DNA of 44,050 nt from Bacillota bacterium (lineage in GTDB: Bacteria; Bacillota; Clostridia; Oscillospirales; Acutalibacteraceae), in contig JAEWUH010000235.1 of the NCBI GenBank assembly GCA_023397245.1, positions 1 through 44,050 of the forward strand, in the 5' to 3' direction. Shown here piece by piece: positions 1 through 44,050 of the stretch. The notes beneath the pieces are model-generated. The model was not told the origin of the DNA. It saw nothing but the letters and a program-made list of their open reading frames with translations, and did not search any database. The number at the start of each line of letters is the position of its first letter. The first letter of the stretch is position 1. The position numbers and the translations under genes were made by a program.

Positions 1-41
1 CCCAGTATACCGTTTATACGGCATGTCTTTTGGCATGAAAA

Positions 42-88
42 CACCCCATTTGTTTTTCAGTATATCACACTGTCTAACAAATGGGGTG
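42..88 (-). terminator. Putative terminator hairpin downstream of cooT
   Basis: Perfect 12-bp inverted repeat: caccccatttgt at 42-53 and acaaatggggtg at 77-88. The loop is 23 nt. A short T-run follows on the minus strand, about 47 nt after the cooT stop. The loop is large for a canonical terminator. Confidence 0.35.
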
Positions 89-134
89 CTGTTCAACCTT
101 TGTCAGCGGGCAGCAGGGATTTTATTATGAGAAT

Positions 135-323
135 TTATTCCAGAATGATCCTGTGGTCTACAAGATGCATCTCTTTGATTCTGGCGCGAACGGTTTTGCG
201 CTCGCCGTAAATATTTTCAAGATAAATATGGTCGTCTTCCTTTGGGATTACTTTATCGACCGCGTCGAGCAGCAGGTTGGTATTCCCGTCCTTATCCAGA
301 AGATATACGTTTGCTTCACACAT
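135..323 (-). CDS. cooT: CooT-family nickel-binding protein (small beta-barrel, formerly 'predicted RNA-binding protein')
   Basis: The 62-aa product begins MCEANVYLLDKDG. GAGGTGA lies 5 nt upstream of the internal ATG at 323, which places Cys at position 2. Cys2 is the known Ni-binding residue in CooT. Size and sequence pattern are typical of the family. Confidence 0.75.
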   Translation of the reverse strand: MCEANVYLLDKDGNTNLLLDAVDKVIPKEDDHIYLENIYGERKTVRARIKEMHLVDHRIILE

Positions 324-324
324 A

Positions 325-741
325 TCATTCACCTCGGATCATGTTTTTTACCATATCGGCAACTTCGTTCACGTAATGCGGCAGCGGTTCGCGGCTCACT
401 CCCGCAATATAGATCTGGCAGCGGTTCAGCGGAATCAGTATTTTTTTTGCGGGACTTTCCGCAATCGCTTTCGCCATGGCGGGCGTGAGTTCCCCGAGCA
501 TGGAATTTGCGGCAAGAATGGCAACGCTGCCAATAATGATGTCGGCTTTGGGGGCATTCACAACGATTGCATTTTCCCCGGACGCACCTTCGTTTGCACC
601 GGCCCTGAGCATTAAGGAGGTTGCCAGCGCATTCGTTCCCAGTGCAAGAATTTCCGCATCGTCTCCGAGTTCCCACCGCAGCTTTTCGATCAGCGTTTTC
701 CCGATTCCTCCGCCCTGGCCGTCAATTACCGCAATCTGCAT
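325..741 (-). CDS. DUF3842 family protein
   Basis: The N-terminus MQIAVIDGQGGGIGK and the ~140-aa length match the DUF3842 pattern as I remember it. The stop lies 1 nt before the cooT ATG. The ORF track begins at a GTG at 756; the ATG at 741 is preferred. Confidence 0.65.
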   Translation of the reverse strand: MQIAVIDGQGGGIGKTLIEKLRWELGDDAEILALGTNALATSLMLRAGANEGASGENAIVVNAPKADIIIGSVAILAANSMLGELTPAMAKAIAESPAKKILIPLNRCQIYIAGVSREPLPHYVNEVADMVKNMIRGE

Positions 742-814
742 TTTAACACCGTCCACAACTGTCTTTAAACTATATGCCGGTTATCATTATATCATACTTC
801 GGAACTTTTTCCAC

Positions 815-1594
815 TTAAATATAATCATCTTCGCCGACCAGATTTACTTCACGCAGCAGGCGGCAGTCCCGGATCAAAGCCTCCGTGGGCTGATCCGCAA
901 CAATACGGTGATCCTCACTGAATAATATGGCTCTGTCCGAAAGCTTATGCACCAGTTCCAGATTATGCGTGGCGGTGAGAATCGTTTTACCCGCTTTATT
1001 GAGCGAAACCAGCAGCCCGACCAGCCATGCCTGCGTTCTGGGATCAAGGCCGTTGGTCGGCTCGTCCAGAATCAGGACATCCGGATTCATGACAAGTACG
1101 CAGGCCAGCGCGACCTTCTTTTTCTCTCCGCCGCTCAGCTTGAACGGCGGTTTACTAAGCAGATGCCCAATGTTCAGCATAGCGGAGATATCAGAAATCC
1201 GCTGTTTTACCCCGTCCGCGGAAAAGCCGAGCTGCAGCGGCCCAAAAGCAATTTCTTCCTCCACCGTACTGCAGAAAAGCTGCGCTTCCGAATTCTGAAA
1301 GATAAAGCCAACCTTTCTGTGGTAATCCTTGGAAAAGCGGTCGTCGTTCAGCATTTTCGCCGTTATTTTCTCGCCGAACGCAGCAAAGGTTCCTTGCTGG
1401 GGCAGAAGCAGCCCGGCGAGTATTTTCAGCAGCGTGGATTTGCCGCACCCGTTCGCACCGAGGATGCAGAGCTTTTCCCCTTCCCGCACGCCGAGGCTGA
1501 TATCCCTCAGCACCGGCTTTTCGTAAGGATAGGAAAACTCCGCGCGGTCAAGCTGAAAGATCAAATTTCCAGACGCCAAACGACCGCCTCCCAT
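815..1594 (-). CDS. Ni/Co ECF-type transporter ATPase (CbiO/NikO family)
   Basis: Walker A GANGCGKST, signature LSGGEKKKV, Walker B LILDEPT, and an FQN..QLF..TV..EIAFGP motif typical of CbiO/EcfA. The likely true start is the TTG at 1579, preceded by GGGAGG with 6-nt spacing. Confidence 0.85.
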   Translation of the reverse strand: MGGGRLASGNLIFQLDRAEFSYPYEKPVLRDISLGVREGEKLCILGANGCGKSTLLKILAGLLLPQQGTFAAFGEKITAKMLNDDRFSKDYHRKVGFIFQNSEAQLFCSTVEEEIAFGPLQLGFSADGVKQRISDISAMLNIGHLLSKPPFKLSGGEKKKVALACVLVMNPDVLILDEPTNGLDPRTQAWLVGLLVSLNKAGKTILTATHNLELVHKLSDRAILFSEDHRIVADQPTEALIRDCRLLREVNLVGEDDYI

Positions 1595-1657
1595 ATCTGT
1601 TTTAAATCTAATTTGCCCTGCGATTTTGCGGCTGCGCGGCTTTATCGGCAGTCTGTA

Positions 1658-2695
1658 TTAGTTTTCTTTTTTATCCTGCTCCTTAACCACCATCTTTGCG
1701 GTAAGGAAAATCAGCGCCGCAATCAACAAAACCCCTATGGCTGCGGAAAGGACATAGCCCGCCGCGGCACCGAACCGGCCTTCGCCCAGCGCAGGCACGG
1801 TATAATCCGGCAGCAGGGAGCTCCACCAGTTTGCCGCCGCCGTTATGCCCTGCGGAATATAGCCGAGCTGCGCCTTGATTTCCTCCATGCTCCACTCCCC
1901 AAAAGCGGTTCCCGTGGCAAGCAGCCCGAGCGGCGTCAGGAAAATCAGCGCGGCAAATGGAACGATGACCGGTTTATACCGCCGAATCCATGAGGATTTG
2001 GGTCCCGCCGCTCCGTTCAACTCCCGCGCGGCAAACAGCTGCGGGGCGAACTGATAGAGGTATGCCGCGGCGGCAGCCGTAACGGCGCCTTCAATCGGGC
2101 CGGCGATCAGAAGATGCGCGGCCATCATGGAAGGAACGGTAACGGAAAGCGGATACGGGCAATAAAGCGGCGCGCCGTCCGCCGCACGGAAGAGAAGCGG
2201 CTGGACGCCAAATTCAACCGCGGCGAGCAGAGCCGCAAGGTTCAGGCCGAAATAACTGCCGAAGAATGCGGCGGCAAGGCCCCGGCCGGTTTCCGGCCCG
2301 GATTTCCCTTTTATCAGCTTATAAACGCCATACCCGGCAAAGGGCATGACCAAGGCCATGTTCAGACAGTTGATGCCGTAGGCCATAATCCCGCCGTCCC
2401 CGAAAACAAGCGCCTGAATCAACAGCGCTGTGGAAACCGATATGACCGCGGCCCACGGGCCGAGCAGGATCGCAATGAAAACCGCGCCCACGGCGTGCGC
2501 CGAGCTGCCGCCGGCAACCGGCACGTTGAACATCATGATCAGGAACGAAAATGCGGAACAGAGCGCAAGCGCGGGAATCCGCTTTTTGCTGAATGTTTTC
2601 TTTACCTTTTGAAACGCAACACTCCACGCCGGAATCATACCGGCAACCGCCGGAATGGTCGTAGCGGGGCTCAGATACCCGTCCGGAATATGCAT
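1658..2695 (-). CDS. Fused CbiM/NikM permease with a C-terminal PDGLE (NikN-like) domain
   Basis: The N-terminus MHIPDGYLSP is the CbiM/NikM signature (N-terminal Met-His metal ligand). The body is multi-TM. The C-terminal ~110 aa has two TM segments flanking FGEWS...LPDY, like PDGLE domains. The ATG at 2695 follows GGGGTG; the ORF-track start at 2713 is a TTG. Confidence 0.85.
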   Translation of the reverse strand: MHIPDGYLSPATTIPAVAGMIPAWSVAFQKVKKTFSKKRIPALALCSAFSFLIMMFNVPVAGGSSAHAVGAVFIAILLGPWAAVISVSTALLIQALVFGDGGIMAYGINCLNMALVMPFAGYGVYKLIKGKSGPETGRGLAAAFFGSYFGLNLAALLAAVEFGVQPLLFRAADGAPLYCPYPLSVTVPSMMAAHLLIAGPIEGAVTAAAAAYLYQFAPQLFAARELNGAAGPKSSWIRRYKPVIVPFAALIFLTPLGLLATGTAFGEWSMEEIKAQLGYIPQGITAAANWWSSLLPDYTVPALGEGRFGAAAGYVLSAAIGVLLIAALIFLTAKMVVKEQDKKEN

Positions 2696-2710
2696 AAAAG
2701 CACCCCAATT

Positions 2711-2753
2711 CAAAAATAAAGCCCATGCCGGGCATAATTACGCCCTTCATGGG
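2711..2753 (-). terminator. Terminator-like hairpin inside the nikMN 5' leader (candidate attenuator)
   Basis: Minus-strand RNA reads CCCAUGAAGGGC-GUAAUUAU-GCCCGGCAUGGG. It forms 6+4 bp with a 2x2 internal loop, followed by CUUUAUUUUU. It ends about 15 nt before the nikMN ATG. Confidence 0.45.
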
Positions 2754-2823
2754 TTGATTTGAAATCAGAGGAAATGTTTCAATTTCAATTACACAAAGCC
2801 TTCATGACTTTATTATGAAATTA

Positions 2824-2852
2824 ATTTTATCATAAGAACTGTTTTTTGTCAA
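2824..2852 (-). promoter_or_regulatory. Sigma-A type promoter for the nik operon
   Basis: On the minus strand: TTGACA (2852-2847), 17-nt spacer, TAAAAT (2829-2824). Confidence 0.55.
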
Positions 2853-2926
2853 TTCGCCAAACTTTCAGGAAAAATTTGACGGAATGAATTTTCAGCATCC
2901 GTGAAAACTAAATGAGGGGTGTTTTT

Positions 2927-3100
2927 ATGGGTGATATTCCGATTGGCTTAGGCATGGCTCTTGCAATGAATCCCGGAGCGATGGAAGCGTTCACCGCGCT
3001 TCCGGAGCAAAGAAAGCAGGAAATTATCGAGCATACACACCAAATCAGCTCCCGTCAGGAAATGCACGATTACGTGGAAAACCTGACCGGTACAAATTAG
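2927..3100 (+). CDS. Small hypothetical protein (57 aa)
   Basis: ORF with GAGGGG 7 nt upstream of the ATG at 2927. Sequence is MGDIPIGLGMALAMNPGAMEAF...; I do not recognise a family. Confidence 0.45.
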   Translation: MGDIPIGLGMALAMNPGAMEAFTALPEQRKQEIIEHTHQISSRQEMHDYVENLTGTN

Positions 3101-3241
3101 CAGTTATAGTTGAGACAAAACCGAGCATGATAATAGCGGCGGGGCAAATACCGTATTTTTAAAAACGTGCCGGTGTGCATGGGTATTTACCCTGTTAGGG
3201 CGGGGCTCAAACCTCGCCCGGTCTTACATAATCTTTTTGGT

Positions 3242-4579
3242 TTATTCGTGCTTCAGCCCTTTCAGCGCGGGGTTATTGATGAGCTTTCCCTCTTTTGTAT
3301 AACGCGAACCATGGCACGGACAGTCCCATGTGTTTTCGTCGGGATTCCATTGCAGACGGCAGCCCAGGTGCGCGCACCGGCGGGAAGGTGCGGAAAACAG
3401 CCCGGTGGTAAGGCCCGCAACCGACTGCCCCGCGTCCGTAAACAGGTTTTTGGCGGACGCACCCATGTTGAACCGCTGCGGCGAAAACACGTCGGCGCAG
3501 TCGTTTTCCCTGCCGCAGATCATATCCGTAAGGATCATGGCGGAGGCCATGGAGGTAGACATACCCCATTTTTTAAAGCCGGTCGTCACAAACAGATTGG
3601 GCGTGGATTCCGCAAAGCGGCCGATATAGGGCACGTTGTCCCAGGTAACGCAGTCCTGTGCGGACCAGTTGCAGACCTCTTTGCTTTTCGGGTAGAATTT
3701 CTTGGCGGCTTTACGGAGCTTTTCATAGCTGCTCGCCTGCGGGTGCTTTCCCGAACGGTGTGCGCCTCCGCCGAAAAGCAGAAGGTCGCCGTAATTGCGG
3801 AAGGAGTACGCGTTATTCGTATCGATGCTGAGATACATCCCATCCACCTGCGCCGCGTTTTCCAGCGCCAGCACATAGGAACGTTCCTGATGCATACGCG
3901 CAAAATACCACCCCGGCACATTGATGAACGGGAAGTGCGACGCAATCACAATCTGGTCTGCCGTCACCCTGCCGTGGTCGGTAATGACGACATCGCCCCG
4001 TATTTCGCGCGCCATGGTATGTTCGTATATGGTCAGATCGGCTGAAATCGCCTTTAAAAATTTCAAGGGATTGAACTGCGCCTGATCCGCAAAGCGCAGC
4101 GCGGATTTTACCGGAAACGGCAGACCGGTTTTCGTAGTCAGCTCCGCTTCGATTTTCAGGGTACGCGCCGCATCCAGCTCGTCTTCAAGAGGCTTTACAT
4201 CCTCCAGCGTATAAAGATAGGCGGACTTTGTCTCCAGTTCGCAGTCGATATTGTTTTCCGCGATAATATCCCGGTACATCTTTATTGCGCGCTGATTTGC
4301 CCACGCATACTGCGCCGCTTTTTCCACCCCGAAGTTGTCAATGAGCTGACGGTAAATCAGGCTGTGCTGGCAGGTGATTTTCGCCGTCGTATTCTTCGTC
4401 ATTCCACTTGCGGTGGTGGAACCTTCCAGCACGGCCACGTCCAGCCCCTGCTTTTTCAAAAGATACGCGGTAAGCAGTCCGGCCATTCCGCTCCCGATCA
4501 CCGCGACCTGCACGACATGATCGCCATCCAGCCTTTCCCTTTCCGGAAAAGTACAGCTTTTGCTCCAGATTGATTCCAT
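3242..4579 (-). CDS. FAD-dependent oxidoreductase with a C-terminal Rieske [2Fe-2S] domain (YhfW-like architecture)
   Basis: N-terminal dinucleotide fold VAVIGSGMAGL. C-terminal Rieske ligand motifs CAHLGC....CPCHGSRY. Confidence 0.8.
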   Translation of the reverse strand: MESIWSKSCTFPERERLDGDHVVQVAVIGSGMAGLLTAYLLKKQGLDVAVLEGSTTASGMTKNTTAKITCQHSLIYRQLIDNFGVEKAAQYAWANQRAIKMYRDIIAENNIDCELETKSAYLYTLEDVKPLEDELDAARTLKIEAELTTKTGLPFPVKSALRFADQAQFNPLKFLKAISADLTIYEHTMAREIRGDVVITDHGRVTADQIVIASHFPFINVPGWYFARMHQERSYVLALENAAQVDGMYLSIDTNNAYSFRNYGDLLLFGGGAHRSGKHPQASSYEKLRKAAKKFYPKSKEVCNWSAQDCVTWDNVPYIGRFAESTPNLFVTTGFKKWGMSTSMASAMILTDMICGRENDCADVFSPQRFNMGASAKNLFTDAGQSVAGLTTGLFSAPSRRCAHLGCRLQWNPDENTWDCPCHGSRYTKEGKLINNPALKGLKHE

Positions 4580-4827
4580 TTTTACATCCCTCCGACATTA
4601 AGTTTTGCCAATATTTATGAATTAATACCATGCCGCTTATTTCCCTTGTAACATTTTGTTTGCTTTATCGGAAAACGCCTGCCGAAATGTTTACTCAGCC
4701 TCATCCAAAGCGGTTAATTTGCCTCATTTAATTCATTAAAAGAATTAATTTAGTAAGCTAATGTAGTAATATAGTAGCTGGCAATACCGTATTATTGAGT
4801 AGACAAAACTTTTTAGGTGGGATATTT

Positions 4828-5730
4828 ATGAAAAAGATATTATCGGTTATCCTGACGGCTGCGATTGCCGCTTCCTGTACCGCATGCGGCCTTGTAAAAA
4901 ATGCCGCCTCCTCTCAGGCTTCCGCCCCGGCTGCCGCTTCAAACGCTCCGGCTGCTTCCGCAGCTTCGGCTTCTGCGGCTTCCGACGATTCCTGGAACAA
5001 GGTGCAGAAGGCGGGCAAACTGATTCTCGGGCTTGACGACGCGTTCCCCCCGATGGGCTATGTGGACACAAAGACCGGCAAGCTGGTCGGCTTTGATATC
5101 GACGTTGCGGCAGAAGCCTGCAAGCGTTTAAATATCGAACTGAAAACGCAGGCGATTGACTGGGACAATAAGACAGCCGAGCTCAACAACGGCAATATCG
5201 ACTGCCTGTGGAACGGTTTCAGCAAGACCGAAGAACGGGAAAAGGAATTCAACCTGAGCATTCCCTACATGAAGAACAACCAGATCGTTTTGATCAAAAC
5301 GACCGACAATTTCACCGGACTTTCTTCCCTTGCGGGGAAAACCGTGGGCGTACAGTCGGACTCCTCCGCGGAATCCGCGCTGAATTCAAACGCAGACTTT
5401 AAGAAGACCTTAAAATCGGTCGTACAGATCGACGATTACTCAAAGGCTGTTCTGGAGCTGCAGAACGGAACCATTGACGCGATCGCAATCGACGAGGTGG
5501 TTGCGCGGTATTATCTGACGAACAATCCGGGCGCCTACAAGGTGCTCCAGGAAAAGGACGGCAAGGATTCTTCTCTGGCCGTGGAGGACTATGTTGTCGG
5601 CTTCCGCAAGGCGGACAGCGCGCTGAAAGAGAAAATTGAGGGCGCGGTCAAGGATATGGCTGCCGACGGAACTCTGGCCAAAATCTCGACAAAGTGGTTC
5701 GGCAAGGATGTAACGACGGTTAGCAAATAA
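4828..5730 (+). CDS. Polar amino-acid ABC transporter substrate-binding lipoprotein (SBP family 3)
   Basis: Signal peptide with lipobox AASC. An Ala/Ser-rich linker follows. The body is family-3 SBP-like (LGLDDAFPPMGY, IDCLWNGFS). AGGTGGG lies 6 nt upstream of the ATG at 4828. Confidence 0.85.
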   Translation: MKKILSVILTAAIAASCTACGLVKNAASSQASAPAAASNAPAASAASASAASDDSWNKVQKAGKLILGLDDAFPPMGYVDTKTGKLVGFDIDVAAEACKRLNIELKTQAIDWDNKTAELNNGNIDCLWNGFSKTEEREKEFNLSIPYMKNNQIVLIKTTDNFTGLSSLAGKTVGVQSDSSAESALNSNADFKKTLKSVVQIDDYSKAVLELQNGTIDAIAIDEVVARYYLTNNPGAYKVLQEKDGKDSSLAVEDYVVGFRKADSALKEKIEGAVKDMAADGTLAKISTKWFGKDVTTVSK

Positions 5731-5811
5731 TCGACCGCAAAATGGATACTCGGCATAGGGCTGGCGAAAATCCGGCCCTGTGCCTTTGGCTTTTTATAAG
5801 GAGGCGCGCTT

Positions 5812-6453
5812 GTGAACTATCAGGTGCTTTTAACGCAGATGCTGGGAGCAACGCTTATGTCGCTCCGCATATTTTTTGTTACACTGATTTTTTCGCTGCC
5901 GCTCGGTTTGCTGGTTGCCATGGGACGTATGTCGAAGGTTAAGATTATCAACCTGCCGGTTCGGTTTTACATACTCATCATGCGCGGCACGCCGCTGATG
6001 CTGCAGCTGCTGTTCATCTTCTACGGCCTAAAGCCGATTTTTGACATTCAGCTGGACCGTGTGCTCTCCGCGGAGGTCGCGTTCATCCTGAATTACGCGG
6101 CATACTTTGCCGAGATTTTCCGCGGCGGCATTGAGGGAATCCCACGCGGGCAGTACGAGGCGGCCAAGGTGCTCGGCCTTACCCGCAGGCAGACCTTCTT
6201 CCGCATCATCCTGCCGCAGGTGGTCAAGCATATCATCCCGCCTATGGGCAACGAATTCATTACGCTTGTAAAGGATACCTCCCTTGCGCAGGTCATCGGC
6301 GTGGTGGAGCTTCTGAAGATTACCTCAAACTGGGTGTCCTCGGCCGTCAGCATGACGCCGTTCGCCATTGCGGGCGTATTCTACCTGTTTATGAACGGTG
6401 TGGTGACCCGCTGCTTTACGATGGCGGAAAACAAGCTGAGCTACTACCGCTAG
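5812..6453 (+). CDS. Amino-acid ABC transporter permease (His/Glu/Gln/Arg/opine family)
   Basis: Five-TM profile with an EAA-type loop (YEAAKVLGLTRRQTFFRIILPQ). GTG start 7 nt after GGAGG. Confidence 0.85.
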   Translation: MNYQVLLTQMLGATLMSLRIFFVTLIFSLPLGLLVAMGRMSKVKIINLPVRFYILIMRGTPLMLQLLFIFYGLKPIFDIQLDRVLSAEVAFILNYAAYFAEIFRGGIEGIPRGQYEAAKVLGLTRRQTFFRIILPQVVKHIIPPMGNEFITLVKDTSLAQVIGVVELLKITSNWVSSAVSMTPFAIAGVFYLFMNGVVTRCFTMAENKLSYYR

Positions 6454-6457
6454 GAGG

Positions 6458-7228
6458 ATGGAAATGGATATTTTAACGGCGAATAACATCTTCAAAAGCT
6501 TTGACGGAGAAGAAGTCCTCAAGGGAATTTCCATCAGCGTGAAAAAAGGCCACGTACTGGCCATCATAGGGCCCTCCGGCTCCGGTAAAAGCACCCTGCT
6601 GCGCTGCGTGACGCAGCTGGAAACGGTGGATTCCGGCGAAATCCATATCTGCGGCGAAACGCTTGTAAAAAACGACGCCGGCGGCAAGGCGGTTTATTCC
6701 GACAAAGCCACCTGCGCAAAGATCGGGCTGCACATCGGCCTTGTATTCCAGAATTTTAACCTCTTCCCCCATCTTTCCGTGATGCAGAACATCACCGAAG
6801 CGCCGGTCTGCGTCCTCAACCGGTCGAAGACGGAGGCGGAAGCAGCCGCGCGGGAGCTGCTGAAAAAGATGGACTTGTCCGACAAGGCGGATGCCTATCC
6901 CTGCCAGCTTTCCGGCGGCCAGCAGCAGCGCGTTTCCATCGCGCGCGCGCTTGCCATGAACCCGGATATCCTTTTTTTCGACGAGCCTACCAGCGCGCTT
7001 GACCCGGAACTGACCGGGGAAATTCTGAAGGTCATCCGCGAGCTGGCCGACGAGCACATGACGATGGTGGTCGTTACGCATGAAATGAAGTTTGCGCGGG
7101 ACGTTGCGGATTATATCGTCTTTATGGACAACGGCGCGATTGTGGAACAGGGCGACCCGGAGCAACTCTTCGGCAACACGCAGAACGAACGGACAAAAGC
7201 GTTTTTATCGCGCTTTAACGAAAACTAA
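6458..7228 (+). CDS. Amino-acid ABC transporter ATP-binding protein
   Basis: Walker [25 protein letters not shown], Walker [13 protein letters not shown], and H-loop VVVTHEM. The ATG at 6464 is an alternative start. Confidence 0.9.
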
Positions 7229-7260
7229 CGGACAAAGTCAGATAAAACTTTCCCGGCAAA

Positions 7261-7299
7261 CAAATACCGCACCGCGTTTGGAACGCGGTGCGGTATTTG
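7261..7299. terminator. Bidirectional intrinsic terminator between the ABC operon and pepP
   Basis: Perfect 16-bp stem caaataccgcaccgcg / cgcggtgcggtatttg, flanked by A- and T-rich tracts. It sits between convergent genes. Confidence 0.85.
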
Positions 7300-7316
7300 T
7301 TTGGAATCACTGTATA

Positions 7317-9107
7317 TTACTTTGAAATCGGCTCCGTATGCTTTTTCAGCCACTTGAGCTCCCTGCCGGAAAGCGAGGGGGAAAGCTTCTCGTAAACCAG
7401 CCTGTGGTAATCGTTCAGCCACTCGATCTCTTCGTTTGTCATCAGGGCGGTAATAATCCCCGCGGTATCGATCGGGAAATAGGTAACCGGCTCAAATTTG
7501 AGGAACTGGCCGTACTCGTTGTTTACCGCCGGAACAACCAGCATGATGTTTTCCGTACGGATGCCGTGCCGGCCCTCCTCGTAAATACCGGGCTCGTTCG
7601 TAATGGTCATGCCCTTTTTAAATACGACATTGTTGGTAATACGCAGGTTCTGCGGGCCTTCGTGAACGCCGCCGAACATTCCCACGCCGTGGCCGGTTCC
7701 GCAGCGGTAGTCAATCCCGTGCTTCCAGACCTGCTGGCGGCTCAGGATATCCAGATTCCCGCCGGTGCAGCCTTCCAGGAACACCGCGGAGGCAAGGGCG
7801 ATGTGCGCCTTGAGTACATAGGTGTAATGCTCCATTTCCTCACGGCTGAGCGGCCCGAGCACAAAGGTGCGCGTAATATCGGTGGTGCCCTCCAGATACT
7901 GCCCGCCGGAATCGATGAGCAGAAAGCCCTTCTTTTTTACGGTGCTGCACGAACCGGGCTCCGGGCTGTAGTGCATCATAGCCGCGTTCGCGTTGTAGGC
8001 TGCGATGGTTCCGAAGCTGTCTCCCATACTGTGCTTGCGCTTTGCCCTGCATTTGCTCAGAATATCACAGACGGTGCACTCCGTTACTTCTTCGCCCTTC
8101 TCCATCTTCTCTTCGAACTGAACGCAGAATTCCACCATCGCGCAGCCGTCCTCAACGTGGGCCAGCTTGATGTTTTTGATCTCCGTCTCATTCTTTACGC
8201 CCTTTAACGCCGTGACCGTGTCGCTGCCCTCTTTGACCGCAACATTGGAATTCTGCTGCAGGATGCGGCACAGCTCATAGCTAACGCTCGCCGTATCGAC
8301 AAGGATTGTTTTGGAAGAATCGATCTTTCTCAGCGCTTCTCCCATATCCTCATATTCCTTTACCGTAACGCCGTTCTCTTTCAGATAATCCATTGTTTCC
8401 GGCAGAACGCGTTTTGTGTTGATAAACAGATATGCGGAATCGGAATAGACCACCGCGTAGGAAATGGCAAGCGGATTATACTGAATGTCGTCCGCGCGGA
8501 TATTCATCAGCCACGCCACGCAGTCCAGTTTTGCAAAGATTTCGCCGTCCACTTTCTGCTTTTTCAGCTCCGCGCGTACCTGCTCCAGTTTTTCCTTGCA
8601 GGTGTATCCGGCATATTGCACATCGTGGACAAATACCTTTGACGCGGGAACTTCCGGCCGATCCGGCCAGATGTCGCAGATCAGGTCAACCGCCTTGATA
8701 TTCAGCTTTTTCTCCGCAAATGTCCTGCGCATTTCCTTTACGGCACCGGCGGAAAGCAGCTTGCCGTCAAAGCCGACGGTTTCGCCGTCCTTCAATTTTT
8801 CGTTCAAAAACTCCTGATAAGTAGGCACGCCCTTAACCGCCATGCGATACAGCACGATCTCACTGCCGTTAAGCTGGTTTGCCGCCTGGATAAAATATCT
8901 TCCGTCCGTCCATAACCCGCTTTCCGTTTCGGTTACGACCAGAGTCCCTGCCGAACCGGTGAAGCCGGAAAAGTAGCTCCGAGTCGTCCAGTGGGCGGGC
9001 AGATACTCGCTCATGTGCGGATCGGAGGACGGTATAATGTAGGCCTGCACCCCGTTTTCCTTCATTTTCCCCCGCAGGGCCGCCAGTTTTTCGTTTACGC
9101 TGACCAT
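7317..9107 (-). CDS. Xaa-Pro aminopeptidase (M24B, aminopeptidase P family, three-domain form)
   Basis: 596 aa. N-terminal creatinase/prolidase-like domains. The C-terminal pita-bread fold carries metal-ligand motifs (DSGGQY, DITRT, HGVGH, NEPG). Confidence 0.85.
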   Translation of the reverse strand: MVSVNEKLAALRGKMKENGVQAYIIPSSDPHMSEYLPAHWTTRSYFSGFTGSAGTLVVTETESGLWTDGRYFIQAANQLNGSEIVLYRMAVKGVPTYQEFLNEKLKDGETVGFDGKLLSAGAVKEMRRTFAEKKLNIKAVDLICDIWPDRPEVPASKVFVHDVQYAGYTCKEKLEQVRAELKKQKVDGEIFAKLDCVAWLMNIRADDIQYNPLAISYAVVYSDSAYLFINTKRVLPETMDYLKENGVTVKEYEDMGEALRKIDSSKTILVDTASVSYELCRILQQNSNVAVKEGSDTVTALKGVKNETEIKNIKLAHVEDGCAMVEFCVQFEEKMEKGEEVTECTVCDILSKCRAKRKHSMGDSFGTIAAYNANAAMMHYSPEPGSCSTVKKKGFLLIDSGGQYLEGTTDITRTFVLGPLSREEMEHYTYVLKAHIALASAVFLEGCTGGNLDILSRQQVWKHGIDYRCGTGHGVGMFGGVHEGPQNLRITNNVVFKKGMTITNEPGIYEEGRHGIRTENIMLVVPAVNNEYGQFLKFEPVTYFPIDTAGIITALMTNEEIEWLNDYHRLVYEKLSPSLSGRELKWLKKHTEPISK

Positions 9108-9262
9108 CGTTCAACACTCCTTCTATTCCAAATATAATTAATGCAGAAAAAATAAACACCTAAAAAGTATAGGCTTATTAAACAGCAAAGTCAATGTATT
9201 TCATGCGCCGGAGCCGAGGGGACAACGAAACATAAATTTCACAAATTCCGGACGAGAGAAAA

Positions 9263-9293
9263 GGCAGCCGTTCCGGGAATTGAAACGGCTGCC
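9263..9293 (-). terminator. Intrinsic terminator of citrate synthase
   Basis: Stem ggcagccgtt / aacggctgcc. A T-run follows on the minus strand, about 37 nt after the stop. Confidence 0.75.
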
Positions 9294-9329
9294 TTCTTAA
9301 ATGTCCGATATTTTAATTTACAGTCTGCT

Positions 9330-10709
9330 TTATTTCCTTTCGTGCAGCGGGACATAACTGCGGCGCGCGGAGATGCTCCGGTACGCCGGGCGGATAATTT
9401 TTCCGCAGTTGATCTGTTCTTCCATCAGATGAGCGCTCCAGCCGGCGATGCGCGCCATGGCGAAAACCGGGGTGTAAAGCTCCGGCGGAAGGCCAAGCAT
9501 ATGGTAAACGAAGCCGCTGTAAAAATCGATGTTTGCGCTTACGCCCTTGTAGGTTTTCCGCTCTTCGCCGATTACCTCGGGCGCAAGGCGCTCCACAAGG
9601 GAATAAAGCTTATATTCCTTGGTGAGACCCTTTTCTTCGGACAGGCTCTGCACAAATTTCTTAAAGATATTCGCGCGCGGATCGGAAAGCGAATAGACGG
9701 CATGCCCCATCCCGTAAATCAAACCGGAGTGGTCGAACGCCTGCTTGTTGAGCAGCTTTTTCAAATAATCCGCGACCTTCTTTTCATCTTCCCAGTCGTC
9801 GATATTCTTCTTCATGTCTTCAAACATCATCATGACCTTGATGTTCGCGCCGCCGTGCTTCGGCCCCTTTAAGGAGCTGAGCGCCGCCGCAATGACGGAA
9901 TAGGCGTCCGTTCCGGAGGAAGCGACCACGTGGGTGGTAAAGCTGGAGTTGTTGCCGCCGCCGTGCTCCGCGTGGAGAACCAGCGCCAAATCAAGAATCC
10001 GCGCCTCAAGCGCCGAATATTTATTGTCGATGCGCAGCATATGCAGGATGTTTTCCGCGGTGGAAAGCTCCGGCTGCGGCGCGTGAATAAAGAAGCTGTT
10101 GTTCCGGTTTGTGTTGTGCGCGTAAGCCTGGTATCCGTAAACCGCCAGCTGGGGGAACAGCGCGATCATTTCAAGGCACTGACGCAGCACGTTCGGCAGC
10201 GAAGTGTCGTTCGGCTTTTCATCGTAGGCATAGAGCGTAAGGATACTTCTGGCCAGCGTATTCATCATGTCGAAGGTGGGGGCCTTCATGATGATATCGC
10301 GGACAAAGTTGGTGGGCAGCGTGCGGTATTTGAACAGCAGCCCTTTAAACTCTTCCAGCTTTTGGGGAGAAGGCAGCTCGCCGAAGAGGAGCAGGTATGT
10401 AGTTTCCTCAAAGCCGAAACGGTCTTCTGCGATAAAGCCGCGCACGATGTCCTTTATATTGATTCCGCGGTAAAACAGCTCACCGTCGCAGGGAACGCTC
10501 CTGCCGTTCACTTCCTTTGAGGACACGATTTCGGAGATCTCGGTAAGCCCGGTCAGAACGCCTTTGCCGTTGATATCCCTCAGGCCGCGCTTTACATCAT
10601 ACTTTGCGTACAAACTCGAGTCGATGGTACTGTGGCTCTTGCAAAGAGCTGTTAATTCCTCAATTTCGGGTGTTACCGAAAAAAAATCATCGTTTGCGTT
10701 CCTGACCAT
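9330..10709 (-). CDS. Citrate synthase (citrate/2-methylcitrate synthase family)
   Basis: 459 aa with family motifs HAEHGGGNNSSFT and GLIYGMGHAVY....DPR. Confidence 0.85.
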   Translation of the reverse strand: MVRNANDDFFSVTPEIEELTALCKSHSTIDSSLYAKYDVKRGLRDINGKGVLTGLTEISEIVSSKEVNGRSVPCDGELFYRGINIKDIVRGFIAEDRFGFEETTYLLLFGELPSPQKLEEFKGLLFKYRTLPTNFVRDIIMKAPTFDMMNTLARSILTLYAYDEKPNDTSLPNVLRQCLEMIALFPQLAVYGYQAYAHNTNRNNSFFIHAPQPELSTAENILHMLRIDNKYSALEARILDLALVLHAEHGGGNNSSFTTHVVASSGTDAYSVIAAALSSLKGPKHGGANIKVMMMFEDMKKNIDDWEDEKKVADYLKKLLNKQAFDHSGLIYGMGHAVYSLSDPRANIFKKFVQSLSEEKGLTKEYKLYSLVERLAPEVIGEERKTYKGVSANIDFYSGFVYHMLGLPPELYTPVFAMARIAGWSAHLMEEQINCGKIIRPAYRSISARRSYVPLHERK

Positions 10710-10822
10710 ATTACACCTCTCCTTTTTCTGTATCAGATTCTGGTTTCGTTTTATAAATAACCGGTTCCGCCAGCTCCGTCTCAGACGGAAAACCGTTTGC
10801 AGAACCGTTTTATTATTTTCCC

Positions 10823-11272
10823 TTATGACTGCGGAATCTTGGTGAGAATTCTGGTTACGCTCCGAACCGCCGATTTAAATTCCTCGCAGTCGTTTTCATC
10901 CAGCGTATCCATAAAAGTTCTGAGTGAATCTGCGAACCATTCCCTGCCGCGTATGATGTACCGCGCCGTATCCTCCGATACGGAAATCCGGATTTTGCGC
11001 CGGTCGCCCGGATCACAGCTGCGTACGATGTGGCCTTCTTCATACAGCTTCTCGATCATCCGGCTCATCTGCTGGGGCGGCGTGTGCAGGCAGGCCGCCA
11101 GCTCGCCCATTGTCATCGGCCCGCTCGTGCAGAGGATGCACAGCGCATTAATCTGCAGGCTGGTAAACCGACCTTTAAAATAATCCTCAAAGGGTTTGGA
11201 AAGCTTGCGGTGGACAAAAACCATAAAATTAAAAATTTCCTCGTCTTTTTGGGCCGACGGGCTGTCTGTCAT
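10823..11272 (-). CDS. MarR family transcriptional regulator
   Basis: Winged-HTH pattern (LTSLQINALCIL...GPMTMGELA....VSRMIEKLYEEGHIVR..DPGDRRK). AAGGTGA lies 5 nt before the ATG at 11272. Confidence 0.8.
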   Translation of the reverse strand: MTDSPSAQKDEEIFNFMVFVHRKLSKPFEDYFKGRFTSLQINALCILCTSGPMTMGELAACLHTPPQQMSRMIEKLYEEGHIVRSCDPGDRRKIRISVSEDTARYIIRGREWFADSLRTFMDTLDENDCEEFKSAVRSVTRILTKIPQS

Positions 11273-11589
11273 TCCAATCACCTTTATTAAGGAACCACTG
11301 AAATTGGTACGGTAATCGATACGACCTGATTCAATCAGTGTTTCCTTGACTTTTCATTATAGTAAACATTTGATAAATATATATTAACGGATTCCGTGAA
11401 TTATGTCAACATCAATTCCATGAACGAACGATGAACATTGGTGACAAATCCCGACACAATCCGCCTTCCGGCGGTATCTCATGGCGTTTCCCGATTTCTG
11501 CATCTTCCAAAATTTTCTCTCTCCTATTCCCTCCCCCCGCGCTTAAGTTTTAGGTAATTTTAATTGCTGGCAATAGCTTCGTATGCCAA

Positions 11590-11633
11590 AAAAAACGCTC
11601 CCGCGGATGACGTAACCGTCCCCGCGGGAGCGC
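11590..11633 (-). terminator. Intrinsic terminator of the ABC-F gene
   Basis: Stem gctcccgcgg / ccgcgggagc with an 8-nt T-run on the minus strand. Confidence 0.8.
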
Positions 11634-11653
11634 TGAAATTGCAAATAGGTCTG

Positions 11654-13252
11654 TTACGATAGGATGCCGTCCCGTGCCTCCAGATATTCGTCGTAAGTCG
11701 TGACACGGTCAATTACGCCGTCCTCCGTAATTTCAATAATACGGTTGGCGACGGACTCCACGAACTGGTGGTCATGGGAAGCGAACAGCACGATCCCCTT
11801 GAAATCAATCAGGCCGTTGTTCACCGCTGTAATCGATTCCAGGTCGAGGTGGTTGGTGGGCTGGTCAAGCACGATCACATTCGCGCCGAACATCATCATG
11901 CGCGAAAGCATGCAGCGGACTTTCTCCCCGCCGGAAAGCACGTTAACCGGCTTTGTAACGTCGTCGCCGGAAAACAGCATCTTGCCGAGGAACCCGCGCA
12001 GATAAGTTTCTGTGGTATCTTTTGAATACTGTTCCAGCCATTTGATAATACTTAATTCACAGCCGTTGAAAAACGCGGAGTTATCCTGCGGAAAATAGGA
12101 CTGGCTTGTGCTGACGCCCCATTTAAAGCTGCCCTCGTCCGGCTCCAGCTCCCCCGTGATGATTTTAAACAGCGTGGTATTGGCGATTTCGTTGGAGCCC
12201 ACAAACGCGATCTTGTCGCCCTTGTTTACACGGAAGCTCACATTGTTCAGCACTTTTACCCCGTCCACGGTTTTGGTAAGGCCCTCCGCCTCAAGGATTT
12301 CCTTGCCGGGTTCACGGTCCATGGTAAAGCCGACAAACGGATAGCGGCGGGAAGACGCAGGCATTTCCTCCACCGTAATTTTATCGAGCAGCTTTTTGCG
12401 CGAAGTAGCCTGTTTTGACTTTGATTTATTGGCGGAAAAGCGCTGGATAAAGCTCTGCAGTTCCTTGATTTTGTCCTCCGCTTTTTTATTCTGGTCGCGC
12501 AGCATACGCTGGATCAGCTGGCTGGATTCATACCAGAAATCGTAGTTGCCGACATAAAGTTTAATTTTATTATAATCGATATCAACGATATGGGTGCAGA
12601 CATTGTTGAGGAAATGCCGGTCATGGGAAACGACGATCACCGTTCCGGCGTAATCCATCAAAAAGCCCTCGAGCCACGCGATGGATTTGTTGTCCAGATC
12701 ATTGGTCGGCTCGTCCAGAAGAATGATGTCCGGCTGGCCGAACAGCGCACGCGCAAGCAGCACCTTGACCTTCTCCGCGCCGGTAAGGGAATTCATCAAA
12801 GAATACAGCATCGCGTTATCCTCACCAAGGCCCTGCAGCAGGCGGCCCGCCTCGGTTTCGGCCTCCCAGCCGTTCAGCTCGGCAAATTCGGCTTCCAAAT
12901 CCGCCGCAAGGATTCCGTCTTCATCGGAAAAGTCCTCCTTGGCGTAAAGCGCATCCTTCTGCTTGAGCACCTCGTAAAGGCGGGGATTTCCCATTAAAAT
13001 GGTTTCAAAGACCGTGTAGGAGTCGTAGGCGTGGTGATCCTGCTTCAGGACGGACATGCGCAGCTTGGGATCGATCGTAATGTCGCCCTTAGTCGGCTCC
13101 AGTTCCCCGGAAAGCAGTTTTAAAAAGGTGGATTTGCCCGCGCCGTTGGCGCCGATTACGCCGTAGCAGTTTCCGGCGGTAAAAAGCAGGTTGACGTGCG
13201 AAAATAAACTCTGGCCGTTAAAGCTCAGACCGAGATCGGATACAGTAATCAT
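11654..13252 (-). CDS. ABC-F family translation-associated ATPase (YbiT/YkpA-like)
   Basis: Two ABC domains joined by a basic linker (QSFIQRFSANKSKSKQATSRKK). No TM segments. By eye it is collinear along its length with E. coli YbiT and B. subtilis YkpA as I remember them. Confidence 0.85.
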   Translation of the reverse strand: MITVSDLGLSFNGQSLFSHVNLLFTAGNCYGVIGANGAGKSTFLKLLSGELEPTKGDITIDPKLRMSVLKQDHHAYDSYTVFETILMGNPRLYEVLKQKDALYAKEDFSDEDGILAADLEAEFAELNGWEAETEAGRLLQGLGEDNAMLYSLMNSLTGAEKVKVLLARALFGQPDIILLDEPTNDLDNKSIAWLEGFLMDYAGTVIVVSHDRHFLNNVCTHIVDIDYNKIKLYVGNYDFWYESSQLIQRMLRDQNKKAEDKIKELQSFIQRFSANKSKSKQATSRKKLLDKITVEEMPASSRRYPFVGFTMDREPGKEILEAEGLTKTVDGVKVLNNVSFRVNKGDKIAFVGSNEIANTTLFKIITGELEPDEGSFKWGVSTSQSYFPQDNSAFFNGCELSIIKWLEQYSKDTTETYLRGFLGKMLFSGDDVTKPVNVLSGGEKVRCMLSRMMMFGANVIVLDQPTNHLDLESITAVNNGLIDFKGIVLFASHDHQFVESVANRIIEITEDGVIDRVTTYDEYLEARDGILS

Positions 13253-13470
13253 AGTTCCTCCAAATTATTTTAAACGGCAAGCCGGCACAGGATCATTTTA
13301 CGCGGTTCGGCTTTGCCGTCAGCTGATAATATACTGAATTTAATTGTATCATAAATCGCCGCAGATAAAAATGGTTGAAACGATGAAGTAACGGCGGCAA
13401 TACTTGTTATTTTTGAGAATCACTGCTATAATAAGATCATTGTTGCAGGCTGTATCGTCTGTTTTTTGAG

Positions 13471-13851
13471 GTGATTTCGTTGAAGATACAGGAATCCGGC
13501 GAAAACTATCTGGAAACCATATTAATACTGCATAATAAAAATCAAAGCGTCCGTTCCACCGATGTCGCAAGCGAGCTCAACTACTCAAAGGCAAGCGTGA
13601 GCCGCGCCATGGGCATTTTAAAGGAAGCCGGCTTCCTCATCATGGAGCAGAACGGAAACCTGATCCTCACCGAAGAAGGCCGCAGAAAAGCCGAGGCGGT
13701 TTATGAGCGCCATATGCTGATTGCCAGATTTCTTGAAATGACGCTTGGCGTAAGCCCGGAAACTGCGGCGCAGGATTCCTGCCGGATCGAACATATCATC
13801 AGCGACGAAAGCTTTGAGCGTATCAAGCAGTATATTCAAAAGAAGCCATAA
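13471..13851 (+). CDS. DtxR/MntR-family metal-dependent transcriptional regulator
   Basis: ESGENYLETILIL...VRSTDVASELNYSKASVSRAM is the DtxR-type HTH, followed by a dimerisation/metal domain. The TTG at 13480 (GAGGTGA upstream) is a likely alternative start. Confidence 0.8.
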   Translation: MISLKIQESGENYLETILILHNKNQSVRSTDVASELNYSKASVSRAMGILKEAGFLIMEQNGNLILTEEGRRKAEAVYERHMLIARFLEMTLGVSPETAAQDSCRIEHIISDESFERIKQYIQKKP

Positions 13852-13901
13852 ATTTTCGCCCGGTTTCACACGGGGCGGTTTGCTTTTAGGAGAGGTGCCA
13901 T

Positions 13902-14810
13902 ATGAATTTTGTCAGTGCCGCCTGCCCGCATTGCGGGAAGGAGCTTCAAATACCCGAAGATGCGGAAAAAATAGTCTGCATGTACTGTGCGCAGCCAATC
14001 GACGTAAAGGCTTTGCTGGCTAAGCCCGAAGAAAGCGACGCCGGAGATTATGAGAGGCTCATGGGAGAAGCGGAAGCGCTTCTGACGGAGGAACTCTTCA
14101 GGGACCGGATTCAGTCTACGCCTTTAAAGCGCAATACGTATCCCGAAGATTTTCAAAGCTACGAGGCGGAGATCAGCCCCGCAATCCGAAAGTACTGCCT
14201 TGCCGCCGCGGGAAACGAGGAAGCGGCCGCGGAACATTTCGCCGGGGTACTTTTCAGCCGGTTTTTAAAGCATTTTGAAGCGGAAGGCCTGAAAAAGGAA
14301 ACCGACCCGCGCTTTTTTGACTACCGCTACCTGATCGTCGCGTTCACCGTGCCGGCAATCCTGGAGCAGAAGGTTCCGGCTGCCGAAACGCTCGCGGATG
14401 CTTTCCTTGAAAAATGGAACGGGCATTACACCAAAAACAAGCTGGGTAAATCCAGCTATGAAAGTATCAACAACGGATTTAAGAAAAAGCTGTGCTATAT
14501 CACGACCGCGGTTTGCACCTCTCTGGGAAAAGGCGACAGCTGTGAAGAGCTGAACGCCTTCCGCCGGTTCCGCGACGATTGGCTGGCCGGCACCCCCGCC
14601 GGGGAAGCAAAGATTGGGGAGTACTATTTATTCGCGCCGATGATCGTCCGGGCCATCGACCGTTCGGAAGAAAAAGAGGACGTTTACCGCGAAATCTGGA
14701 GCGGGCACCTTATGCCGTGCCTGAACCTCATCCGTTCCGGCGAGCTGCAGGAATGCGCCCGGGAATATGAGGCTATGGTTCTTGAGCTTGAATCAAAATG
14801 GTTAAACTGA
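13902..14810 (+). CDS. Hypothetical protein with an N-terminal zinc ribbon and a C-terminal Cys-motif module
   Basis: CPHCG-x16-CMYC zinc ribbon at the N-terminus. The C-terminal CYITTAVC...GDSCEELNAFRRFRDDWL...EYYLFAPMIV resembles a conserved module of unknown function that I have seen in other Firmicutes. AGGAGAGG RBS; 50 nt after the DtxR-like gene. Confidence 0.6.
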   Translation: MNFVSAACPHCGKELQIPEDAEKIVCMYCAQPIDVKALLAKPEESDAGDYERLMGEAEALLTEELFRDRIQSTPLKRNTYPEDFQSYEAEISPAIRKYCLAAAGNEEAAAEHFAGVLFSRFLKHFEAEGLKKETDPRFFDYRYLIVAFTVPAILEQKVPAAETLADAFLEKWNGHYTKNKLGKSSYESINNGFKKKLCYITTAVCTSLGKGDSCEELNAFRRFRDDWLAGTPAGEAKIGEYYLFAPMIVRAIDRSEEKEDVYREIWSGHLMPCLNLIRSGELQECAREYEAMVLELESKWLN

Positions 14811-14891
14811 TTTTAACTGTAAAAACAGCAACGGCACCTGCCCTTACCGGGCCGGGTGCCATTTTCTTATTTGTTTCATAACCGATCCGCG

Positions 14892-15365
14892 CTATTTTTC
14901 GTCGCTCCAGTCAACAAACCCGAACGCGCCCTGGCTACCCGCTTCTTCCATGAGCTTAAGCATCTCCAGAGCGCTGCGGAAATGCTTTGTACGGTTCTGT
15001 TCCGTCCACGTTATGGTCCCCTGCCAGGTTGCATTCTGCCGGTACTGAACATTTACAACAAAAGTCGTTTTACTGTTCTGCATCAATTCCTGTAAGTCAT
15101 CTTCCATGATTTCTTCCGCCTTCACAATAATCTTTCTGTTTTTTTTGCCGAAAAAGCTGCGGCCCTCAAACAGAGTTTCCGGGAAATCGACGCTGTCAAA
15201 TAAATCCTGCATGGCATCCAGCATTTGAATTTCGCTTTCGAACCGAACGGATTTCTTATAATGCTCGCTGTACAGACAGCCTTTCATATGATCGGCCTGC
15301 ATCGAACCCAGATAAATAACGCATCGGGACGGATTTACCTTTATTGTTCCTTCCATGCGCTGCAT
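14892..15365 (-). CDS. Hypothetical protein (orphan, ~157 aa)
   Basis: Clean ORF with GGGGGAG upstream of the ATG at 15365. It is convergent with the previous gene. No motif recognised. Confidence 0.5.
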   Translation of the reverse strand: MQRMEGTIKVNPSRCVIYLGSMQADHMKGCLYSEHYKKSVRFESEIQMLDAMQDLFDSVDFPETLFEGRSFFGKKNRKIIVKAEEIMEDDLQELMQNSKTTFVVNVQYRQNATWQGTITWTEQNRTKHFRSALEMLKLMEEAGSQGAFGFVDWSDEK

Positions 15366-15526
15366 TCGCTCTATCTCCCCCAATATTAATTCTTAATAAT
15401 TATACTAAATTTAAATTTAAAATTCTACAGATTTTTACTAATTTTATGAAGCATCTGCAATCTTTTTAAGTACAAAGAACCTGTAAATGGCTATAGCAGA
15501 CCACCGGATATTCTTCTCAAAGAAAA

Positions 15527-15564
15527 AGCCGTATGAAAGCTGGAAATTCCAGTTTCATACGGCT
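15527..15564 (-). terminator. Intrinsic terminator of the murQ-murR-HAD operon
   Basis: 12-bp stem agccgtatgaaa / tttcatacggct with T-runs on both strands, about 85 nt after the HAD stop. Confidence 0.8.
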
Positions 15565-15647
15565 TCTTTTCTTCTACCTATAAAATGAATATCGGCATGG
15601 ATTTACGGGCAGATCGTTCTTCTTCCCTGTTTCCGATCGGCCGGCTC

Positions 15648-16469
15648 CTATAACGCATATTTCTCAATCGCACGGGCCGCGCCGTCCCGGTCGTTGCTGA
15701 GCGTAACATCGTTTGCCGCCTGTTTCACACAGTCGCAGGCGTTGCCCATCGCAACCCCCACCCCACAGGCCTGTAGCATTTCGATATCGTTTTCACTATC
15801 CCCTATGGCAAGCACGTTCTCCATGCGAATCTTCAGGAAGCGCCGGCACAGGCTTTGCAGTCCGAACGCCTTGGACACATTTGAGTGCATGATTTCAATG
15901 CCTGCGCCCGTATCGACGAGGGAAAACTTGGAATTTTCGGATAACAGTCTCCACAGCTTCGGCTTGATGGAAGCAGGAATCAGCGGAAGATTGATTTTTT
16001 CAATCCCGCCCGGTATGCCGCTTACAAATGAAATCAGATTTCCGGCATCCGTTCCGATTTTTCGAAGGACTTCCACATGAAACGGATGCAGCGGATATTC
16101 GGAAGAGCGGAATAATTGTTCCCCGGCTACATATATTTTCCCGTGGCGCCAAATCTCCACCCAAATCTGCGGCGGCAGACGGTTTAAAATCCATAAAGCA
16201 TCTCCGGCAGGAATGCAGCTTGAGCAAACCGATTTCTGATTTTTTAAGCTATATATGACCGAACCGTTTGAAGTAACAGCGCTGTCAATCCCGGAGATCG
16301 AGGTGATTGCGGACGGCAGGACGGTATAAATCCGTCCGCTGGCCGGAATGACCGGAATGTTCCGCGCAATCGCCGACTTAATTGCCTGTTTTGTCCGGTC
16401 CGAAACGCTTTTGTGATCATTTTGCAGCGCCGTGCCGTCCAGGTCCAAAGCGATTAACTTTATTTCCAA
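15648..16469 (-). CDS. Cof-type HAD-IIB phosphatase
   Basis: N-terminal DLDGT motif, a cap region, and the C-terminal GDSENDIEM motif. Confidence 0.85.
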   Translation of the reverse strand: MEIKLIALDLDGTALQNDHKSVSDRTKQAIKSAIARNIPVIPASGRIYTVLPSAITSISGIDSAVTSNGSVIYSLKNQKSVCSSCIPAGDALWILNRLPPQIWVEIWRHGKIYVAGEQLFRSSEYPLHPFHVEVLRKIGTDAGNLISFVSGIPGGIEKINLPLIPASIKPKLWRLLSENSKFSLVDTGAGIEIMHSNVSKAFGLQSLCRRFLKIRMENVLAIGDSENDIEMLQACGVGVAMGNACDCVKQAANDVTLSNDRDGAARAIEKYAL

Positions 16470-16475
16470 AACAAA

Positions 16476-17321
16476 TCACGAACCTTGTTTATAACGTTTA
16501 ATAATTTCCTTTGTTTTCACCAGGCAATCCTTTGTCATCTCAATATTATTTTTCGCCACACCCATATAAAGCAGATCCGTAATAATCAGAGAAGCGTTTC
16601 TGGAAGCAATCGCGCCCAGCCGCAGCTCCCGCTCCGTTGTGGGGATATACAGTAAAATATCGGCGAATTTTGTCAACGTGCTTTTCCGGAACTGCGTTAT
16701 GGCAATGGTAGCGGCACCCTTCTCTTTTGCGAACTTCATCGCCGTATTTACCTCATGCGTTTTCCCGCTGTAACTGACGGCGATTGCGGCATCGCGCTCC
16801 GTAATATAGGCCGCGGAAGCAAGCTGGTCGTGGAAATCGCTGTGATAGATTGCATACCGGTTGATTCTGGACAGCTTTTCCATAAGATCCATACATACAA
16901 TTCCGGAACCGCTGACGCCGAAGAGATAGATCTTGCGGGAGTTTAAAATTGCGGCAACCGCCTTTTCCAGACTTTCAACATTTAACAGGCGATACGCCTG
17001 ATCCTGAAGCATGCTGTTCAGGTTTTCCGCTTTTTTTACCACAACCTCCATCAAATCGCGCTCATTGATCATATCGTCAAAATTCGTAATATCGTCGGTG
17101 CTGTCTCTTGCAAGATCCACCTTCAGCGCCGTAAAGCCCTGGTACCCCAGCTTATGGGAAAAGCGTATGACGGCGGCGGCCGAAACTCCGACTCTTTCGC
17201 CCAGAATCTGTGCGGAGCTCAGAGTAACCTCATTGGTATTCTGCAGAATGTAACCGGCAAGCTTTTTTTCCGTATCCGTATAGCTTGCCATGCCCTCACG
17301 GATCTTATAAATACAGCTCAT
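16476..17321 (-). CDS. murR: MurR/RpiR family transcriptional regulator (HTH_6 + SIS)
   Basis: N-terminal RpiR-type HTH (LSSAQILGERVGVSAAAVIRFSHKLGYQGF) and a C-terminal SIS domain (FGVSGSG). It is adjacent to murQ. Confidence 0.8.
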   Translation of the reverse strand: MSCIYKIREGMASYTDTEKKLAGYILQNTNEVTLSSAQILGERVGVSAAAVIRFSHKLGYQGFTALKVDLARDSTDDITNFDDMINERDLMEVVVKKAENLNSMLQDQAYRLLNVESLEKAVAAILNSRKIYLFGVSGSGIVCMDLMEKLSRINRYAIYHSDFHDQLASAAYITERDAAIAVSYSGKTHEVNTAMKFAKEKGAATIAITQFRKSTLTKFADILLYIPTTERELRLGAIASRNASLIITDLLYMGVAKNNIEMTKDCLVKTKEIIKRYKQGS

Positions 17322-17330
17322 TTTGCGGAT

Positions 17331-18278
17331 TCACTGTCCTTCTTTTCTTTCCGAAATTTCCTGTGCAGCACCTTTTTTCAGCGAACGGATCGCCTTTGCG
17401 ATGTTCCCGTTATTGCTGCTTAAAATAGCGCCGCAGTCCTTACAGGAAAGCCCTGTAAGGGCCATGCATATCGCTATTTTAACATTTGAACCACTTTTTT
17501 GCAAAAAATCCTCCGCTTCCCCGTAACCGCATCCGCTGCTGGAAACAATAATGCGCTTGGCGCGCTCCACCAGCTTTTCATTTGTGGGCTGCACGTCAAC
17601 CATCAGGTTTTTATAAACCTTGCCGCATTTTATCATGAGGGAAGTGGAAATCATGTTCAAAATCATCTTTTGCGCCGTGCCGGCTTTCATCCTTGTGGAA
17701 CCGGTAACCACTTCCGGCCCCACGACCGCCTCAATTCCGGTTTTTGCGTGCTGTGAAATTTCAGCATTGTGCACACAGCTGACGGCACCGGTATAGGCGC
17801 CGATTTCATTGGCATAGTCAAGCCCGCCGATGACATAGGGAGTCCTTCCGCTTGCAGCCAGACCGATTACGGTATCGTTCCGGGTAAGCCCGGCTTGAAT
17901 CAGATCGTCCCGGGCCAGCCCGGAGTCGTCCTCCGCACCTTCCTTTGCTTTGATTAACGCCCCCAAGCCGCCGGCGATAATGCCCTGGATCAAAGAGGCG
18001 TCCACTCCGTAGGTCGGCGGGCATTCGCTGGCATCCAGTACGCCCAGCCTGCCGGAAGTACCCGCTCCGATATAAATGACGCGCCCTCCGCGCAGCATAC
18101 GCTCATAAATACGGTCGACGAGCTCGCCAACCGCAGGCAATATTTTTTCAACCGCAAGGGCAACCGTCTGATCTTCCCGGTTTATCACCCTTAAAATATC
18201 CGGCGTTTCCATCCGGTCAATATTCTGGCTGTTCAGATTGATTTGCTCCGTATCAAGAACATTCAAATTTACTTCCAT
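17331..18278 (-). CDS. murQ: N-acetylmuramic acid 6-phosphate etherase
   Basis: SIS-domain etherase pattern: TE..N..S..ID, GRVIYIGAGTSGRLG, and DASECPPT(Y/F)G. Confidence 0.85.
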   Translation of the reverse strand: MEVNLNVLDTEQINLNSQNIDRMETPDILRVINREDQTVALAVEKILPAVGELVDRIYERMLRGGRVIYIGAGTSGRLGVLDASECPPTYGVDASLIQGIIAGGLGALIKAKEGAEDDSGLARDDLIQAGLTRNDTVIGLAASGRTPYVIGGLDYANEIGAYTGAVSCVHNAEISQHAKTGIEAVVGPEVVTGSTRMKAGTAQKMILNMISTSLMIKCGKVYKNLMVDVQPTNEKLVERAKRIIVSSSGCGYGEAEDFLQKSGSNVKIAICMALTGLSCKDCGAILSSNNGNIAKAIRSLKKGAAQEISERKEGQ

Positions 18279-18528
18279 ATTCGGCGATCTCCCCTGTATC
18301 CGTTCAAATACATCAAAATTTCAAAATAAAATCTGTGCAAATTGTTCTGCCCATATTATAGCATTTTAAAATTTAATTTCAACAATTAATTTTATTTAAT
18401 TAAATTTGTTTTCAGATTACAATTTAATAAAACAACGTTTTTTCGCCCAATTACTAAATATATTAAGCATCTTACAGGGATATGTTAAAATATTATTTTA
18501 TTACATTGCATATTTTTTTGAAATATTA

Positions 18529-18556
18529 TTGACTTATAATATTAATTATGTATAAT
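18529..18556 (+). promoter_or_regulatory. Sigma-A type promoter for the murP-mupG-HPr operon
   Basis: TTGACT (18529-18534), 16-nt spacer, TATAAT (18551-18556). It lies inside a ~260-bp AT-rich divergent control region. Confidence 0.5.
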
Positions 18557-18760
18557 AAAGTTAGTTTAAAGAGGCACGGATGAAATCAGGATCTACCGAT
18601 TGCGGCCAAATTTACGGACGGCAGGAAAAAGCGCGATGCCCGGACGAAAATCGGGCGGCAGGATGTTCATCGGGATTGATTCCGCGGTTCCTTAATTCAG
18701 CGGCAAACTTTATACTAGTAAGTTATCCAAAAAATATATTAAAAGAGGGGTATGAGTAAT

Positions 18761-20194
18761 ATGGACTATAAAAAAATAGCAGCCGATGTTCTGGAAGCAG
18801 TGGGCGGCAAAGAAAATGTTTCCGCAAACGCCACCTGCATGACAAGACTCCGTATCGGCGTGATGAACCACGAAAAAGTAGACCTGCCTTCCATAAAAAA
18901 GATCGAGGGTATTCTCGGCGTTGTGGACTCCGACACGGTTCAAATTGTTTTCGGCCCCGGTGTTGTGAATAAAATCGGCGCGGAATTTTCCCAGTTAACC
19001 GGCCTGGCACTGGGCGCCGACCAGGTGGATACGGACGTCAAGGCTGTAGCGAAAGAAAATAAAGAAGTAAATAAAGCAAAGTACAATGGTCCGGTCCAGC
19101 GGTTTTTAAAACGCATCGCCAATATCTTTATTCCGCTTTTACCGGGCATTATTGCTGCCGGCCTGATCAATGGAATCATCAATGTTATCAATGTTTCTAC
19201 CCACAGCGCCTTTGAAACGCAATGGTGGTACTCCTGCATACATACGCTTGGCTGGGCACTGTTTGCCTATCTGCCGATATTCGTCGGTATGAACGCCGCA
19301 AAAGAGTTTAAGGGCTCCCCGATTTTAGGCGCGCTTGCCGGAGCGTATTTCTGTGCAAACGCCGCCATGCCGTTACTGACGAAAATCAAGGATGTGCAGA
19401 TTATCCTTCCTTTTACCGGAAAGGCATTCAATCCGAGCAACGGCGGCTTGCTTTCCGCGCTGATTGCCGGTATCTTCTTTGCCTATCTTGAAAAATGGAT
19501 CCGCAAGTGGATGCCAACGATTCTGGATACATTTTTCACTCCGCTTCTTACGGTCATCTTAGGCGGCCTGGTAACCGTTATTGTTTTACAGCCGATTGGC
19601 ACCTTGCTGACGAGCGGAATCTACTTCCTTCTGAACTTCCTGTACGCCGACCTCGGCGCTGTGGGCGGATATATTCTCTCCGCCGGATTCCTGCCGCTGG
19701 TAGCCGTGGGCCTGCATCAGGCTTTGACTCCGATTCATGCGATGCTGAACGACCCGGCGGGACCGACAAAAGGCATCAACTATCTTCTGCCGATCCTGAT
19801 GATGGCCGGCGGCGGCCAGGTTGGCGCCGGTCTTGCACTGTATTTTAAAACGAAGAACAAGAAGCTGAAAAGGATGACGCGCGACTCTTTGCCGGTCGGT
19901 ATTCTCGGAATCGGCGAACCTCTGATGTACGCCGTAACGCTCCCGCTCGGCAAGCCTTTTGTGACAGCCTGCCTCGGCGCGGGATTCGGCGGTATTCTTG
20001 CTTCCCTGCTCCACCTTGGGACGGTATCTCAGGGCGTATCCGGGCTTTTCGGCCTGTTGATTGTGGTGCCGGGTCAGCAGCTGGCATATTTCGTATCCAT
20101 TGTACTGGCGTATGCCGGCGGATTCCTCCTCACCTATTTCTTTGGAGTTGATGAGAACCGAATCAACCAGGTATACGGCGAAAATGATAAATAA
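18761..20194 (+). CDS. murP: PTS EIIBC component, MurNAc/sucrose-type
   Basis: The EIIB active-site motif CMTRLR is followed by a ~10-TM EIIC domain; there is no EIIA domain. The MurNAc assignment rests on context (murQ, murR, DUF871). The ATG at 18752 is too close to the SD, so 18761 is preferred. Confidence 0.75.
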   Translation: MDYKKIAADVLEAVGGKENVSANATCMTRLRIGVMNHEKVDLPSIKKIEGILGVVDSDTVQIVFGPGVVNKIGAEFSQLTGLALGADQVDTDVKAVAKENKEVNKAKYNGPVQRFLKRIANIFIPLLPGIIAAGLINGIINVINVSTHSAFETQWWYSCIHTLGWALFAYLPIFVGMNAAKEFKGSPILGALAGAYFCANAAMPLLTKIKDVQIILPFTGKAFNPSNGGLLSALIAGIFFAYLEKWIRKWMPTILDTFFTPLLTVILGGLVTVIVLQPIGTLLTSGIYFLLNFLYADLGAVGGYILSAGFLPLVAVGLHQALTPIHAMLNDPAGPTKGINYLLPILMMAGGGQVGAGLALYFKTKNKKLKRMTRDSLPVGILGIGEPLMYAVTLPLGKPFVTACLGAGFGGILASLLHLGTVSQGVSGLFGLLIVVPGQQLAYFVSIVLAYAGGFLLTYFFGVDENRINQVYGENDK

Positions 20195-20209
20195 CAGGAT
20201 AAGGATTTT

Positions 20210-21274
20210 ATGAAAGAATTCGGAATTTCACTGTATCTGGGAACCGGTTTTGAAAAAAACACCGCTATTCTGGAAAAGGCTCGCCGCGCAGGCATTCGTT
20301 ACGCGTTCACCTCCCTGCATATCCCGGAAGAAAGCTCCTGTAACAGCGAGCAGGAAATAAAAAATCTTTTCAGGCAGTGCGAAAGCAGCGGAATTTCGCT
20401 GATCGCGGATATCGGCCCGCGCACTATAGAAAAGCTGGGATATCACAGCCTGTCGGACTTAAAAAAAGCGCCGATTTCCTTCCTCCGCGTGGACTACGGT
20501 TTCACCTGTGAGGAAATCATTGATCTTTCCAAAGACTTCCGTCTGATCTTTAACGCCAGCACGCTTCAGGAAGATCAGATTACCCGGCTTCATAACCTGC
20601 ATGCGGATTTCTCCAAATTCAGCGCTTGCCATAATTTTTACCCCAAACCGCTGACCGGGCTGTCTTTGTCAAAAGTGCAGAACATCAATGAGCGAATGCA
20701 TCGGCTCGGAATGAAAACCATAGCGTTCGCAGCCGGAGATTCCGAACTGAGGGGGCCCCTGAAAATGGGGCTCCCCACCGTTGAAGAGCAGCGCAACGGA
20801 AACGTCCTGCTGAACATCCTGCAGCTCATGCAGAAGTGTGCAACCGATCTGTGCATCGTCGGCGATATCGACATCAGTGATAAAGCGTATTGCCAGATCA
20901 GAGAGCTTTCCGAAGGCTACGTCCGTCTGAAAGCTGAAATCAGCCCCGAATACGGTTTTATCGCAGACATGGTGCATCATGACCGGCCGGATTCCAGCGA
21001 TTATGTAATACGTTCGCAGGAATCAAGAACGTACGCTTCCCAAGGCAAGCTTTTTCCGGCGGAGCCCTGCCAGCCGAGGGAAAAAGGCAGTATATCGGTC
21101 GGCAATGAAAAATACCTGCGCTATTCCGGGGAACTTGAAATTGCCAGAAGGGATTTGCCGCCGGAAAGCAAGGTGAATATTGTCGGCCGGATAAAGCCGG
21201 AATCCATTCCATACCTGGAATATATTACGGACGGGATGGGATTTCAATTCGATGCCGAAAGCCCAAATCCGTAA
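20210..21274 (+). CDS. mupG: DUF871 / MupG-family 6-phospho-N-acetylmuramidase
   Basis: The N-terminus GISLYLGTG and the ~350-aa length are typical of DUF871. The characterised family member is S. aureus MupG, which is encoded alongside murP and murQ. Confidence 0.7.
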   Translation: MKEFGISLYLGTGFEKNTAILEKARRAGIRYAFTSLHIPEESSCNSEQEIKNLFRQCESSGISLIADIGPRTIEKLGYHSLSDLKKAPISFLRVDYGFTCEEIIDLSKDFRLIFNASTLQEDQITRLHNLHADFSKFSACHNFYPKPLTGLSLSKVQNINERMHRLGMKTIAFAAGDSELRGPLKMGLPTVEEQRNGNVLLNILQLMQKCATDLCIVGDIDISDKAYCQIRELSEGYVRLKAEISPEYGFIADMVHHDRPDSSDYVIRSQESRTYASQGKLFPAEPCQPREKGSISVGNEKYLRYSGELEIARRDLPPESKVNIVGRIKPESIPYLEYITDGMGFQFDAESPNP

Positions 21275-21291
21275 GCAAAGGAAGTTTTATC

Positions 21292-21549
21292 ATGCAAAGT
21301 TTTGAATATACGATAAAAGATCCCGTCGGGCTGCACGCCAGGCCAGCCGGACTGCTTGTAAAATGTGCAAAAGACTGCAGTTCGGATATTCGCTTGAAAA
21401 AAGGCGATCAATCTGCTGATGCAAAACGCCTTTTTGCGGTAATGGGATTGGACGTCAAACAAAGCGATGAAATCACAATCTCGGCAGAAGGTGCCGAAGA
21501 AGCGGCAGACCTTGCAAAACTAAGGCAGTTCTGTGAAAACAATTTATAA
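21292..21549 (+). CDS. HPr-family phosphocarrier protein (paralog lacking Ser46)
   Basis: 85 aa with the active-site motif GLHARPA (His15). Position 46 is Arg (AKRLFAVMGL, against KSIMGVMSLG in B. subtilis HPr). Confidence 0.85.
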   Translation: MQSFEYTIKDPVGLHARPAGLLVKCAKDCSSDIRLKKGDQSADAKRLFAVMGLDVKQSDEITISAEGAEEAADLAKLRQFCENNL

Positions 21550-21908
21550 TTTTTTTTAAAATTAGTACCCGTGCGGACACTGGGTTTTCAGTATCTGCGC
21601 GGGTATTGTTTTACCTATAACCAAAAGCACGATCCACCCCTTTGAATATTTCGGCGGTGTCCCGGAAACTGTCATGGGCAGAACTTTACGGGCTTAGAAT
21701 TTGAATTTAAAGTTAACGGTTGATGACATGGAAGAAGAGAAAGAACTGAAGAAGAGTGGTTTCCAGAACTGCCGGAATTTCCGGAATCGCTTATCCGAGT
21801 TCGTGAATACCCTTTAAACTGCTGTATTTTTCTTCCGTAAATATAACGGACGGACTTGCAACGGACAGGGATGACATGGCATATAATGCAGTCAAAGGGG
21901 TGACGGCT

Positions 21909-22595
21909 ATGTTCGGTGCATTGCTGGGATTTGCGCTCTCCGGATTACTGTTTTTTATCCTGCACGTAACGGGTTCGGGTTCCTTTCCCCGGCCGCTCAG
22001 CGCACAGGAAGAAAAAGAATGTATGGAACGATTAAAAAACGGCGATATGGAAGCCCGGAACAAACTGATTGAACATAACCTTAGGCTTGTAGCGCACATA
22101 ATCAAGAAATACTACGCAAACTCAAACGATCAGGACGATATGATTTCCATCGGCACGATTGGCCTGATCAAGGCGGTAAATACCTTTGACAGCAGCAAGG
22201 GGATACGGCTTTCCAGCTACGCGGCACGCTGTATAGAAAATGAAGTCCTCATGTTTTTCCGTTCCACGAAGAAAAGCGCGCAGGATATCTCGATGAACGA
22301 GCCAATTGACACCGACAAAGACGGCAATGCCCTGACACTGATGGATGTAATGGCGACGGAAGACAATATTCTGGAAAATCTGGACTGTAAAATCAAATCC
22401 GAACAGCTGAAAAAGTATCTTTACGAGGTACTTTCCCCGCGGGAACGTAAGATTATTGAGCTGCGGTACGGGCTTACCGGAGCCAACCCCCTCACACAGC
22501 GCGAGGTTGCGCAGAAGCTTGGCATTTCGCGCTCGTATGTATCAAGAATAGAAAAAAAATCGCTTGGTTCTCTCTATAAGCGGTTTACAAAATAA
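21909..22595 (+). CDS. sigK: Sporulation sigma factor SigK (pro-sigma-K, uninterrupted)
   Basis: A hydrophobic pro-sequence is followed by FPRPLSAQEEKECMERLKNGDMEARNKLIEHNLRLVAHIIKKY and GLIKAVNTF...YAARCIENE. This closely parallels B. subtilis SigK. GGGGTGA lies 5 nt before the ATG at 21909; the ATG at 21876 is an alternative start. Confidence 0.85.
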   Translation: MFGALLGFALSGLLFFILHVTGSGSFPRPLSAQEEKECMERLKNGDMEARNKLIEHNLRLVAHIIKKYYANSNDQDDMISIGTIGLIKAVNTFDSSKGIRLSSYAARCIENEVLMFFRSTKKSAQDISMNEPIDTDKDGNALTLMDVMATEDNILENLDCKIKSEQLKKYLYEVLSPRERKIIELRYGLTGANPLTQREVAQKLGISRSYVSRIEKKSLGSLYKRFTK

Positions 22596-22884
22596 TGTCT
22601 CTTGGCACTAAACTTTTTCTCCGTCAGCAAAGCGTGCCTTTGCTGGCGAAACAACCAAAGCAGACGTTAACCCCTCTGGCAACGGCAAATGCAGTGGCTA
22701 CAAAAAGTAAGTATTCGCTTTACTAAATATATATAATGTCCTTTCATAATTTATAAAATTAGTTTCTTCATTAACATAATTACTTTTTCGTAAAAATAGA
22801 TTTAAAAAAAGTCCGATTTCTTCCATAATGTAGATTAAAGTGCAATAAGGAAGGATCGGACACGGCTCCGGTCGGTAATATAAA

Positions 22885-24585
22885 ATGAGAAATATAAAAA
22901 TTTCGCGGAAAATGCTGATTTTTTCCATCGTCTCCATACTCCTGATTCTGTTTGTCTGGGTGACTTCGCTTTTTTTGAACAGTAAAGTCAAAATCGGCGG
23001 CGACCTTTACAATCAAATCATGCTGTCAAATGAATTAACGGCAGATATTTTACCGCCGCCTGAATATATTGTCGAATCCTACGCGACAGCACTTGAATAT
23101 CTTTCGGAGAAAGACGACTTCAAGCGCGCCAATTTGCTTACTGCGCTCAATAATCTGAAATCGCAGTACACGGAACGTTACAGTTACTGGAAAAAGCATA
23201 TTCCGGCCAACAGTGAACTTCAGAAGACATTCCTGACGAACTCCTATAATTCCGCAATGCGGTTTTACGATATCTTTGATAAACAGGTCGTTCCGGCAGT
23301 GAAATCCGGCGATTCCACAAAAATTGAAAAAGCGCGCGTGGAATTGAAAGCGATGTATAAAATGCACAGGGAATACGTCAACCAAACCGTAAAGCTTGCC
23401 TCGGTGTGGCAAAAAAACGTTACGGCAACCTCGCAGGATATGGATCAGCAAAACACATGGATAACGGGCGGATTAATTATCCTTGCAATCATACTGAGTC
23501 TTCTTTTAAGCGTTTCTATTTCGCGTTCCCTCGTAAAGCCGTTAAAATATATTACCGGCGTTTTAGGCAAAATTGCCGATGGGGATTTAACGGTCGGCGT
23601 GGATGAAAAGCATATCACAAGGGATGAAGTCGGTCAGCTTTGCGGGTTTACCAAACGGACGTCCGCGCGGTTGAACAGCTACTCCTCCTATATCGGGGAA
23701 ATAGCCGAAGTATTGGATACGATGGCATCCGGCAATATTCGAATTCATTTGCAAAACGACTACGACGGAGAATTTTACATCATAAAGCAGGCTCTGCTGA
23801 AAATATCCGCACAGTTAAGCGAAACACTTACAACGATTGAAGGCGCCGCAAAACAGGTACATATCGGCGCACAGCAAGTTTCAGACAGTACACTCTCCCT
23901 CTCTCAGGGCTCCGCCCTGCAGGCCGAAGAGATTGAGCGGCTTTCCAATTACATCTCAGAAATATCGGTAAAAGTTCAGGATAATGCGGAAAATGTCGGC
24001 AGTTCCGCTGTCTTGATCGGACAGACAATCACCGGAATTGAAGCCAGCAACCGAAATATGAAAGAACTGGTCTCTTCCATGAACAATATTGACCGATTGT
24101 CGCATGAAATCGGCAAAATTATAAAAGTAATCGATGATATCGCGTTCCAGACAAATATCCTCGCTTTAAATGCCGCGGTGGAGGCTGCCCGCGCGGGCGC
24201 AGCCGGCAAGGGCTTTGCGGTTGTGGCGGATGAAGTCCGGAATCTGGCGGGCAAATCCGCCCAGGCGGCGAAACAAACCGCAGGCATTATTCAGGCTTCC
24301 TCCCTTGCCGTTTCAGAAGGCTCTGAAAAGGCTTCGGCAACTGCCGAAGCGCTGAACGATGTTTCCAAGCAGGCTTCTGAGGTGCATTTTATCATGGACA
24401 AAATCAACCTTGCTTCCGGTTCACAGGCTTCTGCCATTATGCAAATCAAGGACAGTCTGAATCAAATTAACTCCGTCGTGCAGGCGAACTCGGCTACCGC
24501 GGAAGAAAACGCCGCTGCAAGCGAAGAATTGTCCGGACAGTCGGCTGTTTTATATCATGCAGTGGAAAAATTCAATCTGGAGTAA
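22885..24585 (+). CDS. Methyl-accepting chemotaxis protein
   Basis: Domain order: TM1, ~170-aa extracytoplasmic helical sensor, TM2, HAMP. The signalling domain carries the invariant [20 protein letters not shown] hairpin. Confidence 0.9.
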
Positions 24586-24614
24586 CCATTTCTGAATTGA
24601 AATAACAAACAAAA

Positions 24615-24648
24615 TCCGGAGGCTGCCGAAACGGCCTCCGATTTTTTG
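24615..24648 (+). terminator. Intrinsic terminator of the MCP gene
   Basis: Stem ccggaggc..gcctccg followed by TTTTTT. Confidence 0.8.
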
Positions 24649-24765
24649 TATGCAGGCATGCAAAATCCCCTGCGGGAACTGGAAATCATCTTCACTTGAC
24701 GGTATCCGACCGGCTAAGGTATAGTAGGGTAACAATAAATTTGTACAAAAAGGAGGTAAGCCAAA

Positions 24766-25983
24766 ATGGCGGTGCACGTAATAAATGAGGCAAGGCGCTG
24801 CCTTAACTGCAAAGTGCCCCAGTGCAGGAGCGGATGTCCGATTAACACGCCGATTCCCCAAATGATTCAGGCGTTTCTTGGGGGACACATCGACGACGCA
24901 GGCCTGATACTGTTTGAGAACAACCCTCTTTCGATTATCTGCTCTCTGGTCTGCGACCATGAAAAGCAATGCGAGGGGCACTGCGTTCTCGGCCGCAAGG
25001 GCAGCCCCGTAGCTATAAGCAGCATTGAGCATTACATTTCCGATAACTATCTGGACAAGATAAAGCTCAAAACGGAAAGCAGGAAAAACAAGAAGGCTGC
25101 CATCATCGGCTCCGGGCCGGCCGGCATCACCATATCGATCCTGCTGGCACAGCGGGGCTATGACATCACGCTGTTTGACAGCCGTGATAAAATCGGCGGC
25201 GTACTGCGTTACGGTATTCCTGAATTTCGTCTGCCAAAAAGGATTCTGAGCCGCTATAAGAACGAACTGCTGTCTCTCGGCGTGAAGATCCGGCCGAACA
25301 CCACGATCGGCGGTGCCCTCAGCATTGACGATCTGTTCCGCGACGGTTACAAATCCGTCTTCATCGGCACCGGCGTCTGGCGCCCAAACGTGCTGAATAT
25401 ACCGGGCGAAAGCCTCGGAAACGTCCACTTTGCCATTGACTACCTTTGCAATCCAGACAGTTATGACCTTGGGCAGAACGTCGCCGTCATCGGCGCAGGG
25501 AATACCGCGATGGACGTTGCAAGGACAGTGCTGCGCAAAGGGGCAAAGCAGGTAACCGTATACGCGCGTTCAAGAACCATCACCGCCAGCGCTGCGGAGT
25601 TTGAATACGCCAAAATGGACGGAGTCCGGTTTGAGTGCGGTAAAGTTGCCAGCCGTATCACGGACGAAGGGCCTTACTTCAAGAACGTAATATTTCACGA
25701 GGACGAAAGCATTGAGATCAGTGAGGGCAGTGAAAGATTATATCCGGCCGACTCAACGATTATTTCAATCGGTCAGGGGCCGAAGAATAAAATTGTTTCC
25801 ACTACATGGGGAATTGAAGTAAATGAAAAAGGGCTTCTGGTAACCGACCGGTTCGGAACGACTACGCGGACCGGTATCTATGCGTGCGGCGATGTGGTAA
25901 ACGGCGCCAAAACCGTAGTGGAAGCGGTAAAATACTCAAAATCCGTTGCGGACGCAATGGATGATTATATGAAAAAGCTTTAA
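24766..25983 (+). CDS. GltD/NfnB/SudA-like NAD(P)H-dependent FAD oxidoreductase with N-terminal Fe-S cluster motifs
   Basis: Cys motifs CLNC..P.C...CP and C....C.GHC. Two Rossmann GxGxxG motifs (IIGSGPAG, VIGAGNTAMD). The C-terminal motif is ACGD. Confidence 0.75.
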   Translation: MAVHVINEARRCLNCKVPQCRSGCPINTPIPQMIQAFLGGHIDDAGLILFENNPLSIICSLVCDHEKQCEGHCVLGRKGSPVAISSIEHYISDNYLDKIKLKTESRKNKKAAIIGSGPAGITISILLAQRGYDITLFDSRDKIGGVLRYGIPEFRLPKRILSRYKNELLSLGVKIRPNTTIGGALSIDDLFRDGYKSVFIGTGVWRPNVLNIPGESLGNVHFAIDYLCNPDSYDLGQNVAVIGAGNTAMDVARTVLRKGAKQVTVYARSRTITASAAEFEYAKMDGVRFECGKVASRITDEGPYFKNVIFHEDESIEISEGSERLYPADSTIISIGQGPKNKIVSTTWGIEVNEKGLLVTDRFGTTTRTGIYACGDVVNGAKTVVEAVKYSKSVADAMDDYMKKL

Positions 25984-26020
25984 GGAATCCGTGCAGCCGG
26001 AGATTCTGTTAAAAGCAGAA

Positions 26021-26051
26021 AGGCCCGCCGAAAGTTACTTTCGGCGGACCT
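26021..26051. terminator. Bidirectional terminator between convergent genes
   Basis: 13-bp stem ggcccgccgaaag / ctttcggcggacc (one mismatch) between the stops at 25983 and 26056. Confidence 0.7.
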
Positions 26052-26055
26052 TTCA

Positions 26056-26895
26056 TTATTTGCTGTTTCGTTTTTCGACCGCGTCCGCGGCGGCTTCCAG
26101 CCACGGCGCGTTTACAAGTTCGGCCAGACCGACGTCAAAATTCTTTGAAACGCCGGAATCGAACGGGCATTTCCCCAGCACGTCGATTCGGAATTTTGCC
26201 GCGATTTCATCCACGTGGCTCTCCCCGAACACATTAATTACTTTGCCACAGTCCGGGCACTTGACATAGCTCATGTTCTCCACAATTCCCAGGATCGGAA
26301 TATTCATCATATTGGCCATGTTCGCCGCCTTTGCGACAATCATGGAGACAAGCTCCTGCGGAGAAGTAACGATAATAATACCGTCCAGCGGAATGGATTG
26401 AAATACGGTGAGCGGTACGTCGCCCGTTCCCGGAGGCATATCCACAAACATATAATCCACGTCCTGCCAGACAACGTCCGTCCAAAACTGTTTGACCATA
26501 TTGGCGATCATCGGGCCACGCCACACGACCGGAGCGCTTTCATCATCGAGCAGGAGGTTCACGGACATCACATCGATCCCGGTGTTGGTTTTGACCGGCA
26601 GAAGCCCGTATTCGCTGCCCATCGCCCGTTCCTTCAGCCCGAATGCTTTCGGGATGGACGGGCCGGTGATATCGGCATCCAGAATCGCGGTGTGTTTCCC
26701 CCGCCGGTTCAGCAATACGGCAAGCATGGAGGTTACCATGCTTTTGCCCACGCCGCCCTTTCCGCTGACGATGCCAATCACTTTATTGATTTTGCTCATT
26801 TCATTTGGCTTTTCAAGGAAATCGGCCGGATTTGTTTTGCGGGAGGAACAGTTTTCACCGCAGGAGCTGCAATCATGCGTACAGTTTTCGCTCAT
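26056..26895 (-). CDS. Mrp/NBP35 (ApbC-like) Fe-S cluster carrier ATPase
   Basis: Deviant Walker A GKGGVGKS, the CPxC-type motif CPDCG, and an N-terminal Cys-rich segment CTHDCSSCGENC. Confidence 0.85.
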   Translation of the reverse strand: MSENCTHDCSSCGENCSSRKTNPADFLEKPNEMSKINKVIGIVSGKGGVGKSMVTSMLAVLLNRRGKHTAILDADITGPSIPKAFGLKERAMGSEYGLLPVKTNTGIDVMSVNLLLDDESAPVVWRGPMIANMVKQFWTDVVWQDVDYMFVDMPPGTGDVPLTVFQSIPLDGIIIVTSPQELVSMIVAKAANMANMMNIPILGIVENMSYVKCPDCGKVINVFGESHVDEIAAKFRIDVLGKCPFDSGVSKNFDVGLAELVNAPWLEAAADAVEKRNSK

Positions 26896-27003
26896 TTTTT
26901 GTTATCATCCTTTTCCAAAACGGTTTATAGCCGCTGTTCTTTTCAGTGTTTTTATTGTATGATTATCTACTAATTTTGTCAACTTTATTTTGAAAATACC
27001 CTT

Positions 27004-27027
27004 GATCTTTCCGGCTGCGGAAAGATC
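27004..27027 (-). terminator. Possible terminator of gpsA
   Basis: Stem gatctttccg / cggaaagatc. The following T-run on the minus strand is weak. Confidence 0.4.
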
Positions 27028-27071
27028 CTGCTCCATAGCATGCCCGTTACCGGGATTCTCCAAGCCTTACA

Positions 27072-28028
27072 TTAAAATTCCTTTTTCAGGCTGCGGAGGA
27101 AGAGGTCGCCGAGCACGCGGTTCGGCTCCCTGCCGCCGTTGACCACTTCGTCCACCGCTTTGCAGATGGGCAGCTCAACCCCGTACTGAGCGCCGAGCTT
27201 CAGCAGCGCGGTCGTGGTAGCAACGCCCTCCGCCAGCTCACCGTATGTTTCGCCGCGGACAAACGATTCGCCGAATTTCCGGTTATGGCTAAACTCGGAA
27301 AATACCGTCGCCTCGTAATCGCCGAGATGGCTCAAACCGTAAGCGGTGATTTCATTCCCGCCCATGGCGCGGATCAGGCGCGCGATTTCCCGCGTTCCCC
27401 GCGACATCAGCGCCCCCTTGAGCGCGGTCTTGTTGAGCCCGTCCAACATTCCGGCGGCAATTCCGATGACATTTTTCGCCGCCGCGCCGACCTCGTTGCC
27501 GAGCAGGTCCGTACCGTAATAGAACCGGATGAGATCACTGGAAAACGTTTTTATCAGGAATTCCTTTGTTTCCTCCCGTTCACTGTCGATCACCATGCAG
27601 TTCGGGATGCCCTTTGTAAAATTCTGCACATGCCCCGGCCCGACCCATACGGCAGCGGGGATATCCGGCGCGTACTGCGCGACAATCTGCGTCAGGCGCA
27701 TCCCGGTATCCGCTTCAATGCCCTTCATGCAGAGCACGATGGTTTTTCCGTGAAGGTCAAACGCGGTAATCTGCTTCATCAGCGCGCGCAGGTTCTGCGC
27801 GCCGATGGAAATGATCAGGATTTCCGCCGAAGAAACCGTTTCGGTGAGGTCGCTGGTGATCCGCACGGAATCGTTCAGGGTAACCAGGCCGTTTGTGCGG
27901 CTTTCCCTGAGTTCGGCAAGCTTTTTGGAATTTTCCCTGCCGTAAAGCGTAATTTTATGATTCAGCTGGTTCAGATACCATGCAAGAAAGGTGCCCCACC
28001 GGCCGCAGCCTATCACAGAAATATTCAT
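27072..28028 (-). CDS. gpsA: NAD(P)H-dependent glycerol-3-phosphate dehydrogenase
   Basis: N-terminal VIGCGRWGT Rossmann motif. GpsA-like central and C-terminal regions (NVIGIAAGM...LG.N). Confidence 0.8.
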   Translation of the reverse strand: MNISVIGCGRWGTFLAWYLNQLNHKITLYGRENSKKLAELRESRTNGLVTLNDSVRITSDLTETVSSAEILIISIGAQNLRALMKQITAFDLHGKTIVLCMKGIEADTGMRLTQIVAQYAPDIPAAVWVGPGHVQNFTKGIPNCMVIDSEREETKEFLIKTFSSDLIRFYYGTDLLGNEVGAAAKNVIGIAAGMLDGLNKTALKGALMSRGTREIARLIRAMGGNEITAYGLSHLGDYEATVFSEFSHNRKFGESFVRGETYGELAEGVATTTALLKLGAQYGVELPICKAVDEVVNGGREPNRVLGDLFLRSLKKEF

Positions 28029-28155
28029 ATGATCACTCCTGTTTTTTAACATAAATATATTCTCCGCGTTTTCGCCGCCTAAGGAAGCGCTGCCCGCGGG
28101 ATATGGACATGCATTGAATCATTTTATTATACCACAAATTTTTAAATATCAAAGA

Positions 28156-28185
28156 GGCCGGAAAAGGGACTTTCCCTTTCCGGCC
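28156..28185 (-). terminator. Intrinsic terminator of the two-component operon
   Basis: Long stem ggccggaaaaggga / tccctttccggcc immediately after the HK stop. Confidence 0.65.
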
Positions 28186-28191
28186 TTAAAT

Positions 28192-29628
28192 TTATAGGGT
28201 ATCCAGTTCAAACCAAAATTTGCTGCCCGCGCCCTCCCGGCTTTCCACCCCGTATGCGCCGCCGTGCATATCCAGAATGGTTTTTACAATAGAGAGGCCG
28301 AGGCCGGTTCCAATCTGCGCGCGTTTATGGGATTTGTCCACCTTATAGTAACGGTCCCAGATGTCCCTGAGCTTATCCTGCGGGATTCCCTCTCCGGTAT
28401 CGCGCACCTCTATGCGGACTTTTCCGCCGGCAACCGTCTGGCTGATCGCCACAAGCTTATCGCTGCCGGTATAAGTAATCGCGTTGTTTACAAGGTTATA
28501 TACGACCTGTGAGATTTTCAGCTCGTCGGCATTGACCGCCACATCCTGATCGGCATCAAATGTAATTTTATAATCCGTAAGCTTCGCGTAGCGGAGCATG
28601 ATTTTGCGGATGCTTTCCGTGAGATTGAAGTCTGTTTTCTCAAGGGTCTGCGTACCTGACTGCAGCTTGGAAATATCGAGCATATCGTTGACCAACGTAG
28701 TCAGGCGGGTCGCCTCGTCAATAATAATCTGCACGTTTTCCGGCGTATTTTCTCCGGGAAGATCGCGCATGATCTCGCTGTACCCGGTGATCATGGTAAG
28801 CGGGGTGCGCAGGTCGTGCGAAACGTTCGCAATCAGCTCGCGGCGGAGATTTTCGGTTTTGGAAAGCTCCACTGCCGCATAATTCAGCGTATGGCCGAGC
28901 TCCGCGATCTCCTTATAGCCGGTTTCCGCAAACTTCACATCATAGTTCCCGGTAGAAAGGGTCTTTGCCGAAGAATTGATATTTATAATCGGATTCGAAA
29001 TCAGCTTGGAAAGAAGCAGCGCCAGAAGCAGCGCCAGAAGGAGCATGATCGCCGTGATATACACAAGCTGTACGCGCAGCGTATTTACGGTTGCATCCAC
29101 CGGCGATATGGTGGTGTTCAGCAGCACAAGCAGCTTTGTCCCGTCCGTCTTCTTTGCAATCTGCGCATAGACCATACTTTCCATACCGCCGCGCGGCGGC
29201 CTGGCTTTATTTTCATATTCCGGCCCTTTGCCGTCCTCCTGCGGAAAACGTTCAAAATACGTGCCGCCCTGATCCTGCGTAAACGCATAAATCTTTGTCA
29301 GACTTTCCGCATTCAGCCGGTCCAGTATATTGGGCGTAGCGTTAACCGAGCAGAGCTTGCTGCCTTTTGCATCAATAATAAAAATATTGGTCTGAGTATT
29401 CTGCGAAAGGTTCTGAACGGTAGTGGAGAGGTCGGAAGCATTGATATTATCCACCAGCGTGTTGGCGGAGGCTTTAATTTCCCGTATTTTAATCGATTTA
29501 TAGAACTCGTCCAGAAATACGACCTGAAATACCCACAGCAAAACCAGAATCAGCAGAGTAAAGAAAGCAAAGCACCCAAATATCTGCCACTTTATGCTGA
29601 CGCGCTTAAACTGCAGCTTCCGTTTCAA
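28192..29628 (-). CDS. Sensor histidine kinase (2 TM, HAMP, HisKA, HATPase_c)
   Basis: H-box SHDLRTPLT, N-box NLVNNAITYT, G-boxes RDTGEGI and GTGLGLSIV. The likely start is the TTG at 29628, which overlaps the response-regulator stop by 23 nt. The ORF track extends to 29724. Confidence 0.85.
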   Translation of the reverse strand: MKRKLQFKRVSIKWQIFGCFAFFTLLILVLLWVFQVVFLDEFYKSIKIREIKASANTLVDNINASDLSTTVQNLSQNTQTNIFIIDAKGSKLCSVNATPNILDRLNAESLTKIYAFTQDQGGTYFERFPQEDGKGPEYENKARPPRGGMESMVYAQIAKKTDGTKLLVLLNTTISPVDATVNTLRVQLVYITAIMLLLALLLALLLSKLISNPIININSSAKTLSTGNYDVKFAETGYKEIAELGHTLNYAAVELSKTENLRRELIANVSHDLRTPLTMITGYSEIMRDLPGENTPENVQIIIDEATRLTTLVNDMLDISKLQSGTQTLEKTDFNLTESIRKIMLRYAKLTDYKITFDADQDVAVNADELKISQVVYNLVNNAITYTGSDKLVAISQTVAGGKVRIEVRDTGEGIPQDKLRDIWDRYYKVDKSHKRAQIGTGLGLSIVKTILDMHGGAYGVESREGAGSKFWFELDTL

Positions 29629-30298
29629 ACCGGTACCCCACCCCTCTGAGTGTAACAATAAATTTACTGTAATTTCCAAGGCTTCTGCGCAGGAGCTTGA
29701 TATGCGTATCCAGCGTACGGTCATCGCCGTAAAAATCGTAGCCCCATACGTTCGTAATCAGCTTTTCGCGCGTAAGGGCAATGCCCTTATTGTTTACCAG
29801 ATAGAAAAGCAGGTCATATTCCTTCGGCGAAAGCTCCGCCTTTTCCCCGTCCACAATGACGATGCGGCCGGTAAAATCGATGGTAAGCCCTTCAAAACGC
29901 ACCACTTCCTTCTGGGCTTCCGTGCCCGACGGACTGGAACGTTTGATAATAGCGTTGATCCGCATCATCAGCTCTTTGGGCGAAAACGGCTTGACCACAT
30001 AATCGTCAATCCCAAGCTCAAACCCGTGGATACGGTCGTATTCCTCGCCGCGCGCGCTGAGCATTAAAACCGGCGTGGCGGTATATTTTCGAATTTCCTT
30101 GACCGCGGAAAAGCCGTCAAGCTCCGGCATCATGACGTCCATAATAATAATGTCAAAATCATGCGGCCTGCTCCGGCAGATTGTGATTGCTTCCATCCCG
30201 TCACCCGCTTCGGTTACGGTATGGCCTTCAAACACCGCATATTTTTTGATCAGTTCCCTGATTTTCTGTTCGTCATCAACTACTAAAATGTGATACAT
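29606..30298 (-). CDS. OmpR-family response regulator
   Basis: Receiver domain (ILVVDDE, phospho-acceptor Asp in IIMDVMMP) plus a winged-helix Trans_reg_C domain (LRGVGYRF). GGGGG lies 7 nt before the ATG at 30298. Confidence 0.9.
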   Translation of the reverse strand: MYHILVVDDEQKIRELIKKYAVFEGHTVTEAGDGMEAITICRSRPHDFDIIIMDVMMPELDGFSAVKEIRKYTATPVLMLSARGEEYDRIHGFELGIDDYVVKPFSPKELMMRINAIIKRSSPSGTEAQKEVVRFEGLTIDFTGRIVIVDGEKAELSPKEYDLLFYLVNNKGIALTREKLITNVWGYDFYGDDRTLDTHIKLLRRSLGNYSKFIVTLRGVGYRFETEAAV

Positions 30299-30473
30299 AT
30301 CTCTGCCCCCATATACCATAGATAATAATGAATCGATTGCCGCATGGATGATTATATTATACCTTATATTAAGCTTTGATTGTGATGCCTTTGTGATTTT
30401 TTCCGGAATTTTCTAAATTATAGGAAAGATTTCCAAATATGAATTTTTGTCCCACATCCGAAAGGCGGCGCGC

Positions 30474-30514
30474 AAAAAGCCGCGGCAGACGAATGAAATC
30501 TGCCGCGGCTTTTT
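30474..30514. terminator. Intrinsic terminator downstream of cysK (bidirectional form)
   Basis: 12-bp stem agccgcggcaga / tctgccgcggct, flanked by an A5 run and a T5 run. Confidence 0.8.
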
Positions 30515-30538
30515 GATTGAATTTATAAAATTGATAAC

Positions 30539-31465
30539 TTAATCAAACACACCGGTGGAAAGGTAGCGCTCGCCGGTATCCGGCAAAAGGGCAACGATAA
30601 GTTTTCCCTTGTTCTCCGGACGCGCTGCAAGCTGGGTTGCGGCATAAACCGCTGCGCCGGAGGAAATGCCCACCAGCAGCCCTTCCGTGCCTGCAAGATG
30701 CTTTGTGGTTGCAAAAGCGTCCTCGTTGGCCACGGTAATCACTTCGTCAAGGATTTTGGTATTCAGGATATCCGGGACAAAGCCCGCGCCGATGCCCTGA
30801 ATCTTATGCGGGCCGGATTTTCCCTCGCTGATAACCGGAGAGCTCGCCGGCTCCACGCCTACAACCTTTACGTCCGGGTTCAGCTTTTTCAAAGCCTCGC
30901 CAACACCGGTAATGGTTCCGCCCGTACCGATGCCCGCTACGAAAATGTCGACCTTGCCGTCGGTGTCCTTCCAGATTTCCTGCGCGGTGGTCGCGCGGTG
31001 AACGGCAGGATTGGCCGGGTTTACAAACTGGCCGGGGATATAGGAATTCGGAATTTCTGCCGCAAGTTCATTGGCTCTGGCGATGGCGCCCTTCATCCCC
31101 TTGGCTCCTTCGGTCAGGACAAGCTCCGCGCCCAGCGCGGCAACCAATCTGCGGCGCTCAAGGCTCATGGTGTCCGGCATGGTCAGGATAATGCGGTAAC
31201 CCTTTGCCGCGGCGACAAACGCAAGGCCTACTCCGGTGTTGCCGCTGGTCGGTTCGATAATGGTGGTATCCTTATTGATTAAGCCTCTTTCCTCGCCGTC
31301 CTTAATCAGCGCGTAACCGACTCTGTCTTTTACAGAGGAAAGCGGATTAAAGTATTCCAGTTTGCCGGCAATCGTGGCTTCCAGATTCTTTTCCTGCTCA
31401 TAATTGGCAAGCTCCAAAAGCGGTGTGTTTCCGATCAGGTCTGTAAGATTTTTTGCAATTTTCAT
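30539..31465 (-). CDS. cysK: Cysteine synthase A (O-acetylserine sulfhydrylase)
   Basis: LIGNTPLL, the PLP-lysine region [15 protein letters not shown] and [17 protein letters not shown] lies 6 nt before the ATG at 31465. Confidence 0.9.
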
Positions 31466-31515
31466 AATGATCACTCCTAATATAATAATTCAGATTCATA
31501 AATGTAAAGAATATC

Positions 31516-31584
31516 TTAGCGACAACAGCGGCAGCAGACGGTTCCCAGGCAGTAAGTACCGCGCTTACATTGAACAGGTTTCAT
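31516..31584 (-). CDS. 22-codon polycysteine leader ORF upstream of cysK (MKPVQCKRGTYCLGTVCCRCCR)
   Basis: GGAGG (31596-31592) lies 7 nt before the ATG. Six of 22 codons are Cys, four of them in the last six codons. The ORF sits between the promoter at 31671-31643 and the cysK start. It is below the ORF-track size cut-off. Confidence 0.45.
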   Translation of the reverse strand: MKPVQCKRGTYCLGTVCCRCCR

Positions 31585-31642
31585 TATACCGCCTCCAATT
31601 ACATATTATTCATATCAATTTAGTATTGTTTATGTTAATGCT

Positions 31643-31671
31643 ATTATAGCTCCGCTTTTTTATAAAGTCAA
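31643..31671 (-). promoter_or_regulatory. Near-consensus sigma-A promoter for the cysK leader
   Basis: On the minus strand: TTGACT (31671-31666), 17-nt spacer, TATAAT (31648-31643). It lies directly downstream of the clpP terminator. Confidence 0.6.
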
Positions 31672-31722
31672 TAGGGCCGTAAAAATTTTTATGGCACTGC
31701 TTTGCAATCGCACTATTACATC

Positions 31723-31748
31723 AAAAAAGCCGCCACAACAGCGGCGGC
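31723..31748 (-). terminator. Intrinsic terminator of clpP
   Basis: GC stem gccgcc / ggcggc followed by TTTTTT on the minus strand, 8 nt after the clpP stop. Confidence 0.75.
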
Positions 31749-31755
31749 AGCTCTT

Positions 31756-32337
31756 TTATTTGCTTTGGACAATTGCGTCAATCAGCCCGTAAGCCTTTGC
31801 CTCCTCGGCGGACATAAAATTGTCCCGGTCCGTATCGACTTCTATTTTCCCGATTGGATTGCCGGTATTCCGGGCCAGTATCTCGTTGAGTTTCTTTTTG
31901 GACTTCAGCACATGTTCCGCCGCAATCTGAATATCGGAAACCGGACCTTTTGCGCCGCCCGACGGCTGATGAATCATGATCTCCGCGTTGGGAAGCGCAA
32001 AGCGCTTGCCTTTTGCCCCGCCCGACAGCAAAAATGCACTCATGCTCGCCGCCATGCCGATGCAGATAGTGGATACATCACATTTGATATAATTCATCGT
32101 ATCATAAATCGCCATGCCGGCTGTAACGGAACCGCCCGGGCTGTTAATGTACAAATGAATATCCTTACCGGGATCTTCGGATTCCAAAAACAGCAGCTGC
32201 GCAACAATCAGGCTCGCTGATTCATCACTTACTTCTTCTCCGAGCAATACGATCCGATCTTTTAACAGTCTGGAAAAAATGTCATAGCTTCTTTCTCCGT
32301 GAATCGTCTGCTCAACAACATAAGGAACCATATTCAT
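31756..32337 (-). CDS. clpP: ATP-dependent Clp protease proteolytic subunit
   Basis: N-terminus [27 protein letters not shown], as in Bacillus ClpP. Catalytic Ser in GMAASM and catalytic His in MIHQP. The ATG at 32337 overlaps the upstream stop as ATGA. Confidence 0.9.
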
Positions 32338-32750
32338 GCCGCTTTCACCCCGCATTTCATAGTAACAGCAGAGTGATGACGGCGGATTTGCAGCTTACCG
32401 CTGTAGGCAAGCTGAACCGGACGGAACTCTCGCTTTTTCCGAAACTCCTGGGGCGAATTGCGATACAGGTTTCGGAATGCAAGAGAGTAGGATTGCTGTG
32501 ATTCATAGCCTGCCGCAAACGCGATCTCCACAATGGATTTTTCGGTAAAAACAAGCTGTCTGGCGGATTCGGTAAGCCTTCTCCTTTGAATATACCGGTG
32601 TATGGTACATCCGGTTGTCTCTGAAAAAATACGGTTCAGATGGAATTTAGAATAACCCGCGATATCCGCTACCCGGTCCAAATCCAATTCTTCCGAAAGA
32701 TGGTTCTCGATATAATCGGTAATTTTCTGAGTCAGCGCTTCGTTCTCCAT
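32334..32750 (-). CDS. Single-domain AraC-family (MarA/SoxS-like) transcriptional regulator
   Basis: Double HTH_18 pattern ([19 protein letters not shown]......[21 protein letters not shown]). Only ~30 aa follow the DNA-binding domain, so there is no ligand domain. Confidence 0.75.
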
Positions 32751-32873
32751 CGTCGTTCACCTGCCTTTGTTTATTAGTATAACAGGGTAGCAGGTATTAT
32801 TCTAAATAAAAATTGCGGATTTTTCAATCTTTTCTCACTGTTCCTTTGGTTTGGAGCCTGCAAGGCGGTTGAC

Positions 32874-32915
32874 ATAAAAAGGGACAGCAACCTACCCCTT
32901 TCGGCTTGCTGTCCC
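32874..32915 (-). terminator. Intrinsic terminator of the T-box ABC operon
   Basis: 10-bp stem gggacagcaa / ttgctgtccc followed by TTTTT on the minus strand. Confidence 0.8.
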
Positions 32916-32985
32916 GCTATTTATCAAATTATGTCTGTTCGTTCAGCCGATACCCCGCGCTTTCCAGCGTTATTCCGGAGCTTTT

Positions 32986-33795
32986 TCAGTTCCCGTCCTC
33001 AATGCTGATTTCGTTGAATTTCTCCGTTAAGTCCTTGGTGTTCAGCGCCGCTTTTGCTTCCTCGGCGGCATCCAGAACAACCGTACCGCGGTGCATCATC
33101 ACGAGCCGGTCGCCGTAATTAATCGCAAACTTGAGGTTGTGCGTAACCATCAGCGTCGTCAGCTTTTTCTCGCGCACAATACGCTCCGTAAGCTCCATCA
33201 CGTTCTGGCTGGAACGCGGGTCCAGCGCGGCGGTGTGCTCATCCAGAATCAGCAAATCGAGCGGCGTCATGGTGCAGATCAAGAGAGCAAGCGCCTGACG
33301 CTGGCCGCCGGAAAGGCTGGCCACCTGCAAGTTCAGCTTATCCTCCAGACCGAGCTGCAGAAGCTCGAGCTGGGTGCGGTAGTAATCCGTGCGCTTTTTA
33401 TTCACACCGGTGCCAAGGCCGAACTTTCCGCCCTTGCTGTCGGCAAGCGCCATATTTTCCAGTATGGTAAGCTCAGGGCAGGTACCCTTCGATGGGTCCT
33501 GAAATACGCGCCCGATAAATTTTGAGCGCTGAAATTCCTTGAGTTTGCTGATTTCCCGGCCGTTTACGGAAATACTGCCGCTGTCTGCCGGAAAGCTGCC
33601 GCAGAGAAGGTTCAATATGGTCGTTTTGCCGGAGCCGTTGCTGCCGACCACCGACACAAACTGTCCTTTTTGTATTTCAAGGCTGAAATCGGTGAACAGG
33701 ACGACCTCGTTGACCGATTCCGGGTTAAATGTCTTATAGATATGCTGCAGGCTGACAAAGCTTTCGTTTGTCTCAGATTTGAGTTGGGTTGACAT
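32986..33795 (-). CDS. ABC transporter ATP-binding protein (partner of the PF04392-type system)
   Basis: Walker A GSNGSGKTT, LSGGQRQALAL, and Walker B LILDEHTAALD. The ATG at 33795 overlaps the permease end. Confidence 0.85.
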   Translation of the reverse strand: MSTQLKSETNESFVSLQHIYKTFNPESVNEVVLFTDFSLEIQKGQFVSVVGSNGSGKTTILNLLCGSFPADSGSISVNGREISKLKEFQRSKFIGRVFQDPSKGTCPELTILENMALADSKGGKFGLGTGVNKKRTDYYRTQLELLQLGLEDKLNLQVASLSGGQRQALALLICTMTPLDLLILDEHTAALDPRSSQNVMELTERIVREKKLTTLMVTHNLKFAINYGDRLVMMHRGTVVLDAAEEAKAALNTKDLTEKFNEISIEDGN

Positions 33796-34687
33796 TTTGT
33801 TTTTTCCTCCTGCCCGCAAACATATTGTTGGATACCAGCGCAAGGGTAAACAGAACCGCCATGAGCAGTTTCAGGAAGTTCGTGGGCAGTCCGAGCTGCA
33901 TCGCAATGACAAGGCAGGTTTTGTAGACAATCGCGCCGAGAATGACCGCCGTGGTGGCCTTCATGAATTTCACCTTTTTAAAGAGGTTGGAACCGATGAT
34001 GACCGACGCAAGCGCCATAACCACCATTCCGGTTCCGCTTGCCACGTTGGCGGATTCCGATTGCTGCGCAAGGATGCATCCGGCAAGCGCGGTAAAGCCG
34101 TTGCCAAAGGCAAGCCCTAAAATTTTCATGGTACCGGGGTCTTTGCCGAGTGAGATGACATACTGCGGATTGTCGCCGGAGGCGCGCAGCAGCAGGCCGG
34201 ATTTCGTCTTCAAATATAAATCTACAATCAGCTTTACAAAGATGCAGGATATCGCCACAACGATGAGAACACGGAAGTTCAGAACACCGCCGGCCAGAAG
34301 CCCCGCGGGGCCGGAGGTGAAAACCGTATCCTTATTATAGAATGCCAGTACCGCACTGCCGTTGGTGATTACAAGGTTGATGCTCCACAGCCCGGTCATA
34401 ACCAGAATGCCGGAGAGCAGGTCCGTAATACCGAGCTTCACATGCAGCAGCCCCGTGACACAGCCGGCCGCCGCACCGCACGCAAACGAAATAAGGCAGG
34501 CAAGCCACGGATTCACGCCGGCGGTGATGAGCGCAGCCGTTACGCACGCGCCGAGCGGAAAGGTTCCGTCAACCGACAGGTCCGGGAACCCCAACACCTG
34601 ATATGTTACGTAAACGCCTACCGCCATAATGCCGTAAATGAAGCCTTCTTCCAGCACGCTTCTGATCAGACCGAGAACGATATCCAT
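33773..34687 (-). CDS. ABC transporter permease (BPD_transp_2 / branched-chain type fold)
   Basis: About 8-9 TM segments in a Gly/Ala-rich hydrophobic protein, located between the SBP and ATPase genes. Confidence 0.8.
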   Translation of the reverse strand: MDIVLGLIRSVLEEGFIYGIMAVGVYVTYQVLGFPDLSVDGTFPLGACVTAALITAGVNPWLACLISFACGAAAGCVTGLLHVKLGITDLLSGILVMTGLWSINLVITNGSAVLAFYNKDTVFTSGPAGLLAGGVLNFRVLIVVAISCIFVKLIVDLYLKTKSGLLLRASGDNPQYVISLGKDPGTMKILGLAFGNGFTALAGCILAQQSESANVASGTGMVVMALASVIIGSNLFKKVKFMKATTAVILGAIVYKTCLVIAMQLGLPTNFLKLLMAVLFTLALVSNNMFAGRRKKQNVNPTQI

Positions 34688-34708
34688 TCGGGATTTACCA
34701 GCTTTCTG

Positions 34709-35749
34709 TTATTTAGTCACCGCAGTTGCCTTGGAATATTCGGCGGGGAGGGTCAGTCCGAGCTTATCCATGACCGCCTTGTTGTAAACGGGGGTGCATT
34801 CCTTTACTTCGTAGACCGGGATATCGGCAGCCTTGGCCTCGCCTTTCAGGATTTTCGCGGCCATTTTGCCTGTTTCCTTGCCGAGTGCGACATAGTCGAT
34901 GCTCTGGGAAGCAAGGCAGCCGTTCTTCACCTGCTCCTCTTCAGAACCGAAAACCGGAATTTTCGCGCCGTCCGCGGCTTGCAGCACGGTGGAAAGATTA
35001 TCCACTACATTATTATCGGTGAAATTGTTGATGCAGTCAACCCCTTTTGATACTGCGGTCGCGCTTGCCGCGGCAACCTCGGAGGAACTGGTAACGCCGA
35101 CGTCGACAACTTCAAAATTATACTTGGGCGCAAGCTCTTTGAACTGCTTGAGCTGGGAAACGGAGTTCGGCTCGCTGGTGGTGTAGATGATGCCGATCTT
35201 TTTCGCGTTGGGCAGGAACGCGCGGATCATTTTGATCTGCTGTTCCAGCGGGAGAACGTCAGAAGAACCCGTGCAGTTGACGCCCGGCTTTTCCTTGGCT
35301 TTCACAATGCCGGCGGCAAGCGGGTCGGATACGGCGGTAAAGACGACCGGAATATCGGTGCTCTTGGCCGCGCTGTAAGCCGACATGGCGGACGGGGTTG
35401 CGATGCCCATGATCAGGTCGTATTTCTTGGAAACCATATTTTTCGCAATCAGATCGCTGTTGGAGGTGTCGGCCTGCGCGTTCTGAAAATCAATGGTGAT
35501 GTTGCTGCCGTCCTTGAAGCCCGCTTCCTCAAGTCCCGCTTTAAAGCCGTTGTAGCAGTTGGCCAGCGAGGGGTGTGTTGCGAACTGGATCACGCCGATT
35601 TTAAAATTCTTTGCCGCAGAGGCTGCCGCGGACGCGGAACCGGCGGCGGACGCGGCGGAAGAAGCCGCCGGAGAGGAACAGGCAGCGCAGGACGCCGCCA
35701 AAGCGATCGCGGTAAATACCGCCGTTAATTTTTTTAATGTGTTTTTCAT
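34709..35749 (-). CDS. ABC transporter substrate-binding lipoprotein (ABC_sub_bind / PF04392-like)
   Basis: Lipobox LAASC and an Ala/Ser linker. FKIGVIQFATHPSL...NAQAD...GIATP is typical of this family. AAGGAGGA RBS before the ATG at 35749. Confidence 0.8.
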   Translation of the reverse strand: MKNTLKKLTAVFTAIALAASCAACSSPAASSAASAAGSASAAASAAKNFKIGVIQFATHPSLANCYNGFKAGLEEAGFKDGSNITIDFQNAQADTSNSDLIAKNMVSKKYDLIMGIATPSAMSAYSAAKSTDIPVVFTAVSDPLAAGIVKAKEKPGVNCTGSSDVLPLEQQIKMIRAFLPNAKKIGIIYTTSEPNSVSQLKQFKELAPKYNFEVVDVGVTSSSEVAAASATAVSKGVDCINNFTDNNVVDNLSTVLQAADGAKIPVFGSEEEQVKNGCLASQSIDYVALGKETGKMAAKILKGEAKAADIPVYEVKECTPVYNKAVMDKLGLTLPAEYSKATAVTK

Positions 35750-35870
35750 AGTAATTTCCTCCTTAAAGTTAAGCAATTTTGTTTTCGGTCGTTTGTAAAT
35801 GATTTTATAACAGGCCATCGCCACCAGCCATCCGACATAAACACCAACTCCTTAACCTGATTTATTGAGA

Positions 35871-36105
35871 AAAATAAAAAAGCCCTTGCCCCTGAAAAAT
35901 CAGGGACAAGAGCATTCACTCCTGCGGTACCACCCAAATTGGCGAATCAATCGCCCGCTTGTTCCATACACCATGATGTATGCTTCCTTGATAACGGGCA
36001 AAGTTCCCGTCGAAAACTACTAAGCTGCGCTTTTCGTTCCGCCCTCATAAGTCCATTCAGCCTGCCGCATCCTGCCGCAATCGCACCGCCTGCGGCTCTC
36101 TGAGT
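35871..36105 (-). promoter_or_regulatory. T-box riboswitch leader, probable Trp specifier (UGG)
   Basis: Minus strand: stem I begins with an AGAGAG motif. The specifier-loop context is GAA-UGG-A (UGG is the complement of 36055-36053). The T-box sequence is AAUUUGGGUGGUACCGC (35940-35924). A terminator (gcucuugucccug / caggggcaagggc plus U6) follows at 35913-35875. Confidence 0.8.
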
Positions 36106-36407
36106 GAATGGAATGCATGCTTACTATTCTTAATCACCGGTTTGTGGTCTTATTCTCTTTGTCAATTATTATATGCACATCGTCTGAAAATGTCAAGCAT
36201 AATTTTCACTGCCGGTCTGTCCGCCATACCGTTGTTTTTTCCGCAGTCTGTTTCATCCGGGCCGCCCGAATTGGAAACAAACCGGTAAATATGGTATAAT
36301 ATATTTTTCAAATTGTCAAATATATCCGTGCCGGTAAAATTTCCGGTCTTCCTTCCGATATATCTTTAAGGACGTTAAAACATGAGAGCTTAATGAGGTG
36401 TATAATA

Positions 36408-37043
36408 ATGATCAATGCGAGGGTTATTATTTCTATTTCCAGACAATTCGGAAGCGGCGGCCGCGAAATCGGCCGGAAGCTTGCGGAAGACCTGAACATT
36501 CCTTTCTATGATAAAAAAAGAATCGCGATCATCGCCCAGCAGAGCGGGATCAGCAACGAGCTTTTTGAAAAAGCAAACGAAAAAGCCGGCAGCAGCCTGC
36601 TTTATTCGCTCGTGATGGGAAGCTATACGTTCGGCAGCCATGTTCCGCCGGACAACGGAACGCCCATCAACGACCGGCTTTTTTCCATCCAGGCGGATAT
36701 CATAAAACGGGCGGCGGCGGAAGGCCCCTGCGTTTTTGTAGGCCGCTGCGCGGATTATGCGCTTCGCGAATACAAAAACGTCTTCCGGGTATTTATCCGC
36801 GCGGACCAGCCGTTCCGCATGGAACGTGCCGTAAGCGAATACGGGATCAAGCCGGAGGAAGCCGCTGAATTTCTCGTGAAAAAGGACCGCCAGCGGTCGA
36901 ATTATTATTCCTGCTATACGCAGAAAAAATGGGGCGATCCGGACAATTACCATCTTGTATTCGATTCCTCCGCTTTTGGAATCCGCGGCGCGGTTGAACT
37001 TATTAAATCGGCCGCGGCGATGCTGGAACGACAACCAGATTGA
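36408..37043 (+). CDS. Cytidylate kinase-like family protein (AAA/P-loop variant)
   Basis: The N-terminus IISISRQFGSGGREIGRKLAEDLNIPFYDK is typical of the Cytidylate_kin2 family. GAGGTG lies 7 nt before the ATG at 36408. Confidence 0.7.
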   Translation: MINARVIISISRQFGSGGREIGRKLAEDLNIPFYDKKRIAIIAQQSGISNELFEKANEKAGSSLLYSLVMGSYTFGSHVPPDNGTPINDRLFSIQADIIKRAAAEGPCVFVGRCADYALREYKNVFRVFIRADQPFRMERAVSEYGIKPEEAAEFLVKKDRQRSNYYSCYTQKKWGDPDNYHLVFDSSAFGIRGAVELIKSAAAMLERQPD

Positions 37044-37060
37044 ATTAAAGGAGTATTTTT

Positions 37061-38437
37061 GTGAAATTATCTTTGTCCGGCGTAAAGGACATGACTCAGG
37101 GAAATCCTTATAAGCTGATTTTTGCATTTTCCATTCCACTTTTAATCGGCAACGTATTCCAGCAGCTGTACAATATGGTGGACAGCATCGTGGTCGGTAA
37201 TTTTGTGGGAACAAAAGCGCTGGCCGCGGTAGGCACGGGCTTTCCGGTCATCTTTATGCTCAGTTCTCTGTTCATCGGGATCGGCATCGGCACCACGATC
37301 ATGATCTCCCAGTATTTCGGCGCCCGGGATATGGAAAGCCTTGAAAATACCGTGAATACGGTTTACACCGCGATGATGATCGGCTGCATTCCGCTGACCG
37401 TGATCGGCATTGTGTGCAGCGGGCCGCTTCTGGAACTGATGAACGTTCCGAAGGACGGAACGTTTGAAATGGCAAAAATCTATATGATCGTTATCTTCGC
37501 GGGAATCATCGGAACCGTCGGATACAATATCAACGCGGGCATCCTGCAGGGGTTGGGCGACAGCCACACCTCCCTGCTGTTCCTGCTGATTGCTACGATC
37601 ATCAACATTGTGCTGGACCTTCTGTTTACCATCGCCTTCGGGTGGGGGGTGTTCGGCGTCGCGTTTGCCACGATCATCTCGGAATTCTGTTCGTGGGTTT
37701 TCGGCATTTCCTTTATTAACAAACATTATTCGTTTATCAATATCAATGTGTTCCGGTTCCGGTTTGACGGCGGCCTGTTCAAAAAGGCGATGAAGCTCGG
37801 CATCCCGTCCGGGGTACAGCAGGCGCTGTTTTCCGTGGGGATCATGGTGATGCAGGCGCTGGTAAACTCCTACGGCTCCGATTTTATGGCCGGCTTCAAC
37901 GGCGCGAACAAGATCGATACGTTTGCGTTCATGCCGATTCAAAGCTTTGCGACTGCGGTTACCACGTATGTGGGCCAGAACGTGGGCGCTTCCAAGCTGG
38001 AACGCGTAAAATCCGGCACCAGCGCGGGGCTTGTGCTTTCCGTCGGCTCCAGCGTGGTGATCTGCGCGGTCATCTACCCGCTCAGCGCGCTGCTGATGCG
38101 CATGTTCAGTCAGGACCCGGACGTAATCCTCTCCGGTGTGGCCTACCTGCACTGCGTGCTTCCGTTTTATCTGCTGCTGGCGCTGCTGTTCATTATCAGC
38201 GCCGTTCTGAAGGGCGCCGGCGAAATGATGGTCCCGATGATCGCCACTTTCGTTTCCCTGTGGTTTGCCCGCGTGCCCACCGCCTACCTGATTGCAAATC
38301 TGTGGGGAAAGGAATACATCTACTATTCCTACGCGGTCGGCTGGTTCCTCGGCTTTGTGATCGCCTACGTATATTATCGATCCGGCAGGTGGAAAAACAA
38401 AAGCATTGTTTCCGGCAGCCGCCCCAATACAGAATAA
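37061..38437 (+). CDS. MATE family efflux transporter
   Basis: 12-TM profile. The N-terminus PYKLIFAFSIPLLIGNVFQQLYNMVDSIVVG is MATE-typical. GTG start 7 nt after AAGGAG. Confidence 0.85.
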   Translation: MKLSLSGVKDMTQGNPYKLIFAFSIPLLIGNVFQQLYNMVDSIVVGNFVGTKALAAVGTGFPVIFMLSSLFIGIGIGTTIMISQYFGARDMESLENTVNTVYTAMMIGCIPLTVIGIVCSGPLLELMNVPKDGTFEMAKIYMIVIFAGIIGTVGYNINAGILQGLGDSHTSLLFLLIATIINIVLDLLFTIAFGWGVFGVAFATIISEFCSWVFGISFINKHYSFININVFRFRFDGGLFKKAMKLGIPSGVQQALFSVGIMVMQALVNSYGSDFMAGFNGANKIDTFAFMPIQSFATAVTTYVGQNVGASKLERVKSGTSAGLVLSVGSSVVICAVIYPLSALLMRMFSQDPDVILSGVAYLHCVLPFYLLLALLFIISAVLKGAGEMMVPMIATFVSLWFARVPTAYLIANLWGKEYIYYSYAVGWFLGFVIAYVYYRSGRWKNKSIVSGSRPNTE

Positions 38438-38444
38438 TCGCTTT

Positions 38445-38480
38445 TGCCGTGCGTTCCGAAACGGAGCGCACGGCATTTTT
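38445..38480 (+). terminator. Intrinsic terminator of the MATE operon
   Basis: Stem tgccgtgcg..cgcacggca followed by TTTTT. Confidence 0.8.
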
Positions 38481-38555
38481 ATGCTCTGTGCCGCCGGAAA
38501 GGATTCACTCCGGAATAAAATTTTACTTTATCCGGTAAAAATTTTAAAAAGGCAC

Positions 38556-38604
38556 TTGACAAACCGCTTCGTTAGTTTTATAGTTAATTACACAAGTAAC
38601 TAAC
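38556..38604 (+). promoter_or_regulatory. Promoter with an overlapping palindromic operator candidate for the GntR (YtrA-type) operon
   Basis: TTGACA (38556-61), 17-nt spacer, TATAGT (38579-84). Nested inverted repeats: GTTAGTT (38571-77) with AACTAAC (38598-604), and TAGTTA (38581-86) with TAACTA (38597-602). Confidence 0.5.
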
Positions 38605-38630
38605 TACTTAACCTGCAAAGGAGTGAAGAC

Positions 38631-39008
38631 ATGGGCTTTGGAGAAGAAAAATCCATTTACCTGCAGATCGCAGAGAAAATAGAAGATGCAATCCTTTCCG
38701 GCGCGTTCCGGGAGGAGGAACAGATTCCAAGCACGACGGAATTTTCGGTAAACATGAAAATTAATCCGGCAACCGCGCTCAAGGGAATCAATCTGCTGAC
38801 AGAAGACGATATCGTCTACAAGAAACGAGGGCTTGGTATGTTCGTATGTCCCGGCGCGAAAGAAAAGATTTTAAGTAAGCGCAAAAAAGACTTTTCCGTT
38901 CACTACGTGCAGGCGCTTCTGAGTGAAGCCAAAAAGCTGAAAATCGGCAGGGATGAGATTATAGCGATGATTGAGAGGGGTTATGACCATGAGCAGAATC
39001 GAGATTAA
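38631..39008 (+). CDS. GntR family transcriptional regulator, YtrA subfamily
   Basis: 125 aa. The winged HTH (IYLQIAEKIEDAILSG......IPSTTEFSVNMKINPATALKGINLL) has only a short C-terminal tail. Confidence 0.85.
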   Translation: MGFGEEKSIYLQIAEKIEDAILSGAFREEEQIPSTTEFSVNMKINPATALKGINLLTEDDIVYKKRGLGMFVCPGAKEKILSKRKKDFSVHYVQALLSEAKKLKIGRDEIIAMIERGYDHEQNRD

Positions 39009-39834
39009 GAACATCACCAAAAAATTCGGCGATGTAACCGCTTTAAACAATGTTACCCTGAGTTTGGAGGGCAGCCACATCTACGGGCTTCTTGGGCGGA
39101 ACGGAGCCGGTAAAACCACGCTGCTGAACCTGATTACCGGAAGGATGTTCCCCACCGAGGGCGAAATTCGGATCGACGGAGAAAAGGTTCTGGAAAACGA
39201 CCGGGCGCTTTCGAAGATGTACTGCATGTCGGAACTAAACCTGTACCCGGAGCGGATGAGGGTGCGGGACGCGTTCCGCTGGAGCGCGGAATTCTTCCCG
39301 AATTTCGATAAGGAATACGCGCAGGAGCTCTGCGAGAAATTCGAGCTGAAAACAAACCTGAAAATCAGAAACCTGTCCACCGGCTACGCCTCTGTTTTCA
39401 AGATCATTGTTGCGCTCTCCTGCGGCACGGAGATCGTTCTGTTTGACGAACCGGTGCTCGGCCTGGACGCAAACCACCGCGAGCTTTTCTATAAGGAGCT
39501 GATTCAAAACTTCAGCGACCATCCGCGGACTATCGTTCTTTCCACACACCTCATTGAGGAGGTTGCGGGGATCATCGACCGGGTGGTTATGATCAAGAAC
39601 GGCGAGCTTGTAATGGACAGCGACGTGGAGGAAGTTCTCAATACCGGCTACAGCGTAGGCGGCCCCGCCGCAGAGGTTGACGAATATGTAAAAGGCAAAA
39701 AGGTGCTCGGCTGCGACATGCTCGGCGGTTACAAATCCGCCTATCTGCCGGGAAAACCGGAAAACGTTCCGGAAGGCCTCACCGTTGGAAAACTGGAACT
39801 CCAGAAGCTGTTTATTCAGCTTACAAATGCTTAA
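38989..39834 (+). CDS. ABC transporter ATP-binding protein (YtrB-like)
   Basis: Walker A GRNGAGKTT, signature LSTGYASVF (degenerate), and Walker B VLFDEPVLGLD. The start overlaps the GntR gene end. Confidence 0.85.
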   Translation: MSRIEIKNITKKFGDVTALNNVTLSLEGSHIYGLLGRNGAGKTTLLNLITGRMFPTEGEIRIDGEKVLENDRALSKMYCMSELNLYPERMRVRDAFRWSAEFFPNFDKEYAQELCEKFELKTNLKIRNLSTGYASVFKIIVALSCGTEIVLFDEPVLGLDANHRELFYKELIQNFSDHPRTIVLSTHLIEEVAGIIDRVVMIKNGELVMDSDVEEVLNTGYSVGGPAAEVDEYVKGKKVLGCDMLGGYKSAYLPGKPENVPEGLTVGKLELQKLFIQLTNA

Positions 39835-39847
39835 GGGGGCTGCCGTC

Positions 39848-40612
39848 ATGAATTTATCATCAATAAAAGTTCCGGTAAAATACCAGTTGTTTACTTTTCG
39901 TCACACAGTTCTTATCATGTACCTCTGCGTATACCTTGTGGTCGCTTTTACCGCTGTTTCAAATATGCTGAATCGTCCCGATTATGCTTTCTGTACCGCG
40001 ATGGAATCCGTTTCCGCAATCACGATTTTTGTCATCGGGCTGAATTCGTTTAAAGAGGATTTTAAATTTTTCGCCGCAAACAGCATTTCACGCAGGACGC
40101 AGTTTTTCAGCACGGCCGCCGCGCTCGGAATCGTATCCGTACTCTTTGCCTTTATTGATACAGTAAACAGCATTCTGTATTCCTTTATTCCTTCTATAGA
40201 GTATCATTCGATCTTTTCTTTTCTGTACTACGGCTACCGTTTTGACCCGCTTGCCAAGCAGATACTGACCGCAGAACAGCTCATTGGGAATTTCTTCTGG
40301 CTGATTTTTCTTGACTTCTGGCTCGCCATGCTCGGGCTGTTCATCACAACGCTGTATTACCGGATGAACAAGGGCCTAAAGATTGCCGTATCTGTCGCGG
40401 TTCCCGTTTTGCTGAATTTTGGGCTTGACGGGCTCGACCGTTCTACCGGCGGCAAATCTACGAACCTGATTTCCGCAATCTTCCGCTTTGCCTTCTTCGG
40501 CAACTATCAAGACCATAACCCTTATATCGGGATGCTCAGCATGTTCATTCTTGCCGCAATTGCCGCCGCGCTGGCGCTCGTCCTTGCACGGAAAGCCGAC
40601 ATCAAGAAATAA
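39848..40612 (+). CDS. Integral membrane protein, putative ABC-2-type permease partner
   Basis: Six predicted TM segments. AAGGGGG RBS before the ATG at 39848. Its position after the ATPase matches YtrA-type operons. No sequence motif recognised. Confidence 0.6.
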   Translation: MNLSSIKVPVKYQLFTFRHTVLIMYLCVYLVVAFTAVSNMLNRPDYAFCTAMESVSAITIFVIGLNSFKEDFKFFAANSISRRTQFFSTAAALGIVSVLFAFIDTVNSILYSFIPSIEYHSIFSFLYYGYRFDPLAKQILTAEQLIGNFFWLIFLDFWLAMLGLFITTLYYRMNKGLKIAVSVAVPVLLNFGLDGLDRSTGGKSTNLISAIFRFAFFGNYQDHNPYIGMLSMFILAAIAAALALVLARKADIKK

Positions 40613-40620
40613 CTTTTATC

Positions 40621-40660
40621 AGGCACGCTGTACTCGGAAGGGGCAGCGTGCCTTCATTTT
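40621..40660 (+). terminator. Intrinsic terminator of the GntR-ABC operon
   Basis: 10-bp stem aggcacgctg / cagcgtgcct followed by a T-rich tract. Confidence 0.75.
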
Positions 40661-40719
40661 GAATAAAAGAAAATTTTTCGGCACATAATATGGATAAATT
40701 TACTATCGAGGTGCTGAAT

Positions 40720-41049
40720 ATGACCCATCTGCAGTGTGACGTAAAAAACTGTGCCAATTACAAGGACGAACTGTGCTGCAAACCGGATATCAAAATCGAC
40801 GGCCCGTGCGCCTGCGGCTGCGAGCAGACCTGCTGCTCCTCCTTTTTTGACGCCGGCTCTTCCGGCGCGGAGAATTCCGTCGGCTATAATAATCTGCCGA
40901 ACCTTGCTTTGGAAATCGACTGCTCCGCGAATAACTGCGTGTACAACACGAATAACAAATGTTTTGCCGATGAAGTCAGCGTAAACCCGGAGGCAGACTA
41001 CCCGGATACCGCGGCCAAAACGGAATGCTCTACGTTCCGGTTCCGGTAA
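40720..41049 (+). CDS. DUF1540 domain-containing protein (two Cys-rich repeats)
   Basis: Two copies of the C-x-V-x-N-C-x-Y/N....C-C/F pattern: CDVKNCANYKDELCC and CSANNCVYNTNNKCF. GAGGTG lies 6 nt before the ATG at 40720. Confidence 0.75.
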   Translation: MTHLQCDVKNCANYKDELCCKPDIKIDGPCACGCEQTCCSSFFDAGSSGAENSVGYNNLPNLALEIDCSANNCVYNTNNKCFADEVSVNPEADYPDTAAKTECSTFRFR

Positions 41050-41135
41050 CGCGGCGCGGCTTGCCCGGCAGTAACCCCGCAGACCGCGAAAAGCCGTGCC
41101 GGTCAGGGCGCAGGCGCGACTTTTCCCCGCCTGAA

Positions 41136-41178
41136 GAAACGGACGGAGCCGAATCGGCGCCGTCCGTTTCTTATTTTA
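41136..41178. terminator. Bidirectional terminator between DUF1540 and ade
   Basis: 11-bp stem gaaacggacgg / ccgtccgtttc. It abuts the ade stop codon, and a T-run follows on the plus strand. Confidence 0.75.
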
Positions 41179-42871
41179 TGAATTCATTCGCGTTTACATC
41201 AAACAAGCCGGCGTCCGTAATGCGGAGCTCGGGAATAACCGGCAGCGACAGGAACGAAAGGTTCTGAAACACGTCAATATCCTCAGGCACGCCCATTCGG
41301 CGGGCTGCTTCCGCCATTTCCTTCAGTTCGCGTATCATGTCCGTGTCACGGTCGTCGGTGAACAGCCCCGCTACGGGCAGAGGAAGAGTTTTCACCGCTT
41401 TGCCGTCCCTGACGATGGCGTACCCGCCACCGCAGGCCTTCAGCTCCGCCACGGCCGCACGCATATCCGCGTCGCTGTCGCCGATCACGATCAGGTTGTG
41501 GGCGTCGTGCGCCACCGTGGAAGCGATTGCACCGTTTTTTAGGCCGAAGCCTTTCACAGCACCCAGCCCGATGCGTCCCGAGCCGTCGTGCCGCTGGACG
41601 ACCGCGATTTTAAGCAGGTCATCCCTCGGGGTAAAAACGCCGTCCTTCGCCGGAAGCCGCAGCATAAGCTTCCGGGTGGTAATCTGGCCGGGAATTACAC
41701 CAATTACCGGGAATTCGCCCTCTGTCCGCAACTGGAAGCAGTCCTCCCTGAGTTCGGGGATATGGACGCTGTGCCGAATTCGGGTGTCTGCTTCGGCTTT
41801 TTCCCCGGAATATTTCATATCCCGCATGGATACGCCGTCCTTATAGACGTCTGCTATTGTAAGGTCGTTCAAGCTGTCCAGCACAACCAAATCCGCACGG
41901 CAGCCGGGAGCCACTGCGCCGACATTCCTTAACCCGTAAGCGCGCGCAGCGTTCAGCGTGGCAAGCTTAATGGCTTTTACCGGGTCAAGTCCCAGATCGA
42001 TCGCCATTCTGATATTGTTGTTGATGTGTCCCCTGCGGGCGATATCGTCAAGGTGAACGTCGTCCGTACAGAACACACAGCGATCCAGACTGATCCCGTC
42101 CCGGAGCGCACCGGAGAGGATTTCGGTAAGGTTCTTGGCCGCGGAGCCCTGCCGTATCTGCACGATAAAGCCCGCGCGGAGCCGTTCGAGCGCGGAGGGA
42201 TAATCGCCGCACTCGTGGTCCGTATCCACCCCGGCAAGCCGGTAGGCCTGCAGCGCTTTTCCAGTGAGTCCCGGGGAATGGCCGTCAATCGTCTTCGGCT
42301 CAAGCAGACCGATTTTTTCAAGCAGCCCGCGGTCGCCGGAAACCGCCGCCCCGTAGTTCATGACCTCCCCCAGTCCAACCACGCGCGGATTACCGGTAAG
42401 CTCTTTCATCTGCTCCGTGCCGAACACGCCGCCGTTATGGTCGGTTTCATTGAGCGGTACACAGGAGGGCAGCACAAAATACACGTTCAGCCCGCAGCTT
42501 TCGCTGTCCGCCAAAAGATACCGTATGCCGTCAAGGCCGCAGACGTTGGCAATCTCATGCGGGTCGGCAATCACCGTAGTCGTGCCGCAGGGCAGAACCT
42601 TTTCGGCAAACAGGCGCGGCGACACCATGGAGGATTCGATATGGACGTGCGCATCGATAAAGCCGGGCGCCACCGTTTTCCCCGTCAGATCGATTTCATG
42701 CGCGCCGCGGTAGGCTCCCACGCCGGCTATGTATCCGCCGCGTATGGCGATATCCGCCGCAAACAGCGTTTCGGTATAAACATCGACAATACCGGCGTTC
42801 TTCAGAATAAGGTCCGGCTCCTCTGCTCCCAGCGATGTTCCCATAAGCTCCAGCTTTTTCCGAATTTCCAT
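41171..42871 (-). CDS. ade: Adenine deaminase
   Basis: About 566 aa in the amidohydrolase superfamily, with PGFIDAHVHIESS. The long C-terminal domain is typical of Ade. GGGAGG lies 7 nt before the ATG at 42871. Confidence 0.85.
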   Translation of the reverse strand: MEIRKKLELMGTSLGAEEPDLILKNAGIVDVYTETLFAADIAIRGGYIAGVGAYRGAHEIDLTGKTVAPGFIDAHVHIESSMVSPRLFAEKVLPCGTTTVIADPHEIANVCGLDGIRYLLADSESCGLNVYFVLPSCVPLNETDHNGGVFGTEQMKELTGNPRVVGLGEVMNYGAAVSGDRGLLEKIGLLEPKTIDGHSPGLTGKALQAYRLAGVDTDHECGDYPSALERLRAGFIVQIRQGSAAKNLTEILSGALRDGISLDRCVFCTDDVHLDDIARRGHINNNIRMAIDLGLDPVKAIKLATLNAARAYGLRNVGAVAPGCRADLVVLDSLNDLTIADVYKDGVSMRDMKYSGEKAEADTRIRHSVHIPELREDCFQLRTEGEFPVIGVIPGQITTRKLMLRLPAKDGVFTPRDDLLKIAVVQRHDGSGRIGLGAVKGFGLKNGAIASTVAHDAHNLIVIGDSDADMRAAVAELKACGGGYAIVRDGKAVKTLPLPVAGLFTDDRDTDMIRELKEMAEAARRMGVPEDIDVFQNLSFLSLPVIPELRITDAGLFDVNANEFIK

Positions 42872-43078
42872 ACAGCCGCCTCCCGGGTAAATTTTCCTTA
42901 TCATAGCACAGTGCTTTAAAATATTCAATGAAAAGCGCCCATGGAACAGGTAATATTTATATTATATTATACGCGCTCAAACCCGTTAAATCGTTGTCAT
43001 CTTTTGTAACTTTACTTGAGGTGCGGGCGTTCCTATGATATACTATATTTTATAAGCAGAGGTAAGGAGGAATACAAT

Positions 43079-43975
43079 ATGGCACTGAAATTCAACCCAA
43101 AATCGGCTGTAATTCTCGCCGCCGCGGGGCTGGTGATTCTGGGCGGCTGCGGCAGTACGCCGGGCAGCTCTTCCGGCACGGCTTCTTCCCGGAGTTCCGC
43201 GCAAAGCACGGTTTCTCAGGCCGCCGCGGAAAGTTCTCAGACTGCGCGTTCAGCCGTATCGTCGGCAGCGCCGAGTTCGGATTCCAAAAGTGTGCAGCTT
43301 ACCGTAGTACCGATAAAAGCTCCTGCCACCGTTGTTCCCGAAAGCACAAAGGCGGATTTCTCCTATCTTGACGACGCCGTTTTTATCGGCGATTCGGTTT
43401 CCCTGAAGCTCAAAAACTACGTTACGGCAAAACGCAAAACCAGCGTCGGCTTCTTTGGCAAGGCGCAGTTTCTGACCGCCGGAAGCATGGGCAGCGGGAA
43501 CGCGCTTAAGCCGCTGAGCGCTTCGTCCATCCATCCCTCTTATAACGGCAAAAAAGCCCTGCTGGAAGACAACGTGGCGGCAATGGGCGCAAAGAAGATC
43601 TACATCATGCTCGGCATCAACGACATTGCACCGTACGGGACGGACGACGCCGTTAAAAATATGGCCAAGTTGATTGCGAAAATTCAGGCCAAATCACCGG
43701 ACGCGAAAATATTTGTCCAGTCCTCCACACCGATGATCAAAAAGATGCAGATGACGTCGCTGAATAACCCGAACCTGGCCGACTATGATTACAAGCTGAG
43801 CGTTATGTGCAAAGAGAAGGGCTATTCTTTTGTGGACGTTGCTTCCGTGATGCGCGACAAAGAGGGCAACCTTCCGCTGGAATACTGCAGCGACCCCGAC
43901 GTTCTCGGCATGCACTTTACGGACAAGGCCTGCGAAATCTGGATTGACTACCTTCTAAAGCACACAGTAAAGTAA
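43079..43975 (+). CDS. SGNH/GDSL-family hydrolase lipoprotein
   Basis: Lipobox ILGGC and a Ser/Ala-rich linker. Block I is FIGDSVS and the late block is DVLGMHF. AAGGAGG RBS. Confidence 0.8.
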   Translation: MALKFNPKSAVILAAAGLVILGGCGSTPGSSSGTASSRSSAQSTVSQAAAESSQTARSAVSSAAPSSDSKSVQLTVVPIKAPATVVPESTKADFSYLDDAVFIGDSVSLKLKNYVTAKRKTSVGFFGKAQFLTAGSMGSGNALKPLSASSIHPSYNGKKALLEDNVAAMGAKKIYIMLGINDIAPYGTDDAVKNMAKLIAKIQAKSPDAKIFVQSSTPMIKKMQMTSLNNPNLADYDYKLSVMCKEKGYSFVDVASVMRDKEGNLPLEYCSDPDVLGMHFTDKACEIWIDYLLKHTVK

Positions 43976-43989
43976 CGGAGGATTTCAAA

Positions 43990-44050
43990 TGAAGAAGTTG
44001 CTTTCCCTTTTGCTTTCAGTAATCCTTTTGTGCTCTTTTACAGCCTGTAC
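43990..44050 (+). CDS. Lipoprotein, 5' fragment (continues beyond the window)
   Basis: GGAGG RBS followed by MKKLLSLLLSVILLCSFTAC, a signal peptide with a lipobox. Truncated by the window edge. Confidence 0.6.

Follow-up and report, generated by a model that had tools for sequence, protein, structure and literature searches.

The window, by which we mean the whole 44,050-nt stretch of DNA that was analysed, comes from Caproiciproducens (Clostridia); the original prediction, made without knowledge of the source, had already taken the host for a Firmicute. On its minus strand lies a gene for cysteine synthase A, the product of which scores 454 bits against the NCBIfam cysK equivalog TIGR01139 (cut-off 351). 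The gene upstream is clpP, an identity supported by NCBIfam search, and an AraC-type regulator and a two-component system complete the neighbourhood. Between clpP and cysK we find a promoter, an operator-like box and a short open reading frame (sORF) that is rich in cysteine codons (Table 1).

Table 1. Features of the cysK regulatory unit, in window coordinates
Feature	Position	Strand	Remarks
Intrinsic terminator of upstream clpP	31748-31729	-	5' boundary of the cysK regulatory unit
Promoter of cysK leader	31671-31643	-	TTGACT-17-TATAAT, 11/12 consensus matches
-35 hexamer	31671-31666	-	TTGACT
-10 hexamer	31648-31643	-	TATAAT
Transcription start of cysK leader	near 31636	-	Predicted; inferred from the promoter
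Operator-like box	31625-31602	-	TACTAAATTGATATGAATAATATG; early transcribed region, between promoter and sORF
Shine-Dalgarno (SD) of leader ORF	31596-31592	-	GGAGG, 7-nt spacer to ATG
Leader ORF (sORF)	31584-31516	-	22 codons + TAA, MKPVQCKRGTYCLGTVCCRCCR; ATG at 31584, TAA at 31518-31516
Cys cluster, codons 17-21	31536-31522	-	TGC TGC CGC TGT TGT (C C R C C)
AU-rich spacer	31515-31466	-	50 nt, leader stop to cysK start; holds cysK SD
cysK SD	31478-31474	-	AGGAG, inside the 50-nt spacer
cysK	31465-30539	-	Cysteine synthase A / O-acetylserine sulfhydrylase, 308 aa; ATG at 31465
Hairpin and T-run after cysK	~30510-30474	-	By-eye reading

The original prediction had described a polycysteine leader peptide upstream of cysK, and its reading of the anatomy stands: the promoter and its siting after the clpP terminator, the GGAGG with its spacer and start codon, the translation of the sORF and the distance from its stop to the cysK ATG all agree with ours. 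The end of the -10 hexamer is 58 nt from the sORF start codon, which leaves a predicted 5' UTR of about 52 nt. Cysteine accounts for six of the 22 residues of the leader peptide and, as had been counted before, for four of the last six. The presumed stall site at codons 17-21 precedes the start codon of cysK by 71 to 59 nt. Such a density is rare in the window, where the 38 long ORFs (12,017 residues) contain 1.6% Cys and just two Cys-Cys dipeptides, and where two of the 779 ORFs of at most 60 amino acids, the sORF included, have at least four Cys within six codons. The second of these lies out of frame within a MatE gene. CysK itself contains no cysteine in its 308 residues, nor does any of the 16 homologues checked; each of the 38 other long ORFs has at least one.

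Close relatives were gathered through exact-protein look-ups, a metagenome scan having returned only matches with 64-75% CysK identity. All ten distinct Caproiciproducens cysK leaders recovered (CysK 86-98% identical) carry an SD-led short ORF with clustered Cys codons, as a Cys pair or a C-x-C cluster. Examples of these peptides are MKSVQYKMNIDCQGTVCCRCCR, MKFILFKIDLCSIGLICCRCCL and MKFVLFKLDLCSVGILCCRTCL, and further members of the genus end in ..RNVYCRSEQFCCETLNEIL, ..RRCSCGCLVKIL, ..RNIYCCGL and ..QMRRCCA. All Caproiciproducens leaders, and L001 as well, retain the CTATTGAC...TATAAT promoter block, and an SD-like purine run is kept upstream of the sORF in all orthologous leaders. In the four closest lineages the length of 22 codons and the position of the stop are fixed, the stops being TAA, TAA, TGA and TAG, and substitutions in codons 2-15 show no preference for any codon position (32/33/29). 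Among the closest relatives, every change in a Cys codon is synonymous (TGT to TGC or the reverse). The check for conservation that the original prediction had proposed thus came out in its favour, with sORF, SD and Cys clustering kept across the genus and synonymous and non-Cys positions varying. Since the sORF and its Cys cluster are conserved, and Cys-dense ORFs are rare in the window, the sequence comparison indicates that the sORF is not a product of chance. The pattern is best explained if its only selected content is the frame, the length and the Cys cluster at codons 17-21. Cultured carriers of the element are Caproiciproducens galactitolivorans, Clostridium sp. KNHs216 and Ruminococcus flavefaciens Y1.

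Across lineages the leader peptide ranges from 11 to 44 amino acids. The nearest cysK loci outside the genus, L001 (CysK 85%) and L173 (84%), have no sORF, and L002 (80%) keeps a leader ORF with only two scattered Cys; judging by this distribution, the element is dispensable and patchy. It recurs further away. Among 148 distinct cysK leaders from Clostridia beyond the genus (CysK 64-85% identical), nine contain an SD-led ORF with tandem Cys. Dinucleotide shuffles of the same 148 leaders gave 0.53 +/- 0.69 hits, with a maximum of 3 in 200 shuffles, and the reverse strand gave none. These distant leaders share one layout, namely promoter, box, GGAGG, sORF, AU-rich spacer and cysK, and an Arg beside the Cys pair recurs among leaders, encoded by differing codons.

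Control upstream regions yielded a tandem-Cys ORF in 5 of 263 cases, all five of them adjoining cysK. These precede two O-acetylhomoserine sulfhydrylase genes, one cystathionine gamma-lyase-family gene and one SAM-dependent methyltransferase gene that was counted twice; four of the five were tallied as standing before transsulfuration genes, and the three families identified are sulfur or SAM related. A Fisher test of cysK leaders against control regions gives an odds ratio of 3.3 (p = 0.04), which understates the enrichment because the control hits are themselves true positives beside cysK. Together with conservation in the genus, the enrichment before cysK and neighbouring sulfur genes bears out the earlier proposal of a Cys-codon leader peptide. 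An intrinsic terminator lies downstream of four of the five control-hit ORFs, and L045 and L096 also show an alternative pairing. The Cys leaders L028, L045, L096 and L042 of other Clostridia, all of which bear terminators, fit the classical leader-peptide attenuator type, and in L042 folding with simple ribosome constraints resolved no antiterminator. Cys-run leader ORFs with terminators stand beside cysK in these loci, and classical Cys attenuators would therefore occur in Clostridia.

A second conserved feature, which the original prediction had missed, is the box between promoter and sORF. TACTAAATTGATATGAATAATATG occurs once in the window (0 expected by chance) and appears to agree with the CymR consensus of B. 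subtilis in about 17 of its 20 specified positions. Its placement is strongly conserved: all relatives have it at the same site, even L001 and L173, both of which have no sORF. In relatives, two divergent Rrf2 genes lie right beside the box and cysK, and one of their products has CymR as its best NCBIfam match, at 121 bits (below the cut-off of 195). A search of the window found no Rrf2 gene, and across distant loci Rrf2 adjacency showed no correlation with a loose pattern for the box. A supposed second operator copy in the spacer was discarded, as the vague resemblance is confined to Caproiciproducens and absent in distant leaders. The box is probably the binding site of an Rrf2/CymR-type repressor, that is, a putative operator. 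Because it is conserved and sits between promoter and sORF, the leader peptide is probably a second layer atop repressor control and not an alternative to CymR-type control.

We then looked for an element through which the sORF could act on cysK. As stated in the original prediction, no terminator-like site lies between the two (31516 to 31465), nor does one occur at this place in the aligned relatives. Scans with Rfam 15 of the window, of the leader (E up to 10) and of ten related loci returned nothing at cysK; a T-box covariance model found no match in 31300-31800 at E up to 10, and no S-box/SAM riboswitch or other Rfam cis-regulator matched the leader. The sole T-box of the window, at 35899-36146, has a UGG (Trp) specifier. 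RNAalifold, applied to four and to nine leaders, gave neither a consensus structure nor an antiterminator, and by minimum free energy the leaders fold no better than their shuffles, the z-scores lying near or above zero (leader z = +0.9 to +1.5). The weak AU helix previously suggested (31571-31564 with 31509-31501) is not conserved, since in L162, a relative with 98% CysK identity, the 5' arm changes from AATGTAAG to AATACAAA with no compensating change.

These results bear most directly on translational attenuation as in the mycobacterial polycysteine sORFs or in ermC, where the stalled ribosome would break a pairing that hides the cysK ribosome-binding site (RBS). This is the mechanism demonstrated for the mycobacterial polycysteine sORFs, and in three distant leaders the stall region is unusually complementary to the cysK RBS (z = -3.4 in L030, -2.2 in L027 and -1.65 in L031). 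For L030 the predicted accessibility of the SD is 0.33, and it increases to 0.83 if the stall site is kept unpaired. Against it, in the window and its close relatives the complementarity is below shuffle expectation (z = +0.5 to +2.2); the predicted duplex of Cys region and cysK RBS has z = +0.91 in the window and a positive z in 8 of 10 genus members; and the predicted unpaired probability of the cysK SD is not raised by a stall, being 0.46 in the free leader and 0.33 with the stall constraint. The lack of a consensus fold and of a conserved AU helix points the same way. On these predictions we reject sequestration of the RBS by the Cys region for the genus, and the mechanism could still operate in L027, L030 and L031; as an account of the element as a whole we consider it improbable. 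The label "translational" in the original prediction is therefore not supported, no RBS-hiding structure being predicted or conserved in the genus.

We consider it somewhat likely, from the anatomy and its conservation, that the element is a Cys-tRNA-sensing leader peptide of cysK. The model that we infer, which takes in sORF translation, stalling, the direction of the response, the roadblock and the repressor's identity, would run as follows. Transcription would start at the strong sigma-A-type promoter, where an Rrf2/CymR-type repressor bound to the box (+10 to +35) would gate it. Given ample Cys-tRNA(Cys), ribosomes would traverse the 22-codon sORF and terminate; when this tRNA is scarce, a ribosome would stall on the Cys pair some 60-70 nt upstream of the cysK start, and this stall would raise CysK output. 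The enzyme could still be made during a shortage, because it contains no cysteine. Since the leader has neither a terminator nor a conserved helix, and the cysK RBS is predicted to be open, the read-out would most likely be post-transcriptional and independent of RNA structure. A long-lived stalled ribosome may then form a 5' roadblock that shields the cysK cistron from RNase J-type 5'-to-3' decay, by analogy with the induced stability of ermC mRNA. Our judgement of cysteine sensing does not extend to this last step, which is a separate claim held with low confidence: the roadblock is our leading candidate for the read-out, though a doubtful one. A strong SD close to the 5' end could by itself keep the mRNA stable at any Cys level, which counts against it. 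In Firmicutes transcription outruns translation, and since classical coupled attenuation would be hard under such conditions, a roadblock design would suit them.

The same layout could work in the opposite direction, with ribosomes delivered from the sORF to cysK by an antenna or re-initiation effect, so that plentiful Cys would raise CysK and a stall would lower it. The spacer is free of structure, a boost to initiation further downstream has been suggested as a role of leader genes (PMC4833913), and in L169 and L170 the sORF extends up to or into the cysK RBS. However, the 50-nt gap exceeds the distances of about 10-16 nt over which that effect was proposed (PMC4833913), and cysK has a strong SD of its own. 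Stimulation of a biosynthetic cysK by Cys would also conflict with the co-occurring repressor-type box and with the terminator-bearing Cys leaders of relatives, the logic of which is induction on starvation. We regard this direction of control as quite unlikely.

Another possibility is that Rho terminates transcription, or causes polarity, in the leader or the first part of cysK unless a stalled ribosome prevents it. Rho was suggested earlier for terminator-less actinobacterial Cys leaders (Seliverstov et al. 2005, PMC1262725), and the absence of an intrinsic terminator accords with it. Here the untranslated stretch is just 50 nt long, AU-rich and not C-rich, and runs directly into the well-initiated cysK ORF, so it should be a poor site for Rho loading; nor is any C-rich tract conserved across the aligned leaders. 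Termination by Rho is very unlikely on this evidence.

The sORF might instead encode a small Cys-rich peptide with a function of its own, for instance in binding metals, in redox chemistry or as the precursor of a RiPP, with cysK adjacent by accident or for co-expression. In one Caproiciproducens subgroup the stretch L-R-A-G/N-R-N-I/V-Y-C before the Cys pair is conserved as amino acids while its codons vary synonymously, as would be expected of such a peptide, and the recurrence of Arg next to the Cys pair under different Arg codons agrees with this. A pure codon sensor does not require conservation of that kind. In the window's own subgroup, on the other hand, 14 of the 22 residues show no codon-position bias while CysK is 94-98% identical, and the spread of peptide lengths across lineages also speaks against this reading. 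A Pfam and NCBIfam search of eight leader peptides found no family match, and no maturase or transporter genes lie among the neighbours named above. A precursor of the RiPP or SCIFF type was rejected on the lack of adjacent maturase and export genes and on the unconstrained N-terminal two thirds of the peptide, and we judge a functional peptide of any kind to be very improbable.

It is extremely unlikely that the sORF has no coding function and that its Cys codons reflect chance or a constraint on the DNA, such as a second promoter -35 or part of an operator: TGT TGY does contain TTG, the Cys pair of L166 forms TTGTGA-17-TATAAT and a promoter-like TTTACA-18-TATATT lies within the spacer, but a promoter-like -35 falls on the Cys pair in just 1 of 17 leaders, the window's first pair, TGC TGC, lacks TTG, frame, SD, start and stop are all conserved, and the enrichment is strand- and frame-specific. 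The TTTACA-18-TATATT sequence was excluded as a productive promoter, since transcription from it would begin downstream of the cysK SD.

The proposed Cys-tRNA-sensing leader peptide has its closest counterparts in the polycysteine sORFs of mycobacteria (the "Cys ribulon"; Canestrari et al. 2020; 10.1101/834739). These too place at least two consecutive Cys codons before cysteine-metabolism genes, two such codons being sufficient for cysteine-responsive attenuation (10.1101/834739); in both cases several sulfur loci of one clade bear such ORFs, no intrinsic terminator is needed, and the ribosome senses Cys-tRNA supply, as it would here. The mycobacterial ORFs differ in belonging to another phylum and in being leaderless, whereas the sORF described here has a predicted 5' UTR and a GGAGG and stands behind a repressor-type box. 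They act through an RNA duplex in which the RBS of the next gene is concealed, and in Caproiciproducens a duplex of this kind is neither predicted nor conserved. The Cys leaders predicted in Actinobacteria (Seliverstov et al. 2005, PMC1262725) likewise have Cys runs near the leader stop and no conserved terminator. They stand before cys or cbs operons; they are confined to Actinobacteria and unrelated in sequence, and Rho was invoked for them, for which the AU-rich spacer found here is a poor substrate. The Cys pair seen here at codons 14-18 resembles that of uORFC-8-2 upstream of cysS in Rhodobacterales (PMC8632094), which has tandem Cys at about codons 14-15 and uses both UGC and UGU. That system, by contrast, precedes a tRNA synthetase gene in alpha-proteobacteria and has conserved stems and an intrinsic terminator. 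The trpL and hisL attenuators resemble ours in having an SD-led leader ORF rich in end-product codons, but they depend on a terminator and a mutually exclusive antiterminator, neither of which was found in the window's leader.

Within the Firmicutes, Rli60 of Listeria combines the repressor CodY in series with a leader-peptide attenuator (PMC5864092), the same order of repressor and leader as in the layout of box and sORF reported here. In ermC and ermA, as in our proposal, a ribosome stalled in a 5' leader ORF of a Firmicute mRNA raises downstream expression, and stalled ribosomes stabilise downstream mRNA in Bacillus even when it is not translated (PMC3997798). The erm stall, however, depends on the antibiotic and the nascent peptide and is not specific for an amino acid, and ermC employs RBS-hiding hairpins, which are absent from the predicted cysK leader; stabilisation at cysK is hypothesised. 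The control of cysK by CymR and CysK in Bacillus, Staphylococcus and Clostridium acetobutylicum shares a conserved box after the promoter, and the Rrf2 genes beside cysK in relatives recall the pair CAC2236-CAC2235 of C. acetobutylicum. That control operates with no leader ORF, whereas here the sORF is inserted between box and cysK, in a window that lacks an Rrf2 gene.

Amino-acid-sensing leader peptides are textbook elements in Proteobacteria and are known in Actinobacteria. The cysteine genes of Firmicutes have been attributed to T-boxes, S-boxes and CymR. Amino-acid leader peptides have rarely been reported in Firmicutes, the examples being the ilv leader of Listeria (PMC5864092) and a His leader predicted for bacilli, and our literature search found no report of Cys-codon leader peptides in this phylum. 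The Clostridia may possess a Cys ribulon of their own in two forms, of which the window's would be a new class of roadblock attenuator with neither structure nor terminator; we put this forward tentatively and think it doubtful. If it is true, the ribulon would span cysK and the O-acetylhomoserine sulfhydrylase, cystathionine gamma-lyase-family and SAM-dependent methyltransferase genes, and a ribosome stalling at a constant spacing of some 65-80 nt ahead of the start codon would physically block the way and so protect or activate the downstream cistron. The form found in the window raises the question of how a stalled ribosome could signal 60-70 nt downstream with no RNA switch. More generally, Cys-codon leader ORFs are a recurrent and selected feature of the cysteine and transsulfuration genes of Clostridia, and they can be stacked on a putatively repressor-controlled promoter. 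They merit annotation and could help to mark out the sulfur-metabolism regulons of Clostridia from the gut and from fermenters.

Re-reading of the window upheld all of the coordinates that the original prediction had assigned to the cysK leader, and agreed with it that no intrinsic terminator lies between the short leader ORF and cysK. Its interpretation was upheld in part: the evidence supports a cysteine-codon leader peptide that is conserved upstream of cysK, but does not support a specifically translational, helix-based mechanism. The account was also incomplete, having missed an operator-like box. The features are collected below, together with leaders at cysK loci from other genomes (L numbers).

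Features of the cysK leader, other elements of the window, and leaders at loci from other genomes
Locus	Feature	Coordinates	Strand	Remarks
Window	clpP terminator	31748-31729	-	upstream of cysK promoter
Window	promoter TTGACT-17-TATAAT	31671-31643	-	consensus matches 11/12
Window	box TACTAAATTGATATGAATAATATG	31625-31602	-	24 nt, between -10 hexamer and leader SD
Window	leader SD GGAGG	31596-31592	-	spacer 7 nt, then ATG at 31584
Window	leader ORF, peptide MKPVQCKRGTYCLGTVCCRCCR	31584-31516	-	22 codons; stop TAA 31518-31516
Window	AU-rich spacer, leader ORF stop to cysK		-	50 nt; contains AGGAG 31478-31474
Window	cysK	ATG at 31465	-	308-aa protein, above NCBIfam cysK equivalog cut-off
Window	11-mer GCCGCTGTTGT	31745-31735; 31532-31522	-	clpP terminator hairpin; leader ORF Cys block
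Window	TGAATAATATGTAATTGGAGG...ATGAAA	31612-31592	-	before leader ORF
Window	TGAATTATTATATTAGGAG...ATGAAA	31496-31474	-	before cysK
Window	short ORF MWPTCTACFRFICCWRCCSLSAPF	38136-38210	+	inside MatE gene 37061-38437
Window	T-box leader	35899-36146	-	106 bits, specifier UGG (Trp)
Window	ABC transporter operon	35824-32986	-	PF04392 substrate-binding protein, permease, ATPase
L002	leader ORF MKEKSISFFRCLQQKLLLRRKLPACILL	2869-2955		CysK identity 80%
L045	Cys-run leader, strong terminator	~1400-1600		before O-acetylhomoserine sulfhydrylase plus cysK
L088	short ORF MYSIEFIMLRHNFRNGRMCCSK	upstream of 2221	-	before O-acetylhomoserine sulfhydrylase
L028	five consecutive Cys, strong terminator	~3990-4160		before cystathionine gamma-lyase/synthase-family gene
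L096	CCLCCC leader, strong terminator	~1990-2190		before SAM-dependent methyltransferase adjoining cysK
L098	CCLCCC leader, strong terminator	~3150-3355		before SAM-dependent methyltransferase adjoining cysK
L042	Cys-run leader ORF, strong terminator	~2800-2950		before cysK

The cysteine density of the leader ORF is exceptional. Four or more Cys codons within six were found in two of the 779 ORFs of at most 60 amino acids in the whole window, while the 38 long ORFs contain 1.6% Cys and two Cys-Cys dipeptides in 12,017 residues. The other Cys-dense short ORF is taken as a chance ORF, since it lies out of frame within the MatE gene. CysK itself has no cysteine residues, here and in 16 homologues, and the enzyme can therefore be made even when the leader cannot be finished. 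An 11-mer of the Cys block recurs in the clpP terminator, and in read-through transcripts the 3' arm of that terminator could form a helix with the Cys region; as the upstream genes differ in relatives, this repeat is probably a coincidence. The sequences preceding the leader ORF and cysK are similar to each other, and a duplication of the cysK 5' end may have given rise to the leader module.

Among named CysK homologues, the closest (88-98% identity) belong to Caproiciproducens (Acutalibacteraceae, Clostridia). Exact-protein look-ups gave a close set of the window's contig and relatives at 98, 95, 94, 92, 90, 89, 88, 88, 86 and 84% CysK identity. Conservation of the short ORF, named by the original prediction as a check, was borne out: all 10 distinct Caproiciproducens leaders share the order promoter, box, SD, Cys-clustered short ORF, AU-rich spacer and cysK.

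Leader peptides upstream of cysK in Caproiciproducens
Locus	CysK identity	Leader peptide
Window	100%	MKPVQCKRGTYCLGTVCCRCCR
L162	98%	MKSVQYKMNIDCQGTVCCRCCR
L163	95%	MKFILFKIDLCSIGLICCRCCL
L164	94%	MKFVLFKLDLCSVGILCCRTCL
L166	92%	MKKLYYLRAGRNVYCRSEQFCCETLNEIL
L167	90%	MKNQYLFSARRTFSRRNRRCSCGCLVKIL
L169	89%	MNRLFFLRAGRNIYCCRL...
L170	88%	MNRLFFLRAGRNIYCCSL...
L172 (C. galactitolivorans)	88%	MKRLHFLRANRNIYCCGL
L175	86%	MDALFFLRAERNVYCPSLQMRRCCA

In the window's subgroup (window, L162, L163 and L164) the ORF always has 22 codons and ends at one fixed position in TAA, TAA, TGA or TAG. Substitutions in codons 2-15 are spread evenly over the codon positions (32/33/29), so the amino acid sequence there is unconstrained, and the only changes in the Cys codons are exchanges of TGT and TGC. 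A leader peptide with a regulatory role is expected to evolve in this way: translation and particular codons would matter and the product would not. In a second subgroup, L-R-A-G/N-R-N-I/V-Y-C is retained while its codons vary synonymously (position bias 16/13/32), which hints at an additional nascent-chain requirement. Instead of ending some 50 nt upstream of cysK, the leader ORF extends to 17 nt before the start codon of cysK in L170, and in L169 it ends 14 nt beyond that codon; ribosomes translating these leaders would thus traverse the cysK RBS. The homologous ORF of L002 has only two scattered Cys, with a TGC TGC pair in another frame, and is either a decayed sensor or the product of an indel in the metagenome-assembled genome.

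A more distant set of 160 loci (CysK identity 64-85%) was drawn from scans of one genome per species and of metagenome contigs. In nine of 148 distinct, more distant cysK upstream regions, an SD-preceded tandem-Cys ORF was found within 220 nt, as against 0.53 +/- 0.69 matches in dinucleotide shuffles (maximum 3 in 200) and none on the reverse strand of the same regions. Seven of the nine have the architecture of the window's leader and a recurrent R-C-C-R core, their peptides being MQIHRKERCCR, MKIHRKERCCRG, MKIRIRQRRCCRCV, MRKPYGYRRCCRHEGAENA, MRNLKDFFRCCRHIMRLSS, ..NICCRKAF.. (Ruminococcus flavefaciens Y1) and ..GRMRCCCACAHEK. As a control, the search was repeated on the upstream regions of other genes at these loci, 263 in all; it gave five matches, in L028, L045, L088, L096 and L098, every one adjoining cysK. 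Strong hairpin-plus-U-tract terminators lie 3' of the leader ORF in L028, L045, L096/L098 and L042, and in L045 and L096 the 5' arm of the terminator has a complementary segment directly 3' of the Cys run; these leaders are predicted to be classical attenuators. L088 carries a promoter-box-ORF module without a terminator, like that of the window. The comparison points to two forms of clostridial Cys leader, terminator-bearing and terminator-less, at several sulfur-related genes. None of these leaders matched an Rfam family, nor did the peptides match Pfam or NCBIfam families. Arg stands beside the Cys pair (R-C-C-R or C-C-R) in the window, L027, L030, L031, L040, L044, L045, L075 and L169; since its codons vary (CGC, CGT, CGA or AGA), it seems to be preferred as an amino acid or through its tRNA.

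How might the signal reach cysK? The terminator-less leaders compared were those of the window, L162-L175, L027-L044 and L088. All but one of the 16 that precede cysK have their first Cys pair 64-82 nt upstream of the downstream start codon, and in L088 it lies 67 nt upstream of that of the O-acetylhomoserine sulfhydrylase. The ORF stop, by contrast, falls anywhere between 55 nt upstream of cysK and 14 nt inside it, a spread of about 70 nt. Shared ancestry or a geometric requirement may account for the steady spacing. Because transcription tends to outrun translation in Firmicutes and stalled ribosomes stabilise mRNA in Bacillus, we prefer, with low confidence, a read-out in which a ribosome stalled on the Cys codons would protect the cysK cistron from 5'-to-3' decay. 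Stalled ribosomes in Bacillus act as 5' roadblocks and so stabilise the mRNA that follows them (PMC3997798).

A helix-based read-out found no support in the window's leader. The window's leader folds no better than shuffled sequences (z = +1.5 in one run, +0.9 in another), nor do 16 such leaders on average (mean z = +0.17), and nine leaders of the genus gave no consensus structure. The cysK SD is predicted to be about half unpaired in either state (0.46 free versus 0.33 with the stall region held single-stranded). Complementarity between the stall-covered region and the cysK RBS is below that of shuffled versions (z = +0.91 in the window, +0.5 to +2.2 in 8 of 10 genus members). It is significant in some distant leaders (L030, L027 and L031), which on this modelling may act like the mycobacterial elements. 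The cysK leader matched no Rfam family, T-box and S-box included. Rho-dependent read-out is unattractive because the sole untranslated stretch is 50 nt long, AU-rich and directly upstream of an ORF with good initiation signals. Nor do internal promoters account for the Cys codons.

The box, unique in the window, is strongly conserved: every relative has it, even L001 and L173, both of which lack the short ORF. It agrees with what we take to be the B. subtilis CymR consensus at about 17 of the 20 positions that this consensus specifies. Most relatives have two divergent Rrf2-family genes immediately upstream of cysK. One product lacks the Cys triad and has CymR as its top NCBIfam match, with a score of 121 bits that falls short of the cut-off of 195; the other has a C-x6-C-x6-C motif. 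No Rrf2 gene was found in the 44-kb window, where an AraC-type gene and clpP take their place and the box is retained. It is probably an Rrf2/CymR-type operator. In Listeria, the repressor CodY and the leader peptide of Rli60 act in series, which gives such an arrangement a Firmicute precedent (PMC5864092).

Elsewhere in the window, a tryptophan-specifier T-box precedes an ABC transporter operon; the arrangement resembles an uptake system under tryptophan control. The operon's ATPase gene adjoins the Rrf2-cysK region in relatives.

The cysK leader resembles known Cys leaders in its sensing principle, and its own sensing role is inferred by comparative analysis. Cys-run leader peptides without terminators were predicted in Actinobacteria (PMC1262725), but these belong to another phylum and are unrelated in sequence. 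In mycobacteria, polycysteine leaderless ORFs were shown to be cysteine-responsive translational attenuators (10.1101/834739); they have an RBS-sequestering duplex, whereas the window's leader is not leaderless and has no predicted RBS duplex. In Rhodobacterales, a tandem-Cys uORF with a terminator lies upstream of cysS (PMC8632094) and regulates this synthetase gene rather than cysK. Since the window's leader also lacks the terminator that defines the classical attenuator, we class it as a variant of known systems. A 2010 survey considered amino acid leader peptides unknown outside the Proteobacteria and Actinobacteria, save for its own His example in bacilli, and the literature searched contained no description of a Firmicute cysteine leader peptide. 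The leaders described here would extend ribosome-based cysteine sensing, as inferred from comparison, to the Clostridia, and their mechanism is open to direct study in strains that can be cultured.
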